Assembly: GCF_045037415.1 (NCBI RefSeq)
Contig: NZ_CP173438.1
Direction: 5' to 3' (one strand)
From: Escherichia coli
GTDB taxonomy: Bacteria; Pseudomonadota; Gammaproteobacteria; Enterobacterales; Enterobacteriaceae
DNA length: 64,000 nt
Under the pieces are notes generated by a model. The model searched no databases. It was not told where the DNA came from and saw only the letters and a list, made by a program, of their open reading frames with translations. Positions 1 through 64,000 of the stretch are shown piece after piece (within the stretch, counting starts at the first letter, position 1; the number at the start of each line of letters is the position of its first letter). Both the position numbers and the translations under genes were made by a program.

Positions 1-659
<659 letters not shown>

Positions 660-687
660 TTTACCAACACTACTACGTTTTAACTGA

Positions 688-962
<275 letters not shown>

Positions 963-1006
963 TAAAGAGCAATATCAGAACGTTAACTAAATAGAGGCAT
1001 TGTGCT

Positions 1007-1477
1007 GTGAATCTTAACGCAACAATCCTCGGCCAGGCCATCGCGTTTGTCCTGTTCGTTCTGTTCTGCATGAAGTACGTATGGCCGCCATTAATGGCAG
1101 CCATCGAAAAACGTCAAAAAGAAATTGCTGACGGCCTTGCTTCCGCAGAACGAGCACATAAGGACCTTGACCTTGCAAAGGCCAGCGCGACCGACCAGCT
1201 GAAAAAAGCGAAAGCGGAAGCCCAGGTAATCATCGAGCAGGCTAACAAACGCCGCTCGCAGATTCTGGATGAAGCGAAAGCTGAGGCAGAACAGGAACGT
1301 ACTAAAATCGTGGCCCAGGCGCAGGCGGAAATTGAAGCCGAGCGTAAACGTGCCCGTGAAGAGCTGCGTAAGCAAGTTGCTATCCTGGCTGTTGCTGGCG
1401 CCGAGAAGATCATCGAACGTTCCGTGGATGAAGCTGCTAACAGCGACATCGTGGATAAACTTGTCGCTGAACTGTAA
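1007..1477 (+). CDS. atpF: ATP synthase F0 subunit b (156 aa), GTG start
   Basis: 156-aa ORF with N-terminal TM helix then long charged coiled coil; GTG start as in E. coli atpF. Confidence 0.95.
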
Positions 1478-1491
1478 GGAGGGAGGGGCTG

Positions 1492-2025
1492 ATGTCTGAA
1501 TTTATTACGGTAGCTCGCCCCTACGCCAAAGCAGCTTTTGACTTTGCCGTCGAACACCAAAGTGTAGAACGCTGGCAGGACATGCTGGCGTTTGCCGCCG
1601 AGGTAACCAAAAACGAACAAATGGCAGAGCTTCTCTCTGGCGCGCTTGCGCCAGAAACGCTCGCCGAGTCGTTTATCGCAGTTTGTGGTGAGCAACTGGA
1701 CGAAAACGGTCAGAACCTGATTCGGGTAATGGCCGAAAATGGTCGTCTTAACGCGCTCCCGGATGTTCTGGAGCAGTTTATTCACCTGCGTGCTGTGAGT
1801 GAGGCTACCGCTGAGGTAGACGTCATTTCCGCTGCCGCGTTGAGTGAACAACAGCTCGCGAAAATTTCTGCTGCGATGGAAAAACGTCTGTCACGCAAAG
1901 TTAAGCTGAATTGCAAAATCGATAAGTCTGTAATGGCAGGTGTTATCATCCGAGCGGGTGATATGGTCATTGATGGCAGCGTACGCGGTCGTCTTGAGCG
2001 CCTTGCAGACGTCTTGCAGTCTTAA
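1492..2025 (+). CDS. atpH: ATP synthase F1 delta subunit (177 aa)
   Basis: 177-aa [22 protein letters not shown]…; operon position. Confidence 0.95.
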
Positions 2026-2037
2026 GGGGACTGGAGC

Positions 2038-3579
2038 ATGCAACTGAATTCCACCGAAATCAGCGAACTGATCAAGCAGCGCATTGCTCAGTTCAATGTT
2101 GTGAGTGAAGCTCACAACGAAGGTACTATTGTTTCTGTAAGTGACGGTGTTATCCGCATTCACGGCCTGGCCGATTGTATGCAGGGTGAAATGATCTCCC
2201 TGCCGGGTAACCGTTACGCTATCGCACTGAACCTCGAGCGCGACTCTGTAGGTGCGGTTGTTATGGGGCCGTACGCTGACCTTGCCGAAGGCATGAAAGT
2301 TAAGTGTACTGGCCGTATCCTGGAAGTTCCGGTTGGCCGTGGCCTGCTGGGCCGTGTGGTTAACACTCTGGGTGCACCAATCGATGGTAAAGGTCCGCTG
2401 GATCACGACGGCTTCTCTGCTGTAGAAGCAATCGCTCCGGGCGTTATCGAACGTCAGTCCGTAGATCAGCCGGTACAGACCGGTTATAAAGCCGTTGACT
2501 CCATGATCCCAATCGGTCGTGGTCAGCGTGAATTGATCATCGGTGACCGTCAGACCGGTAAAACCGCACTGGCTATCGATGCCATCATCAACCAGCGCGA
2601 TTCCGGTATCAAATGTATCTATGTCGCTATCGGCCAGAAAGCGTCCACCATTTCTAACGTGGTACGTAAACTGGAAGAGCACGGCGCACTGGCTAACACC
2701 ATCGTTGTGGTAGCAACCGCGTCTGAATCCGCTGCACTGCAATACCTGGCACCGTACGCTGGTTGCGCAATGGGTGAATACTTCCGTGACCGCGGTGAAG
2801 ATGCGCTGATCATTTACGATGACCTGTCTAAACAGGCTGTTGCTTACCGTCAGATCTCCCTGCTGCTCCGTCGTCCGCCAGGACGTGAAGCATTCCCGGG
2901 CGACGTATTCTACCTCCACTCTCGTCTGCTGGAGCGTGCTGCGCGTGTTAACGCCGAATACGTTGAAGCTTTCACCAAAGGTGAAGTGAAAGGGAAAACC
3001 GGTTCTCTGACTGCGCTGCCGATTATCGAAACTCAGGCGGGTGACGTTTCTGCGTTCGTTCCGACCAACGTAATCTCCATTACCGATGGTCAGATCTTCC
3101 TGGAAACCAACCTGTTCAACGCCGGTATTCGTCCTGCGGTTAACCCGGGTATTTCCGTATCCCGTGTTGGTGGTGCAGCACAGACCAAGATCATGAAAAA
3201 ACTGTCCGGTGGTATCCGTACCGCTCTGGCACAGTATCGTGAACTGGCAGCGTTCTCTCAGTTTGCATCCGACCTTGACGATGCAACACGTAAGCAGCTT
3301 GACCACGGTCAGAAAGTGACCGAACTGCTGAAGCAGAAACAGTATGCGCCGATGTCTGTTGCGCAACAGTCTCTGGTTCTGTTCGCAGCAGAACGTGGTT
3401 ACCTGGCGGATGTTGAACTGTCGAAAATCGGCAGCTTCGAAGCCGCTCTGTTGGCTTACGTCGACCGTGATCACGCTCCGTTGATGCAAGAGATCAACCA
3501 GACCGGTGGCTACAACGACGAAATCGAAGGCAAGCTGAAAGGCATCCTCGATTCCTTCAAAGCAACCCAATCCTGGTAA
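2038..3579 (+). CDS. atpA: ATP synthase F1 alpha subunit (513 aa)
   Basis: 513-aa ORF with Walker A GDRQTGKT; operon position. Confidence 0.97.
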
Positions 3580-3629
3580 CGTCTGGCGGCTTGCCTTTGG
3601 GCAGGCCGCAAGGCATTGAGGAGAAGCTC

Positions 3630-5902
<2,273 letters not shown>

Positions 5903-5922
5903 CGCCTTAATCGGAGGGTGAT

Positions 5923-6342
5923 ATGGCAATGACTTACCACCTGGACGTCGTCAGCGCAGAGCAACAAATGTTCTCTGGTCTGGTCGAGAAAATCCAGGTA
6001 ACGGGTAGCGAAGGTGAACTGGGGATCTACCCTGGCCACGCACCGCTGCTCACCGCCATTAAGCCTGGTATGATTCGCATCGTGAAACAGCACGGTCACG
6101 AAGAGTTTATCTATCTGTCTGGCGGCATTCTTGAAGTGCAGCCTGGCAACGTGACCGTTCTGGCCGACACCGCAATTCGCGGCCAGGATCTCGACGAAGC
6201 GCGAGCCATGGAAGCGAAACGTAAGGCTGAAGAGCACATTAGCAGCTCTCACGGCGACGTAGATTACGCTCAGGCGTCTGCGGAACTGGCCAAAGCGATC
6301 GCGCAGCTGCGCGTTATCGAGTTGACCAAAAAAGCGATGTAA
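5923..6342 (+). CDS. atpC: ATP synthase F1 epsilon subunit (139 aa)
   Basis: 139-aa [22 protein letters not shown]…. Confidence 0.95.
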
Positions 6343-6362
6343 CACCGGCTTGAAAAGCACAA

Positions 6363-6394
6363 AAGCCAGTCTGGCAACAGGCTGGCTTTTTTTT
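6363..6394 (+). terminator. Rho-independent terminator of the atp operon
   Basis: Stem agccag…ctggct followed by a T8 run directly after the atpC stop. Confidence 0.7.
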
Positions 6395-6695
6395 ACGCGT
6401 ATTGACCCGTCCTGAAAAGCGTTCACATAGATCCTGATGATATAAAACACCCCTGTTTTCCCGTTTATTCATTGATCGAAATAAGAGCAAAAACATCCAC
6501 CTGACGCTTAAATGAAGGTACTGCCTTAATTTTCTGCAGACAAAAGGCGTGACGATGGTCGAAAATGGCGCTTTCGTCAGCGGGGATAATCCGTTATTGA
6601 ACAATTTATCCTCTGTCCATTTCACGATGAAAAAAATGTAGTTTTTTCAAGGTGAAGCGGTTTAAATTCGTTCTCAAATTACAGTCAGGACGCGT

Positions 6696-8066
6696 ATGTT
6701 GAATAATGCTATGAGCGTAGTGATCCTTGCCGCAGGCAAAGGCACGCGCATGTATTCCGATCTTCCGAAAGTGCTGCATACCCTTGCCGGGAAAGCGATG
6801 GTTCAGCATGTCATTGATGCTGCGAATGAATTAGGCGCAGCGCACGTTCACCTTGTGTATGGTCACGGCGGCGATCTGCTTAAGCAGGCGCTGAAAGACG
6901 ACAACCTGAACTGGGTGCTTCAGGCAGAACAGCTGGGTACGGGTCATGCGATGCAGCAGGCCGCACCTTTCTTTGCCGATGATGAAGACATTTTAATGCT
7001 CTACGGCGACGTGCCGCTGATCTCTGTCGAAACACTCCAGCGTCTGCGTGATGCTAAACCGCAGGGTGGCATTGGTCTGCTGACGGTAAAACTGGATGAT
7101 CCGACCGGTTATGGACGTATCACCCGTGAAAACGGCAAAGTTACCGGCATTGTTGAACACAAAGATGCCACCGACGAGCAGCGTCAGATTCAGGAGATCA
7201 ACACCGGCATTCTGATTGCCAACGGCGCAGATATGAAACGCTGGCTGGCGAAGCTGACCAACAATAATGCTCAGGGCGAATACTACATCACCGACATTAT
7301 TGCGCTGGCGTATCAGGAAGGACGTGAAATCGTCGCCGTTCATCCGCAACGTTTAAGCGAAGTAGAAGGCGTGAATAACCGCCTGCAACTCTCCCGACTG
7401 GAGCGCGTTTACCAGTCCGAACAGGCTGAAAAACTGCTGTTAGCAGGCGTTATGCTGCGCGATCCGGCGCGTTTTGATCTGCGCGGTACGCTTACTCACG
7501 GGCGCGATGTTGAAATTGATACTAACGTTATCATCGAGGGCAACGTGACTCTCGGTCATCGCGTGAAAATCGGCACCGGTTGCGTGATTAAAAACAGCGT
7601 GATTGGCGATGATTGCGAAATCAGTCCATATACCGTCGTGGAAGATGCGAATCTGGCAGCGGCCTGTACTATTGGCCCGTTTGCCCGTCTGCGTCCTGGT
7701 GCTGAGTTGCTGGAAGGTGCACACGTCGGTAACTTCGTTGAGATGAAAAAAGCGCGTCTGGGTAAAGGCTCGAAAGCTGGTCATCTGACTTACCTGGGCG
7801 ATGCGGAAATTGGCGATAACGTTAACATCGGTGCGGGAACCATTACCTGCAACTACGATGGTGCGAATAAATTTAAGACCATTATCGGCGACGATGTGTT
7901 TGTCGGTTCCGACACTCAACTGGTGGCCCCGGTAACAGTAGGCAAAGGCGCGACCATTGCTGCGGGTACAACTGTGACGCGTAATGTCGGCGAAAATGCC
8001 CTGGCTATCAGCCGTGTGCCGCAGACTCAAAAAGAAGGCTGGCGTCGTCCGATAAAGAAAAAGTAA
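6696..8066 (+). CDS. glmU: Bifunctional GlcNAc-1-P uridyltransferase / GlcN-1-P acetyltransferase (456 aa)
   Basis: 456-aa ORF, N-terminal LAAGKGTRM nucleotidyltransferase motif and C-terminal hexapeptide-repeat region. Confidence 0.95.
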
Positions 8067-8227
8067 TTCTGGTCGGGTAATCCGGTCATATGGGATGAGG
8101 AGATAACATAATCTCCCGCCCACAAGCAGTAACTATAAAAATAACCCCACTCTCTACAAGGCTCGGGGCGCCCGAAAAAACGGGCATACAGGTTGACCGA
8201 CAACGATATAAATCGGAATCAAAAACT

Positions 8228-10057
8228 ATGTGTGGAATTGTTGGCGCGATCGCGCAACGTGATGTAGCAGAAATCCTTCTTGAAGGTTTACGTCGTCTGG
8301 AATATCGCGGATATGACTCTGCCGGCCTGGCCGTGGTGGATGCTGAAGGTCATATGACCCGCCTGCGTCGCCTCGGTAAAGTACAGATGCTGGCTCAGGC
8401 AGCGGAAGAACATCCTCTGCATGGCGGCACCGGTATTGCTCACACTCGCTGGGCGACCCACGGTGAACCTTCAGAAGCTAACGCGCATCCGCATGTTTCT
8501 GAACACATTGTGGTGGTGCATAACGGCATCATCGAAAACCATGAACCGCTGCGTGAAGAGTTAAAAGCGCGTGGCTATACCTTCGTTTCTGAAACCGACA
8601 CCGAAGTGATTGCACATTTGGTGAACTGGGAGCTGAAACAAGGCGGTACTCTGCGTGAGGCAGTTCTGCGTGCTATCCCGCAACTGCGTGGTGCGTACGG
8701 TACAGTGATCATGGACTCCCGTCATCCGGATACCCTGCTGGCGGCACGTTCTGGTAGTCCGCTGGTGATTGGCCTGGGTATGGGCGAAAACTTTATCGCT
8801 TCTGACCAGCTGGCGCTGTTGCCAGTGACTCGTCGTTTTATCTTCCTTGAAGAGGGCGATATTGCGGAAATCACTCGCCGTTCGGTAAACATCTTCGATA
8901 AAACTGGCGCGGAAGTAAAACGTCAGGATATCGAATCCAATCTGCAATATGACGCGGGCGATAAAGGTATTTACCGCCACTACATGCAGAAAGAGATCTA
9001 CGAACAGCCGAACGCGATCAAAAACACCCTTACCGGGCGCATCAGCCACGGTCAGGTTGATTTAAGCGAGCTGGGACCGAACGCCGATGAACTGCTGTCG
9101 AAGGTTGAGCATATTCAGATCCTCGCCTGTGGTACTTCTTATAACTCCGGTATGGTTTCCCGCTACTGGTTTGAATCGCTGGCAGGTATTCCGTGCGACG
9201 TCGAAATCGCCTCTGAATTCCGCTATCGCAAATCTGCCGTGCGTCGTAACAGCCTGATGATCACCTTGTCACAGTCTGGCGAAACCGCGGATACCCTGGC
9301 GGGCCTGCGTCTTTCGAAAGAGCTGGGTTACCTTGGTTCGCTGGCAATCTGTAACGTTCCGGGTTCTTCTCTGGTGCGCGAATCCGATCTGGCGCTGATG
9401 ACCAACGCCGGTACGGAAATTGGCGTGGCCTCCACCAAAGCATTCACCACCCAGTTAACTGTGCTGTTGATGCTGGTGGCGAAACTGTCTCGCCTGAAAG
9501 GTCTGGATGCCTCCATTGAACATGACATCGTGCATGGTCTGCAGGCGCTGCCGAGCCGTATTGAGCAGATGCTGTCTCAGGACAAACGCATTGAAGCGCT
9601 GGCAGAAGATTTCTCTGACAAACATCACGCGCTGTTCCTGGGCCGTGGCGATCAGTACCCAATCGCGCTGGAAGGTGCATTGAAGCTGAAAGAGATCTCT
9701 TACATTCACGCTGAAGCCTACGCTGCAGGCGAACTGAAACACGGTCCGCTGGCGCTGATTGATGCCGATATGCCGGTTATCGTCGTTGCACCGAACAACG
9801 AATTGCTGGAAAAACTGAAATCCAACATTGAAGAAGTTCGCGCGCGTGGCGGTCAGTTGTATGTCTTCGCCGATCAGGATGCGGGTTTTGTGAGCAGTGA
9901 CAACATGCACATCATTGAGATGCCGCATGTGGAAGAGGTGATTGCACCGATCTTCTACACCGTTCCGCTGCAACTACTGGCTTACCACGTTGCGCTGATC
10001 AAAGGCACCGACGTTGACCAGCCGCGTAACCTGGCGAAATCGGTTACGGTTGAGTAA
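8228..10057 (+). CDS. glmS: Glutamine--fructose-6-phosphate aminotransferase (609 aa)
   Basis: 609-aa ORF beginning MCGIVGA (N-terminal Cys nucleophile), SIS domains, C-terminal …AKSVTVE. Confidence 0.97.
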
Positions 10058-10092
10058 TAAATGGATGCCCTGCGTAAGCAGGGCATTTTTCT
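10020..10092 (+). other. attTn7 target region (glmS 3' end and downstream terminator), unoccupied
   Basis: Established location of the Tn7 attachment site at the glmS 3' end; the ~313-bp glmS-pstS spacer here has no inserted DNA. Confidence 0.6.
10064..10092 (+). terminator. glmS Rho-independent terminator
   Basis: Hairpin atgccctgc-gtaa-gcagggcat followed by ttttt. Confidence 0.7.
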
Positions 10093-10264
10093 TCCTGTTA
10101 TGTTTTTAATCAAATATCCTGCCAACTCCATGTGACAAACCGTCATCTTCGGCTACTTTTTCTCTGACACAGAATGAAAATTTTTCTGTCATCTCTTCGT
10201 TATTAATATTTGTAATTAACTGAATATCAACGCTTATTTAAATCAGACTAAAGACTTTCTCTCT

Positions 10265-10304
10265 CTGTCATAAAACTGTCATAAACCTTACATATAACTG
10301 TCAC
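10265..10304 (+). promoter_or_regulatory. PhoB-binding Pho boxes of the pstS promoter
   Basis: Tandem ctgtcataaaactgtcat and cttacatataactgtcac ~70-105 bp upstream of the pstS ATG. Confidence 0.8.
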
Positions 10305-10352
10305 CTGTTTGTCCTATTTTGCTTCTCGTAGCCAACAAACAATGCTTTATGA

Positions 10353-11411
<1,059 letters not shown>

Positions 11412-11420
11412 TAAAACTCA

Positions 11421-11452
11421 GGCCGGGTACGGTGTTTTACGCCGCATCCGGC
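11421..11452. repeat. REP (repetitive extragenic palindromic) element
   Basis: ggccgggtacggtgttttacgccgcatccggc in the pstS-pstC spacer, reverse complement of the canonical REP core. Confidence 0.6.
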
Positions 11453-11493
11453 ATTACAAAATGACTTTGTAAACGCGTTTAACTGAAGAGTAA

Positions 11494-13346
<1,853 letters not shown>

Positions 13347-13353
13347 CACTTTG

Positions 13354-13386
13354 CTGGATGCGGCGTAAACGCCTTATCCGGCCTAC
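13354..13386. repeat. REP element
   Basis: ctggatgcggcgtaaacgccttatccggcctac in the pstA-pstB spacer. Confidence 0.65.
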
Positions 13387-13397
13387 GGTAAGCCTGA

Positions 13398-14210
<813 letters not shown>

Positions 14211-14224
14211 TTCAGGAGTGCGTT

Positions 14225-14950
14225 ATGGACAGTCTCAATCTTAATAAACATATTTCCGGCCAGTTCAACGCCGAACTGGAAAGCATCCGCACGCAGGTGA
14301 TGACCATGGGCGGCATGGTGGAGCAGCAGCTTTCTGATGCAATCACCGCGATGCATAACCAGGACAGCGATCTGGCGAAGCGCGTCATCGAAGGCGACAA
14401 GAACGTCAACATGATGGAAGTGGCGATCGATGAAGCCTGCGTGCGCATTATCGCCAAACGTCAGCCGACGGCGAGCGACCTGCGTCTGGTGATGGTAATC
14501 AGTAAAACCATTGCCGAGCTGGAGCGTATTGGTGACGTGGCGGATAAAATCTGCCGTACTGCGCTGGAGAAATTCTCCCAGCAGCATCAGCCGTTGCTGG
14601 TAAGTCTGGAGTCGCTGGGCCGTCATACCATCCAGATGCTGCACGACGTGCTGGACGCGTTCGCGCGGATGGACATTGACGAAGCGGTACGTATTTATCG
14701 TGAAGATAAAAAAGTCGATCAGGAGTACGAAGGTATTGTTCGTCAACTGATGACCTACATGATGGAAGATTCGCGTACCATTCCGAGCGTACTTACCGCG
14801 TTATTCTGTGCGCGTTCTATCGAACGTATTGGCGACCGCTGCCAGAATATTTGTGAGTTTATCTTCTACTACGTGAAGGGGCAGGATTTCCGTCACGTCG
14901 GTGGTGACGAGCTCGATAAACTGCTGGCAGAAAAAGATAGCGATAAATAA
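14225..14950 (+). CDS. phoU: Phosphate signalling regulator PhoU (241 aa)
   Basis: ORF 14207..14950; chose ATG at 14225 ([14 protein letters not shown]…) giving 241 aa. Confidence 0.93.
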
Positions 14951-14961
14951 TTCACCAAGTA

Positions 14962-14989
14962 AATCCCAATAATTTAATTATTGGGATTT
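14962..14989 (+). terminator. Putative terminator after phoU
   Basis: Inverted repeat aatcccaataa…ttattgggatt followed by a T-rich stretch. Confidence 0.5.
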
Positions 14990-15145
14990 GTTATATATAA
15001 CTTTATAAAATCCTAAAATTACACAAAATTAATAACTGCGAGCATGGTCATACTTTTATAAATAGAGCATTGCTATTTTTTCTGCACGCAACTAAATTAA
15101 TTTTCGAACCTGGATGTTCGTTATAAAAACCATTAATTAATGACT

Positions 15146-16086
<941 letters not shown>

Positions 16087-16087
16087 A

Positions 16088-19492
<3,405 letters not shown>

Positions 19493-19510
19493 CCAATAAA
19501 GCACCTTAAA

Positions 19511-23127
<3,617 letters not shown>

Positions 23128-23137
23128 GCTTAAAAAT

Positions 23138-23168
23138 AAGGCCGGATGTGTGAATTACGCGCCGGCCT
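23138..23168. terminator. Bidirectional hairpin between convergent yieK and cbrC
   Basis: aggccgg…ccggcct inverted repeat. Confidence 0.45.
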
Positions 23169-23187
23169 GTTCTCATCATATAAATAA

Positions 23188-23823
<636 letters not shown>

Positions 23824-24291
23824 TTAACTTAAAGAGTCTGTTTCAGGACATGAAATATCCAGTCCGGGTAGACGTGTAATGATTCTGCTCATCACCACAC
23901 CTGCCAGCAATGCAGGAATGATGCGGACAACGAGACTGTCACCAGAAAGAATGTTTTCAAACAACACTGAGGAAGCCATGACCTTAATATGTATGATAAC
24001 AGCGCAATAGATCTCGGTGATAACAACTCCACCTATGCCACCAGCCAGACAACGATAACGTTTCTGTGACCCGATCTTTTCCGGCAGACAGGCAACCATT
24101 ACACCGGTTAACAACGCAGGAATAGCTCCCGTAGTTATCGACAATAAGAGAAAAATTGGATGTATTATCACCCAAAGAACCAGCGGTTCTTTTGCGAAGA
24201 ATATGTAGAGGACAAGAAACAGAACACCAATTAACGGCCCTAAAACCGCAAAATACAGTCCGTGATGAATTACCCGACGTGAAACAGACAT
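23824..24291 (-). CDS. cbrB: Inner membrane protein CbrB (155 aa)
   Basis: 155-aa hydrophobic ORF. Confidence 0.8.
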   Translation of the reverse strand: MSVSRRVIHHGLYFAVLGPLIGVLFLVLYIFFAKEPLVLWVIIHPIFLLLSITTGAIPALLTGVMVACLPEKIGSQKRYRCLAGGIGGVVITEIYCAVIIHIKVMASSVLFENILSGDSLVVRIIPALLAGVVMSRIITRLPGLDISCPETDSLS

Positions 24292-24357
24292 ATCAAACTC
24301 CCTTTACTTACCTTTGCGTGCCAATTTAAGTGGAGTAAGTGAAGGGAGTGTGAATAA

Positions 24358-25023
24358 CTATGCCGTAATATCCCAACCACGCGCCTTCCACAGTTCCGGT
24401 AATTGCGAAAGATGGGTAAAGGTGGTGACTTTCGGGTGAACGATCGGTTTATTGTGCGGGTCAGCGCAGAAGTAAAACACTTCCATTCCGGCATCTATCC
24501 CTGATTGCGCACCGGCACTGGAGTCATCGACCAGAATGCAGTTTTCAACGTTCACATTCATCGCTTTTGCCGCATGGAACATTAATGCCGGATCGGGCTT
24601 CCAACGCTGGATATCATAGCCGCTGAACAGTTTTTCCGGGAAGTAGTGCAGCATGTTGAGCTTACCAAGCGAATGCTGCATCTTGCTGACCGGGCCGTTA
24701 GAGACGACGCACATCGGCACTTTCACACTAGCCAGCAATTCGTTCGCTCCTGCAATCACCTCAAGCTCGCTATCAAACAGGCGCGCCACTTCCGCACGGT
24801 AAACGTGCTCGGCATCGGCCTGGATCATCGTCACGCCCTGTTCTTTACTGATGATGTTGATGATTTCGTAGAGTTTTACGCCTTTAAAACGGGTAAAAAT
24901 CTCTTCCAGGTCAACGTGAATGCCAAATTCCCTGAACATCGTGACATAGGCGCGAGAGCAAATGACCTCGCTATCGACCAGCGTACCGTCGCAGTCGAAA
25001 AATACCGCTTCTATCTGGGACAT
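24358..25023 (-). CDS. yieH: HAD-superfamily phosphatase (221 aa)
   Basis: 221-aa ORF with HAD motif I FFDCDGTLVDSE. Confidence 0.85.
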   Translation of the reverse strand: MSQIEAVFFDCDGTLVDSEVICSRAYVTMFREFGIHVDLEEIFTRFKGVKLYEIINIISKEQGVTMIQADAEHVYRAEVARLFDSELEVIAGANELLASVKVPMCVVSNGPVSKMQHSLGKLNMLHYFPEKLFSGYDIQRWKPDPALMFHAAKAMNVNVENCILVDDSSAGAQSGIDAGMEVFYFCADPHNKPIVHPKVTTFTHLSQLPELWKARGWDITA

Positions 25024-25189
25024 GTCTTTCCTTTATCGTTAGTTTAACGTTTTCGTCATGCCAATTCGCATGACGCAATCGTTGCCGTATAAGCAAATAC
25101 AATGAAAAAAAGTTATCTTCAGCCGTCCATATTGTCTCATTTTGGTATACGATAGCGACGGATTTTCCCTCCTTGTTCGGAAATAGATA

Positions 25190-26527
25190 ATGAGTCAACA
25201 ACACACAACCCAGGCTTCTGGCCAGGGGATGCTGGAACGCGTGTTTAAACTGCGCGAACATGGCACGACGGCACGGACCGAAGTGATCGCCGGTTTTACC
25301 ACCTTCCTGACGATGGTTTACATCGTTTTTGTTAACCCGCAAATTCTTGGCGTTGCTGGCATGGATACCAGCGCCGTCTTCGTCACGACCTGTCTGATTG
25401 CTGCATTCGGCAGTATTATGATGGGGCTGTTTGCTAACCTGCCAGTTGCACTGGCACCGGCAATGGGCCTGAATGCGTTCTTCGCTTTTGTCGTTGTACA
25501 GGCGATGGGCTTGCCGTGGCAAGTCGGGATGGGCGCAATCTTCTGGGGCGCGATTGGTCTGCTGTTACTGACGATTTTCCGCGTTCGCTACTGGATGATA
25601 GCCAACATCCCGGTAAGTCTACGTGTGGGCATCACCAGTGGTATCGGTCTGTTTATTGGCATGATGGGGCTGAAAAACGCAGGTGTGATTGTCGCTAACC
25701 CGGAAACGCTGGTGAGCATCGGTAATCTGACTTCTCACAGCGTGCTGCTGGGGATCCTCGGCTTCTTCATCATCGCCATTCTGGCCTCGCGCAATATTCA
25801 CGCGGCGGTGCTGGTTTCCATCGTGGTGACAACGCTGCTGGGCTGGATGCTGGGTGATGTCCACTATAATGGCATCGTTTCTGCGCCGCCGAGCGTAATG
25901 AGTGTCGTGGGTCATGTAGATTTAGCCGGGTCGTTTAACCTTGGGCTGGCAGGGGTGATTTTCTCTTTCATGCTGGTCAACTTGTTTGACTCCTCCGGTA
26001 CGCTGATTGGCGTGACCGATAAAGCAGGTCTGGCTGATGAGAAAGGTAAATTCCCGCGCATGAAGCAGGCGCTGTATGTCGACAGTATCTCTTCGGTGAC
26101 CGGTTCGTTTATCGGTACTTCTTCTGTTACGGCGTATATTGAATCTTCTTCCGGCGTTTCCGTTGGCGGTCGTACCGGTCTGACGGCAGTGGTTGTTGGT
26201 CTGCTGTTCCTGCTGGTTATCTTCCTGTCGCCGCTGGCGGGGATGGTGCCAGGCTACGCTGCAGCTGGTGCGCTGATTTACGTTGGCGTGTTGATGACCT
26301 CAAGTCTTGCTCGCGTGAACTGGCAGGATCTTACTGAATCTGTTCCGGCGTTTATTACCGCTGTGATGATGCCGTTCAGCTTCTCGATTACTGAAGGTAT
26401 CGCGCTGGGCTTTATCTCCTACTGCGTGATGAAGATTGGTACCGGACGTCTGCGTGACCTTAGCCCGTGCGTAATCATCGTTGCGCTGCTGTTTATCCTG
26501 AAGATTGTCTTTATCGACGCTCACTAA
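25190..26527 (+). CDS. adeP: Adenine permease, NCS2/AzgA family (445 aa)
   Basis: 445-aa polytopic membrane ORF. Confidence 0.85.
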   Translation: MSQQHTTQASGQGMLERVFKLREHGTTARTEVIAGFTTFLTMVYIVFVNPQILGVAGMDTSAVFVTTCLIAAFGSIMMGLFANLPVALAPAMGLNAFFAFVVVQAMGLPWQVGMGAIFWGAIGLLLLTIFRVRYWMIANIPVSLRVGITSGIGLFIGMMGLKNAGVIVANPETLVSIGNLTSHSVLLGILGFFIIAILASRNIHAAVLVSIVVTTLLGWMLGDVHYNGIVSAPPSVMSVVGHVDLAGSFNLGLAGVIFSFMLVNLFDSSGTLIGVTDKAGLADEKGKFPRMKQALYVDSISSVTGSFIGTSSVTAYIESSSGVSVGGRTGLTAVVVGLLFLLVIFLSPLAGMVPGYAAAGALIYVGVLMTSSLARVNWQDLTESVPAFITAVMMPFSFSITEGIALGFISYCVMKIGTGRLRDLSPCVIIVALLFILKIVFIDAH

Positions 26528-26542
26528 AATCGATAGCGCGTT

Positions 26543-26577
26543 AAAAACCCGCCATGCATGATTGCTGGCGGGTTTTT
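26543..26577. terminator. Bidirectional terminator between adeP and chrR
   Basis: aaaaacccgcc…ggcgggttttt. Confidence 0.65.
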
Positions 26578-26579
26578 AT

Positions 26580-27146
26580 TTAGATCTTAACTCGCTGAAT
26601 AAACTCACCAAATGCGGTCAATTGCCCGGTCAGGTGGTCCAGCGTACCCTGATCAATCACTTCCCCGGTTTGCGGATCAACTTTGTTCTGAATCACGCCG
26701 CCCATAAATTCTGGCTTGTTCATCACCATTGCATCGAGGAAAACCAGAATCTGGCGCAGGTGATACTGACAGCGCGCGCCGCCAATCACGCCCATTGAGC
26801 TGGTCTGAATCAATACCGGTTTACCAGCCAGCGGTTGATCCGGCAGGCGGGAAAGCCAGTCGATGGCATTTTTCAGCCCACCCGGTACCGAGTAGTTATA
26901 TTCCGGCGTGACGATCACCACACCGTCAGCCTGACGGATCTGTTCCGCCAGAGCTTCAACCGTTGCTGGAAAACCGTCTTCCTGCTGTACGTCAGCGTCA
27001 TACAGGGGAATGTCGGCAATGGAAGGCAACGCATTGACTTCCATACTCGCCGGAGCAATTTTCGGCAGGGTACGTGCAACCATGCCATTAAATGAGCCTT
27101 TGCGCAGGCTCCCCAGTAACGTAACCACCTGCAATTTTTCAGACAT
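26580..27146 (-). CDS. chrR: NAD(P)H-dependent FMN reductase / chromate-quinone reductase (188 aa)
   Basis: 188-aa ORF, flavodoxin-like NADPH-dependent FMN reductase. Confidence 0.85.
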   Translation of the reverse strand: MSEKLQVVTLLGSLRKGSFNGMVARTLPKIAPASMEVNALPSIADIPLYDADVQQEDGFPATVEALAEQIRQADGVVIVTPEYNYSVPGGLKNAIDWLSRLPDQPLAGKPVLIQTSSMGVIGGARCQYHLRQILVFLDAMVMNKPEFMGGVIQNKVDPQTGEVIDQGTLDHLTGQLTAFGEFIQRVKI

Positions 27147-27167
27147 GATGACTCCTGTGGTTGTCTA

Positions 27168-27929
27168 TCAATTTGGCGAAAAAGCCTTCACGGTAGAGAG
27201 CTGGGCAAAACGCATCATCCGGCTGGTAGGATTGTTGGCGCGGCTGTGAATATCGGGCAGGCTTTTCCAGCCGTGTTTGCCATCTAACTCCCAGACACTG
27301 AGCTTTTCAATCGTGGGCGTGACCGCCACGGACCACACCAGCACGTCCTCCGCGTCGCATAACGCTTCTACATGATTTACATGAGCACATTTCAGGCGTC
27401 CGGCAATGGGCAGTAGTTGCAGATCGCGCGGATCGTCATTCAAAACATCACCGGTTAGTTTTAGCACGCTCCGGCGCAGCGTGATGAGCTGCGCCCGCGC
27501 TTCGTTAGGATCGTTTTGTTTACTGATCCATAGCGATTCATTGCTGGAAAAGGTGTGGTTATCGGGCGCGTGTGGGCTATGAAACCCGCGTGTCGCACGC
27601 TGTAGTTCCATATCGAGGCCACATTCACCTTCGGTTGTTAACGCCACGCCGACCATATTCCCGGCATAGGAAATAGAAAACGAAGGCAAATTTTTATCGC
27701 TGAAAACCGGTTTTCCTTTCGGCAGGGTGACGATTTCCGGCAATTCGCCAATGCCATACAGCATGAACATCAGTTCTGCGAGTAAACCTCTGGACGCCAG
27801 AAAACGGCTTTGACGATGAGGGGGAATGTTTCGGGCTTCTTGATGACACTGGGAGGGGAGACGAACAGAAATCAGATGTCCTTCCGTTAAAATCCCTCGG
27901 GCAAAGTGAGTCGCCATTTTTCGCTCCAT
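27168..27929 (-). CDS. yieE: 4'-phosphopantetheinyl transferase-like protein (253 aa from first ATG; start uncertain)
   Basis: 253-aa ORF recognised as E. coli YieE. Confidence 0.75.
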   Translation of the reverse strand: MERKMATHFARGILTEGHLISVRLPSQCHQEARNIPPHRQSRFLASRGLLAELMFMLYGIGELPEIVTLPKGKPVFSDKNLPSFSISYAGNMVGVALTTEGECGLDMELQRATRGFHSPHAPDNHTFSSNESLWISKQNDPNEARAQLITLRRSVLKLTGDVLNDDPRDLQLLPIAGRLKCAHVNHVEALCDAEDVLVWSVAVTPTIEKLSVWELDGKHGWKSLPDIHSRANNPTSRMMRFAQLSTVKAFSPN

Positions 27930-28073
27930 GCTTAATGGTCCATTATGAATACAAGAGTAATCATTTACTGGAATGATGGACAGACTAAAGCGGCTAAAAG
28001 TTCGATTCAGATAAATTTATTACAACTTTTTTACATTTCATTGTGAAATTGGGTCGCGTTTCATACGATTCGG

Positions 28074-29033
28074 TTATGCCATCGACGCGTAAAGATTTTT
28101 AATGGTTTCCCGTAACCAGACGATCTTCGGATTACGGCTGTTCCGTTTATGCCACAGAAGGGTAAAAGGGACTTCCAGCTTTTTTTGCTGGCTTTCATCA
28201 AACGGGAGAGGAAGAGCAACCAACGGCAGTTGGTGGAGTTGATTGTAGTACTGGCAGTAGCGCGGCGCGGTCGCCAGTAGCAGATTGTCGGGCTGTGCTG
28301 CCATAAACAGTGACTGCTCGAATTCCGGCAGGCTCATAGCAATCGTGCGTTCGCGCCCCAGCTCCTGTAACACATTGTCCAGCGCCCAGGTATCGCTCTG
28401 TTCCCAGCAAATGCTGATATGCGGATAACGTAAAAAGGTGTCCAGATTCCATGCTTCATGCAGTGCCGGATGATCTTTGCGTAACCAGACGCAGGGCACA
28501 TCACTAAACAGCACTTCATAATCAATGGATAACGGTAGCGAGCTTAACAGCTCCCGCGAACGGGGATGACTTTCGCGACCGGAAAAACCAATATCCACTT
28601 CACCACGAGTAATGGCATCTAAGGAATCGTAATCCCAGTTACGTAATTTGATGGTCGCCTGCGGGTATCGTTGGTAGATCCGTTTCGACAGCGCATTAAG
28701 CATGATCATCATCAGCGGCGATTCCGCCGCCAGTTCGAACTTAAGACCGCGCGGCGTTTCGTGGAGTGGTTTGTCCAGCAACTGATTGCTCATTTGCATC
28801 CACTCCGCCAGATTTTGCTCCATGCTGACCATTAGCGGTGTGGGCGACAGCCCCAGCGGTGAGTTCACAAAGAGCGGGTCGTCAAACCACGCTCTTAACT
28901 TTGCCAGCGACTTACTCACCGACGAAGGGGTCACGTTCATCCGCTTCGCCGCTTTGGTCACGCTGCGCTCCTGCATCAGCAGTTGCAGACAGAGCAGCAG
29001 ATTGAGATCAAGCGTTGTGATGGATTTCTTCAT
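28074..29033 (-). CDS. yidZ: LysR-family transcriptional regulator (319 aa)
   Basis: ORF 28074..29042; N-terminal HTH, start taken at [11 protein letters not shown]. Confidence 0.85.
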
Positions 29034-30183
29034 GAGCGGCAACCGGGCGTCCAGGCGCGACGAACATAATCAGCAACAGGCTCACTATGCTACAGGCAAT
29101 CAGAATCCCGATCAGCATATTCCATGCACCGATACCAACCACCGCCGCCAGCCAAATCCACAGTGACGAACCGCAAACTTGCGCAATACCTAAGGTCGAG
29201 CTGGCTACGCCCGCGCGTAATGAAAACGGCCCCAACGCCTGACTCATCGCTACGCCAAAACCTACCGAGAAACCGGCGCAAATCAGCGTGATACCAAACA
29301 GCGAAACCGCATGGGAAGGTGAAACGGCAAGGGTGATCCCCGCCGCCAGGAATAACACCTGTGAGGTGATCATCAACGTACGTGGCTTAAAAATTCCCAG
29401 CGCAAACGGCGTGGAGAATGAAACGGTCATGCTGACGCCAGCGGTCAACGCCATAATGGTGGCGTATTCTCCGCGCTCAAAACCCATGATTTCCATCAGC
29501 AATACTGGCGACGTGTTGACGAAGGTGAGGATCACCGAAACGCTGAGGGTGGTGATAACAACACGGCTGAGGAAAAACCGGTTAAGCAGTGACTCGCTAT
29601 TTTCTCGTGGTTTGTCCGAAGCTGCGGGGGCCGCAGGGCGCGTTTCTTTTAAAATAAACAAAGACAACATCAGTACCGCGATGCCCATCGTTGCCATCGT
29701 CCAGAACAGACTCTGCCAAGGGAATTTAAGCATAATCAGGTGTCCGAGCACCGGCGCTAACACCGGAATGATGCAGGTAATGCCGTTGAGTAACGACAGC
29801 ACTTTAGCCCGACGTCGATCATCCAGCGTGTCGCGCAAAATGGCGAACGCCACTACGTAACAACAGCCCGCGCCCAGTCCCTGTAGAAATCGCCCTGCAA
29901 GAAATAACGCGCTGGTTTCAGCCAGTGAACAGAACACCGAGGCGATAATAAATAGCGCCGCGCCGGGTATGGCGACAGGCTTTCTCCCTGAACGATCGGC
30001 CACTTTACCGGCAAATAACATCGCAGCCGCCATCCCCGCCAGATAAACGGAGAACGCAATATGCAACTGCGCTTCGCTGGCATTGAGATCGGCGGCGATG
30101 CGCGGTAAACCAACGAGGTACATATCAATCCCTGCGGGATAAAGTAAAACCAGGGCAAAACTACAAATCAAAAAGCGGGACAT
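29008..30183 (-). CDS. mdtL: MFS multidrug efflux transporter MdtL (391 aa)
   Basis: 391-aa 12-TM MFS ORF; 3' end overlaps the yidZ start by ~26 bp. Confidence 0.88.
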
Positions 30184-30314
30184 GGGCTAAAGCGTCCTGA
30201 TAGTAAGGTGACGCAAAGCATACGTGGTGAAGGATAATCAGGCGAGTTGCCATTTGGACAAAAGAGATTTCCTGACAGGCAAGAAGCCAGCGAATGGCTG
30301 GCTTCCTGAAAGAT

Positions 30315-31562
30315 TTAGCCAAATTTAGGTAACACGTTAAAGACGTTACCGAACCAGCATAAAATTACGGTTATGCCAAAGAGAATGACAATCGCCGGAA
30401 TAAGATTGCCGCCCCAGACCGTGAACATCTGATTGGGAAACTTCTTGCGGGCTTTGATTGCCAGTACAGCAGGAATTATTACCGCCCAGATGGTGGCGCA
30501 CAGTCCGGCACCGCCGATCCCGTAAATAAAGCCGTTCGGGAAGATCAGATACAACAACGCGGGTGGCAGGAAGGTTAACAGCACGGTTTTGAAACGCCCG
30601 GCGTGGGAGTTATCAATCTTAAACAGATCCGCCAGATAATCGAACAATCCCAGCGTGACACCAAAAAACGAGCTGGCAACAGCTAAGTTAGAGAACACCA
30701 GCAGGCAAAATTCGATAATGCCGTGCTGTTTGGTGCCGAGGAACGATTTCACCAGCGAATCAACGTTGCCGCCTGAGGAGATTATCGCCTTAAAGCTTTC
30801 TCGCGGGATATTCCCCATCGTGCAATAGAGCCAGAAGAGATAAATCACCAGCGCCAGCAGCGAACCGAAGACCACGCTTTTGATGAGCTTATCTTTGCGT
30901 TTGCCATAGCAAATAATCAGGCTGGGAATATTGCCGTGGAAACCAAATGACGCCAGACACACCGGCAAAGCCATAAAGATATACGGGAAGTAAGACGTCC
31001 CCGCAGTGGTGCTGGTGGAATCGCGCAGAATGGAGTAATCGACCTGGAAGAAGAAAGAACCAAAAACAATTACAAAGGAGATAATCTTCAGCCCAAGGAA
31101 CAATGAGGTAATACGACTGGCGGCTAATGAACTTATCCACAATACGCTGGCAACGAAAATGGCAGTGCAGATCCCGACAATACGTGGATTAGCGTGATAG
31201 CCCAAATTCATTGATATCGTTTCACTAATGATCGCACCATTAGCAGAGATATAGGCATAAGTGAGGATATAGAGAACGAAGGCAACGGTAATACCGCTGA
31301 TTATGTTCCAGGTGTTACCGATTAAATCTTTGGTGATGGTGTTAAAACTGGAACCGACGGGATAATTTAAGTTTGCTTCTAATAATAATAGCCCTGAATG
31401 TAACATTGAAAACCAGGCGATAATAAGAATAAAAGCGCCCCAAAAAAACCAGGCTCCGGCAAGGTCAACAGGTAAAGCAAACATCCCACCGCCAATTACT
31501 GTACCGGCTATAACCATAACACCCCAAAATGCAGAGTGTTTTTTTTCTGATTGATCAGTCAT
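30315..31562 (-). CDS. tnaB: Low-affinity tryptophan permease (415 aa)
   Basis: 415-aa aromatic amino acid permease family ORF downstream of tnaA. Confidence 0.93.
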   Translation of the reverse strand: MTDQSEKKHSAFWGVMVIAGTVIGGGMFALPVDLAGAWFFWGAFILIIAWFSMLHSGLLLLEANLNYPVGSSFNTITKDLIGNTWNIISGITVAFVLYILTYAYISANGAIISETISMNLGYHANPRIVGICTAIFVASVLWISSLAASRITSLFLGLKIISFVIVFGSFFFQVDYSILRDSTSTTAGTSYFPYIFMALPVCLASFGFHGNIPSLIICYGKRKDKLIKSVVFGSLLALVIYLFWLYCTMGNIPRESFKAIISSGGNVDSLVKSFLGTKQHGIIEFCLLVFSNLAVASSFFGVTLGLFDYLADLFKIDNSHAGRFKTVLLTFLPPALLYLIFPNGFIYGIGGAGLCATIWAVIIPAVLAIKARKKFPNQMFTVWGGNLIPAIVILFGITVILCWFGNVFNVLPKFG

Positions 31563-31653
31563 GATGCCACCTTTAGAGGAAGGCTATTTTTGTTATTGAG
31601 GATGTAGGGTAATAGAGTGGCTAACATCCTTATAGCCACTCTGAGTGTTTTAA

Positions 31654-33069
31654 TTAAACTTCTTTCAGTTTTGCGGTGAAGTGACGCAATACTTTCGGTT
31701 CGTAGGTAAAGGTTAACCCTTTAATATTCGCCGCGTTCTCTTTCACATGTTTAAAGGCTTCAATAATGAAGTCCATATGTGTTTGAGTATATGTTGCGCG
31801 CGGAATGGTTAAACGCAGCAGTTCAGCCGGGCATGGCAGTTGTTTACCGGTTTTCGGATCGCGGCCTAACAGGAAAGAGCCAATTTCTACCGCACGGATA
31901 CCGGCGACTTTATACAGCTCGCAGGCCAGCGCCTGTGCCGGGAACTGATCTGCCGGGATATGCGGCAACAGTTTACCTGCATCAACGAATGCCGCGTGAC
32001 CGCCCGCCTGCTGACAGACAACGCCAATCTCTTCCAGACCATCGACCAGATACTGCACCTGCGCGATACGATAAGCCAGCCAGTCCAGATTCATGCCGTC
32101 ATACAGACCTACCGCCAGACGCTCCATAGCGCCGCCTTCCAGGCCGCCATATGTCGGGAAGCCTTCCTGCACCACGCAAAGGGTTCTGCATTCGGTATAC
32201 ACATCAAAGAAGCTGTTGTCTTTCATGCACAGCAGGCCGCCCATCGGCACCATCGCATCTTTCTTGGCGGACATCGCCAGCATATCGGCATATTTGTAGG
32301 TTTCGCGGGTGATCTGCTCGATGGTCCAGTCTTTGTATTCTGCTTCACGCTGCTTGATGAAATAGGCGTTTTCGGCAAAGCGTGCGGAGTCCATGACCAC
32401 CGGAATATCGTATTTCTTCGCGATGCTGTACATCGCTTTTAAGTTTGCCAGTGAAACCGGCTGACCACCTGCGGAGTTACTGGTGATGGTTGCAACAATA
32501 TACGGCACGTTATTCGGGCCAACTTCTTCAATACCGCGTTCTAATCCCTCAAGGTCAAAGTTGCCTTTAAAGTCGTAACGCACGCCAGTATCGAAGGCTT
32601 CTTTGATATAGACGTTACGCACGGTACAGCCGTTAATCTGGCTATGGCCCTGCGTGGTATCAAAGAAATAGTTAGAGAACGCCACCATTTTGCTGCGATC
32701 CAGGCCTTTTTCCTGCTCGCGTTTTTTAATCAGTACCGGAATATAGATTTGCTCTGCACCACGGCCCTGGTGAGTCGGAATAGTGTATTGATAACCAAAG
32801 ATATTTTTCACTGACTCGGCTAACGCGTAGTAGCTGCGGCTGCCGCTGTAGGCTTCGTCGCCACGCATCATCGCGGCCTGCATACTCTGCGTCACCGCCC
32901 CGGTGCCGCTGTCGGTCAGTAAATCGATAAACACATCTTCGCTATCCAGCAGGAACGGGTTCATACCGGATTTAATAATTGCCTCTTCACGATAAGCGCG
33001 AGTGGTACGTTTTACTGGCTCAATAACACGAATGCGGAACGGTTCAGGGAGATGTTTAAAGTTTTCCAT
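31654..33069 (-). CDS. tnaA: Tryptophanase (471 aa)
   Basis: ORF 31654..33084; start at [15 protein letters not shown] gives 471 aa. Confidence 0.95.
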
Positions 33070-33289
33070 TACATAATCCTTCATTTATTTTAATTACAGT
33101 GATCCCTGTGAATATTACATTTGCAATATCCATTAATTCGCCAGATATATATGCAAGCACCATCATTTACTAAAACAAGTAAATAAACGAGAGATGGCCT
33201 TTGTAAAAGGCAAAATTAAGATATAGCAAACTAATCGATCACATTGAATCTAATCGGTTTGGCTCTGGTGATGGCTACAGAAGGGCAAA

Positions 33290-33364
33290 TCAAGGGCGGT
33301 GATCGACAATCTTGTTGTCAATATTAAACCATTTTGAGGTCACACATATATGTAAGATATTCAT
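33290..33364 (-). CDS. tnaC: tna operon leader peptide TnaC (24 aa)
   Basis: Minus-strand reading gives atgaatatcttacatatatgtgtgacctcaaaatggttcaatattgacaacaagattgtcgatcaccgcccttga = MNILHICVTSKWFNIDNKIVDHRP*. Confidence 0.9.
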   Translation of the reverse strand: MNILHICVTSKWFNIDNKIVDHRP

Positions 33365-33439
33365 AATGCACTTATCCTCGAAAGACACGAGGCTACAGTA
33401 TAATACTCAAGAAATTTGTCTATTCTGAAATTGTTTAAA

Positions 33440-33455
33440 TGTGAATCGAATCACA
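33440..33455. promoter_or_regulatory. CRP (CAP) binding site of the tna promoter
   Basis: tgtgaatcgaatcaca, a near-perfect TGTGA-N6-TCACA palindrome upstream of tnaC. Confidence 0.7.
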
Positions 33456-33561
33456 ATCGTTCGGGACGCAATATTAAATATCTATTTTAAAGATTATAAA
33501 TTACGTAAGAATTTTAATGTTTAAAAAAGGGTTGAGGAATAACAGGAGTGCTAACAATGAA

Positions 33562-33596
33562 GCGAAGCCGCATCTGACAGTCAGAATGCGGCTTCG
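33562..33596 (-). terminator. Putative terminator downstream of mnmE
   Basis: gcgaagccgcat…atgcggcttcgc hairpin immediately 3' of the mnmE stop. Confidence 0.55.
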
Positions 33597-33605
33597 CAAG
33601 CGCGG

Positions 33606-34970
33606 TTACTTACCGATACAGAAGCTGGAGAAAATCCGCCCCAGTAGGTCGTCTGAAGTAAACTCCCCGGTGATCTCGCTTAAGTTCTGCTGCGCCAGGC
33701 GCAACTCTTCCGCCAGCAGTTCACCCGCCCAGGCACCTAACAGTTGCGCTTTACCTTGCTGCAAATGCTCTGCCGCCTGTTCCAGCGCCTGTAGGTGACG
33801 ACGACGCGCCAGGAAGCCGCCTTCCATATTAGTGTCAAAGCCCATGCTCTGTTTGAGATGGTTACGCAGCACATCCACGCCTTCGCCAGTCCGCGCCGAA
33901 AGACGAATTAACGCGTGACCGTTCACTTCGCTCATCCCCAACGTTTCGCCGGTGATATCGGCTTTATTGCGCACCACGGTGATCGGCAGTTTCGCTGGCA
34001 GACGGGCGATAAATTCCGGCCAGATCTCTGCCGGATCAACGGCGTCTGTCGTGGTGCCATCGACCATAAACAGCACGCGGTCTGCCTGTTCAATTTCCTG
34101 CCATGCGCGCTCGATACCAATACGTTCAACTTCGTCACTGGCTTCACGTAGCCCGGCGGTATCGATGATATGCAACGGCATTCCGTCAATGTGGATATGC
34201 TCACGCAGCACGTCACGCGTGGTTCCGGCGATATCGGTTACGATTGCTGCTTCACGGCCCGCCAGCGCGTTCAGCAGGCTCGATTTACCGGCGTTAGGAC
34301 GTCCGGCAATCACCACTTTCATCCCTTCGCGCAACAAACTACCCTGACGAGCTTCGGCGCGTACCGCGTCGAGATCGGCAATTACGTCATTGAGCTGGGC
34401 TTCAATTTTGCCGTCGGAGAGGAAATCGATCTCTTCATCCGGGAAATCAATTGCCGCTTCGACGTAAATGCGCAAGTGGGTGAGGGCTTCCACCAGATGG
34501 TTGACCCGTGCGGAGAACGCGCCTTGCAGCGAGTTTAGCGCCGAACGGGCCGCCTGTTCCGAGCTGGCGTCGATAAGATCCGCAATCGCCTCGGCCTGGG
34601 CTAAGTCGAGTTTATCGTTCAGAAATGCGCGTTCGGAAAACTCACCAGGGCGGGCAATCCGCAGGCCGGGAATGGTCAGAATGCGTTTTAACAGCAGGTC
34701 GAGGATCACCGGACCGCCATGACCTTGCAGTTCCAGCACATCTTCGCCGGTGAACGAGTTCGGGCCAGGGAACCATAGCGCAATCCCCTGATCGAGCACG
34801 CTGCCATCGGCGTCTTTAAACGGAAGATAATCGGCGTAGCGTGGCTTAGGCAGTTTACCCAGCACGGTTTCGGCAACTTCACGGGCTTTGAGGCCGGAGA
34901 TGCGCAGGATGCCAACGCCGCCACGTCCCGGAGGCGTGGCCTGGGCTACGATAGTGTCATTATCGCTCAT
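33606..34970 (-). CDS. mnmE: tRNA modification GTPase MnmE (454 aa)
   Basis: 454-aa ORF with G-domain motifs [12 protein letters not shown] and DTAG, C-terminal CIGK. Confidence 0.95.
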
Positions 34971-35021
34971 GATGTTCCTGTTGCTTTGTGTGGCGGATGT
35001 GTGGTGCTTATCCGCCCTACG

Positions 35022-35052
35022 AAAAGAAAAAAGGCGGTCAACTGACCGCCCT
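35022..35052 (-). terminator. Rho-independent terminator after yidC
   Basis: ggcggtc-aact-gaccgcc hairpin with a flanking A/T run. Confidence 0.6.
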
Positions 35053-35075
35053 TATTTTAGCGAAAACTCACCGAA

Positions 35076-36722
35076 TCAGGATTTTTTCTTCTCGCGGCTA
35101 TGCAAGCCACGTTTTTCCAGACCACGGTAAATCAGCTGCTGCTGAATAATGGTTACCAGGTTGCTGACGATATAGTACAGCACCAGACCTGACGGGAACC
35201 ACAGGAAGAACACAGTGAAGATGACCGGCATAAAGGTCATGATCTTCTGCTGCATCGGGTCGGTCACAGTGGTCGGCGACATCTTCTGAATGAAGAACAT
35301 CGTTACGCCCATCAGGATCGGCAGGATGTAGTACGGGTCCTGTGCAGACAGGTCGTGGATCCACAGTGCAAACGGTGCCTGACGTAGTTCAACGGAACCC
35401 ATCAGCATGTAGTACAACGCCAGGAAGATTGGCATCTGGATCAGCAGCGGGAAGCAGCCGCCCAGCGGGTTAACCTTCTCAGCTTTGTACAGCGCCATCA
35501 TTTCCTGGCTTATGCGCTGTTTGTCATCGCCCAGACGCTCACGCATTGCCTGAATCTTCGGCTGCAGCATACGCATCTTCGCCATGGAGGTGTACTGCGC
35601 TTTGGTCAGCGGGTACATGATGCCACGAACGATAAAGGTGATGATGATAATGGAGAAGCCCCAGTTACCCACAAAGCTATGGATCCATTTCAGCAGTTTG
35701 AACAGTGGCTGAGAGATGAACCACAACCAACCGTAATCAACGGTCAGATCCAGGTGCGGAGCAACAGCTGCCATTTTGTCCTGAATTTCCGGGCCAACCC
35801 ACAGGGTGCTGTTCATCGCGCCAGTCTGACCAGGCTGAACCAGTACCGGCTGAGATTTATAGCCGATAGCGGCGATGCCGTTACCCAGATTAGCGGTGTA
35901 GAAGTTGTTGGTACCGTCGTTATGCGGGATCCACGCCGTCGCGAAATACTGTTGCAGCATTGCCACCCAACCACCTTTCGAAGAGATGTTCAGGTTTTCG
36001 TTATCGGCAATGGTATCGAATTTGTATTTCTCGTACTTCTCGTCAGGCGTGGAGTACGCCGCACCACGGAAGGTGTGCAGTGCGAAGTTGCTGCTTCCGG
36101 TATCGAGATGCGGTGGCAGAGTGATGGATTGCTTCAACTGACCAAAGGTGGAGATTTCCAGCGGTTTCTCGCCAGCGTTCTGCACGTTGTAGTTGACGTT
36201 GACAGCGTAATCACCACGTTTCAGGACAAACGTTTTGGTAAACGTGTTGCCTGCCGCGTCGGTATACGTCATCGGCACCTGCAGTTCGTTTTGACCTTCA
36301 GCCAGCACATAAGCGTCTTTTTCAACGTTATATAGCGGACGCGGGCCGTTAGCCGGGTTATCCGGGCCATCACGACCGGTCAGACCGCTCTGTGCCTGAT
36401 AAATAAACTGCGGTGAAGTTTCCAGCAGCTGGAACGGCTGGGTAGAGTTCAGCTCTTTCGGGTAAGCCGGCAGCAGGGCCTGCTCAACATCACCACCACG
36501 GGTGTTGATGGTCAGATCAAGCACGTCGGTCTTAACCGAGATCAGTTTCCCCTGGCCACTGGCCGGTACGCCCTGGTCGGCGGCGCTACCCGCTGCGGTG
36601 GTCGTTGTCTGCGTGGTCTGTTGGGCCTGAGGTTGCGGGTTTTTATCCTGCTCCCAGGCTTGCCAGATCATGAAAGACACGAACAGCAAAGCGATGACTA
36701 AAAGATTGCGTTGCGAATCCAT
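35076..36722 (-). CDS. yidC: Membrane protein insertase YidC (548 aa)
   Basis: 548-aa [29 protein letters not shown]…. Confidence 0.95.
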
Positions 36723-36724
36723 CG

Positions 36725-36982
36725 TTAGTGTTCTCTGGTATCAAATGGTCCGGGCGGGACGGGATCGTCACCACCAGGGTGTAAAGGGTGGCATTTTAAT
36801 ACGCGTTTCACCGTCAACCAACTGCCTTTTATCACTCCAAACCTGCGCAATGCCTCAATTCCGTAGCTTGAACAGGTTGGAGTGAAACGACAATGCGGCC
36901 CGAGTAGCGGACTAATCAGGCGTTGATAGACCCGAATGAGGGCTATCAGGACCCGCGAGCCAGGCGACAGTGGCGGCGCCAT
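36725..36982 (-). CDS. yidD: Putative membrane protein insertion efficiency factor (85 aa)
   Basis: 85-aa ORF between rnpA and yidC, overlapping the rnpA 3' end. Confidence 0.85.
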
Positions 36983-37305
36983 AATTTTTCCAACGCTTCC
37001 GAGAGAGCACGGTTATCGAGGTCGGCAACCCCTTTTTTCGCCACCACCACGAAATCCATAGCCGGGAGTTCATGTTGGCGCAGACGGAAGCTTTCACGCG
37101 TCAGACGTTTAATCCGATTGCGTTCATGGGCGCGTCGAACGTTTTTCTTGGCGACTGTAAGACCGATACGGGGATGCCCCAGCGAATTCAGGCGGCCGAG
37201 AATAGTAATTTGCGGCGTGCCAGCCCGTTGTGGCTGCTGGAAGACGAATGTGAATTGACTGGGAGTTAACAAGCGTAACTCCCTGGGAAATGCGAGCTTA
37301 ACCAC
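36946..37305 (-). CDS. rnpA: RNase P protein component (119 aa), GTG start
   Basis: 119-aa basic [28 protein letters not shown]…. Confidence 0.93.
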
Positions 37306-37321
37306 TCAGGGGTTAGCTTTA

Positions 37322-37474
<153 letters not shown>

Positions 37475-37839
37475 CTAAACTTGAATAAATTCAATGGCTT
37501 TATTGGATATCCGCCGAAAAATGAAACGATGGACACCGAAGCCATGGGTGATTAAAGAGGCCGGATTGTAATAATTGTACACTCCGGAGTCAATTCTCTT
37601 TCCTTATTTACCGCGCTTTTCCGCACCTTTTCGCGGGGAAAACGTACGGCCTCACACCAGTGAAAACCAGCATGGCGCGCCGGGTGGAGGATTATACGGG
37701 CTGACGGGTAAAGCGCAAGGATCGTCCTGGATCTTTATTAGATCGATTAAGCCATTTTTTGTCTATGGTCATTAAATTTTCCAATATGCGGCGTAAATCG
37801 TGCCCGGCCTGCGGCAGGATCGTTTACACTTAGCGAGTT

Positions 37840-37950
37840 CTGGATCATCCTGTGGATAAATCGGGAAAATCTGTGAGAAACAGAAGATCTCTTGCGCAGT
37901 TTAGGCTATGATCCGCGGTCCCGATCGTTTTGCAGGATCTTGATCGGGCA
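37840..37950 (+). promoter_or_regulatory. dnaA promoter region with DnaA box and GATC cluster
   Basis: tgtggataa (complement of TTATCCACA) at 37851-37859 and at least seven GATC sites within ~110 bp. Confidence 0.7.
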
Positions 37951-38068
37951 TATAACCGCAGACAGCGGTTCGTGCGTCACCCTCATGCAGGGTCTTTTCG
38001 ACGTACGTCAACAATCATGAATGTTTCAGCCTTAGTCATTATCGACTTTTGTTCGAGTGGAGTCCGCC

Positions 38069-39472
38069 GTGTCACTTTCGCTTTGGCAGCAGTGTCTTGC
38101 CCGATTGCAGGATGAGTTACCAGCCACAGAATTCAGTATGTGGATACGCCCATTGCAGGCGGAACTGAGCGATAACACGCTGGCCCTGTACGCGCCAAAC
38201 CGTTTTGTCCTCGATTGGGTACGGGACAAGTACCTTAATAATATCAATGGACTGCTAACCAGTTTCTGCGGAGCGGATGCCCCACAGCTGCGTTTTGAAG
38301 TCGGCACCAAACCGGTGACGCAAACGCCACAAGCGGCAGTGACGAGCAACGTCGCGGCCCCTGCACAGGTGGCGCAAACGCAGCCGCAACGTGCTGCGCC
38401 TTCTACGCGCTCGGGTTGGGATAACGTCCCGGCTCCGGCAGAACCGACCTATCGTTCTAACGTAAACGTCAAACACACGTTTGATAACTTCGTTGAAGGT
38501 AAATCTAACCAACTGGCGCGCGCGGCGGCTCGCCAGGTGGCAGATAACCCTGGCGGTGCTTATAACCCGTTGTTCCTTTATGGCGGCACGGGTTTGGGTA
38601 AAACTCACCTGCTGCATGCGGTGGGTAACGGCATTATGGCGCGCAAGCCGAATGCCAAAGTGGTTTATATGCACTCCGAGCGCTTTGTTCAGGACATGGT
38701 TAAAGCCCTGCAAAACAACGCGATCGAAGAGTTTAAACGCTACTACCGTTCCGTAGATGCACTGCTGATCGACGATATTCAGTTTTTTGCTAATAAAGAA
38801 CGATCTCAGGAAGAGTTTTTCCACACCTTCAACGCCCTGCTGGAAGGTAATCAACAGATCATTCTCACCTCCGATCGCTATCCGAAAGAGATCAACGGCG
38901 TTGAGGATCGTTTGAAATCCCGCTTCGGCTGGGGACTGACTGTGGCGATCGAACCGCCAGAGCTGGAAACCCGCGTGGCGATCCTGATGAAAAAGGCCGA
39001 CGAAAACGACATTCGTTTGCCGGGCGAAGTGGCGTTCTTTATCGCCAAGCGTCTACGATCTAACGTACGTGAGTTGGAAGGCGCGCTGAACCGCGTCATT
39101 GCCAACGCCAACTTTACCGGACGGGCGATCACCATCGACTTCGTGCGTGAGGCGCTGCGCGACTTGCTGGCATTGCAGGAAAAACTGGTCACCATCGACA
39201 ATATTCAGAAGACGGTGGCGGAGTACTACAAGATCAAAGTCGCGGATCTCCTTTCCAAGCGTCGATCCCGCTCGGTGGCCCGTCCGCGCCAGATGGCGAT
39301 GGCGCTGGCGAAAGAGCTGACTAACCACAGTCTGCCGGAGATTGGCGATGCCTTTGGTGGTCGTGACCACACGACGGTGCTTCATGCCTGCCGGAAGATC
39401 GAGCAGTTGCGTGAAGAGAGCCACGATATCAAAGAAGATTTTTCTAATTTAATCAGAACATTGTCATCGTAA
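38069..39472 (+). CDS. dnaA: Chromosomal replication initiator DnaA (467 aa), GTG start
   Basis: ORF 38057..39472; GTG at 38069 gives (M)[16 protein letters not shown]…; Walker [11 protein letters not shown]. Confidence 0.96.
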
Positions 39473-39476
39473 ACCT

Positions 39477-40576
39477 ATGAAATTTACCGTAGAACGTGAG
39501 CATTTATTAAAACCGCTACAACAGGTGAGCGGTCCGTTAGGTGGTCGTCCTACGCTACCGATTCTCGGTAATCTGCTGTTACAGGTTGCTGACGGTACGT
39601 TGTCGCTGACCGGTACTGATCTCGAGATGGAAATGGTGGCACGCGTTGCGCTGGTTCAGCCGCACGAACCAGGGGCGACGACCGTTCCGGCGCGCAAATT
39701 CTTTGATATCTGCCGTGGTCTGCCTGAAGGCGCGGAAATTGCCGTGCAGCTGGAAGGTGAGCGGATGCTGGTGCGCTCCGGGCGTAGCCGTTTTTCGCTG
39801 TCTACCCTGCCAGCGGCAGATTTCCCGAACCTCGATGACTGGCAGAGCGAAGTCGAATTTACCCTGCCGCAGGCGACGATGAAGCGTCTGATTGAAGCGA
39901 CCCAGTTTTCTATGGCACATCAGGACGTTCGCTATTACTTAAACGGTATGCTGTTTGAAACCGAAGGTGAAGAACTGCGCACCGTGGCGACCGACGGCCA
40001 CCGTCTGGCAGTCTGTTCAATGCCAATTGGTCAATCTTTGCCAAGCCATTCGGTGATCGTGCCGCGTAAAGGCGTAATTGAACTGATGCGTATGCTCGAC
40101 GGCGGCGACAATCCGCTGCGCGTGCAGATTGGCAGCAACAACATTCGCGCCCACGTTGGCGACTTTATCTTCACCTCGAAACTGGTGGATGGTCGCTTCC
40201 CGGATTACCGTCGCGTTCTGCCGAAGAACCCGGACAAGCATCTGGAAGCTGGCTGTGATCTGCTCAAGCAGGCGTTTGCCCGTGCGGCAATTCTCTCTAA
40301 CGAGAAATTCCGCGGCGTGCGTCTGTATGTCAGCGAAAACCAGCTGAAAATCACCGCCAACAACCCAGAACAGGAAGAAGCGGAAGAGATCCTCGACGTT
40401 ACCTATAGCGGTGCGGAGATGGAAATCGGCTTCAACGTCAGCTATGTGCTGGATGTTCTGAACGCACTGAAATGCGAAAACGTCCGCATGATGCTGACCG
40501 ATTCGGTTTCCAGCGTGCAGATTGAAGATGCGGCCAGCCAGAGCGCGGCTTATGTTGTCATGCCAATGAGACTGTA

Positions 40577-40577
<1 letters not shown>
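39477..40577 (+). CDS. dnaN: DNA polymerase III beta sliding clamp (366 aa)
   Basis: 366-aa [24 protein letters not shown]…. Confidence 0.96.
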
Positions 40578-44093
<3,516 letters not shown>

Positions 44094-44133
44094 TGGCTTT
44101 TTGTTGCTGATAAAATGACTTAGTCGTCAGTCC

Positions 44134-44160
44134 GGGCGGAGATCATCTCCGCCCTTTTTA
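44134..44160 (+). terminator. Rho-independent terminator after gyrB
   Basis: gggcggagat-catctccgccc followed by ttttt. Confidence 0.7.
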
Positions 44161-44236
44161 TTCCTGCAATCCGCAATTATCATCCCGCAGATCTATACTT
44201 TTTGGGTCAACACGTAACGCTTTACAGGTGATTATC

Positions 44237-44635
44237 ATGGGGCTTTTTGATGAAGTTGTCGGTGCCTTTCTGAAAGGCGATGCGGGGAAATATCAGGCGA
44301 TTTTGAGCTGGGTTGAGGAGCAGGGCGGCATTCAGGTGCTGCTGGAAAAACTGCAAAGTGGCGGCTTAGGGGCCATTCTCTCAACCTGGCTGAGTAATCA
44401 ACAGAGCAATCAATCAGTTAGCGGCGAGCAAGTGGAATCGGCGCTCGGCACAAATGCGGTGTCCGATCTCGGGCAAAAACTTGGCGTGGATACCAGTACA
44501 GCTTCCAGTTTACTGGCAGAACAATTGCCGAAGATTATTGATGCACTCTCACCGCAAGGTGAAGTGTCACCACAAGCCAATAACGATCTGCTTTCCGCAG
44601 GTATGGAACTGCTGAAAGGGAAACTCTTCCGCTAA
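44237..44635 (+). CDS. yidB: Uncharacterized protein YidB (132 aa)
   Basis: ORF 44228..44635; ATG at 44237 gives 132 aa. Confidence 0.8.
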   Translation: MGLFDEVVGAFLKGDAGKYQAILSWVEEQGGIQVLLEKLQSGGLGAILSTWLSNQQSNQSVSGEQVESALGTNAVSDLGQKLGVDTSTASSLLAEQLPKIIDALSPQGEVSPQANNDLLSAGMELLKGKLFR

Positions 44636-44641
44636 GCAAAT

Positions 44642-44674
44642 GGGGAGCACGCAATGCGCGTTGCATCCCCTTTT
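44642..44674 (+). terminator. Putative terminator after yidB
   Basis: gggga…tcccc hairpin followed by tttt. Confidence 0.5.
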
Positions 44675-44748
44675 CCCTCGGGTGTTGTACTGATTTTTGA
44701 GCGGAATCGCGTTAGCATGGGTCAGGAACCAATCTACCTGGGGAACTC

Positions 44749-45561
44749 ATGGCTATCAAACTCATTGCTATCGATATGGATGGCACCCTTCTGCTGCCCG
44801 ATCACACCATTTCACCCGCCGTTAAAAATGCGATTGCCGCAGCTCGCGCCCGTGGCGTGAATGTCGTGCTAACGACGGGTCGCCCTTATGCAGGTGTTCA
44901 CAATTACCTGAAAGAGCTGCATATGGAACAGCCGGGCGACTACTGCATTACTTATAACGGCGCGCTGGTACAGAAGGCCGCTGATGGTAGCACCGTGGCG
45001 CAAACCGCTCTCAGCTATGACGACTACCGTTTCCTGGAAAAACTCTCTCGCGAAGTCGGTTCTCATTTCCACGCCCTGGACCGCACCACGCTGTACACCG
45101 CCAACCGAGATATCAGCTACTACACGGTGCATGAATCTTTCGTTGCCACCATTCCGCTGGTGTTCTGCGAAGCGGAGAAAATGGACCCCAATACCCAGTT
45201 CCTGAAAGTGATGATGATTGATGAACCCGCCATCCTCGACCAGGCCATTGCGCGTATTCCGCAGGAAGTGAAAGAAAAATACACCGTGCTGAAAAGTGCG
45301 CCGTACTTCCTCGAAATCCTCGATAAACGCGTTAACAAAGGTACGGGTGTGAAATCACTGGCCGACGTGTTAGGTATTAAACCGGAAGAAATCATGGCGA
45401 TTGGCGATCAGGAAAACGACATCGCAATGATTGAATATGCAGGCGTCGGTGTGGCGATGGATAACGCTATTCCTTCGGTGAAAGAAGTGGCGAACTTTGT
45501 CACCAAATCTAACCTTGAAGATGGCGTGGCATTTGCTATTGAGAAGTATGTGCTGAATTAA
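44749..45561 (+). CDS. yidA: HAD-family sugar phosphatase YidA (270 aa)
   Basis: 270-aa ORF with HAD motif I IAIDMDGTLL. Confidence 0.9.
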   Translation: MAIKLIAIDMDGTLLLPDHTISPAVKNAIAAARARGVNVVLTTGRPYAGVHNYLKELHMEQPGDYCITYNGALVQKAADGSTVAQTALSYDDYRFLEKLSREVGSHFHALDRTTLYTANRDISYYTVHESFVATIPLVFCEAEKMDPNTQFLKVMMIDEPAILDQAIARIPQEVKEKYTVLKSAPYFLEILDKRVNKGTGVKSLADVLGIKPEEIMAIGDQENDIAMIEYAGVGVAMDNAIPSVKEVANFVTKSNLEDGVAFAIEKYVLN

Positions 45562-45569
45562 TCAGTGAA

Positions 45570-45598
45570 CGGGCAAACGGCATGAATGCGTTTGCCCG
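45570..45598. terminator. Bidirectional hairpin between convergent yidA and yidX
   Basis: cgggcaaacg…cgtttgcccg. Confidence 0.6.
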
Positions 45599-45604
45599 CA
45601 GCGA

Positions 45605-46261
45605 TTAACAATTTCTGGTCGTGCATAAAATCAGGAACTGGAGTGGTGACGTTACTATATCCAGCGTAAGAGTGACTGGCAGCAGCGCATTAACGAGGCC
45701 GCGCGGGACGCCATCTGTTGCTTTGTACTCATAAAATCCCACCGTAAAGGGTTGATGGAAAACCATCACGTTTGAGTAATCCGCTTTTTTATTTTTCTGG
45801 TGGATTGAGCCTTTCAAACCGTCCAGCATCCATGTACAACGCCGGGTATCACAAATAAAACCATATTGTGTTGCCAGTGCCTTATCTTCTTCGTTGTTCC
45901 AGTCGTAATAGAGCGTAATAGCACCAGAGAAATTCTTATTACTGCTGCTTAAAATAAATTTCGCGTTATCAGAAACGGTGATTCTTTCACCATGGATTGC
46001 CGGATCGTTCAGCATGTTAACCACCTCATCGCCGCCGGTGGTCAATAGATAGTCCAACGATTCACCAACAAAAACATAACCTTTCGTACCGTTACTGTCT
46101 TCAGCCAGCGATAAACCCTTAATCGTGTCTGACCGCCATTGCTCGGCATGTGGACGGCTTGCAGTATTGGAAACCAATCCCCAGGTGATACATCCGGTCA
46201 ACGCAAATGCCAAAGAACACAAACCGGCAGCCTTAAAAAATCCTTTAAAATTCAATTTCAT
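45605..46261 (-). CDS. yidX: Putative lipoprotein YidX (218 aa)
   Basis: ORF 45605..46279; start at [24 protein letters not shown] (lipobox). Confidence 0.8.
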
Positions 46262-46390
46262 GATTAATCCTTTAAACAAGAGTGCTAAGCCGTTGAAAGC
46301 ATACTCTTCTTTCCCTCCTGTTTAGCGCCTGATCTCCCTTTTCAGATTTTTGCCCGACGTAGAACATTTTCTTATGGATTGTTCTTTTTG

Positions 46391-46478
46391 TGATCTAAAT
46401 TGTAGTACAACAATATAAATTTGTACTACATTATGCGCACAGCAAACGCGAACGTCATCACGCTGGTACTACAAAATT
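46391..46478. promoter_or_regulatory. Putative DgoR (GntR/FadR-type) operator repeats in the dgo promoter
   Basis: Three copies of a tGTAsTACa-type motif: ttgtagtacaa (46390-46400), ttgtactacat (46411-46421), ggtactacaaa (46465-46475), the first two forming an inverted repeat. Confidence 0.6.
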
Positions 46479-46539
46479 GCCGCGTTATGCATCGATCGGG
46501 GTAAAGTAGAGAGGAACATACAGAGCACAAGGACTCTCC

Positions 46540-47229
46540 ATGACTCTCAATAAAACCGATCGCATCGTTATTACGCTGGGTAAACAGATCGTTCACGGCA
46601 AATACGTGCCAGGCTCGCCGCTTCCGGCTGAGGCAGAACTCTGTGAGGAGTTTGCAACCTCGCGCAACATCATCCGTGAGGTATTTCGTTCGCTGATGGC
46701 GAAGCGGCTGATTGAAATGAAACGTTATCGCGGGGCGTTTGTGGCTCCGCGTAACCAGTGGAATTACCTCGACACTGACGTACTGCAATGGGTGCTGGAA
46801 AACGACTATGACCCACGGCTTATCAGTGCAATGAGCGAAGTGCGAAACCTGGTAGAGCCGGCTATTGCCCGTTGGGCAGCAGAGCGCGCGACCTCCAGCG
46901 ATCTGGCGCAGATTGAATCGGCGCTGAACGAGATGATTGCTAACAATCAGGACCGCGAAGCGTTTAACGAAGCGGATATTCGCTACCACGAGGCGGTGCT
47001 GCAGTCGGTGCATAACCCGGTGTTACAACAACTGAGCATTGCGATCAGTTCGCTGCAGCGGGCGGTTTTTGAACGAACCTGGATGGGCGATGAGGCCAAC
47101 ATGCCGCAAACGCTCCAGGAACATAAGGCGCTGTTCGATGCGATAAGGCATCAGGACGGCGATGCGGCAGAGCAGGCGGCGCTTACCATGATCGCCAGCT
47201 CGACACGAAGGTTAAAGGAAATCACATGA
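46540..47229 (+). CDS. dgoR: GntR/FadR-family repressor of D-galactonate catabolism (229 aa)
   Basis: 229-aa ORF with N-terminal winged-HTH; first gene of the dgo cluster. Confidence 0.9.
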   Translation: MTLNKTDRIVITLGKQIVHGKYVPGSPLPAEAELCEEFATSRNIIREVFRSLMAKRLIEMKRYRGAFVAPRNQWNYLDTDVLQWVLENDYDPRLISAMSEVRNLVEPAIARWAAERATSSDLAQIESALNEMIANNQDREAFNEADIRYHEAVLQSVHNPVLQQLSIAISSLQRAVFERTWMGDEANMPQTLQEHKALFDAIRHQDGDAAEQAALTMIASSTRRLKEIT

Positions 47230-48104
47230 CAGCTCGCTACATCGCAATTGACTGGGGATCGACCAATCTGCGCGCCTGGCTTTATCAGGGCGACCACTGC
47301 CTGGACAGCAGGCAATCAGAAGCAGGCGTCACGCGCCTGAATGGAAAATCTCCGGCTGCGGTGTTAGCAGAAGTGACGACCGACTGGCGTGAAGAGAATA
47401 CGCCAGTGGTAATGGCAGGAATGGTCGGCAGCAATGTCGGCTGGAAAGTTGCGCCGTATTTATCCATTCCTGCCCGTTTTTCGTCTATTGGCGAACAATT
47501 AACGTCTGTTGGCGACAATATCTGGATTATTCCCGGATTATGCGTCTCTCATGACGATAACCACAATGTGATGCGTGGCGAAGAAACACAATTGATCGGC
47601 GCGCGCACTCTCGCTCCTTCCTCTCTTTATGTCATGCCCGGTACGCATTGCAAATGGGTGCAGGCCGATAGCCAGCAAATTAACGATTTTCGCACCGTGA
47701 TGACCGGTGAATTACATCATTTACTGTTAAATCACTCATTGATTGGCGCAGGTTTGCCGCCGCAGGAAAACGCTGTCGATGCTTTCGCGGCTGGTCTTGA
47801 GCGTGGCCTTAATGCGCCCGCCGTATTGCCACAGCTTTTTGAAGTTCGCGCCTCGCATGTGCTGGGAACACTTCCCCGCGAACAGGTCAGCGAATTTCTC
47901 TCTGGTTTGTTGATTGGCGCAGAGGTCGCCAGTATGCGCGACTATGTGGCCCATCAACAAGTCATCACCCTTGTCGCCGGAACATCGCTGACCGCGCGCT
48001 ACCAGCAAGCCTTTCAGGCGATGGGTTGTGACGTGACGGCGGTGGCGGGCGACACGGCATTTCAGGCTGGTATAAGGAACATCGCTCATGCAGTGGCAAA
48101 CTAA
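47226..48104 (+). CDS. dgoK: 2-dehydro-3-deoxygalactonokinase (292 aa)
   Basis: 292-aa ORF; start overlaps the dgoR stop. Confidence 0.9.
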   Translation: MTARYIAIDWGSTNLRAWLYQGDHCLDSRQSEAGVTRLNGKSPAAVLAEVTTDWREENTPVVMAGMVGSNVGWKVAPYLSIPARFSSIGEQLTSVGDNIWIIPGLCVSHDDNHNVMRGEETQLIGARTLAPSSLYVMPGTHCKWVQADSQQINDFRTVMTGELHHLLLNHSLIGAGLPPQENAVDAFAAGLERGLNAPAVLPQLFEVRASHVLGTLPREQVSEFLSGLLIGAEVASMRDYVAHQQVITLVAGTSLTARYQQAFQAMGCDVTAVAGDTAFQAGIRNIAHAVAN

Positions 48105-48705
48105 ACTCCCGCTGATCGCCATTTTGCGCGGCATTACGCCCGACGAGGCGCTGGCGCATGTTGGCGCGGTGATTGACGCCGGGTTCGACGCGGTTGAAAT
48201 CCCGCTGAATTCTCCACAATGGGAGCAGAGCATTCCCGCCATCGTTGATGCGTATGGCGACAAGGCGTTGATTGGCGCAGGTACGGTACTGAAACCTGAA
48301 CAGGTCGATGCGCTCGCCAGAATGGGCTGTCAGCTCATCGTTACGCCCAATATCCATAGTGAAGTGATCCGCCGTGCGGTGGGCTACGGCATGACCGTCT
48401 GCCCCGGCTGCGCGACGGCGACCGAAGCCTTTACCGCGCTCGACGCGGGTGCGCAGGCACTGAAAATATTTCCGTCATCGGCTTTTGGTCCGCAATACAT
48501 CAAAGCATTAAAAGCGGTATTACCACCGAACATCGCGGTCTTTGCCGTTGGCGGTGTGACGCCAGAAAACCTGGCGCAGTGGATAGATGCAGGCTGTGCC
48601 GGAGCGGGCTTAGGTAGCGATCTCTATCGCGCCGGGCAGTCCGTAGAACGGACTGCGCAGCAGGCAGCAGCATTTGTTAAGGCGTATCGAGAGGCAGTGC
48701 AATGA
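48088..48705 (+). CDS. dgoA: 2-dehydro-3-deoxy-6-phosphogalactonate aldolase (205 aa)
   Basis: 205-aa ORF; overlaps dgoK and dgoD ends. Confidence 0.9.
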
Positions 48706-49850
48706 AAATCACCAAAATTACCACGTATCGTTTACCTCCCCGCTGGATGTTCCTGAAAATTGAAACCGATGAAGGCGTGGTCGGTTGGGGCGAGCCCGTG
48801 ATTGAAGGTCGCGCTCGCACGGTGGAAGCGGCAGTCCACGAGCTGAGTGACTATTTGATTGGTCAGGACCCGTCACGCATCAACGACTTATGGCAAGTGA
48901 TGTATCGCGCCGGATTTTATCGTGGCGGTCCGATTCTGATGAGTGCCATCGCCGGGATCGACCAGGCTTTATGGGATATCAAAGGCAAAGTGCTGAATGC
49001 GCCGGTCTGGCAACTGATGGGCGGCCTGGTTCGCGACAAAATTAAAGCCTACAGTTGGGTCGGCGGCGATCGTCCGGCGGATGTTATCGACGGCATTAAA
49101 ACGCTACGCGAAATCGGCTTCGATACCTTCAAACTGAACGGTTGTGAAGAACTGGGGCTAATTGATAACTCCCGCGCGGTAGATGCGGCAGTCAACACCG
49201 TGGCACAAATTCGTGAAGCTTTTGGCAATCAGATTGAGTTTGGTCTGGACTTCCATGGTCGCGTCAGCGCGCCGATGGCGAAAGTGCTGATTAAAGAGCT
49301 GGAACCGTATCGTCCGCTGTTTATTGAAGAGCCGGTGCTGGCGGAACAGGCCGAATACTACCCGAAACTGGCGGCACAAACGCATATTCCACTGGCGGCG
49401 GGTGAGCGCATGTTCTCACGCTTCGATTTTAAACGTGTGCTGGAGGCAGGCGGTATTTCGATTCTGCAACCGGATCTCTCCCACGCAGGCGGTATTACCG
49501 AATGCTACAAAATTGCCGGAATGGCAGAAGCCTATGACGTGACCCTTGCGCCGCACTGTCCGCTCGGACCGATTGCACTGGCGGCTTGCCTGCATATCGA
49601 CTTTGTTTCCTATAACGCCGTCCTTCAGGAACAAAGTATGGGCATTCATTACAACAAAGGCGCGGAGTTACTCGACTTTGTGAAAAACAAAGAGGACTTC
49701 AGCATGGTCGGCGGTTTCTTTAAACCATTAACGAAACCGGGCTTAGGCGTGGAAATCGACGAAGCTAAAGTTATTGAGTTCAGTAAAAATGCCCCGGACT
49801 GGCGTAATCCGCTCTGGCGTCATGAAGATAACAGCGTAGCAGAGTGGTAA
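48702..49850 (+). CDS. dgoD: D-galactonate dehydratase, enolase superfamily (382 aa)
   Basis: 382-aa [35 protein letters not shown]…. Confidence 0.92.
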
Positions 49851-49969
49851 TTCCTGCCACGTAAGCCCCTCATCGGGCACTAAAACAGCAATACAAAAAT
49901 ATAACCCTCTGTAAATTACAGTGCATGGTGAGCGGCTTCGCTATGCCCAAAATCAGGAGAAAGCTCGCT

Positions 49970-51262
49970 ATGGATATTCCCGTTAATGCAGCAAAGCCGG
50001 GGCGTCGGCGTTATCTGACGCTGGTGATGATCTTTATTACGGTGGTCATTTGTTATGTTGACCGTGCTAACCTGGCCGTGGCTTCTGCCCATATTCAGGA
50101 AGAGTTTGGTATTACTAAAGCGCAAATGGGCTATGTATTTTCGGCCTTCGCCTGGCTTTATACGCTATGTCAGATCCCCGGCGGTTGGTTTTTAGATCGC
50201 GTAGGTTCACGCGTGACTTATTTTATTGCGATATTTGGCTGGTCAGTGGCGACGTTATTCCAGGGCTTTGCCACGGGCTTAATGTCATTAATTGGTCTGC
50301 GCGCGATAACCGGTATTTTCGAAGCGCCCGCGTTCCCGACCAATAACCGGATGGTAACCAGTTGGTTCCCGGAACATGAACGCGCTTCTGCCGTTGGTTT
50401 TTATACGTCTGGTCAGTTTGTCGGTCTGGCGTTTCTGACTCCGCTGCTGATCTGGATTCAGGAGATGTTGAGCTGGCACTGGGTGTTCATTGTCACCGGT
50501 GGTATCGGCATTATCTGGTCGCTGATTTGGTTTAAGGTTTATCAGCCGCCGCGTCTGACCAAAGGCATCAGCAAAGCTGAACTGGATTACATTCGTGATG
50601 GCGGCGGTCTGGTGGATGGCGATGCGCCGGTGAAAAAAGAGGCGCGTCAGCCGTTAACAGCCAAAGACTGGAAACTGGTGTTCCATCGTAAACTGATCGG
50701 TGTCTATCTTGGGCAATTTGCGGTGGCTTCTACACTGTGGTTTTTCTTAACCTGGTTCCCGAACTATTTAACCCAGGAAAAAGGAATCACGGCGCTGAAA
50801 GCAGGTTTTATGACCACGGTGCCATTCCTCGCGGCGTTTATTGGCGTCCTGCTCTCTGGCTGGGTCGCGGATCTGCTGGTACGTAAGGGCTTTTCACTGG
50901 GCTTTGCGCGTAAAACGCCGATTATCTGCGGCTTGCTGATCTCCACCTGCATTATGGGTGCGAACTACACCAACGATCCGATGATGATTATGTGCCTGAT
51001 GGCGCTGGCATTCTTCGGCAACGGTTTTGCTTCGATAACCTGGTCGCTGGTCTCTTCTCTGGCACCGATGCGCCTGATTGGTTTAACCGGCGGCGTGTTT
51101 AACTTTGCCGGTGGTCTGGGCGGCATCACCGTTCCGCTGGTGGTGGGGTACCTGGCGCAGGGTTACGGTTTCGCGCCTGCACTGGTTTATATCTCCGCCG
51201 TCGCGTTGATTGGCGCGCTCTCTTACATCCTGCTGGTGGGCGATGTGAAGCGCGTTGGATAA
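49970..51262 (+). CDS. dgoT: D-galactonate transporter, MFS (430 aa)
   Basis: ORF 49925..51262; ATG at 49970 [16 protein letters not shown]… gives 430 aa. Confidence 0.9.
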
Positions 51263-52323
51263 TCTTTCAACTGTGGAATATGTGCCACTCCACTGCGCAT
51301 AATCCACTTTCTTAAAGCCGGTGCGGTCAGGCATCGGCTTTTTACTATCTTGCCGAAGAGTTTTAAACGCAGTTTGCGAGTGGCGCGCCAGTAAGCGGTA
51401 TTGAGCTTCTCTGGCTGCTTCAGTAATACCGAACGCAGAATCTCTGCGCTATCCAGCGCATAGCTAATCCCCTCCAGCGAGCTGGCGCTGATAAATCCCG
51501 CCGCTTCGCCAATCAGAAAGGCGTTGTCCTTGCCGCAGACAAAATCCTGCCAGCGTGAGGGAAACAGCACCGTGCATTTTTCGCTTTTCACCGCCTTACC
51601 AAACTGGAACTGAAAGGCGCTCATTTTCTCTTTTAGCGTCGTGAAACGCGTCTGACCGTCTTTCATGGGATAGGCACCGCCAAAGATAAAATAACCGTCT
51701 TTGCTGATACTCCATGAGTAACAGTCAGTTATCGCATTATCAAAGATGCAGGAGTAGAACGGTACCGGATGTTTCTCTGCGAACCACTGCTGGATGGCGA
51801 CATATTTACGAATCTGATGATCCGGGTAGAGATGTCGCCGCACCATCGAGTTGGCACCATCGGCACCGACCAGATAGCGGGCGGTAATATGCTGCTCCCA
51901 GCCGTCTGCGCGAAAAATGACATGCCATTTATCATCCTCACGCCAGATTTTTCGACACAGGCTGTCGTGGTAAACCTCAACGCTGGCGGGGATCAGCGAT
52001 TTCATCCACAAGTCGAAAGCATGGCGATTAATATTGATATAGCTTCGCTGGTAGTTACGCGTGAGCGATGCGGCGACGTCGACGGTTTTGACGCTGAAAA
52101 TCTGCGGGTTGGCGATGACATCGACAGGAAGCGTCAGTCCATCGCGAATAAAAGATCGCTGCGCGTCCGGTGCCAGAAGACCGCCACAAGGTTTGCTGAA
52201 ACCTTCAGTACCACACTGGTGCTTTTTATCCAGCGCGATCACCTGCATTTTGCCTGCTAACTTTCGCGCCAACGCCGACCCTGCCGGGCCGAGGCCAATA
52301 ATCGCCACGTCGAAATGTTCCAT
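51223..52323 (-). CDS. cbrA: FAD-dependent oxidoreductase CbrA (start uncertain; 366 aa from [15 protein letters not shown])
   Basis: ORF 51223..52344; N-terminal dinucleotide-binding GxGxxG; 3' end overlaps the convergent dgoT 3' end by ~40 bp. Confidence 0.8.
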
Positions 52324-52387
52324 CTTTTCACTCACATTCATCACGATGGCAAAAGACTATTGTCTGAAAGTGAAGTCCTTGTGAAGT

Positions 52388-53638
52388 ATGATGGCGGGAA
52401 CCGTTTTGTATCAGGACCGCGCCATGAAACAGATAACCTTTGCTCCCCGTAATCACCTGCTCACCAATACCAATACCTGGACGCCCGACAGCCAGTGGCT
52501 GGTGTTTGACGTGCGGCCTTCTGGGGCGTCGTTTACCGGCGAGACCATTGAGCGTGTGAATATCCATACCGGCGAGGTCGAGGTTATCTATCGCGCGTCA
52601 CAGGGCGCATACGTCGGCGTGGTGACCGTTCATCCGAAGTCAGAGAAGTATGTCTTCATCCACGGCCCGGAAAATCCTGATGAAACATGGTATTACGACT
52701 TTCATCATCGGCGCGGAGTGATTGTTGAAAGCGGCAAGGTGAGCAATCTCGATGCAATGGATATTACCGCGCCATATACGCCAGGAGCGCTGCGCGGCGG
52801 CAGTCATGTACATGTCTTTAGCCCAAACGGTGAAAGGGTGAGCTTTACCTACAACGACCATGTAATGCATGAACTCGATCCGGCGCTGGATTTGCGAAAT
52901 GTCGGTGTTGCTGCACCGTTTGGCCCGGTCAACGTACAAAAGCAGCATCCGCGTGAATACAGCGGTAGCCACTGGTGCGTGCTGGTAAGTAAAACCACGC
53001 CCACGCCACAGCCTGGCAGTGATGAAATCAATCGTGCTTATGAAGAAGGATGGGTAGGAAATCACGCGCTGGCGTTTATTGGCGACACACTTTCGCCAAA
53101 GGGCGAGAAAGTGCCGGAGCTGTTTATTGTCGAGTTGCCGCAAGATGAAGCTGGCTGGAAAGTGGCAGGTGATGCGCCGTTAAGTGGAACGGAAACAACC
53201 CTGCCCGCGCCACCGCGTGGTGTCGTGCAGCGACGTTTAACCTTTACGCACCATCGGGCTTCTCCGGGATTAGTCAACGTCCCGCGCCACTGGGTGCGCT
53301 GTAATCCGCAGGGTACGCAAATCGCGTTTTTAATGCGTGATGATAACGGCATTGTGCAACTGTGGCTTATCTCGCCACAGGGCGGTGAACCACGCCAGTT
53401 AACCCATAATAAAACGGATATTCAGTCTGCATTTAACTGGCATCCATCAGGCGAATGGCTGGGATTTGTGCTGGATAATCGGATTGCTTGTGCCCATGCG
53501 CAAAGCGGCGAGGTTGAGTATTTAACCGAAAACCACGCCAATCCACCTTCTGCGGACGCCGTGGTTTTCTCGCCGGATGGTCAATGGTTGGCGTGGATGG
53601 AGGACGGTCAGTTGTGGATCACCGAAACTGACCGCTAG
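52388..53638 (+). CDS. yidR: Uncharacterized protein YidR (~415 aa; start uncertain)
   Basis: 416-aa ORF recognised as E. coli YidR. Confidence 0.8.
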   Translation: MMAGTVLYQDRAMKQITFAPRNHLLTNTNTWTPDSQWLVFDVRPSGASFTGETIERVNIHTGEVEVIYRASQGAYVGVVTVHPKSEKYVFIHGPENPDETWYYDFHHRRGVIVESGKVSNLDAMDITAPYTPGALRGGSHVHVFSPNGERVSFTYNDHVMHELDPALDLRNVGVAAPFGPVNVQKQHPREYSGSHWCVLVSKTTPTPQPGSDEINRAYEEGWVGNHALAFIGDTLSPKGEKVPELFIVELPQDEAGWKVAGDAPLSGTETTLPAPPRGVVQRRLTFTHHRASPGLVNVPRHWVRCNPQGTQIAFLMRDDNGIVQLWLISPQGGEPRQLTHNKTDIQSAFNWHPSGEWLGFVLDNRIACAHAQSGEVEYLTENHANPPSADAVVFSPDGQWLAWMEDGQLWITETDR

Positions 53639-53641
53639 CTC

Positions 53642-62681: not shown

Positions 62682-63866
62682 TTAAACAGGCTGCCCCTGA
62701 TGCGACATCCGCGTCGCCAGCGGTAGCCAGCACAGCACGATCAACAATCCCATTAAGGTCATCAACAATCCCAGGCTGCCCTGACCGGTTTGCGGCAACA
62801 TCGCAGAGAGCGACGCCAGCACGCCGGAACCAATGTTTTGCAGACCGCCGACCAGCGCGCCAGCGGTGCCCGCCAGGAAGGGGAACGGCTCCATCGCGCC
62901 GCTGGTAGCCAGTGGAAACAGCATCCCGGCACCGAAAAAGAACAGCGCGGCGGGAATGAGCAGCGTCCAGACATTCATCACGCCAAACCAGTCGGGGATC
63001 CACATCAGCAAGCCAGCCAGCAGGCAACAGATAACCGACTGCCACATCAACGTTGAGAAGCGTTTATTGGGACGTCCGGCAAACCATGCGCCAAAAAATG
63101 CCGCCGGAATCGGCAGAATAAACAAAATACTGACCGTCATACTGCTCAGCCCTAACACCGCGCCCATCAGCACGCCGGAGCAGGCTTCAAAGGCGGCAAT
63201 TCCGGCCAGACCGCCAATCAGCATCAGCAAATAGCAGTTAAAACCGCTGTTACCGAAAAGCGTTTTATAACTGGTAAGCAGGCGCGTGCGCGGTGCGTCG
63301 ACCGGACGCGTTTCCGGCATCCAGCGGGCCATACTGAAAGTCACACCGGCACAAAGAACCAACAAAAAGAGATAACAGGCGCGCCAGTTCCACATCGTAT
63401 CCAGCAGACCACCGATTAGCGGTGCGAGCAGCGGACTGACAAGAATCCCCATGTTTAACAGGCTGTTAGCGTGGCGCAACTGTGTCCGTTCATATAAATC
63501 GCGCGGCAAAGTACGCGCCATTACGCCGCCAACGCCGGTGCCCATCCCCTGCATCGCGCTGGCGGCAATCAATACCATCAAACTGGAGGTCGAGACCGCG
63601 ACCAGCGTTGCCAGCATAAAAATGGACATTCCGACGAGGATCACTGGTCGGCGACCCACGCGGTCGGAAATCGGGCCATAAAACAGCTGTGAGACACCGT
63701 AAGTCAGCAGATAAGCGCCCATTACGCTCTGCACCGCCCCTTCACGGACATTGAGATCGCGCGCCATATCGGCAATAGCTGGAATATAAATGGTTTGCGC
63801 CATCTGACCGACGGCCACGAGTAATACCAACATCAATAACAAATTGACGTTTCTATGCCTTTTCAT
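62682..63866 (-). CDS. emrD: MFS multidrug efflux transporter EmrD (394 aa)
   Basis: ORF 62682..63872; start MKRHRNVNLLLMLVLLVAVGQMAQ…. Confidence 0.9.
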   Translation of the reverse strand: MKRHRNVNLLLMLVLLVAVGQMAQTIYIPAIADMARDLNVREGAVQSVMGAYLLTYGVSQLFYGPISDRVGRRPVILVGMSIFMLATLVAVSTSSLMVLIAASAMQGMGTGVGGVMARTLPRDLYERTQLRHANSLLNMGILVSPLLAPLIGGLLDTMWNWRACYLFLLVLCAGVTFSMARWMPETRPVDAPRTRLLTSYKTLFGNSGFNCYLLMLIGGLAGIAAFEACSGVLMGAVLGLSSMTVSILFILPIPAAFFGAWFAGRPNKRFSTLMWQSVICCLLAGLLMWIPDWFGVMNVWTLLIPAALFFFGAGMLFPLATSGAMEPFPFLAGTAGALVGGLQNIGSGVLASLSAMLPQTGQGSLGLLMTLMGLLIVLCWLPLATRMSHQGQPV

Positions 63867-64000
63867 TATCACGGATGCTTTTATAAAAATAATTAGAATA
63901 AGTCACTACGCATTCCCATAAATGCGGGAGAGGAATCTATCACATTGATGAATGTTAGCCAGATATACGCCAGGAATGGGGAATTGTTTAGCGGCAGAAT

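Follow-up and report, generated by a model that had tools for sequence, protein, structure and literature searches.

The question raised by this locus was whether the spacer between glmU and glmS of Escherichia coli is a regulated mRNA leader, and by what means it would act. The product of GlmS, glucosamine-6-phosphate, is the first committed precursor of peptidoglycan and LPS. The window analysed was a 64,000-nucleotide stretch of an E. coli chromosome, with the gene order atpD, atpC, glmU, glmS, pstS on the + strand. GlmU and GlmS were identified with NCBIfam equivalog models, and the annotation of both genes agreed in a 100%-identical RefSeq E. coli genome. Positions 8000-8300 matched 5424 of 5426 complete E. 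coli genomes and were 100% identical to several RefSeq chromosomes. A preliminary description had given the spacer as 161 bp, and the ORF list, protein models and RefSeq annotation agreed on exactly 161 nt (8067-8227). It had also placed the spacer before the glmS ribosome-binding region, which is where it lies, with the GGA core in its last nucleotides and the AUG directly downstream.

In E. coli K-12 the glmS 5' UTR is regulated by GlmZ, GlmY, RapZ and Hfq (Kalamorz 2007; Urban and Vogel 2008; Reichenbach 2008; Salim 2012; Gopel 2014 review). With high confidence, the spacer studied here is likewise the 5' leader of the E. coli glmS mRNA and a GlmZ-dependent translational switch. The case was built on a precise match to results already published and on the conservation of the leader across 80 species of Enterobacteriaceae. 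Coordinates of all features are collected in Table 1. The functional unit slightly exceeds 8067-8227: the putative RNase E site spans the glmU stop codon, and the 3' arm of the predicted hairpin reaches position 8233 in glmS.

Table 1. Elements of the glmU-glmS spacer and its flanking genes, in window coordinates
Feature	Position	Strand	Basis
glmU CDS	6696-8066	+	ORF list; NCBIfam NF006986, 941 bits; RefSeq annotation; K-12 alignment
Putative RNase E site context, AAAAAGUAA↓UUCU	8058-8070	+	homology to K-12 primer-extension mapping, AAAAAGUGA↓UUCU (PMC1885654)
Hairpin A, 7 bp, loop GUAAU	8070-8088	+	MFE and ensemble folds
Hairpin B, GGGAUGAGGAGAU-AACAUA-AUCUCCCGCCC	8091-8122	+	folds; cross-species alignment
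First (ARN)3 motif, AGCAGUAAC, candidate Hfq distal-face site	8125-8133	+	motif match
Second (ARN)3 motif, AAAAAUAAC, candidate Hfq site	8137-8145	+	motif match
Invariant block / hairpin C, CCCC-ACUCUCUACAAGGCUC-GGGG, 4 GC pairs, 16-nt loop	8145-8168	+	alignment
Hairpin D, GCCCG-AAAAAA-CGGGC, A-rich loop	8170-8185	+	named-structure count
Inhibitory hairpin, imperfect	8186-8233	+	pair probabilities from ensemble folds; predicted
GlmZ half-site 1, ACAGGUU	8188-8194	+	pairs GlmZ nt 163-169; duplex search; PMC2267818
GlmZ half-site 2, GACAACGA	8199-8206	+	pairs GlmZ nt 150-157; duplex search; PMC2267818
Shine-Dalgarno region UCGGAA (core GGA, 8215-8217), 10 nt before AUG	8213-8218	+	sequence
glmS CDS	8228-10057	+	ORF list; TIGR01135, 899 bits; RefSeq annotation

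The leader was compared with that of K-12 MG1655, which occupies the same locus, has the same length of 161 nt and is identical at 156 of 161 bases. The five spacer substitutions (8073, 8077, 8081, 8089 and 8118) all fall in the 5' third, and 8119-8227 are identical. Identity extends to the GlmZ site, the inhibitory hairpin, the Shine-Dalgarno sequence, both (ARN)3 motifs, hairpin C and hairpin D, and no difference touches a base implicated in regulation. In hairpin A, U8073 replaces the C of K-12, giving a U-G pair in place of C-G. The stop codon of glmU, the first cistron of the glmUS operon, is TAA at 8064-8066 (UGA in the K-12 mRNA, a difference at 8065); TAA was the commonest glmU stop codon among 80 other species. 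The differences at 8089 and in the stop codon coincide with the mapped minor and major 5' ends of K-12, respectively. Within the species, the 3' 117 nt (8111-8227) were found at ≥99% identity in 5146 of 5425 E. coli records. In the divergent E. coli FEX669, variation was confined to positions beside the invariant block and to hairpin D, where a C-to-U change gives a wobble pair and the loop carries a deletion.

The preliminary description had named GlmZ as the activator that pairs in the spacer. GlmZ was absent from the 64-kb window in an Rfam search of the whole window, and its sequence was taken from another E. coli genome as a 207-nt query, which was verified (Rfam GlmZ_SraJ, RF00083, 218 bits; located between aslA and hemY). 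The 207-nt sequence was present at ≥99% identity in 5424 of 5426 complete E. coli genomes, and from this near-universal presence the strain very probably carries glmZ in its genome. All of GlmZ was searched against 8067-8257 using windowed duplexes, with the opening energies of both partners added. This procedure was preferred to predicting the duplex of the two full-length RNAs without restriction, which gave a meaningless 160-nt 'duplex'.

The complementarity that had been expected was found: the best interaction joined the two half-sites of Table 1, at -40 to -34 and -29 to -22 relative to the AUG, with a hybridisation energy of -19.2 kcal/mol, an opening cost of +10.5 and a net energy of -8.7 kcal/mol. 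The same GlmZ residues, 150-157 and 163-169, were predicted to pair with glmS by Urban and Vogel (PMC2267818), and a review places the GlmZ site at -41 to -19 (PMC4152352). In K-12 the pairing was proven by compensatory mutants, glmS G-36C/C-27G with GlmZ C165G/G155C, and activation of glmS by GlmZ was shown in vivo and in vitro (PMC2267818). The mutated glmS residues correspond to G8192 (G-36), which faces GlmZ C165, and to C8201 (C-27), which faces G155. The predicted duplex is an exact match to the published one.

Taken alone, the complementarity is weak evidence and lies within the range of chance. An energy of -19.2 kcal/mol was reached by 50 of 500 dinucleotide-shuffled spacers and by 17 of 1000 shuffled initiation regions, and stronger hybridisation with this GlmZ segment was seen at 12 or more sites elsewhere in the window. 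Because of these statistics, complementarity was not used as the main argument. An 18-bp complementarity of tnaA to GlmZ was set aside as a probable chance match, several window sites being comparable and no paper linking the two.

ACAGGU was present in 73 of 81 leaders and CGACAAC in 76 of 81, and E. coli GlmZ hybridised at the homologous site of the 81 leaders with -22.3 +/- 1.9 kcal/mol, compared with -14.6 +/- 3.6 for shuffled leaders. Both half-sites drift in the outgroups: ACAGGU becomes UCAGGU in Erwiniaceae and Pectobacteriaceae, and GACAAC becomes GACAUC in Pectobacteriaceae.

Structure around the ribosome-binding site (RBS) was predicted in the context of the processed mRNA, from 8067 to +36 or +75. 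In the predicted inhibitory hairpin the GlmZ site forms the 5' arm (8186-8207), and the 3' arm (8212-8233) takes in the Shine-Dalgarno AUCG together with the start codon and codon 2. Four sub-helices were resolved (8186-8190/8229-8233, 8191-8194/8224-8227, 8199-8200/8219-8220 and 8204-8207/8212-8215), with A8228 bulged. The core, CGAU/AUCG with the loop AUAA (8204-8207/8212-8215), had a pairing probability of about 0.8, and the AUG-proximal bases 8229-8233 paired with 8186-8190 at 0.6-0.8. The isolated hairpin had an energy of -11.3 kcal/mol (z = -2.21), and equally good folds were obtained in 6 of 200 shuffles. Sequestration of the Shine-Dalgarno sequence within 8150-8240, which had been raised earlier, held in part: an imperfect hairpin was seen, but this segment was not unusually stable (z = -1.16). 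Unpaired probabilities were 0.06, 0.03 and 0.04 at 8213-8215 and 0.91, 0.99 and 0.96 at 8216-8218; because two bases of the core, G8216 and A8217, were largely free in the model, the Shine-Dalgarno sequence is predicted to be only partly masked. The start codon is predicted to be masked as well.

The effect of occupying the leader was modelled by forcing successive 20-nt windows single-stranded and computing the energy needed to open the RBS (-18 to +12). Blocking the GlmZ site in silico reduced the opening cost of 9.8 kcal/mol by 3.57 kcal/mol. Other 20-nt windows gained at most 1.93 kcal/mol, with a mean elsewhere of 0.41. The largest modelled gain in RBS accessibility thus falls at the GlmZ site, which is the prediction of an anti-antisense mechanism. 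Over 78 leaders, the GlmZ site gave the greatest gain in 36 and coincides with the peak of the mean profile; for some clades (Enterobacter type) no gain was predicted from blocking it. The proposal that the glmS leader is a site of post-transcriptional control by GlmZ was supported, both a predicted inhibitory structure and GlmZ complementarity having been found.

The following sequence of events is proposed for the strain, which would be expected from its sequence to behave as K-12 does. Promoters upstream of glmU would drive co-transcription of glmU and glmS, and an RNase E cut at the glmU stop (8066/8067) would release a monocistronic glmS mRNA that begins with the leader. Nucleotides 8186-8207 would then fold back on 8212-8233, masking part of the Shine-Dalgarno region and the AUG, and with the hairpin closed translation would be low and the mRNA unstable. 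When glucosamine-6-phosphate is scarce, full-length GlmZ would accumulate. Hfq would bind the A-rich (ARN)3 motifs (8125-8145), and GlmZ 150-157 and 163-169 would pair with 8199-8206 and 8188-8194. Since the target bases are the 5' arm of the hairpin, this pairing would open it, free the RBS, and activate and stabilise glmS ('anti-antisense').

A scan for GlmS in species-representative genomes yielded 80 Enterobacteriaceae loci from about 35 genera. Outgroup leaders (Erwinia, Pantoea, Pectobacterium, Dickeya) were retrieved via GlmS proteins, independently of the leader sequence. In all 80 species loci glmU lies directly upstream of glmS, with a spacer of 154-372 nt. The 5' part varies, frequently with REP-like palindromes. 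The 3' part forms the conserved core: (ARN) motif, CCCCACUCUCUACAAGGCUCGGGG, hairpin D, ACAGGU, spacer, GACAAC, a small hairpin F, Shine-Dalgarno, ATGTGTGGAATTGTT. Other Enterobacterales (Salmonella, Klebsiella, Enterobacter, Erwinia, Pectobacterium and others) share with the window the synteny, the (ARN) motif, the block, hairpin D, the bipartite GlmZ site and an identical start region; in many genera REP-like sequence is inserted in the 5' part, or other sequence separates the block from the GlmZ site. RNAalifold on a MAFFT alignment recovered hairpin C only, because indels shift hairpins D and F out of register, and named structures were therefore counted and hairpins listed for each sequence.

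Hairpin F, which lies between the GlmZ site and the Shine-Dalgarno sequence (for example GCAUGGC-AUAAC-GCCAU or GCAUGGCAUAACGCCAUA), was found in all non-Escherichia genera sampled, outgroups included. Its stems covary (AUGGC/GCCAU, AGGC/GCCU, AUGACC/GGUCAU, GUGACA/UGUCAC), and it was 82% paired in the 63-sequence alignment despite register problems. About 14 nt are missing at this position in the window, in an Escherichia sp. (L004) and in E. albertii (L005). The remnant is CGAU-AUAA-AUCG in the window and CGAU-AUCA-AUCG in the other two, with a 3' arm that overlaps the Shine-Dalgarno sequence. This loss suggests that the E. coli hairpin is a derived, compact version. Of the species sampled, only some 40% had the helix that masks the Shine-Dalgarno sequence, CCGA/UCGG, and three Atlantibacter-type leaders carried a compensatory CUGA/UCAG. 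UC-GGA accompanied the spacer type UGACC, the source of CCGA, in 24 of 27 leaders, and a spacer of another type in 16 of 54 (Fisher p = 3e-7, phylogeny uncorrected). For many other species masking of the start codon was predicted, by ACGCAUGG with CUAUGUGU and by AGCGA with UUGUU.

These comparisons bear on a different account of what GlmZ relieves. GlmZ might act mainly against sequestration of the start codon and early coding sequence, or through mRNA decay or Rho termination, the Shine-Dalgarno hairpin being a lineage-specific addition. Most non-Escherichia leaders are without pairing of the Shine-Dalgarno sequence to the GlmZ-site arm, and in E. coli itself 8229-8233 pair with half-site 1 at the probability given above while G8216 and A8217 are mostly free. 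A long-range helix from just 3' of half-site 2 to the AUG and codons 4-5 retained 90% standard pairs in 63 species (slid controls, 24-52%). Synonymous sites in glmS codons 2-6 (8231-8245; UGU GGA AUU GUU GGC) were nearly frozen, with a codon entropy of 0-0.28 compared with a mean of 0.99 over 168 degenerate conserved glmS codons, and codons 1-4 formed the only low-entropy run among the first 200. Pairing of 8229-8233 with half-site 1 may account for part of this conservation. However, changes in the helix were one-sided only, without true covariation, because its 3' arm is coding; the outgroups are without the CAU-containing 5' arm; and the account draws on thermodynamic predictions on fragments. 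Published work ascribes activation to unmasking of the Shine-Dalgarno sequence and reports direct translational activation in vitro (PMC2267818). This account is rather unlikely; it would be a refinement of, not a substitute for, the explanation by GlmZ-dependent opening of the RBS hairpin. In an ancestral leader with two hairpins, the start codon and first codons may have been the main masked element.

Hairpin A is species-specific, and other genera have REP-like or other palindromes at the same position. Hairpin B is kept in many genera with compensatory changes (GAGGGGAU/AUCCCC, GAGAGGAU/AUCCUC, GAGGAAAU/AUUUCC). Both are named in a review as elements that RNase E might recognise (PMC4152352). 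The spacer contains two matches to (ARN)3 and no others, and the second is kept as AUAAAAAUAAC in most species. Two (ARN)3 motifs were described in the glmS leader by Salim et al., of which (ARN)3-2 is essential for regulation by GlmZ (PMC3439879; PMC4152352). The published motifs probably correspond to those of Table 1, the second presumably being the essential (ARN)3-2. Hairpin D was paired in 89% of alignment cells, with changes on both sides in three of its five pairs (63-sequence alignment); it was missing in three Kosakonia loci, and in 17 loci inserted sequence fills the stretch from the block to the GlmZ site.

Directly 3' of the second (ARN)3 motif lies a 24-nt block that was identical in 62 of 63 aligned sequences; hairpin C, which it forms, showed zero variation in the named-structure count. 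Among all 81 leaders, 78 had the block with at most three substitutions and the other three had a 1-nt insertion; its position relative to the AUG ranged from -59 to -199. The four outgroups (Erwinia, Pantoea, Pectobacterium, Dickeya) kept it with 0-2 changes, while both GlmZ half-sites drift. Its conservation spans three families of Enterobacterales (Enterobacteriaceae, Erwiniaceae and Pectobacteriaceae) and is at least equal to that of the GlmZ site. In E. coli genomes the block is single-copy (about 3,913,730-3,913,753 in K-12), and it is untouched by E. coli variants. A metagenome scan with the 16-nt loop returned 80 loci, of which 43 were chance matches in unrelated contexts; the 37 glmS-linked loci were used as a query-biased sample.

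No assigned role was found for the block, and a literature search with its sequence gave nothing relevant. Neither block nor spacer matched an Rfam family at the gathering score or at an E-value of 10 (5 kb, whole window and 201 nt). Pairing of its loop UCUACA (8153-8158) with UGUGGA of codons 2-3 (8231-8236) was unsupported: it was the MFE structure only in the truncated fragment 8150-8240, and its probability was ~0 in 81 leaders with more context. Pairing of CGACAA with UUGUUG of codons 4-6 was likewise unsupported (mean probability 0.04-0.05). The block resembles boxA (CACUCUCUACAA vs GCUCUUUAACAA), a speculative likeness; no link of boxA or NusB to glmS was found in a literature search. 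The invariant hairpin could be a platform for positioning Hfq, or a site for another protein or the ribosome. Jointly, these observations allow a tentative reading, possible although we would not favour it, in which the textbook picture of the leader is incomplete: the invariant hairpin would be an unrecognised module of the switch, and the Shine-Dalgarno-masking stem of E. coli would be an Escherichia-specific derivative of a two-hairpin ancestor, arising through the loss of hairpin F.

Independent transcription of glmS was weighed against processing of a glmUS transcript. In K-12 the major 5' end lies just past the stop codon, at AAAAAGUGA↓UUCU, and was ascribed to RNase E (PMC1885654; PMC2377431); two promoters are located upstream of glmU, and none was identified in the spacer (PMC1885654; PMC2377431). 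In Salmonella the RNase E site at the glmU stop was captured by TIER-seq (PMC5222698). By homology, cleavage would take place between 8066 and 8067, which would make 8067 the 5' end of the monocistronic glmS mRNA. A glmS-specific promoter in the spacer, by which 5' ends in the spacer would be transcription starts and glmS would be expressed independently of glmU, was considered. Joanny et al. observed that monocistronic glmS RNA remains after inactivation of RNase E and raised a promoter near the spacer as one possibility (PMC1885654), and the A/T-rich UAUAAAAAUAA (8134-8144) lies upstream of the invariant block. Against this, the same paper reports that no promoter had been identified in the spacer, and the major 5' end at the stop codon has an AU-rich, RNase E-type context and is RNase E-dependent in Salmonella (PMC5222698). 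Positions 6300-10400 were scanned for sigma-70-type consensus promoters only (-35/-10 hexamers with 16-18 nt spacing). The spacer, earlier described as having no obvious promoter-like pair, held no such pair at the scan threshold and is not a sigma-70 promoter region by this measure; the single promoter-like site lay at 6678-6707, upstream of glmU, and no terminator-like site was found in 8067-8227 in the same scan. A glmS promoter in the spacer is accordingly very improbable, and processing by RNase E is preferred.

That the leader is instead a GlcN6P riboswitch or ribozyme, with the invariant block in its ligand pocket, is a negligible prospect and has largely been refuted already: it would concern the same gene and the same need for GlcN6P feedback as the Gram-positive glmS ribozyme, and a 24-nt block invariant across three families has a conservation typical of ligand-binding RNAs, but there was no match to the glmS ribozyme or any other Rfam model even at an E-value of 10 on a short stretch, the structured part is small (three short hairpins), and when the entire E. 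coli spacer was subjected to in-line probing, neither Glc6P nor GlcN6P caused a structural change or cleavage (personal communication in PMC1885654).

The GlmZ-dependent leader may be set beside two known systems. The glmS ribozyme of Gram-positive bacteria (RF00234) likewise occupies the leader of the same gene and gives GlcN6P feedback; it acts by metabolite-triggered self-cleavage, in contrast to activation by a trans-acting sRNA here. No sequence or structure match links the two, and its covariance model was unmatched by the leader at the gathering score and at an E-value of 10. The other is the rpoS leader, the prototype of anti-antisense regulation (DsrA, RprA, ArcZ), where an Hfq-dependent sRNA likewise pairs with the 5' arm of an RBS-masking hairpin and an upstream (ARN)x motif is likewise needed for Hfq (PMC3439879; PMC2267818). 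The rpoS leader is unrelated in sequence and much longer. Unlike it, the glmS leader arises from an operon transcript by RNase E processing, and control of its sRNA is exerted through decay (RapZ, GlmY) and not through synthesis.

The finding at the glmS leader is correct and already known, and by every feature that can be tested in silico the locus is a member of the GlmY/GlmZ/RapZ/Hfq circuit. For annotation, the strain carries an intact leader with hardly any difference from the K-12 model. GlmS levels are set by the GlmY/GlmZ/RapZ circuit, which also confers intrinsic resistance to inhibitors of the enzyme (PMC4908143). The invariant hairpin, the loss of hairpin F and the frozen codons 2-6 could guide experiments on the positioning of Hfq and GlmZ on the mRNA, and the comparative findings bear on the transfer of the E. 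coli structure model to Salmonella, Klebsiella and Erwinia.

One element of the glmS leader described here is a 24-nt block, which showed no variation across about 80 Enterobacteriaceae species and was nearly unchanged in the outgroups Erwinia, Pantoea, Pectobacterium and Dickeya. The second (ARN)3 motif (8137-8145), a candidate Hfq-binding site, immediately precedes the block on its 5' side. An assigned function for the block was looked for and none was found. The coordinates of this and other elements are listed in the table.

Features of the glmS leader and of the remaining window
Feature	Position	Strand	Description
24-nt block CCCCACUCUCUACAAGGCUCGGGG	8145-8168		4-bp GC stem, 16-nt loop
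Terminator-like hairpin	10063-10088		bidirectional, 11 bp, just past the glmS stop codon
STnc410	6455-6612	minus	enterobacterial sRNA; full-length Rfam match, 188 bits
AsdA	38579-38659	minus	antisense RNA of dnaA mRNA; Rfam match, 99.7 bits
ROSE_2	54214-54286	plus	heat-shock RNA thermometer; Rfam match, 96.6 bits
GlmZ-complementary stretch	32083-32112	minus	inside tnaA (31654-33084)

Synonymous positions of glmS codons 2-6 (TGT GGA ATT GTT GGC, 8231-8245) were nearly fixed among 81 sequences, and the rare Gly codon GGA was kept in all 81, unlike Gly codons further along glmS, which vary freely. The glmU stop codon (8064-8066), with which the mapped RNase E cleavage site coincides, is TAA in the window and in most other species, and TGA in K-12. 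Tn7 integrates downstream of glmS; the glmS-pstS spacer is 313 nt, the same length as in K-12, and therefore carries no insertion at this site.

Of the Rfam matches, STnc410 falls between atpC and glmU and runs antisense to the promoter region of glmUS. Complementarity to the sRNA GlmZ was also detected within tnaA, where 18 contiguous base pairs (13 consecutive Watson-Crick) were formed with GlmZ nucleotides 151-168 at a predicted -31 kcal/mol, exceeding the real glmS site in strength. This stretch is probably a chance match, because the window contains several sites comparable to it and no publication connecting GlmZ with tnaA regulation was found.

Between the GlmZ site (8188-8194 and 8199-8206) and the Shine-Dalgarno sequence, all other genera sampled (L006-L083, L205-L208) carry a small hairpin, termed F, that spans about 14 nt (AUGGC-AUAAC-GCCAU is one version) and is missing from Escherichia (window, 8204-8215; L004, Escherichia sp.; L005, E. 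albertii). The E. coli mini-hairpin masking the Shine-Dalgarno sequence (8204-8215) looks like a truncated remnant of it. In 17 species an insertion separates the invariant block from the GlmZ site (loci including L007, L009, L013, L018, L019, L022, L028, L037, L041, L047, L081 and L082), giving a distance of 48-148 nt versus about 20 nt normally, and in many species REP-like palindromes are found immediately 3' of the glmU stop codon. Large insertions in the glmS leader are tolerated at two points only, the interval between block and GlmZ site and the position following the glmU stop.

Follow-up and report, generated by a model that had tools for sequence, protein, structure and literature searches.

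The empty Tn7 attachment site downstream of glmS in an Escherichia coli chromosome and its naturally occupied counterparts

Tn7 is directed to its chromosomal target by a pathway that is established knowledge, running from TnsD through TnsC to TnsAB, and the vacant attTn7 after glmS, which is already known, is the commonest state of a textbook feature and the one found in most E. coli. The minimal TnsD site has been defined as the 36 bp that close the glmS open reading frame, +23 to +58 (Mitra et al. 2010, PMC2918618), in which +31, +33, +42, +43, +45, +51 and +54 are strong binding positions and +30, +37, +48 and +52 modest ones. The same work reports that wobble positions vary among functional attTn7 sites and that the sequence of the insertion point is dispensable for attTn7 function (PMC2918618). 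A second kind of element is also known from this intergenic region, as lpf2 (O-island 154) is located between glmS and pstS (PMC6033998), and both the lpf2/OI-154 and lpf-O113 loci occupy the same intergenic position as the spacer described here.

We examined this site in a 64-kb stretch of DNA, referred to throughout as the window, which is an E. coli chromosome segment that runs from atpB to emrD with the gene order atpB, glmU-glmS, pstSCAB-phoU, bgl, tna, rnpA-rpmH, dnaA-dnaN-recF-gyrB and emrD. The window aligned end to end with strain AR_0089 (NZ_CP032265.1, 2014304-2078303) at 99.989% identity, the differences being six substitutions and one 1-bp difference in a T-run. Around the locus, positions 9750-10680 were 100% identical in many complete E. 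coli genomes, including an O25b:H4 strain, and matched 780 records in the E. coli genome collection at 99% identity or higher; O25b:H4 is the ST131 serotype. Our analysis indicates that window positions 10022-10082 are almost certainly the intact, unoccupied chromosomal attTn7 of E. coli.

A few features elsewhere in the window were also recorded. The bgl operon antiterminator gene bglG (15236-16072) contains an in-frame TAA stop at codon 231 and is annotated as a pseudogene in AR_0089. The sole indel between the window and AR_0089 lies in the bglG-bglF spacer, in a T-run at 16164-16172 that is T9 in the window versus T10 in AR_0089, and could be either genuine variation or an artefact of homopolymer sequencing. 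At the yidJ position, a sulfatase (~59927-61421; L004 27928-29422) is annotated as two overlapping CDSs in a near-identical genome, which suggests that the gene is frameshifted.

Position of attTn7 and comparison with K-12

The genes on either side of the site, and the two parts of the site itself, were placed as follows:

8228-10057, plus strand: glmS coding sequence, glutamine--fructose-6-phosphate transaminase, 609 aa (open reading frame; the same coordinates are annotated as glmS, WP_000334086.1, in AR_0089)
10371-11411, plus strand: pstS coding sequence, 346 aa (open reading frame; annotation in AR_0089)
10022-10057, plus strand: TnsD-binding determinant of attTn7, +58 to +23, CCGCGTAACCTGGCGAAATCGGTTACGGTTGAGTAA (definition of PMC2918618; mapped from occupied genomes)
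10078-10082, no strand: Tn7 insertion point, the 5 bp GCAGG duplicated on insertion (glmS::Tn7 junctions of CEA601S, FDAARGOS_536 and GN02350)

These attTn7 coordinates were derived from real glmS::Tn7 junctions and cross-checked against the bases reported in PMC2918618. The pentamer duplicated in FDAARGOS_536 corresponds to window 10078-10082, and position 0 of attTn7 is therefore 10080. With this numbering the bases reported as +31 C, +42 T, +43 T and +51 T agree with the bottom strand opposite window positions 10049, 10038, 10037 and 10029, respectively. A reading of the locus made beforehand from its sequence alone (the sequence-only reading) had proposed that the recognition determinant lies in the 3' coding end of glmS and that Tn7 attaches in the glmS terminator region, and both placements hold: the TnsD site falls wholly within glmS, where it forms the final 36 bp of the gene, includes the stop codon and encodes 11 residues, and the insertion point falls inside the terminator hairpin. 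The interval 10020-10092 contains the TnsD-binding sequence, the position of the target duplication and the terminator hairpin with its T-run.

The attTn7 of K-12 shares with the window the same gene, position, 313-bp spacer, terminator hairpin and insertion coordinate, and its TnsD site is identical at 35 of 36 bp. All 11 positions important for TnsD binding (seven strong and four modest) are the same in both. Within the 36 bp the sole difference from a K-12-like genome (L006) is at 10036 (+44), where the window has G and K-12 has A; this is the wobble position of an Ala codon and the change is silent. The second lineage difference is at position 0 (10080), where the window has A, giving GCAGG, and K-12 has G, giving GCGGG. 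In the rest of the spacer there are seven further substitutions. The whole spacer aligns with that of the K-12-like genome with no gaps and 9 substitutions. More widely, the middle base of the Tn7 target duplication (10080) varies between genomes, being A in the window and CEA601S and G in K-12 and others.

At this locus TnsD would bind the final 36 bp of glmS (10022-10057) and recruit TnsC, which would in turn activate the TnsAB transposase. TnsAB would then insert Tn7 ~23 bp downstream of glmS, with duplication of 10078-10082 and with the right end of Tn7 oriented towards glmS. Such an insertion would spare the glmS reading frame and split only the terminator hairpin. From the sequence of the site we infer that TnsD binding and Tn7 insertion would take place in this particular strain.

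The glmS-pstS spacer and its replacement by lpf islands

The spacer had been estimated at ~313 bp in the sequence-only reading and is exactly that length. It was resolved into the following parts:

10058-10370, no strand: whole glmS-pstS spacer, 313 bp, uninterrupted (equal length in a K-12-like genome and in Tn7-excised CEA601S)
10063-10088, with a T-run to about 10093, plus strand: glmS intrinsic terminator, a GGATGCCCTGC-GTAA-GCAGGGCAT stem-loop followed by the T-run (terminator scan, RNA fold)
10093-10264, no strand: AT-rich segment, 32% GC, ~170 bp (composition and heptamer scan)
10265-10304, plus strand: PhoB-dependent promoter of pstS, two Pho boxes 22 bp apart (consensus search, direct repeat)

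The predicted terminator has a 9-11 bp stem, a GTAA loop and a TTTTT tail, as would be expected of an intrinsic terminator. Its fold had an energy of -19.3 kcal/mol (z = -5.58), and none of 200 shuffled sequences was as stable. Position 10080 lies in the 3' arm of the stem and pairs with either allele, as U-A when the base is A (-19.3 kcal/mol) or as U.G when it is G (-18.6 kcal/mol). For the promoter, we searched the 64 kb with the Pho-box consensus, a tandem 18-bp CTGTCATA(A/T)A(A/T)CTGTCA(C/T) that replaces the -35 element, and obtained three overlapping matches where 0.18 would be expected by chance; all three lie within 10265-10304. The boxes at 10265-10282 and 10287-10304 carry 0 and 2 mismatches, respectively. 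No sigma-70 -35/-10 consensus was found in the spacer, as is expected for a PhoB-dependent promoter.

The short spacer is only one of the arrangements found at this position in E. coli. It is uninterrupted in 3004 of 5424 matching complete genomes (~55%), and in ~2400 of the 5424 (~44%) an lpf operon stands in its place, of the lpfA2 type in O157:H7 and of the lpf-O113 type in O26:H11. Comparison with two such loci (L002 2058-9000 and L010 3584-9003) showed that homology to the window ends at 10058/10059, 1-2 bp past the glmS stop, and resumes at 10261/10266, at the first Pho box. The lpf islands take the place of window 10060-10265, including the terminator and the Tn7 insertion-point sequence, and are not inserted at the Tn7 point; they supply a terminator of their own behind glmS. 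Since the TnsD site is inside glmS, it is kept in the lpf-carrying genomes. The window itself has no lpfA-lpfD/E chaperone-usher operon in its spacer, which at 313 bp has no ORF >28 aa inside it. The sequence-only reading had called the site empty, and this is correct in that no Tn7 is inserted; the lpf fimbrial island is likewise absent, a point which that reading had not raised.

With so many genomes (~2400 of 5424) having the stretch from the glmS stop to the first Pho box replaced by lpf operons, the short spacer might not be ancestral, and 10060-10265 might instead be a replacement allele that followed the loss or replacement of an lpf island. We consider this unlikely: the 206-bp segment 10060-10265 showed no similarity to either lpf island (best E = 0.037 over 33 bp), no flanking repeats or integrase accompany it, and these data do not favour either direction of change. 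A history of lpf loss would in any case be compatible with the reading of the locus as an intact, unoccupied attTn7, since every haplotype has its TnsD determinant within glmS.

The sequence-only reading had also held that the spacer contains only the terminator and the Pho-box promoter. Both are present, but "contains only" is slightly too strong, since the spacer also includes the ~170 bp of AT-rich DNA at 10093-10264, although there is nothing mobile there. This segment contains no ORF >28 aa wholly inside it and no significant repeats, and an Rfam scan of 9800-10600 at E <= 1 identified no family, its two matches (RsmY and Tombus_3_III) being chance-level with scores well short of the gathering thresholds. 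At 10167 the T of K-12 and CEA601S makes a further CTGTCAC heptamer, whereas the window has A and this heptamer is absent. It could be proposed that the AT-rich DNA, which is confined to the short-spacer haplotype, is an undescribed regulatory element (upstream PhoB/IHF sites or a small transcript) that alters pstS control between haplotypes. The sole pointer in this direction is that the window has CTGTCAT at 10186, a Pho-box-like heptamer additional to the two Pho boxes and located ~80 bp before them, and we regard a regulatory role of this kind as decidedly improbable.

Naturally occupied counterparts of the site

To place the window against occupied genomes we used as a query a 211-bp Tn7 right end. 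Matches came from 113 E. coli genomes, with identities of 99% or higher in nearly all of them, and the query overlaps an annotated TnsA gene. A 400-bp junction query built in silico, in which window 9883-10082 was joined to Tn7R, was covered over at least 80% of its length (the cut-off applied) in 100 genomes, none of them matching it perfectly, and Tn7 is present at glmS in 100 of 5426 complete E. coli genomes (1.8%). In FDAARGOS_536 a Tn7 of 14,067 bp lies between glmS and pstS, with tnsA adjoining glmS, and carries tnsABCDE and a dfrA1-sat2-aadA1 class 2 integron. In both FDAARGOS_536 and GN02350, Tn7 is flanked on both sides by GCGGG.

The closest counterpart was found with a 121-bp junction query, which strain CEA601S matched at 100%. 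CEA601S carries a 14,067-bp Tn7 (tnsABCDE and a class 2 integron) with GCAGG at both junctions, and its flank does not differ from the window anywhere in the 61 bp between +58 and -2. When Tn7 and one GCAGG were excised from CEA601S in silico, a 313-bp spacer was left that has a single difference from the window, at 10167. As CEA601S without its Tn7 equals the window but for one base, the window is the empty counterpart of a naturally occupied site, and in the comparison with occupied genomes that the sequence-only reading had suggested, it corresponds to an occupied locus less Tn7 and one of the two target copies. CEA601S, FDAARGOS_536 and GN02350 have the same flanks as the window, but with the 14,067-bp Tn7 and a second 5-bp target copy, and the window is without both. 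At the level of sequence, the CEA601S junctions confirm that the lineage-specific attTn7 allele is a competent Tn7 target in nature.

It might still be argued that attTn7 is present but non-functional in this lineage owing to the substitutions at 10036 (+44) and 10080 (position 0), as neither position is among those mutated in PMC2918618, and none of the 100 genomes occupied by Tn7 matches the window perfectly over the 200-bp glmS flank (closest 99.3%). Against this stand the Tn7 of CEA601S, which sits with a perfect GCAGG duplication in an allele that shares every base with the window from +58 to -2, the fact that +44 is a codon wobble position, of a class reported as variable among functional attTn7 sites, the reported dispensability of the insertion-point sequence, and the occurrence of Tn7 also downstream of +35 A glmS alleles (FDAARGOS_536, GN02350 and MS8345). 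A non-functional site is in our judgement highly improbable. The neutrality of the +44 G and position-0 A rests on one natural insertion, that of CEA601S, together with what PMC2918618 reports on wobble positions and the insertion-point sequence. As judged from the 200-bp flanks, no genome in the collection that belongs to this exact lineage has Tn7 at the site, which probably reflects lineage history rather than a block to insertion.

Two further propositions were considered and set aside. Complete avoidance of the +44 G allele by Tn7 is ruled out by CEA601S, in which both junctions were confirmed. GN02350 shows just three differences from the window in 400 bp, clustered beside Tn7; acquisition of its Tn7 by recombination with a 45-bp donor flank was excluded, as there are 72 differences from the window over 13 kb, and because these are spread over the 13 kb the flank allele of GN02350 is native.

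Tn7-like elements with cargo occur occasionally at this spacer, and one was found in strain 873.10 (NZ_CP061754.1; L011 14171-23400 and L001 1-20001), in which a ~29-kb Tn7-like element that is absent from the window occupies the same glmS-linked site. It has its own tnsABCDE, with the tnsA end adjoining glmS as with Tn7. Its ends, TGTGGGATGCAAATAAAG, are unlike those of Tn7, and the pentamer it duplicates, AGCGG, maps to window 10077-10081, a 1-bp offset from that of Tn7. The cargo of this element is a locus of heat resistance (clpK, hsp20-GI, yfdX1/2, hdeD-GI and trx-GI).

Absence of Tn7 from the window and use of the locus

The sequence-only reading had anticipated that a search for Tn7 ends would be negative, and neither ends nor tns genes were detected above chance in the window. 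The Tn7 terminal 13-mer had no match with up to 2 mismatches anywhere in the 64-kb window; at 3 mismatches there were 10 matches in the window against 19.7 expected, none of them in the glmS-pstS spacer. Likewise, the window gave only chance-level matches (best E = 0.19) when searched with the whole 14-kb Tn7 by blastn and with TnsA-E by tblastn, and the annotation of AR_0089 across the matching stretch is free of transposase, integrase and tns genes. The target pentamer is single-copy and the spacer is of wild-type length, as in an unoccupied attTn7. The alternative that the spacer is not truly empty but retains degenerate Tn7-like ends or pieces of tns genes, an idea favoured by the elements that sit exactly here in other E. 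coli (Tn7 in 100 genomes and the Tn7-like element of 873.10), is vanishingly improbable. The spacer has the 313-bp length of K-12 with no indels, matches the CEA601S locus once Tn7 and one duplication copy are subtracted from it, shows neither a Tn7 end motif nor above-chance similarity to Tn7 or the Tns proteins, and has no repeats beyond the Pho boxes and one 10-bp palindrome.

What is added here to the known biology of attTn7 is limited to exact coordinates and to the natural use of the lineage-specific allele by Tn7. The literature on mini-Tn7 yielded no direct citation for ST131, and the work retrieved used attTn7 in K-12-type strains only. The literature and the Tn7 carried naturally by the identical allele of CEA601S lead us to infer that the locus is a safe harbour. 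The coordinates of attTn7 in this lineage are now fixed, with the TnsD site at 10022-10057 and insertion at 10078-10082, which is of modest practical value, and as Tn7 has inserted naturally in an identical allele, mini-Tn7 tools should work at this locus in this lineage.

Follow-up and report, generated by a model that had tools for sequence, protein, structure and literature searches.

An intact tnaCAB regulatory leader in a natural non-K-12 allele of Escherichia coli

The 64-kb window, by which we mean the whole stretch of DNA analysed, is E. coli chromosome, and the feature described here is the tna leader. We put at about 0.97 the probability that this region controls the tnaCAB (tryptophanase) operon as its regulatory leader, in two stages, and that it is a natural allele distinct from that of K-12. 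The sequence elements are all present, their order and spacing are right, and wherever it counts they do not differ from the characterised elements of K-12. Ribosome stalling, Rho dependence, and CRP activation are carried over from published K-12 experiments and would operate here by analogy. An earlier note on this DNA had proposed a tna leader region with tnaC and a CRP site; all the elements that it named match the characterised E. coli tna leader, spacer length aside, and nothing found argues against this reading.

Small-molecule sensing by a nascent peptide and Rho-dependent attenuation have a classic model in the tna leader, which governs the production of indole, a signalling molecule. 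It is already known and annotated in RefSeq, and an intact copy in E. coli adds nothing new. The sole aspect of the region that is not textbook knowledge is a split of its core promoter into two classes.

Overall organization of the operon

The genes tnaC, tnaA, and tnaB, with the spacer between the first two, are arranged in order on one strand, with mnmE upstream (Table 1). The gene order rnpA-yidD-yidC-mnmE-tnaC-tnaA-tnaB-mdtL is common to K-12 and to a genome identical to the window. To measure conservation, positions 33000..33620 (621 nt) were used as a megablast query against 5426 complete E. coli genomes. It has matches in 5419 of these, all of them chromosomal, with 100% identity to some genomes (e.g. 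NZ_CP124326.1) and 95.5% identity to K-12 MG1655. The RefSeq features under the 100% matches are mnmE, 'tnaC: tryptophanase leader peptide', and tnaA. In a separate megablast comparison, a 241-nt segment carrying the tnaC leader is found in 5403 of the 5426 genomes.

The tnaC ORF and the CRP motif could in principle be a relic in an indole-negative lineage that has lost a working tna operon. In favour of this, the surroundings of the leader are disrupted or altered in some E. coli (by IS1 in NZ_OX030701.1) and 23 of the 5426 genomes give no leader match. However, tnaA and tnaB of the window are intact, full-length genes (471 and 415 aa) that score far above the equivalog cut-offs, no insertion interrupts 33069..33606, and the region is 100% identical to many sequenced isolates. 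We therefore consider a relic extremely unlikely, and read the region as the leader of an intact operon.

Table 1 Features of the tna leader and operon in the window
Feature	Position	Strand	Description or basis
CRP binding site core TGTGATTCGATTCACA (operon coding strand)	33455..33440	minus	Perfect TGTGA-N6-TCACA
Core promoter region	33395..33429	minus	Candidate TTCAGA 33429..33424, 18-nt spacer, TATTAT 33405..33400
Shine-Dalgarno-like GAGGA, 10 nt 5' of tnaC ATG	33375..33379	minus	Read from sequence
tnaC, 24 codons plus TGA stop	33364..33290	minus	MNILHICVTSKWFNIDNKIVDHRP by translation
tnaC key codons (first part)	ATG 33364; Trp12 tgg 33331..33329; Asp16 gac 33319..33317	minus	Read from sequence
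tnaC key codons (second part)	Ile19 att 33310..33308; Pro24 cct 33295..33293; TGA 33292..33290	minus	Read from sequence
boxA-like CGCCCTTGA (Arg23 and Pro24 codons and UGA stop)	33298..33290	minus	Closest match to the boxA consensus CGCTCTTTA within the leader, 7/9
C-rich, G-poor stretch right after the stop; rut (Rho utilisation) region	33246..33289	minus	Base composition and K-12 identity
tnaC-tnaA transcribed spacer, 220 nt	33289..33070	minus	Length computed; pausing, Rho termination, and L4 binding from literature
Site complementary to the 15-nt Spot 42 tract (GAGCCAAACCGAUUAG)	33265..33250	minus	Predicted duplex with UAAUCGGAUUUGGCU
tnaA Shine-Dalgarno AGGA, 7 nt before ATG 33069	33077..33080	minus	Read from sequence; invariant in alignment
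tnaA, tryptophanase, 471 aa	33069..31654	minus	NCBIfam TIGR02617, 1008.8 bits (cut-off 825.8)
tnaB, low-affinity tryptophan permease, 415 aa	31562..30315	minus	NCBIfam NF007235, 925 bits (cut-off 497)

The leader peptide TnaC

On the minus strand, positions 33364..33293 translate to MNILHICVTSKWFNIDNKIVDHRP and are followed by the TGA stop at 33292..33290; translation of 33287-33364 accordingly reads MNILHICVTSKWFNIDNKIVDHRP*F. The claim that this strand encodes TnaC exactly at 33364..33290 is thus confirmed, and the coordinates are exact with the stop included. The peptide scores 44.3 bits (E = 1.1e-11) against the profile HMM TIGR02616 (tnaC_leader) of NCBIfam, whose curated cut-off is 23.55, and its residues 3-24 cover all 22 positions of the profile. 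It agrees in 24 of 24 residues with chain 7 of PDB 6i0y, 'tryptophanase operon leader peptide', and is identical to K-12 TnaC (RefSeq WP_001364348.1), the accession that tnaC carries in K-12, AVS0285, and O157:H7 alike.

Residues Trp12, Asp16, Ile19, and Pro24 of TnaC play essential roles (PMC10941005, PMC3902921), and mutation of W12, D16, I19, or P24 abolishes induction (PMC10941005). All four are present in the window and occupy the expected codons. Pro24 is the last sense codon with UGA next to it, and the Trp12 and Pro24-stop arrangement is as the earlier note had described. Published biochemical and cryo-EM work used the same peptide as the one encoded here (PMC8429421). From this identity (PDB 6i0y; PMC8429421), we infer that release of TnaC-tRNAPro by RF2 would be blocked here, too, in a tryptophan-dependent manner.

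Alignment with K-12 tnaC shows two nucleotide differences only, both synonymous, at 33326 (Phe13, TTT/TTC) and 33311 (Lys18, AAG/AAA). Hence Trp12, Asp16, and Pro24 are unchanged, and the 220-nt spacer is present downstream. The GAGGA motif ahead of the gene is likewise the same in K-12 and O157:H7 in the alignment.

The mechanical ORF list gives the tnaC frame as 33290..33388, a 32-aa ORF from an in-frame GTG further 5'. The form annotated in RefSeq is the 24-codon ATG form, not the 32-aa GTG form. The earlier note picked out a 24-codon gene that mechanical ORF lists give in another form or drop by length.

The tnaC-tnaA spacer and the rut region

The spacer was previously put at about 205 bp. 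Its actual length is 220 nt (33289..33070), and the smaller figure arose because it was counted to an in-frame ATG at 33084 that heads a mechanical 476-aa ORF. In RefSeq, tnaA is 1416 nt (471 aa) in K-12 and in the genomes identical to the window, which places the tnaA start at 33069. In addition, ATG 33084 overlaps the tnaA ribosome-binding site, and AGGA stands 7 nt 5' of ATG 33069. A 220-nt spacer, with pause sites and a binding region for ribosomal protein L4, is also what K-12 work describes (PMC7186457).

Two further ATG codons accompany the tnaA start, both conserved in K-12. ATG 33084 is in frame with tnaA and yields the spurious 476-aa ORF; the other opens a frame of two codons, ATG-TAA (33074..33069), that shares one base with the true tnaA ATG.

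A search of the leader for boxA-like and rut sequences finds a boxA-like element, matching at 7 of 9 positions, at the stop codon itself, and a C-rich, G-poor stretch adjacent to it. The boxA-like CGCCCTTGA is identical in K-12. Konan and Yanofsky reportedly described, in 2000, a role for the boxA-like sequence in the tna leader and the Rho dependence of termination. The strongest excess of C over G in the leader begins at the boxA-like site. Positions 33306..33267 contain 16 C and 6 G, which places them among the highest 1.2% when every 40-nt window of the 64 kb is ranked over both strands, and positions 33305..33246 contain 21 C and 10 G (top 2.2% of 60-nt windows, likewise on both strands). 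Taken alone, this excess is modest. In predicted folds, the spacer shows hardly any pairing over its first ~30 nt, and the whole segment from the Ile19 codon through the boxA-like site to the C-rich stretch (33310..33237) agrees with K-12 at every base.

A short leader ORF with a Trp codon 5' of a tryptophan-related operon also calls to mind an attenuator of the trp-operon style, in which translation of the leader picks between RNA hairpins and an intrinsic terminator. However, tnaC has a single Trp codon rather than a tandem, and a pattern scan of the operon strand across the spacer (33070..33289) finds no hairpin with a T run of the kind seen in intrinsic terminators. No Rfam family matches 33070..33400 at E<=1 or at gathering level; over 31000..36000 the sole match at E<=1 is a chance-level suhB/mmgR hit inside yidC. 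The fold of the spacer has a z-score of -1.5, which is unremarkable, and we claim no special structure for it. The lack of an intrinsic terminator and of an Rfam match, together with the ordinary fold, is in keeping with an attenuator that relies on a peptide and Rho rather than on RNA structure. In accordance, the literature assigns Rho-dependent termination to the tna spacer (secondary accounts in PMC12360218, PMC10941005, and PMC7186457). The chance that the trp-style scheme applies here is close to nil.

The earlier note regarded the spacer as the Rho-dependent termination region. The spacer is present and has no intrinsic terminator, but the part that would bind Rho is its first ~60 nt, adjacent to the stop codon, and not its whole length.

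The CRP site and the core promoter

Initiation of tna transcription requires CRP, the catabolite activator protein (PMC3902921, PMC5748587). The near-perfect CRP palindrome reported upstream of tnaC is there: the core pentamers at 33455..33440 are both perfect, and the pattern TGTGA-N6-TCACA occurs only once in the 64 kb, compared with a mean of 0.05 in shuffled sequences (present in 5 of 100 shuffles). Read on the plus strand, 33440..33455 is tgtgaatcgaatcaca. The site is a near palindrome and not a perfect one, as its six central bases, ATCGAA, lack full symmetry. The core is invariant in the alignment of the window with K-12 and O157:H7.

Downstream of the CRP site, the candidate promoter scores 9/12 in a pattern scan, a score reached no more frequently in the region than in shuffles, and the assignment of the hexamers TTCAGA and TATTAT is weak. 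Transcription is expected to start at about 33388-33394, as predicted from two lines of reasoning. The K-12 tna leader is, as we take it from the literature of the Yanofsky laboratory, 319 nt long; as 24 + 75 + 220 = 319, the start would fall at 33388. The centre of the CRP site (33447.5) would then lie at about -59.5, a value that depends on this leader length. If TATTAT is the -10 element, the start would fall at 33392-33394 and the centre at about -54 to -56. Class I CRP sites are centred at about -61.5 from the transcription start. A literature search on TorR binding upstream of tnaC gave nothing usable, and such binding is not claimed here.

Several variations are seen on the upstream side of the leader. 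In NZ_OX030701.1 ('isolate 131', 369..1066), an IS1 lies between mnmE and tnaC; its annotated transposase CDS stops 167 nt short of the tnaC ATG, on the upstream side of the CRP site, and apart from the insertion this genome matches the window at 100% identity. O157:H7 and about 790 other genomes lose their homology to the window just 1-2 bp upstream of the core of the CRP site. In O157:H7 TR01 (1350..1520, corresponding to window position ~33456 and upstream), the upstream gene encodes a type III effector of the ShET2/EspL2 family and is not mnmE, indicating an island junction at the edge of the CRP site, with the site left intact. The 23 genomes (of 5426) with no megablast match to the 241-nt leader segment may be tna-deleted, indole-negative strains.

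Spot 42 and ribosomal protein L4

The small RNA Spot 42 is reported to pair with the stretch between tnaC and tnaA and to repress through it (PMC5748587), and L4 is likewise reported to bind the spacer and to lower TnaA translation (PMC7186457). In the window, the predicted Spot 42 site is intact and falls in the rut-proximal part of the spacer. Its duplex with UAAUCGGAUUUGGCU has a predicted energy of -18.6 kcal/mol and comprises 14 pairs with a single bulge. The sequence taken for Spot 42 was confirmed in 5424 E. coli genomes. A duplex between full-length Spot 42 and the leader is uninformative, as 38 of 300 shuffles are as good, and only pairing by the 15-nt tract is considered here.

An intact site at 33265..33250 and the published repression by both factors through the intergenic region raise the question of whether Spot 42 and L4, acting on the spacer, dominate control in the window allele in place of TnaC- and Rho-dependent attenuation. 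However, both reports treat the two factors as additional fine-tuning on top of attenuation (PMC5748587, PMC7186457). In addition, the attenuation elements are all intact in the window, and the effect of overproduced Spot 42 is about 4-fold (PMC5748587), compared with about 60-fold induction through TnaC (PMC3902921). Dominance of the post-transcriptional layers is thus highly unlikely; Spot 42 and L4 are fine-tuning layers and no rival to attenuation.

Proposed mechanism

On the reading that we prefer, TnaC- and Rho-dependent attenuation under a CRP-activated promoter, the leader would act in two stages. At the first stage, cAMP-CRP bound at 33455..33440 would activate a weak sigma-70 promoter, which would place the operon under catabolite repression. 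The transcript would open with a short 5' UTR followed by the 24-codon tnaC.

At the second stage, the outcome would depend on free L-tryptophan. When it is low, RF2 would release TnaC at the UGA codon and the ribosome would depart, uncovering the boxA-like sequence together with the C-rich rut region, which begins at the stop codon. Rho would load on the exposed rut and terminate RNA polymerase while it pauses in the 220-nt spacer and has yet to reach tnaA. When L-tryptophan is high, it would be bound in the exit tunnel together with folded nascent TnaC, with Trp12, Asp16, and Ile19 serving as the sensor and Arg23 and Pro24 as the stalling part. The GGQ loop of RF2 would then be unable to accommodate, so that TnaC-tRNAPro would stay unhydrolysed in the P site. 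The stalled ribosome would cover rut and block Rho, and transcription would proceed into tnaA and tnaB. The stalling and attenuation mechanism is described in PMC8429421, PMC10941005, PMC12360218, and PMC3902921.

Two related systems can be compared with this scheme. The tna leader of Proteus vulgaris works on the same principle, and the Trp, Asp, and Pro residues are conserved at the same relative spacing (PMC3902921). Its TnaC, likened here by published description, is longer (W20, D24, P32) than the 24-residue E. coli form of the window (PMC3902921). The ornithine-sensing speFL, upstream of speF, is also a uORF at which metabolite-dependent arrest masks a Rho loading site (PMC12360218, PMC8429421). 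SpeFL differs from TnaC in its ligand, its peptide, and its use of RF1 (PMC8429421), and the two sequences are unrelated.

Comparison with K-12 and two promoter classes

The window shares with the K-12 tnaCAB leader the same TnaC and UGA stop, the 220-nt spacer, the CRP core, the Shine-Dalgarno sequences, and the flanking genes. Over the 621 nt compared, there are 29 differences (95.5% identity). Besides the two in tnaC, there are ten upstream of the CRP site, a cluster of eight within 17 bp of the core promoter (33414..33398), a single one in the 5' UTR (33381), four in the middle of the spacer (33236, 33232, 33204, and 33197), and four in its distal part (33131, 33129, 33125, and 33121). The eight spacer substitutions could displace pause sites or alter tnaA translation.

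The promoter cluster of the window is also found in O157:H7. With a 76-nt query across the cluster, about 3997 complete E. coli genomes carry the window type and about 1615 the K-12 type, indicating that the K-12 promoter is the minority type; the 76-nt promoter sequence of the window is present at an identity of at least 99% in 812 genomes. Judged by these sequence matches, the K-12 core promoter is the minority allele and the window carries the common one, which matters when K-12 tna promoter data or tnaC-based biosensors are extended to other strains. It is conceivable, although we think it rather unlikely, that lineages of the two promoter classes differ heritably in basal or CRP-dependent transcription of tna and, with it, in how much indole they make. 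If so, the reference promoter of K-12 would be unrepresentative of most E. coli.

Other elements in the surrounding sequence

Just after the mnmE stop, positions 33562..33597 hold a perfect 12-bp inverted repeat, GCGAAGCCGCAT / ATGCGGCTTCGC, with 12 nt between the arms and no T run. It is probably a hairpin at the 3' end of mnmE. Compared with K-12, the G at 33597 lengthens the stem by one pair.

Elsewhere in the 64-kb window, three Rfam families match at gathering level: the sRNA STnc410 (6455..6612, minus strand, 188 bits), AsdA, an antisense RNA of dnaA (38579..38659, minus strand, 99.7 bits), and the RNA thermometer ROSE_2 (54214..54286, plus strand, 96.6 bits).

What the first reader, a model, noticed from the sequence alone, without database searches (positions are those of the whole stretch)
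46380..46480. Three related palindromic half-site repeats in the yidX-dgoR divergent region
The sequences ttgtagtacaa and ttgtactacat form an inverted repeat around a 10-bp AT-rich spacer, and a third copy (ggtactacaaa) lies ~45 bp downstream. The GTA…TAC core fits GntR/FadR-family operator architecture, so these are candidate DgoR operators overlapping the dgo promoter.
Basis: partly seen in the sequence, partly recalled or inferred. Interest (0 to 1): 0.3.

Follow-up and report, generated by a model that had tools for sequence, protein, structure and literature searches.

The report
Known DgoR operators at dgo promoter
These three short palindromes upstream of E. coli dgoR are binding sites for the galactonate repressor DgoR, two proven by experiment and the third already predicted by comparative genomics in 2015, so the finding is correct but not new.

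Summary
TTGTAGTACAA (46400-46410), TTGTACTACAT (46421-46431) and TGGTACTACAA (46464-46474) lie between yidX and dgoR of an E. coli genome. The motif is over-represented: 4 hits in 64 kb against 0.72 expected, three of them within 75 bp.

The first two are the published DgoR operators IR1 and IR2. They overlap the -35 and -10 of the D-galactonate-inducible, CRP-activated dgo promoter. Each 11-mer is a complete TTGTA-N-TACAA palindrome bound by one DgoR dimer, not a half-site.

The third copy is absent from the current experimental two-operator model. It was, however, listed as a predicted DgoR site for E. coli and relatives in Suvorova et al. 2015 (S1 File).

In 79 species I find it conserved (1.62 bits per position against 0.37 in the preceding spacer). 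It sits at fixed spacing, 43 bp after IR2 and 36 bp before a conserved GGTAAAGTA. It is never a perfect palindrome. It lies about +30 from the inducible start and just upstream of a second, basal RNA polymerase site.

It is most likely a weak auxiliary or autoregulatory DgoR operator. No binding test of it appears in any paper I could read; the primary 2019 paper was not available to me.

Verdict: already known, low interest.

The parts
45605..46261 (-). yidX, the divergent neighbour. It is not part of the regulatory module.
   Evidence: ORF list. RefSeq annotation of the identical region in strain 4/1-1 and of strain 167. No Pfam hit.
46389..46404 (.). CRP site (class II) of the inducible promoter. 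The left half TGTGA is at 46389-46393, the right half is poor and overlaps IR1 and the -35, and a GATC lies at 46391-46394.
   Evidence: Belliveau 2018 places a CRP site with TGTGA at -160 to -140 from the ATG and calls it class II. TTTGTGATCT is conserved and lies exactly 13 bp before IR1 in 78 of 78 species.
46400..46410 (.). IR1 (O1): the perfect DgoR operator TTGTAGTACAA. It overlaps the -35 region (AGTACA, 46404-46409) of promoter P1.
   Evidence: Exact match to the published IR1 oligonucleotide. Perfect in 74 of 79 species, 1.94 bits per position.
46421..46431 (.). IR2 (O2): the DgoR operator TTGTACTACAT, with one mismatch. It overlaps the P1 -10 TACATT (46427-46432).
   Evidence: Published as the second inverted repeat with one mismatch. 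The -10 TACATT is given by Belliveau 2018. It lies 21 bp from IR1 in 78 of 79 species, 1.76 bits per position.
46427..46432 (+). -10 hexamer TACATT of the D-galactonate-inducible promoter P1. The inferred start site is near 46439.
   Evidence: Belliveau 2018 names the wild-type -10 as TACATT. My hexamer scan finds AGTACA-17-TACATT. The start-site position is inferred from the -10, not measured here.
46464..46474 (.). IR3 (third site): TGGTACTACAA, with one mismatch. Its centre is about +30 from the P1 start and about -45 from the inferred P2 start.
   Evidence: Listed as a predicted DgoR site in Suvorova 2015 S1 File. Present with up to 2 mismatches in 76 of 79 species but never perfect. It lies 43 bp from IR2 in 70 of 79 species and 36 bp before GGTAAAGTA in 76 of 78 species, 1.62 bits per position against 0.37 in the preceding spacer. 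No binding experiment was found.
46477..46507 (+). Candidate basal promoter P2: TTGCCG, 19-bp spacer, TAAAGT. The -10 lies inside the conserved block GGTAAAGTAG (46499-46508).
   Evidence: Belliveau 2018 reports an RNA polymerase site at -70 to -30 from the ATG (46470-46510), seen in glucose. This is the best hexamer pair in that interval, 8 of 12 matches. GGTAAAGTA is conserved in 61 of 78 species exactly. The hexamer assignment is my inference.
46540..47229 (+). dgoR, encoding the GntR/FadR-family repressor. It is the first gene of dgoRKADT.
   Evidence: Pfam GntR and FCD domains. Full-length match to PDB 7c7e, E = 3.7e-149. RefSeq annotation.

Best explanation
The three 11-bp palindromes are operators of the D-galactonate repressor DgoR in the dgoRKADT control region.

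Shown in the literature: DgoR dimers bind IR1 and IR2. These sites are 21 bp apart (two helical turns) and cover the -35/CRP site and the -10 of the inducible promoter P1, so RNA polymerase and CRP are excluded. D-galactonate binding to the FCD domain releases DgoR, and cAMP-CRP then activates P1.

Inferred here: the third site is a conserved, deliberately sub-optimal DgoR operator in the leader. DgoR bound there would sit on roughly the same helical face as IR1 and IR2 (43 and 64 bp away). It would also sit directly against the -35 of the basal promoter P2, which makes DgoR when P1 is shut.

Its most likely roles are (a) negative autoregulation of P2, setting the DgoR level, and/or (b) reinforcing repression of P1 by cooperative contacts or as a roadblock.
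For: - IR1 and IR2: there is an exact match to the published IR1 oligonucleotide and to the two-operator model. The DgoR-dependent repressor footprint lies at -140 to -110, DgoR was enriched by DNA-affinity mass spectrometry, and the footprint is lost in a dgoR deletion and in D-galactonate. EMSA release by D-galactonate is reported.
- Motif clustering is far above chance.
- IR3 was listed as a DgoR site in eight enterobacterial genomes by comparative genomics.
- In 79 species IR3 is a conservation island (1.62 bits against 0.37 and 0.97 in its flanks). It keeps the operator consensus through several different substitutions, including a C/G swap at the centre as seen between IR1 and IR2.
- Spacing is fixed: 13, 21, 43 and 36 bp across the module.
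- The E. coli IR3 (TGGT-ACT-ACAA) fits the FadR-subfamily TKGT-N3-ACMA consensus fully.
- IR3 is never perfect (0 of 79), whereas IR1 is perfect in 74 of 79. This fits a tuned low-affinity site.
- Related GntR/FadR repressors use promoter-flanking or multiple operators: LldR O1/O2 with looping and three NanR dimers.
Against: - No experiment that I could read shows DgoR on IR3.
- The laboratory that characterised DgoR still draws only IR1 and IR2 in 2025.
- The base-resolution Sort-Seq study reports only one repressor region (-140 to -110). It describes the -70 to -30 RNA polymerase site as active in glucose, when DgoR is repressing. Any effect of IR3 on P2 is therefore partial at best.
- DgoR is reported as a dimer. 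No tetramer or looping has been shown.
- The fixed spacing could reflect promoter geometry rather than DgoR binding.
- The primary paper (Singh et al. 2019) was not available to me. A negative test of IR3 could exist there.
Confidence: 0.85

Rival explanations
1. The third copy is not a DgoR site. It is conserved because it belongs to the basal promoter P2 (an UP-element or -35-proximal region) or binds another factor, and it only resembles the operator.
For: IR3 is locked to the conserved GGTAAAGTA (candidate P2 -10) at 36 bp in 76 of 78 species. That is tighter than its 43-bp link to IR2, which holds in 70 of 79 species. Sort-Seq reported an RNA polymerase site at -70 to -30 and no repressor signal there. 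The left flank TCACG is also conserved.
Against: The conserved positions are exactly those of the DgoR palindrome (T.GTA.T.CAA). The variants (TTGTACTGCAA, TAGTACTACAA, TGGTAGTACAA, TTGTAGTGCAA) keep that palindrome and swap the centre base C/G, as an operator would. A -45 region of a sigma-70 promoter has no such sequence requirement. Three operator-like sites within 75 bp against 0.72 per 64 kb is hard to get by accident.
Confidence: 0.2
2. The third copy is conserved as part of an RNA hairpin in the dgoR leader. The palindrome plus the flanks CTCAC...GTGAG seen in Enterobacter would form the hairpin, acting on transcript stability or attenuation.
For: In several genera the flanks of IR3 are complementary, e.g. 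CCTCACGTTTGTACTGCAAAAGTGAGG. A modest hairpin is predicted in the E. coli leader.
Against: RNAalifold finds no consensus structure in 39 leaders. The explicit hairpin is paired in 67.6% of cells against 65.7% in shuffles, with 34 of 500 shuffles as good, and with no excess of compensatory changes. The fold z-score is only -1.45. There is no Rfam match. The E. coli, Salmonella and Klebsiella flanks are not complementary.
Confidence: 0.04
3. This is the reader's architecture: the first two 11-mers are the two arms of one long inverted repeat around a 10-bp spacer, bound as a single unit (for example by a tetramer), with the 11-mers as half-sites.
For: The arms are 10 of 10 complementary with a 10-bp gap. 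The 21-bp spacing is invariant.
Against: Each 11-mer is self-complementary on its own, and a third copy stands alone 43 bp away. The literature treats each as a separate inverted repeat bound by one dimer, with each monomer on a 5-bp half. The FadR-subfamily consensus TKGT-N3-ACMA is a single 11-bp palindrome. The complementarity of the two copies follows automatically from two copies of one palindrome.
Confidence: 0.05

Closest known systems
DgoR operators IR1 and IR2 of the E. coli dgoRKADT cis-acting element (Singh et al. 2019, as cited in PMC11705089 and PMC12288454; Belliveau et al. 2018, PMC6003448)
   Same: The sequence and position are identical. IR1 is the perfect palindrome TTGTAGTACAA and IR2 has one mismatch. 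They overlap the -35 and -10 of the D-galactonate-inducible, CRP-dependent promoter.
   Different: Nothing differs for the first two copies. The published experimental model has no third site.
Comparative-genomics DgoR regulon (Suvorova, Korostelev and Gelfand 2015, PLoS One, S1 File)
   Same: It lists all three sites for E. coli, including CACGCTGGTACTACAAAGTTG. It also lists three sites each for E. fergusonii, Enterobacter 638, Cronobacter, Klebsiella, Shigella, Salmonella and Serratia.
   Different: It is a prediction only, with no analysis of spacing, of the site's position relative to the promoters, or of its systematic imperfection. This window carries the E. fergusonii-like flank (AAAATTG) rather than the K-12 flank (AAAGTTG).
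LldR (GntR/FadR) operators O1 and O2 flanking the lldPRD promoter
   Same: It is a FadR-subfamily sugar/organic-acid repressor with one operator upstream and one downstream of the promoter. [quoted passage not shown] IR3 at about +30 is positionally like O2.
   Different: The dgo region has two adjacent operators on the core promoter plus one downstream. No looping or tetramerisation has been shown for DgoR.
NanR (GntR/FadR) on the (GGTATA)3 operator
   Same: Three dimers of a FadR-subfamily repressor occupy three repeats at one sugar-acid promoter and bind cooperatively.
   Different: The NanR repeats are contiguous direct hexamers, and cooperativity needs a NanR-specific N-terminal extension. 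The DgoR sites are 11-bp palindromes spaced 21 and 43 bp apart.

Membership tests
FadR-subfamily (GntR family) operator | A/T-rich palindrome with TKGT and ACMA boxes separated by 3 nt (Suvorova 2015) | tested here: met
   IR1 is TTGT-AGT-ACAA and IR3 is TGGT-ACT-ACAA; both match fully. IR2 is TTGT-ACT-ACAT and matches 7 of 8 box positions.
FadR-subfamily (GntR family) operator | The cognate regulator has an N-terminal GntR winged helix-turn-helix and a C-terminal all-helical FCD domain | tested here: met
   Pfam PF00392 (E = 2.9e-14) and PF07729 (E = 2.1e-27) in the adjacent gene product. Full-length match to PDB 7c7e.
DgoR operator (E. coli dgo cis-acting element) | Sequence identity with the experimentally bound IR1 and IR2 at the dgoR promoter | tested here: met
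   Window 46395-46416 equals the published IR1 oligonucleotide CTAAATTGTAGTACAACAATAT. IR2 has one mismatch, as published. The footprint at -140 to -110 equals 46400-46430.
DgoR operator (E. coli dgo cis-acting element) | Conservation in orthologous dgo promoters | tested here: met
   In 79 species IR1 is perfect in 74, IR2 has up to 2 mismatches in 78, and IR3 has up to 2 mismatches in 76. Spacing is fixed.
DgoR operator (E. coli dgo cis-acting element) | Direct, D-galactonate-sensitive binding of DgoR to the site | not testable with these tools
   This is established in the literature for fragments carrying IR1 and IR2. For IR3 alone I found no experiment. The primary 2019 paper is not held.
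Looping or cooperative multi-operator repression (LldR-like) | Operators in helical phase, with repression depending on their spacing | tested here: inconclusive
   Centre-to-centre distances of 21, 43 and 64 bp are about 2, 4.1 and 6.1 turns and are conserved. However, 9 of 79 species differ by 1-2 bp. IR3 is tied even more tightly to GGTAAAGTA.

The most novel reading that the evidence does not exclude
The third, always-imperfect palindrome is a dedicated autoregulatory operator. DgoR bound there at low affinity throttles the basal promoter P2 that supplies DgoR while P1 is shut, setting the repressor's steady-state level. It may also stiffen repression of P1 through same-face contacts with the IR1/IR2-bound dimers. 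This would turn the accepted two-operator model into a three-operator, two-promoter circuit that is conserved with fixed geometry across Enterobacteriaceae and into Erwiniaceae.
Probability: 0.35. Interest if true: 0.3.

Novelty: already known. Interest (0 to 1): 0.12.

Why it matters
D-galactonate use is a recurrent target of selection when E. coli colonises the gut; dgoR loss-of-function mutations sweep in mice. The wiring of this promoter therefore has physiological weight.

The operators themselves are textbook-level knowledge for this system. The only open point is small: the experimental model uses two operators, while comparative genomics, now across 79 species, supports a third at a fixed position next to a second promoter. 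Testing it would refine the model of DgoR autoregulation. It would not change how this regulator family is understood.

Tried and rejected
- RNA element in the leader: there is no Rfam hit at E up to 1, the single-sequence fold is unremarkable (z = -1.45), and RNAalifold finds no consensus structure in 39 leaders.
- Hand-drawn hairpin using the IR3 flanks: it is no better than shuffled controls. Rejected.
- Minus-strand promoter-like site ATGACG-17-CATAAT (46458 to 46430), which could serve yidX. Its -10 is not conserved, and yidX is not the upstream neighbour in most genera. Not pursued.
- Fourth motif hit at 35407: it lies inside a long ORF and is treated as chance.
- The primary DgoR operator paper (PMC6351737, doi 10.1128/JB.00281-18) could not be read.
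- The supplement of Belliveau 2018 is not held, so I could not inspect the expression-shift values at -76 to -66.
- A full-text search for the site sequences found only the two Chaba-laboratory papers, for IR1.
- The P22 Pid paper has nothing on operators.
- The Reg-Seq paper speaks of an 'upstream' and a 'right' DgoR site without coordinates. I could not tell whether 'right' means IR2 or IR3.

Full report
**Observation**

The window between 46262 and 46539 is the intergenic region between yidX (minus strand, 45605-46261) and dgoR (plus strand, 46540-47229). It belongs to an Escherichia coli chromosome. It is 100% identical to strain 4/1-1 and about 94% identical to the allele carried by most E. 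coli.

- TTGTAGTACAA at 46400-46410.
- A 10-bp A/T-rich spacer, then TTGTACTACAT at 46421-46431.

The repeat finder confirms a 10 of 10 complementary pair with a 10-nt gap, and a direct repeat GTACTACA 43 bp apart. The degenerate palindrome TTGTASTACAA with one mismatch allowed occurs 4 times in 64 kb against 0.72 expected. No shuffle out of 100 reaches 4, and three of the four hits lie within 75 bp. The fourth lies inside a long ORF.

One correction to the description. Every 11-mer is by itself a 5-1-5 palindrome. The 'inverted repeat around a spacer' is therefore simply two copies of one palindrome 21 bp apart, and the units are whole operators, not half-sites.

**What the first two copies are**

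The downstream gene product has GntR and FCD domains. It matches PDB 7c7e, the E. coli DgoR structure, over its full length. dgoK, dgoA and dgoD follow it.

The DgoR literature gives the IR1 oligonucleotide as CTAAATTGTAGTACAACAATAT, which is window 46395-46416 exactly. It describes IR1 as a perfect inverted repeat and IR2 as one with a single mismatch, each bound by a DgoR dimer. Both overlap the D-galactonate-inducible promoter.

An independent Sort-Seq and DNA-affinity mass-spectrometry study reported the following:
- A DgoR-dependent repressor footprint at -140 to -110 from the dgoR start codon (46400-46430).
- A -10 hexamer TACATT (46427-46432).
- A class II CRP site with TGTGA at -160 to -140 (46389-46393).
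- Loss of repression in a dgoR deletion and in D-galactonate.

EMSA release of DgoR by D-galactonate is also published. These two copies are therefore established operators.

**The third copy in the literature**

It is absent from the two-operator model that the characterising laboratory still uses in 2025. The Sort-Seq paper reports no repressor feature there.

It is nevertheless not new. The S1 File of Suvorova, Korostelev and Gelfand (2015) lists three predicted DgoR sites for E. coli b4479, the third being CACGCTGGTACTACAAAGTTG. It lists three each for E. fergusonii, Enterobacter 638, Cronobacter, Klebsiella, Shigella, Salmonella and Serratia.

The same paper gives the FadR-subfamily consensus as TKGT and ACMA boxes 3 nt apart and names DgoR among the examples. 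The E. coli third site, TGGT-ACT-ACAA, satisfies that consensus completely.

**New comparative evidence**

I fetched dgoR loci from 80 species of Enterobacteriaceae, Erwiniaceae and relatives and analysed 79 upstream regions. A phylogenetic footprint shows five islands separated by poorly conserved DNA:

| Region | Window coordinates | Conservation (bits per position) |
|---|---|---|
| Left CRP half-site | 46380-46399 | 1.55 |
| IR1 | 46400-46410 | 1.94 |
| IR2 with the -10 | 46421-46431 | 1.76 |
| Spacer between IR2 and the third site | 46433-46458 | 0.37 |
| Third site (a conserved TCACG lies just to its left) | 46464-46474 | 1.62 |
| Block GGTAAAGTAG | 46499-46508 | 1.70 |
| Ribosome-binding region | 46529-46542 | 1.33 |

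Other results on the third site:
- It is recognisable (up to 2 mismatches) in 76 of 79 species.
- Its variants (TTGTACTGCAA, TTGTACTTCAA, TAGTACTACAA, TGGTAGTACAA, TTGTAGTGCAA) all retain the palindrome. They swap the central C/G exactly as IR1 and IR2 differ.
- It is never a perfect palindrome (0 of 79), whereas IR1 is perfect in 74 of 79.

Spacing is strikingly fixed:

| Interval | Distance | Species with that distance |
|---|---|---|
| CRP half-site to IR1 | 13 bp | 78 of 78 |
| IR1 to IR2 | 21 bp | 78 of 79 |
| IR2 to third site | 43 bp | 70 of 79 (the rest 41-44) |
| Third site to GGTAAAGTA | 36 bp | 76 of 78 |
| GGTAAAGTA to start codon | 38-42 bp | variable |

The stretch 46386-46508 thus behaves as one length-locked module.

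**Position and likely mechanism of the third site**

With the -10 at 46427-46432, the P1 start is near 46439. This is an inference. The third site then lies at about +26 to +36 in the leader.

Belliveau et al. also report an RNA polymerase site at -70 to -30 from the ATG that is visible in glucose. The best hexamer pair there is TTGCCG (46477-46482), 19 bp, TAAAGT (46502-46507). Its -10 lies inside the conserved GGTAAAGTAG. On that reading the third site is centred about 45 bp upstream of the P2 start, directly against its -35.

I therefore propose that it is a weak DgoR operator that throttles the basal promoter supplying DgoR. It may also add to repression of P1 by same-face contacts (43 and 64 bp are about 4 and 6 turns) or as a roadblock. 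Relatives offer precedents: LldR uses operators on both sides of its promoter, with spacing-dependent looping, and three NanR dimers bind cooperatively to three repeats.

This step is inference, and several things weigh against a strong effect:
- Sort-Seq saw P2 active under repressing conditions and did not call a repressor site at -76 to -66.
- DgoR is described only as a dimer.
- I could not read the primary 2019 paper or the Sort-Seq supplement.

**Rivals**

- A leader RNA hairpin was tested and not supported. There is no Rfam family, the fold is unremarkable, RNAalifold finds no consensus structure in 39 leaders, and an explicit hairpin is no better than shuffles (67.6% against 65.7% paired, 34 of 500).
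- Conservation purely as promoter DNA cannot be excluded. It does not explain why the conserved letters are those of the DgoR palindrome.
- Chance is excluded.

**Verdict**

What remains open is a modest question about whether, and for which promoter, the third site works. Interest is low.

Noticed in passing
window 46499-46508: GGTAAAGTAG is one of the most conserved blocks of the intergenic region (1.70 bits per position). GGTAAAGTA is exact in 61 of 78 species and lies exactly 36 bp after the third palindrome in 76 of 78 species. It probably contains the -10 (TAAAGT) of the basal RNA polymerase site reported at -70 to -30, but the best -35 (TTGCCG) is 19 bp away, which is unusually far.
   Followed up: partly
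window 46391-46394: A Dam site (GATC) sits inside the conserved CRP half-site TTTGTGATCT. In Salmonella a hemimethylated GATC within the putative CRP site of dgoR is reported, together with Dam-dependent ON/OFF heterogeneity (PMC7708049). The same arrangement is conserved in 58 of 78 species.
   Followed up: partly
window 46459-46463: TCACG immediately left of the third palindrome is conserved well beyond the operator consensus. In some genera it pairs with GTGAG on the right flank, but covariation does not support a hairpin. The reason for its conservation is unexplained.
   Followed up: partly
window 46262-46539: This strain carries a minority allele of the yidX-dgoR intergenic region. Only about 10% of complete E. 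coli records are at least 99% identical, and 4210 of 5435 fall in the 90-95% band. All three palindromes are nevertheless identical in the common allele. The flank of the third site (AAAATTG) matches the E. fergusonii entry rather than K-12 (AAAGTTG) in Suvorova's table.
   Followed up: partly
L083 (E. coli ES5, NZ_CP133871.1) 1500-2900: In some E. coli genomes the match stops about halfway through the intergenic region and yidX is followed by cbrA and yidR, so the dgo operon is missing there. About 400 of 5424 genomes cover less than 80% of the query.
   Followed up: no
Suvorova 2015 S1 File, Shigella flexneri SF3769: The Shigella flexneri IR1 is listed as TTGTAGCGCAA, with two changes in the right half of the otherwise invariant perfect operator. 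This would be expected to weaken repression.
   Followed up: no
window 46430-46458, minus strand: There is a sigma-70-like match ATGACG-17-CATAAT pointing towards yidX and overlapping IR2. Its -10 is not conserved across species, so it is probably not functional.
   Followed up: partly
window 35407-35417: ATGTAGTACAA, a one-mismatch match to the DgoR palindrome, lies inside a 548-aa ORF on the minus strand. I treat it as a chance occurrence.
   Followed up: no

Follow-up and report, generated by a model that had tools for sequence, protein, structure and literature searches.

The coding sequences of convergent neighbours can run into one another, and 58 such convergent overlaps have been counted in Escherichia coli (Lillo & Krakauer 2007, PMC2174442). 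CTAA and TTAA are named as two of the tetramers that can accommodate a pair of opposed stop codons, longer convergent overlaps are proposed to originate from the mutation of a stop codon and the read-through that follows it, and the terminators of such convergent genes must sit within coding sequence (PMC2174442). At the level of transcripts, convergent neighbours with overlapping RNAs are described as excludons; for instance, the ExcludonFinder survey of E. coli MG1655 counts cbrA-dgoT as one of 165 convergent pairs whose transcripts overlap, and also places it in the core set of convergent excludons that is recovered in at least 50% of 58 RNA-seq data sets (PMC12288877). The neighbouring pairs yidQ-yidR and yidX-yidA stand in the same MG1655 list (PMC12288877). 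Classical excludons have long antisense 3' or 5' untranslated regions and demonstrated reciprocal repression, whereas cbrA-dgoT, although likewise a pair of convergent neighbours that is named for MG1655, is known by transcript overlap only.

The dgoT-cbrA junction analysed here lies in a window of 64,000 nucleotides, by which is meant the whole stretch of E. coli DNA under analysis. Its overlap is an ordinary member of the known class, and the overlap of the transcripts has already been published for K-12. It resembles the overlaps of Lillo and Krakauer in the point mutation of a stop codon, in the read-through into the antisense of the neighbour and in the CTAA or TTAA starting state (PMC2174442). 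Unlike their fixed overlaps, both states segregate within E. coli and the mutation is synonymous in dgoT, the partner gene; the overlap is therefore still polymorphic here and has not gone to fixation. What is added to prior knowledge is the recognition of the 40-bp overlap as one state, that of read-through, of a stop/Tyr polymorphism. The case matters little in itself; it neatly illustrates the origin and the loss of convergent overlaps through single mutations of a stop codon.

The closest described junction is that of cbrA (yidS) and dgoT in the K-12 RefSeq genome, in which the same genes are convergent and spacer-free, with a nearly identical DgoT and with identical hairpins downstream. 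It differs in the end of cbrA, which in K-12 closes with TAG after 354 residues and leaves a 4-bp CTAA overlap, whereas the window has TAT at this position, a CbrA of 366 residues and an overlap of 40 bp.

Geometry of the junction

Table 1. Features of the dgoT-cbrA junction (window positions)
Feature	Position	Strand	Remarks
dgoT CDS	49925..51262	+	Stop TAA 51260-51262; from the ORF list and the annotation of an identical genome
cbrA CDS, long allele, 366 aa	51223..52323	-	Stop TAA 51223-51225; the mechanical ORF reaches the upstream GTG at 52344
Segment of 40 bp common to the dgoT and cbrA coding sequences	51223..51262		Phase 123:213, third codon positions coincide
12-codon read-through extension of cbrA	51226..51261	-	Antisense to the last 12 dgoT codons
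SNP deciding the cbrA stop	51259		A: dgoT GGA (Gly), cbrA TAT (Tyr); C: dgoT GGC (Gly), cbrA TAG (stop)
First stem-loop 3' of the dgoT stop	51273..51307	+	Followed by UUUCUU; inside the cbrA CDS; -14.3 kcal/mol
Candidate intrinsic terminator of the dgo operon	51314..51350	+	11-bp stem AAAGCCGGUGC / GCAUCGGCUUU, 6-nt loop, U-rich tail; inside cbrA

An earlier note on this DNA had placed the dgoT stop inside the 3' end of the minus-strand cbrA reading frame, and the arrangement is borne out, at 40 bp, by the open reading frames, the raw sequence and the annotation of SK1144, a 100% identical genome (Table 1). NCBI annotates the same two coding sequences with the same 40-bp overlap in SK1144, where cbrA encodes 366 residues (WP_001532050.1) from a start equivalent to window position 52323; since the identical genome is annotated in this way, the overlap is real and already part of public annotation. 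Nissle 1917 and PK8275 are annotated likewise, and the region 50900-51700 is present by megablast in 5,421 of 5,426 complete E. coli genomes.

Comparison with homologues gives a divided answer on the cbrA stop that the earlier note had assumed. The stop at 51223-51225 is real in this genome, but in K-12 (ER2796) and O157:H7 CbrA has 354 residues and ends with TAG at 51259-51261, 36 nt earlier than here, so that cbrA shares only a 4-bp stop/stop CTAA with dgoT in K-12 and with the dgoT remnant in O157:H7. The sole relevant difference in the alignment is position 51259, which is A in the window and C in K-12 and O157; the 40-bp overlap exists here because A instead of C turns the cbrA stop into tyrosine. 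One DgoT accession (WP_000253455.1) is common to K-12 and to the A-allele strains Nissle 1917 and PK8275, and the change at 51259 is thus silent in dgoT.

The first base of the tetramer has two roles, as the wobble base of the last dgoT glycine codon and, on the other strand, as the partner of the third base in the cbrA stop. With a pyrimidine at 51259, cbrA stops (TAG or TAA), and with a purine it reads tyrosine (TAT or TAC); the window has A, and its cbrA frame therefore goes on for 12 codons to the in-frame stop at 51223-51225. The polymorphism is common as well as silent in dgoT, and its reference state is the 4-bp stop/stop overlap, where reference denotes the K-12 form and not necessarily, as between TAT and TAG within Escherichia, the ancestral one. 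The length of the overlap is no greater than chance expectation: the stops in this antisense frame of dgoT are spaced by a median of 15 and a mean of 21 codons, and a read-through of 12 codons is therefore typical.

Allele frequencies in E. coli

The alleles were counted in the same 5,426 complete genomes with queries of 55 nt in which the SNP was centred, so that each 28-nt megablast seed includes position 51259. Base A was matched in 1499 genomes, about 1394 of them at this locus (approximately 26%), and the other 105 matches belong to a second MFS transporter elsewhere in the genome with 90-95% identity. Base C was found in 3977 genomes (approximately 73%), base T in a single genome and base G in none at this locus. 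Among the carriers of A are S88, Nissle 1917, Seattle 1946, ZH193 and one O145 strain, most of these named strains belonging to phylogroup B2. For annotators and users of RNA-seq data, these counts mean that the K-12 CbrA of 354 residues differs from the form encoded in about a quarter of E. coli genomes.

The only E. coli genome of the census with T at 51259 is an MG1655 derivative (match H101, NZ_CP025268.1 3872332-3872386), in which dgoT reads GGT and cbrA reads TAA, giving TTAA as in other genera. The second transporter is part of a second dgoA-dgoD-MFS transporter cluster, which is found elsewhere on the chromosome in approximately 105 E. coli genomes (e.g., L054, NZ_CP083886.1 855661-861705) and adjoins an IS200/IS605 transposase pseudogene and hypT; a similar transporter occurs on a few plasmids (matches H102 and H104-H106). 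The dgo operon is gone from the O157:H7 and O145 lineages, where the final 114 nt of dgoT survive, annotated as a fragment of a pseudogene and still overlapping cbrA (L003, 2993-3106; L053, 2418-2531; equivalent to window positions ~51149-51262). O157 carries the TAG allele with 354 residues, and O145 RM9873 carries the TAT allele with 366.

The junction in other species

A scan of species-representative genomes for CbrA yielded 39 close orthologous loci. The 366-residue read-through form, with the same tail and the 40-bp overlap, is encoded in E. albertii (TAT) and E. whittamii (TAC), and the tail of Pseudocitrobacter vendiensis is identical to that of the window, again with an overlap of 40 bp; Escherichia sp. 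E1V33 has TAG and an overlap of 4 bp. All ten Citrobacter, Enterobacter and Phytobacter representatives with an adjacent dgoT have a 4-bp TTAA stop/stop overlap, and by alignment the TAT, TAG or TAC codon of Escherichia is homologous to the TAA stop that makes this tetramer with the dgoT stop. Buttiauxella agrestis (L020) has dgoT convergent with cbrA and a gap of 62 bp instead of an overlap. Where the two genes are neighbours, the spacer-free convergent layout, with an overlap of either 4 or 40 bp, is seen in 15 of 16 cases (the species representatives and the window), and in about 20 species cbrA stands without a neighbouring dgoT.

A stop-codon mutation predicts such a series of junctions: the tetramer is CTAA in K-12, O157 and Escherichia sp. 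E1V33 and TTAA in ten species, and the read-through forms have TAT or TAC in place of the cbrA stop. The locus is, with high confidence, an overlap produced by stop-codon mutation between convergent genes that have no spacer, with a probably neutral 12-residue tail on CbrA and a predicted dgo terminator inside cbrA.

The Citrobacter, Enterobacter and Phytobacter loci differ from Escherichia in 42 extra nucleotides that encode another CbrA tail (e.g., QDDQPATTSGGLVKDS), a segment that Escherichia is without. This 42-nt segment holds a conserved GC-rich palindrome, CAGCCCGCC-N9-GGCGGGCTG, beside the dgoT stop, at about positions 3555-3600 of the loci L008, L013, L016, L017, L019, L023, L034, L037, L040 and L041. 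One compensatory change in the palindrome, C-G to T-A, is found in C. amalonaticus S646, and a U-tract adjoining it is absent on either strand at the loci of these three genera. In E69, a GTDB species representative labelled E. coli (L007, CP089930.1 ~3540-3604), dgoT is absent downstream and cbrA has a 3' end of another kind, encoding 367 residues with the tail NCAGHYSESRVLYPK; the stem of its internal hairpin has one base changed.

Transcription termination

According to the earlier note, no intergenic terminator could exist between the two genes. There is indeed no spacer, but this argument overlooked terminators embedded in the coding sequence of the neighbour, for which the hairpin and U-tract at 51314-51350 is a candidate. 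The stem-loop itself (51314-51341) has a folding energy of -17.3 kcal/mol in our own scan and a tail of UUUUUACUAUCUU when the 3' U's of the stem are counted; a GC-rich stem-loop is here followed immediately by a U-tract, and the structure is a predicted terminator. The dgoT-sense RNA from 51255 to 51360 (106 nt), which holds both stem-loops, folds with -37.1 kcal/mol and z = -4.9. The 51314-51350 structure is identical in K-12, O157 and O145, and a G.U pair in its stem on the dgoT-sense RNA corresponds to an A.C mismatch on the cbrA-sense RNA. A scan of 50700-51900 for consensus promoters and terminators missed the 51314-51341 hairpin through the placement of its tail window, our own scan recovered it, and on the minus strand the consensus scan found nothing.

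Across 10 taxa, the 51314-51350 hairpin is 86% paired; a covariation analysis of these taxa gave no double-sided changes and did not exceed shuffled alignments, which points to conservation only. Among the orthologue species, the mean energy of the hairpin is -17.6 kcal/mol with an adjacent dgoT and -17.5 kcal/mol without one, and this equality leaves a general link between the hairpin and the adjacency of dgoT unsupported. The structure at 51314-51350 may plausibly be an intrinsic terminator of the dgo operon that is embedded in cbrA codons, and the dgo transcript would probably end at the hairpin and U-tract structures 10-90 nt past the dgoT stop. The supplementary tables of Term-seq studies that were searched hold no entries for the 3' ends of dgoT and cbrA, and the assignment of the dgo terminator is consequently only a prediction.

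In the opposite direction, the cbrA-sense RNA 3' of the cbrA stop has no outstanding fold (z = -1.8), and no cbrA-sense terminator was found within ~600 nt, the nearest weak hairpin with a U-run lying ~600 nt into dgoT; hence, no intrinsic cbrA terminator is proposed. As cbrA has no recognisable intrinsic terminator inside dgoT, its transcripts probably end through the action of Rho, through colliding polymerases or through decay. A literature search for cbrA with bicyclomycin found nothing.

Transcript overlap and antisense regulation

Because there is no intergenic space, each mRNA must carry antisense to the 3' end of the other gene, whichever allele is present. That transcription from each gene runs into the coding region of the other, as had been claimed, follows from this geometry and agrees with the MG1655 RNA-seq survey, in which overlapping cbrA-dgoT transcripts are listed (PMC12288877). 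A functional reading goes further and holds that the overlap has been selected as an excludon, with mutual repression through colliding polymerases or through the cutting of the RNA duplex by RNase III, such that D-galactonate catabolism would be inversely coupled to the CreBC-controlled CbrA. We consider this unlikely, albeit less so than the other alternatives. The place of the pair in the MG1655 convergent core set (PMC12288877) and the spacer-free layout in 15 of the 16 neighbour cases speak for it, as does the strong inducibility of cbrA, a member of the CreBC regulon that is induced by colicin M with a log2 change of 4.3, since antisense transcription into dgoT can then be substantial.

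Against selection of the overlap stand the approximately 20 species that keep cbrA without an adjacent dgoT, the O157 and O145 lineages in which the dgo operon is deleted and cbrA retained, and the 62-bp gap in Buttiauxella. Moreover, coverage-based calls are noisy for weakly expressed genes, and the literature that was searched yielded no reciprocal-expression, 3'-end, dsRNA or RNase III data for cbrA-dgoT. Were a sugar-acid operon and a colicin-resistance gene shown to interfere with each other by antisense transcription, the pair would be one more example of an excludon and would open no new question.

The next convergent pair of the window, nearly as closely packed, lies at 53636-53644, where yidR (plus strand) ends at 53638 and yidQ (minus strand) ends at 53642; the gap between them is 3 nt, and in K-12 it is 1 nt.

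CbrA and its C-terminal tail

CbrA belongs to the NCBIfam equivalog NF008519 (FAD-binding protein / colicin M resistance lipid reductase), against which it scores 689.6 bits at a cut-off of 303. The match runs over residues 1-354 of CbrA and positions 1-354 of the 355 in the profile, leaving residues 355-366 unmatched. An N-terminal GxGxxG dinucleotide-binding motif is present at residues 8-17, and the protein lies above the cut-offs of both Pfam FAD_binding_3 and DAO. Membership of the geranylgeranyl reductase subfamily TIGR02032 was rejected (116.6 bits, below the cut-off of 158.8), CbrA being related to this subfamily and not a member of it. CbrA saturates the alpha-isoprene unit of undecaprenyl-phosphate (C55-P) carriers, and its overproduction in E. 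coli leads to colicin M resistance (PMC8469651). For the 366-residue allele, the reductase and colicin M functions would hold by analogy with the E. coli CbrA described in the literature.

The 12-residue tail is most likely a neutral and disordered by-product of the loss of the stop. In the AlphaFold model of CbrA (alignment of 23 sequences, mean pLDDT 83), the last helix comprises residues 335-344, and residues 354-366 have a pLDDT below 50. Most CbrA homologues carry a tail of 8-30 residues after a conserved AHIP motif, and these C-terminal tails vary in length and are unrelated in sequence. The fact that counts against neutrality is the retention of an identical tail in E. albertii, E. whittamii, Pseudocitrobacter vendiensis and a quarter of E. 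coli; its conservation across these taxa can probably be ascribed to its position antisense to the conserved C-terminus of DgoT.

The same retention is what recommends an adaptive reading, in which the tailed CbrA is a variant with altered stability, membrane association or activity that is kept in certain lineages (many ExPEC-type strains and E. albertii). The frequency of the read-through allele in E. coli and the presence of some tail past AHIP in most homologues are consistent with it. Nevertheless, this reading is improbable: the sequence of the tail is fixed by the conserved DgoT C-terminus encoded on the opposite strand, the tail is of low pLDDT and lies beyond the equivalog profile, the tails of homologues share no sequence with one another, and colicin M resistance was conferred by overproduced CbrA in work that reportedly used the 354-residue K-12 form.

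We hold a bolder proposal to be equally doubtful, namely that the dgoT wobble base is a selectable switch, with lineages carrying a purine making a tailed CbrA of altered stability or colicin M activity, or that a true excludon makes the use of galactonate and the envelope modification by CbrA mutually exclusive. The neutral by-product of a lost stop codon remains the preferred account of the tail.

Finally, an artefact, be it a sequencing error at 51259 or a wrongly called cbrA frame, has nothing in its favour other than the shorter K-12 reference CbrA and is refuted by the allele census, as ~1394 independent complete genomes have A at this position, other Escherichia species have it as well, and the cbrA frame fits the CbrA family model over residues 1-354.

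The dgoT gene

DgoT is a D-galactonate transporter of the MFS type with 445 residues according to PGAP, encoded by the last gene of the dgoK-dgoA-dgoD-dgoT cluster. The assignment agrees with that position after dgoK-dgoA-dgoD and with membership of TIGR00893 (495.1 bits, cut-off 395), and the Pfam MFS_1 score is 222.8 bits. The choice of start concerns the segment 49925-49969 of the window: PGAP begins dgoT at 49925, the curated K-12 DgoT has 430 residues and starts at the methionine of MDIPVN, and the TIGR00893 match begins at residue 38.
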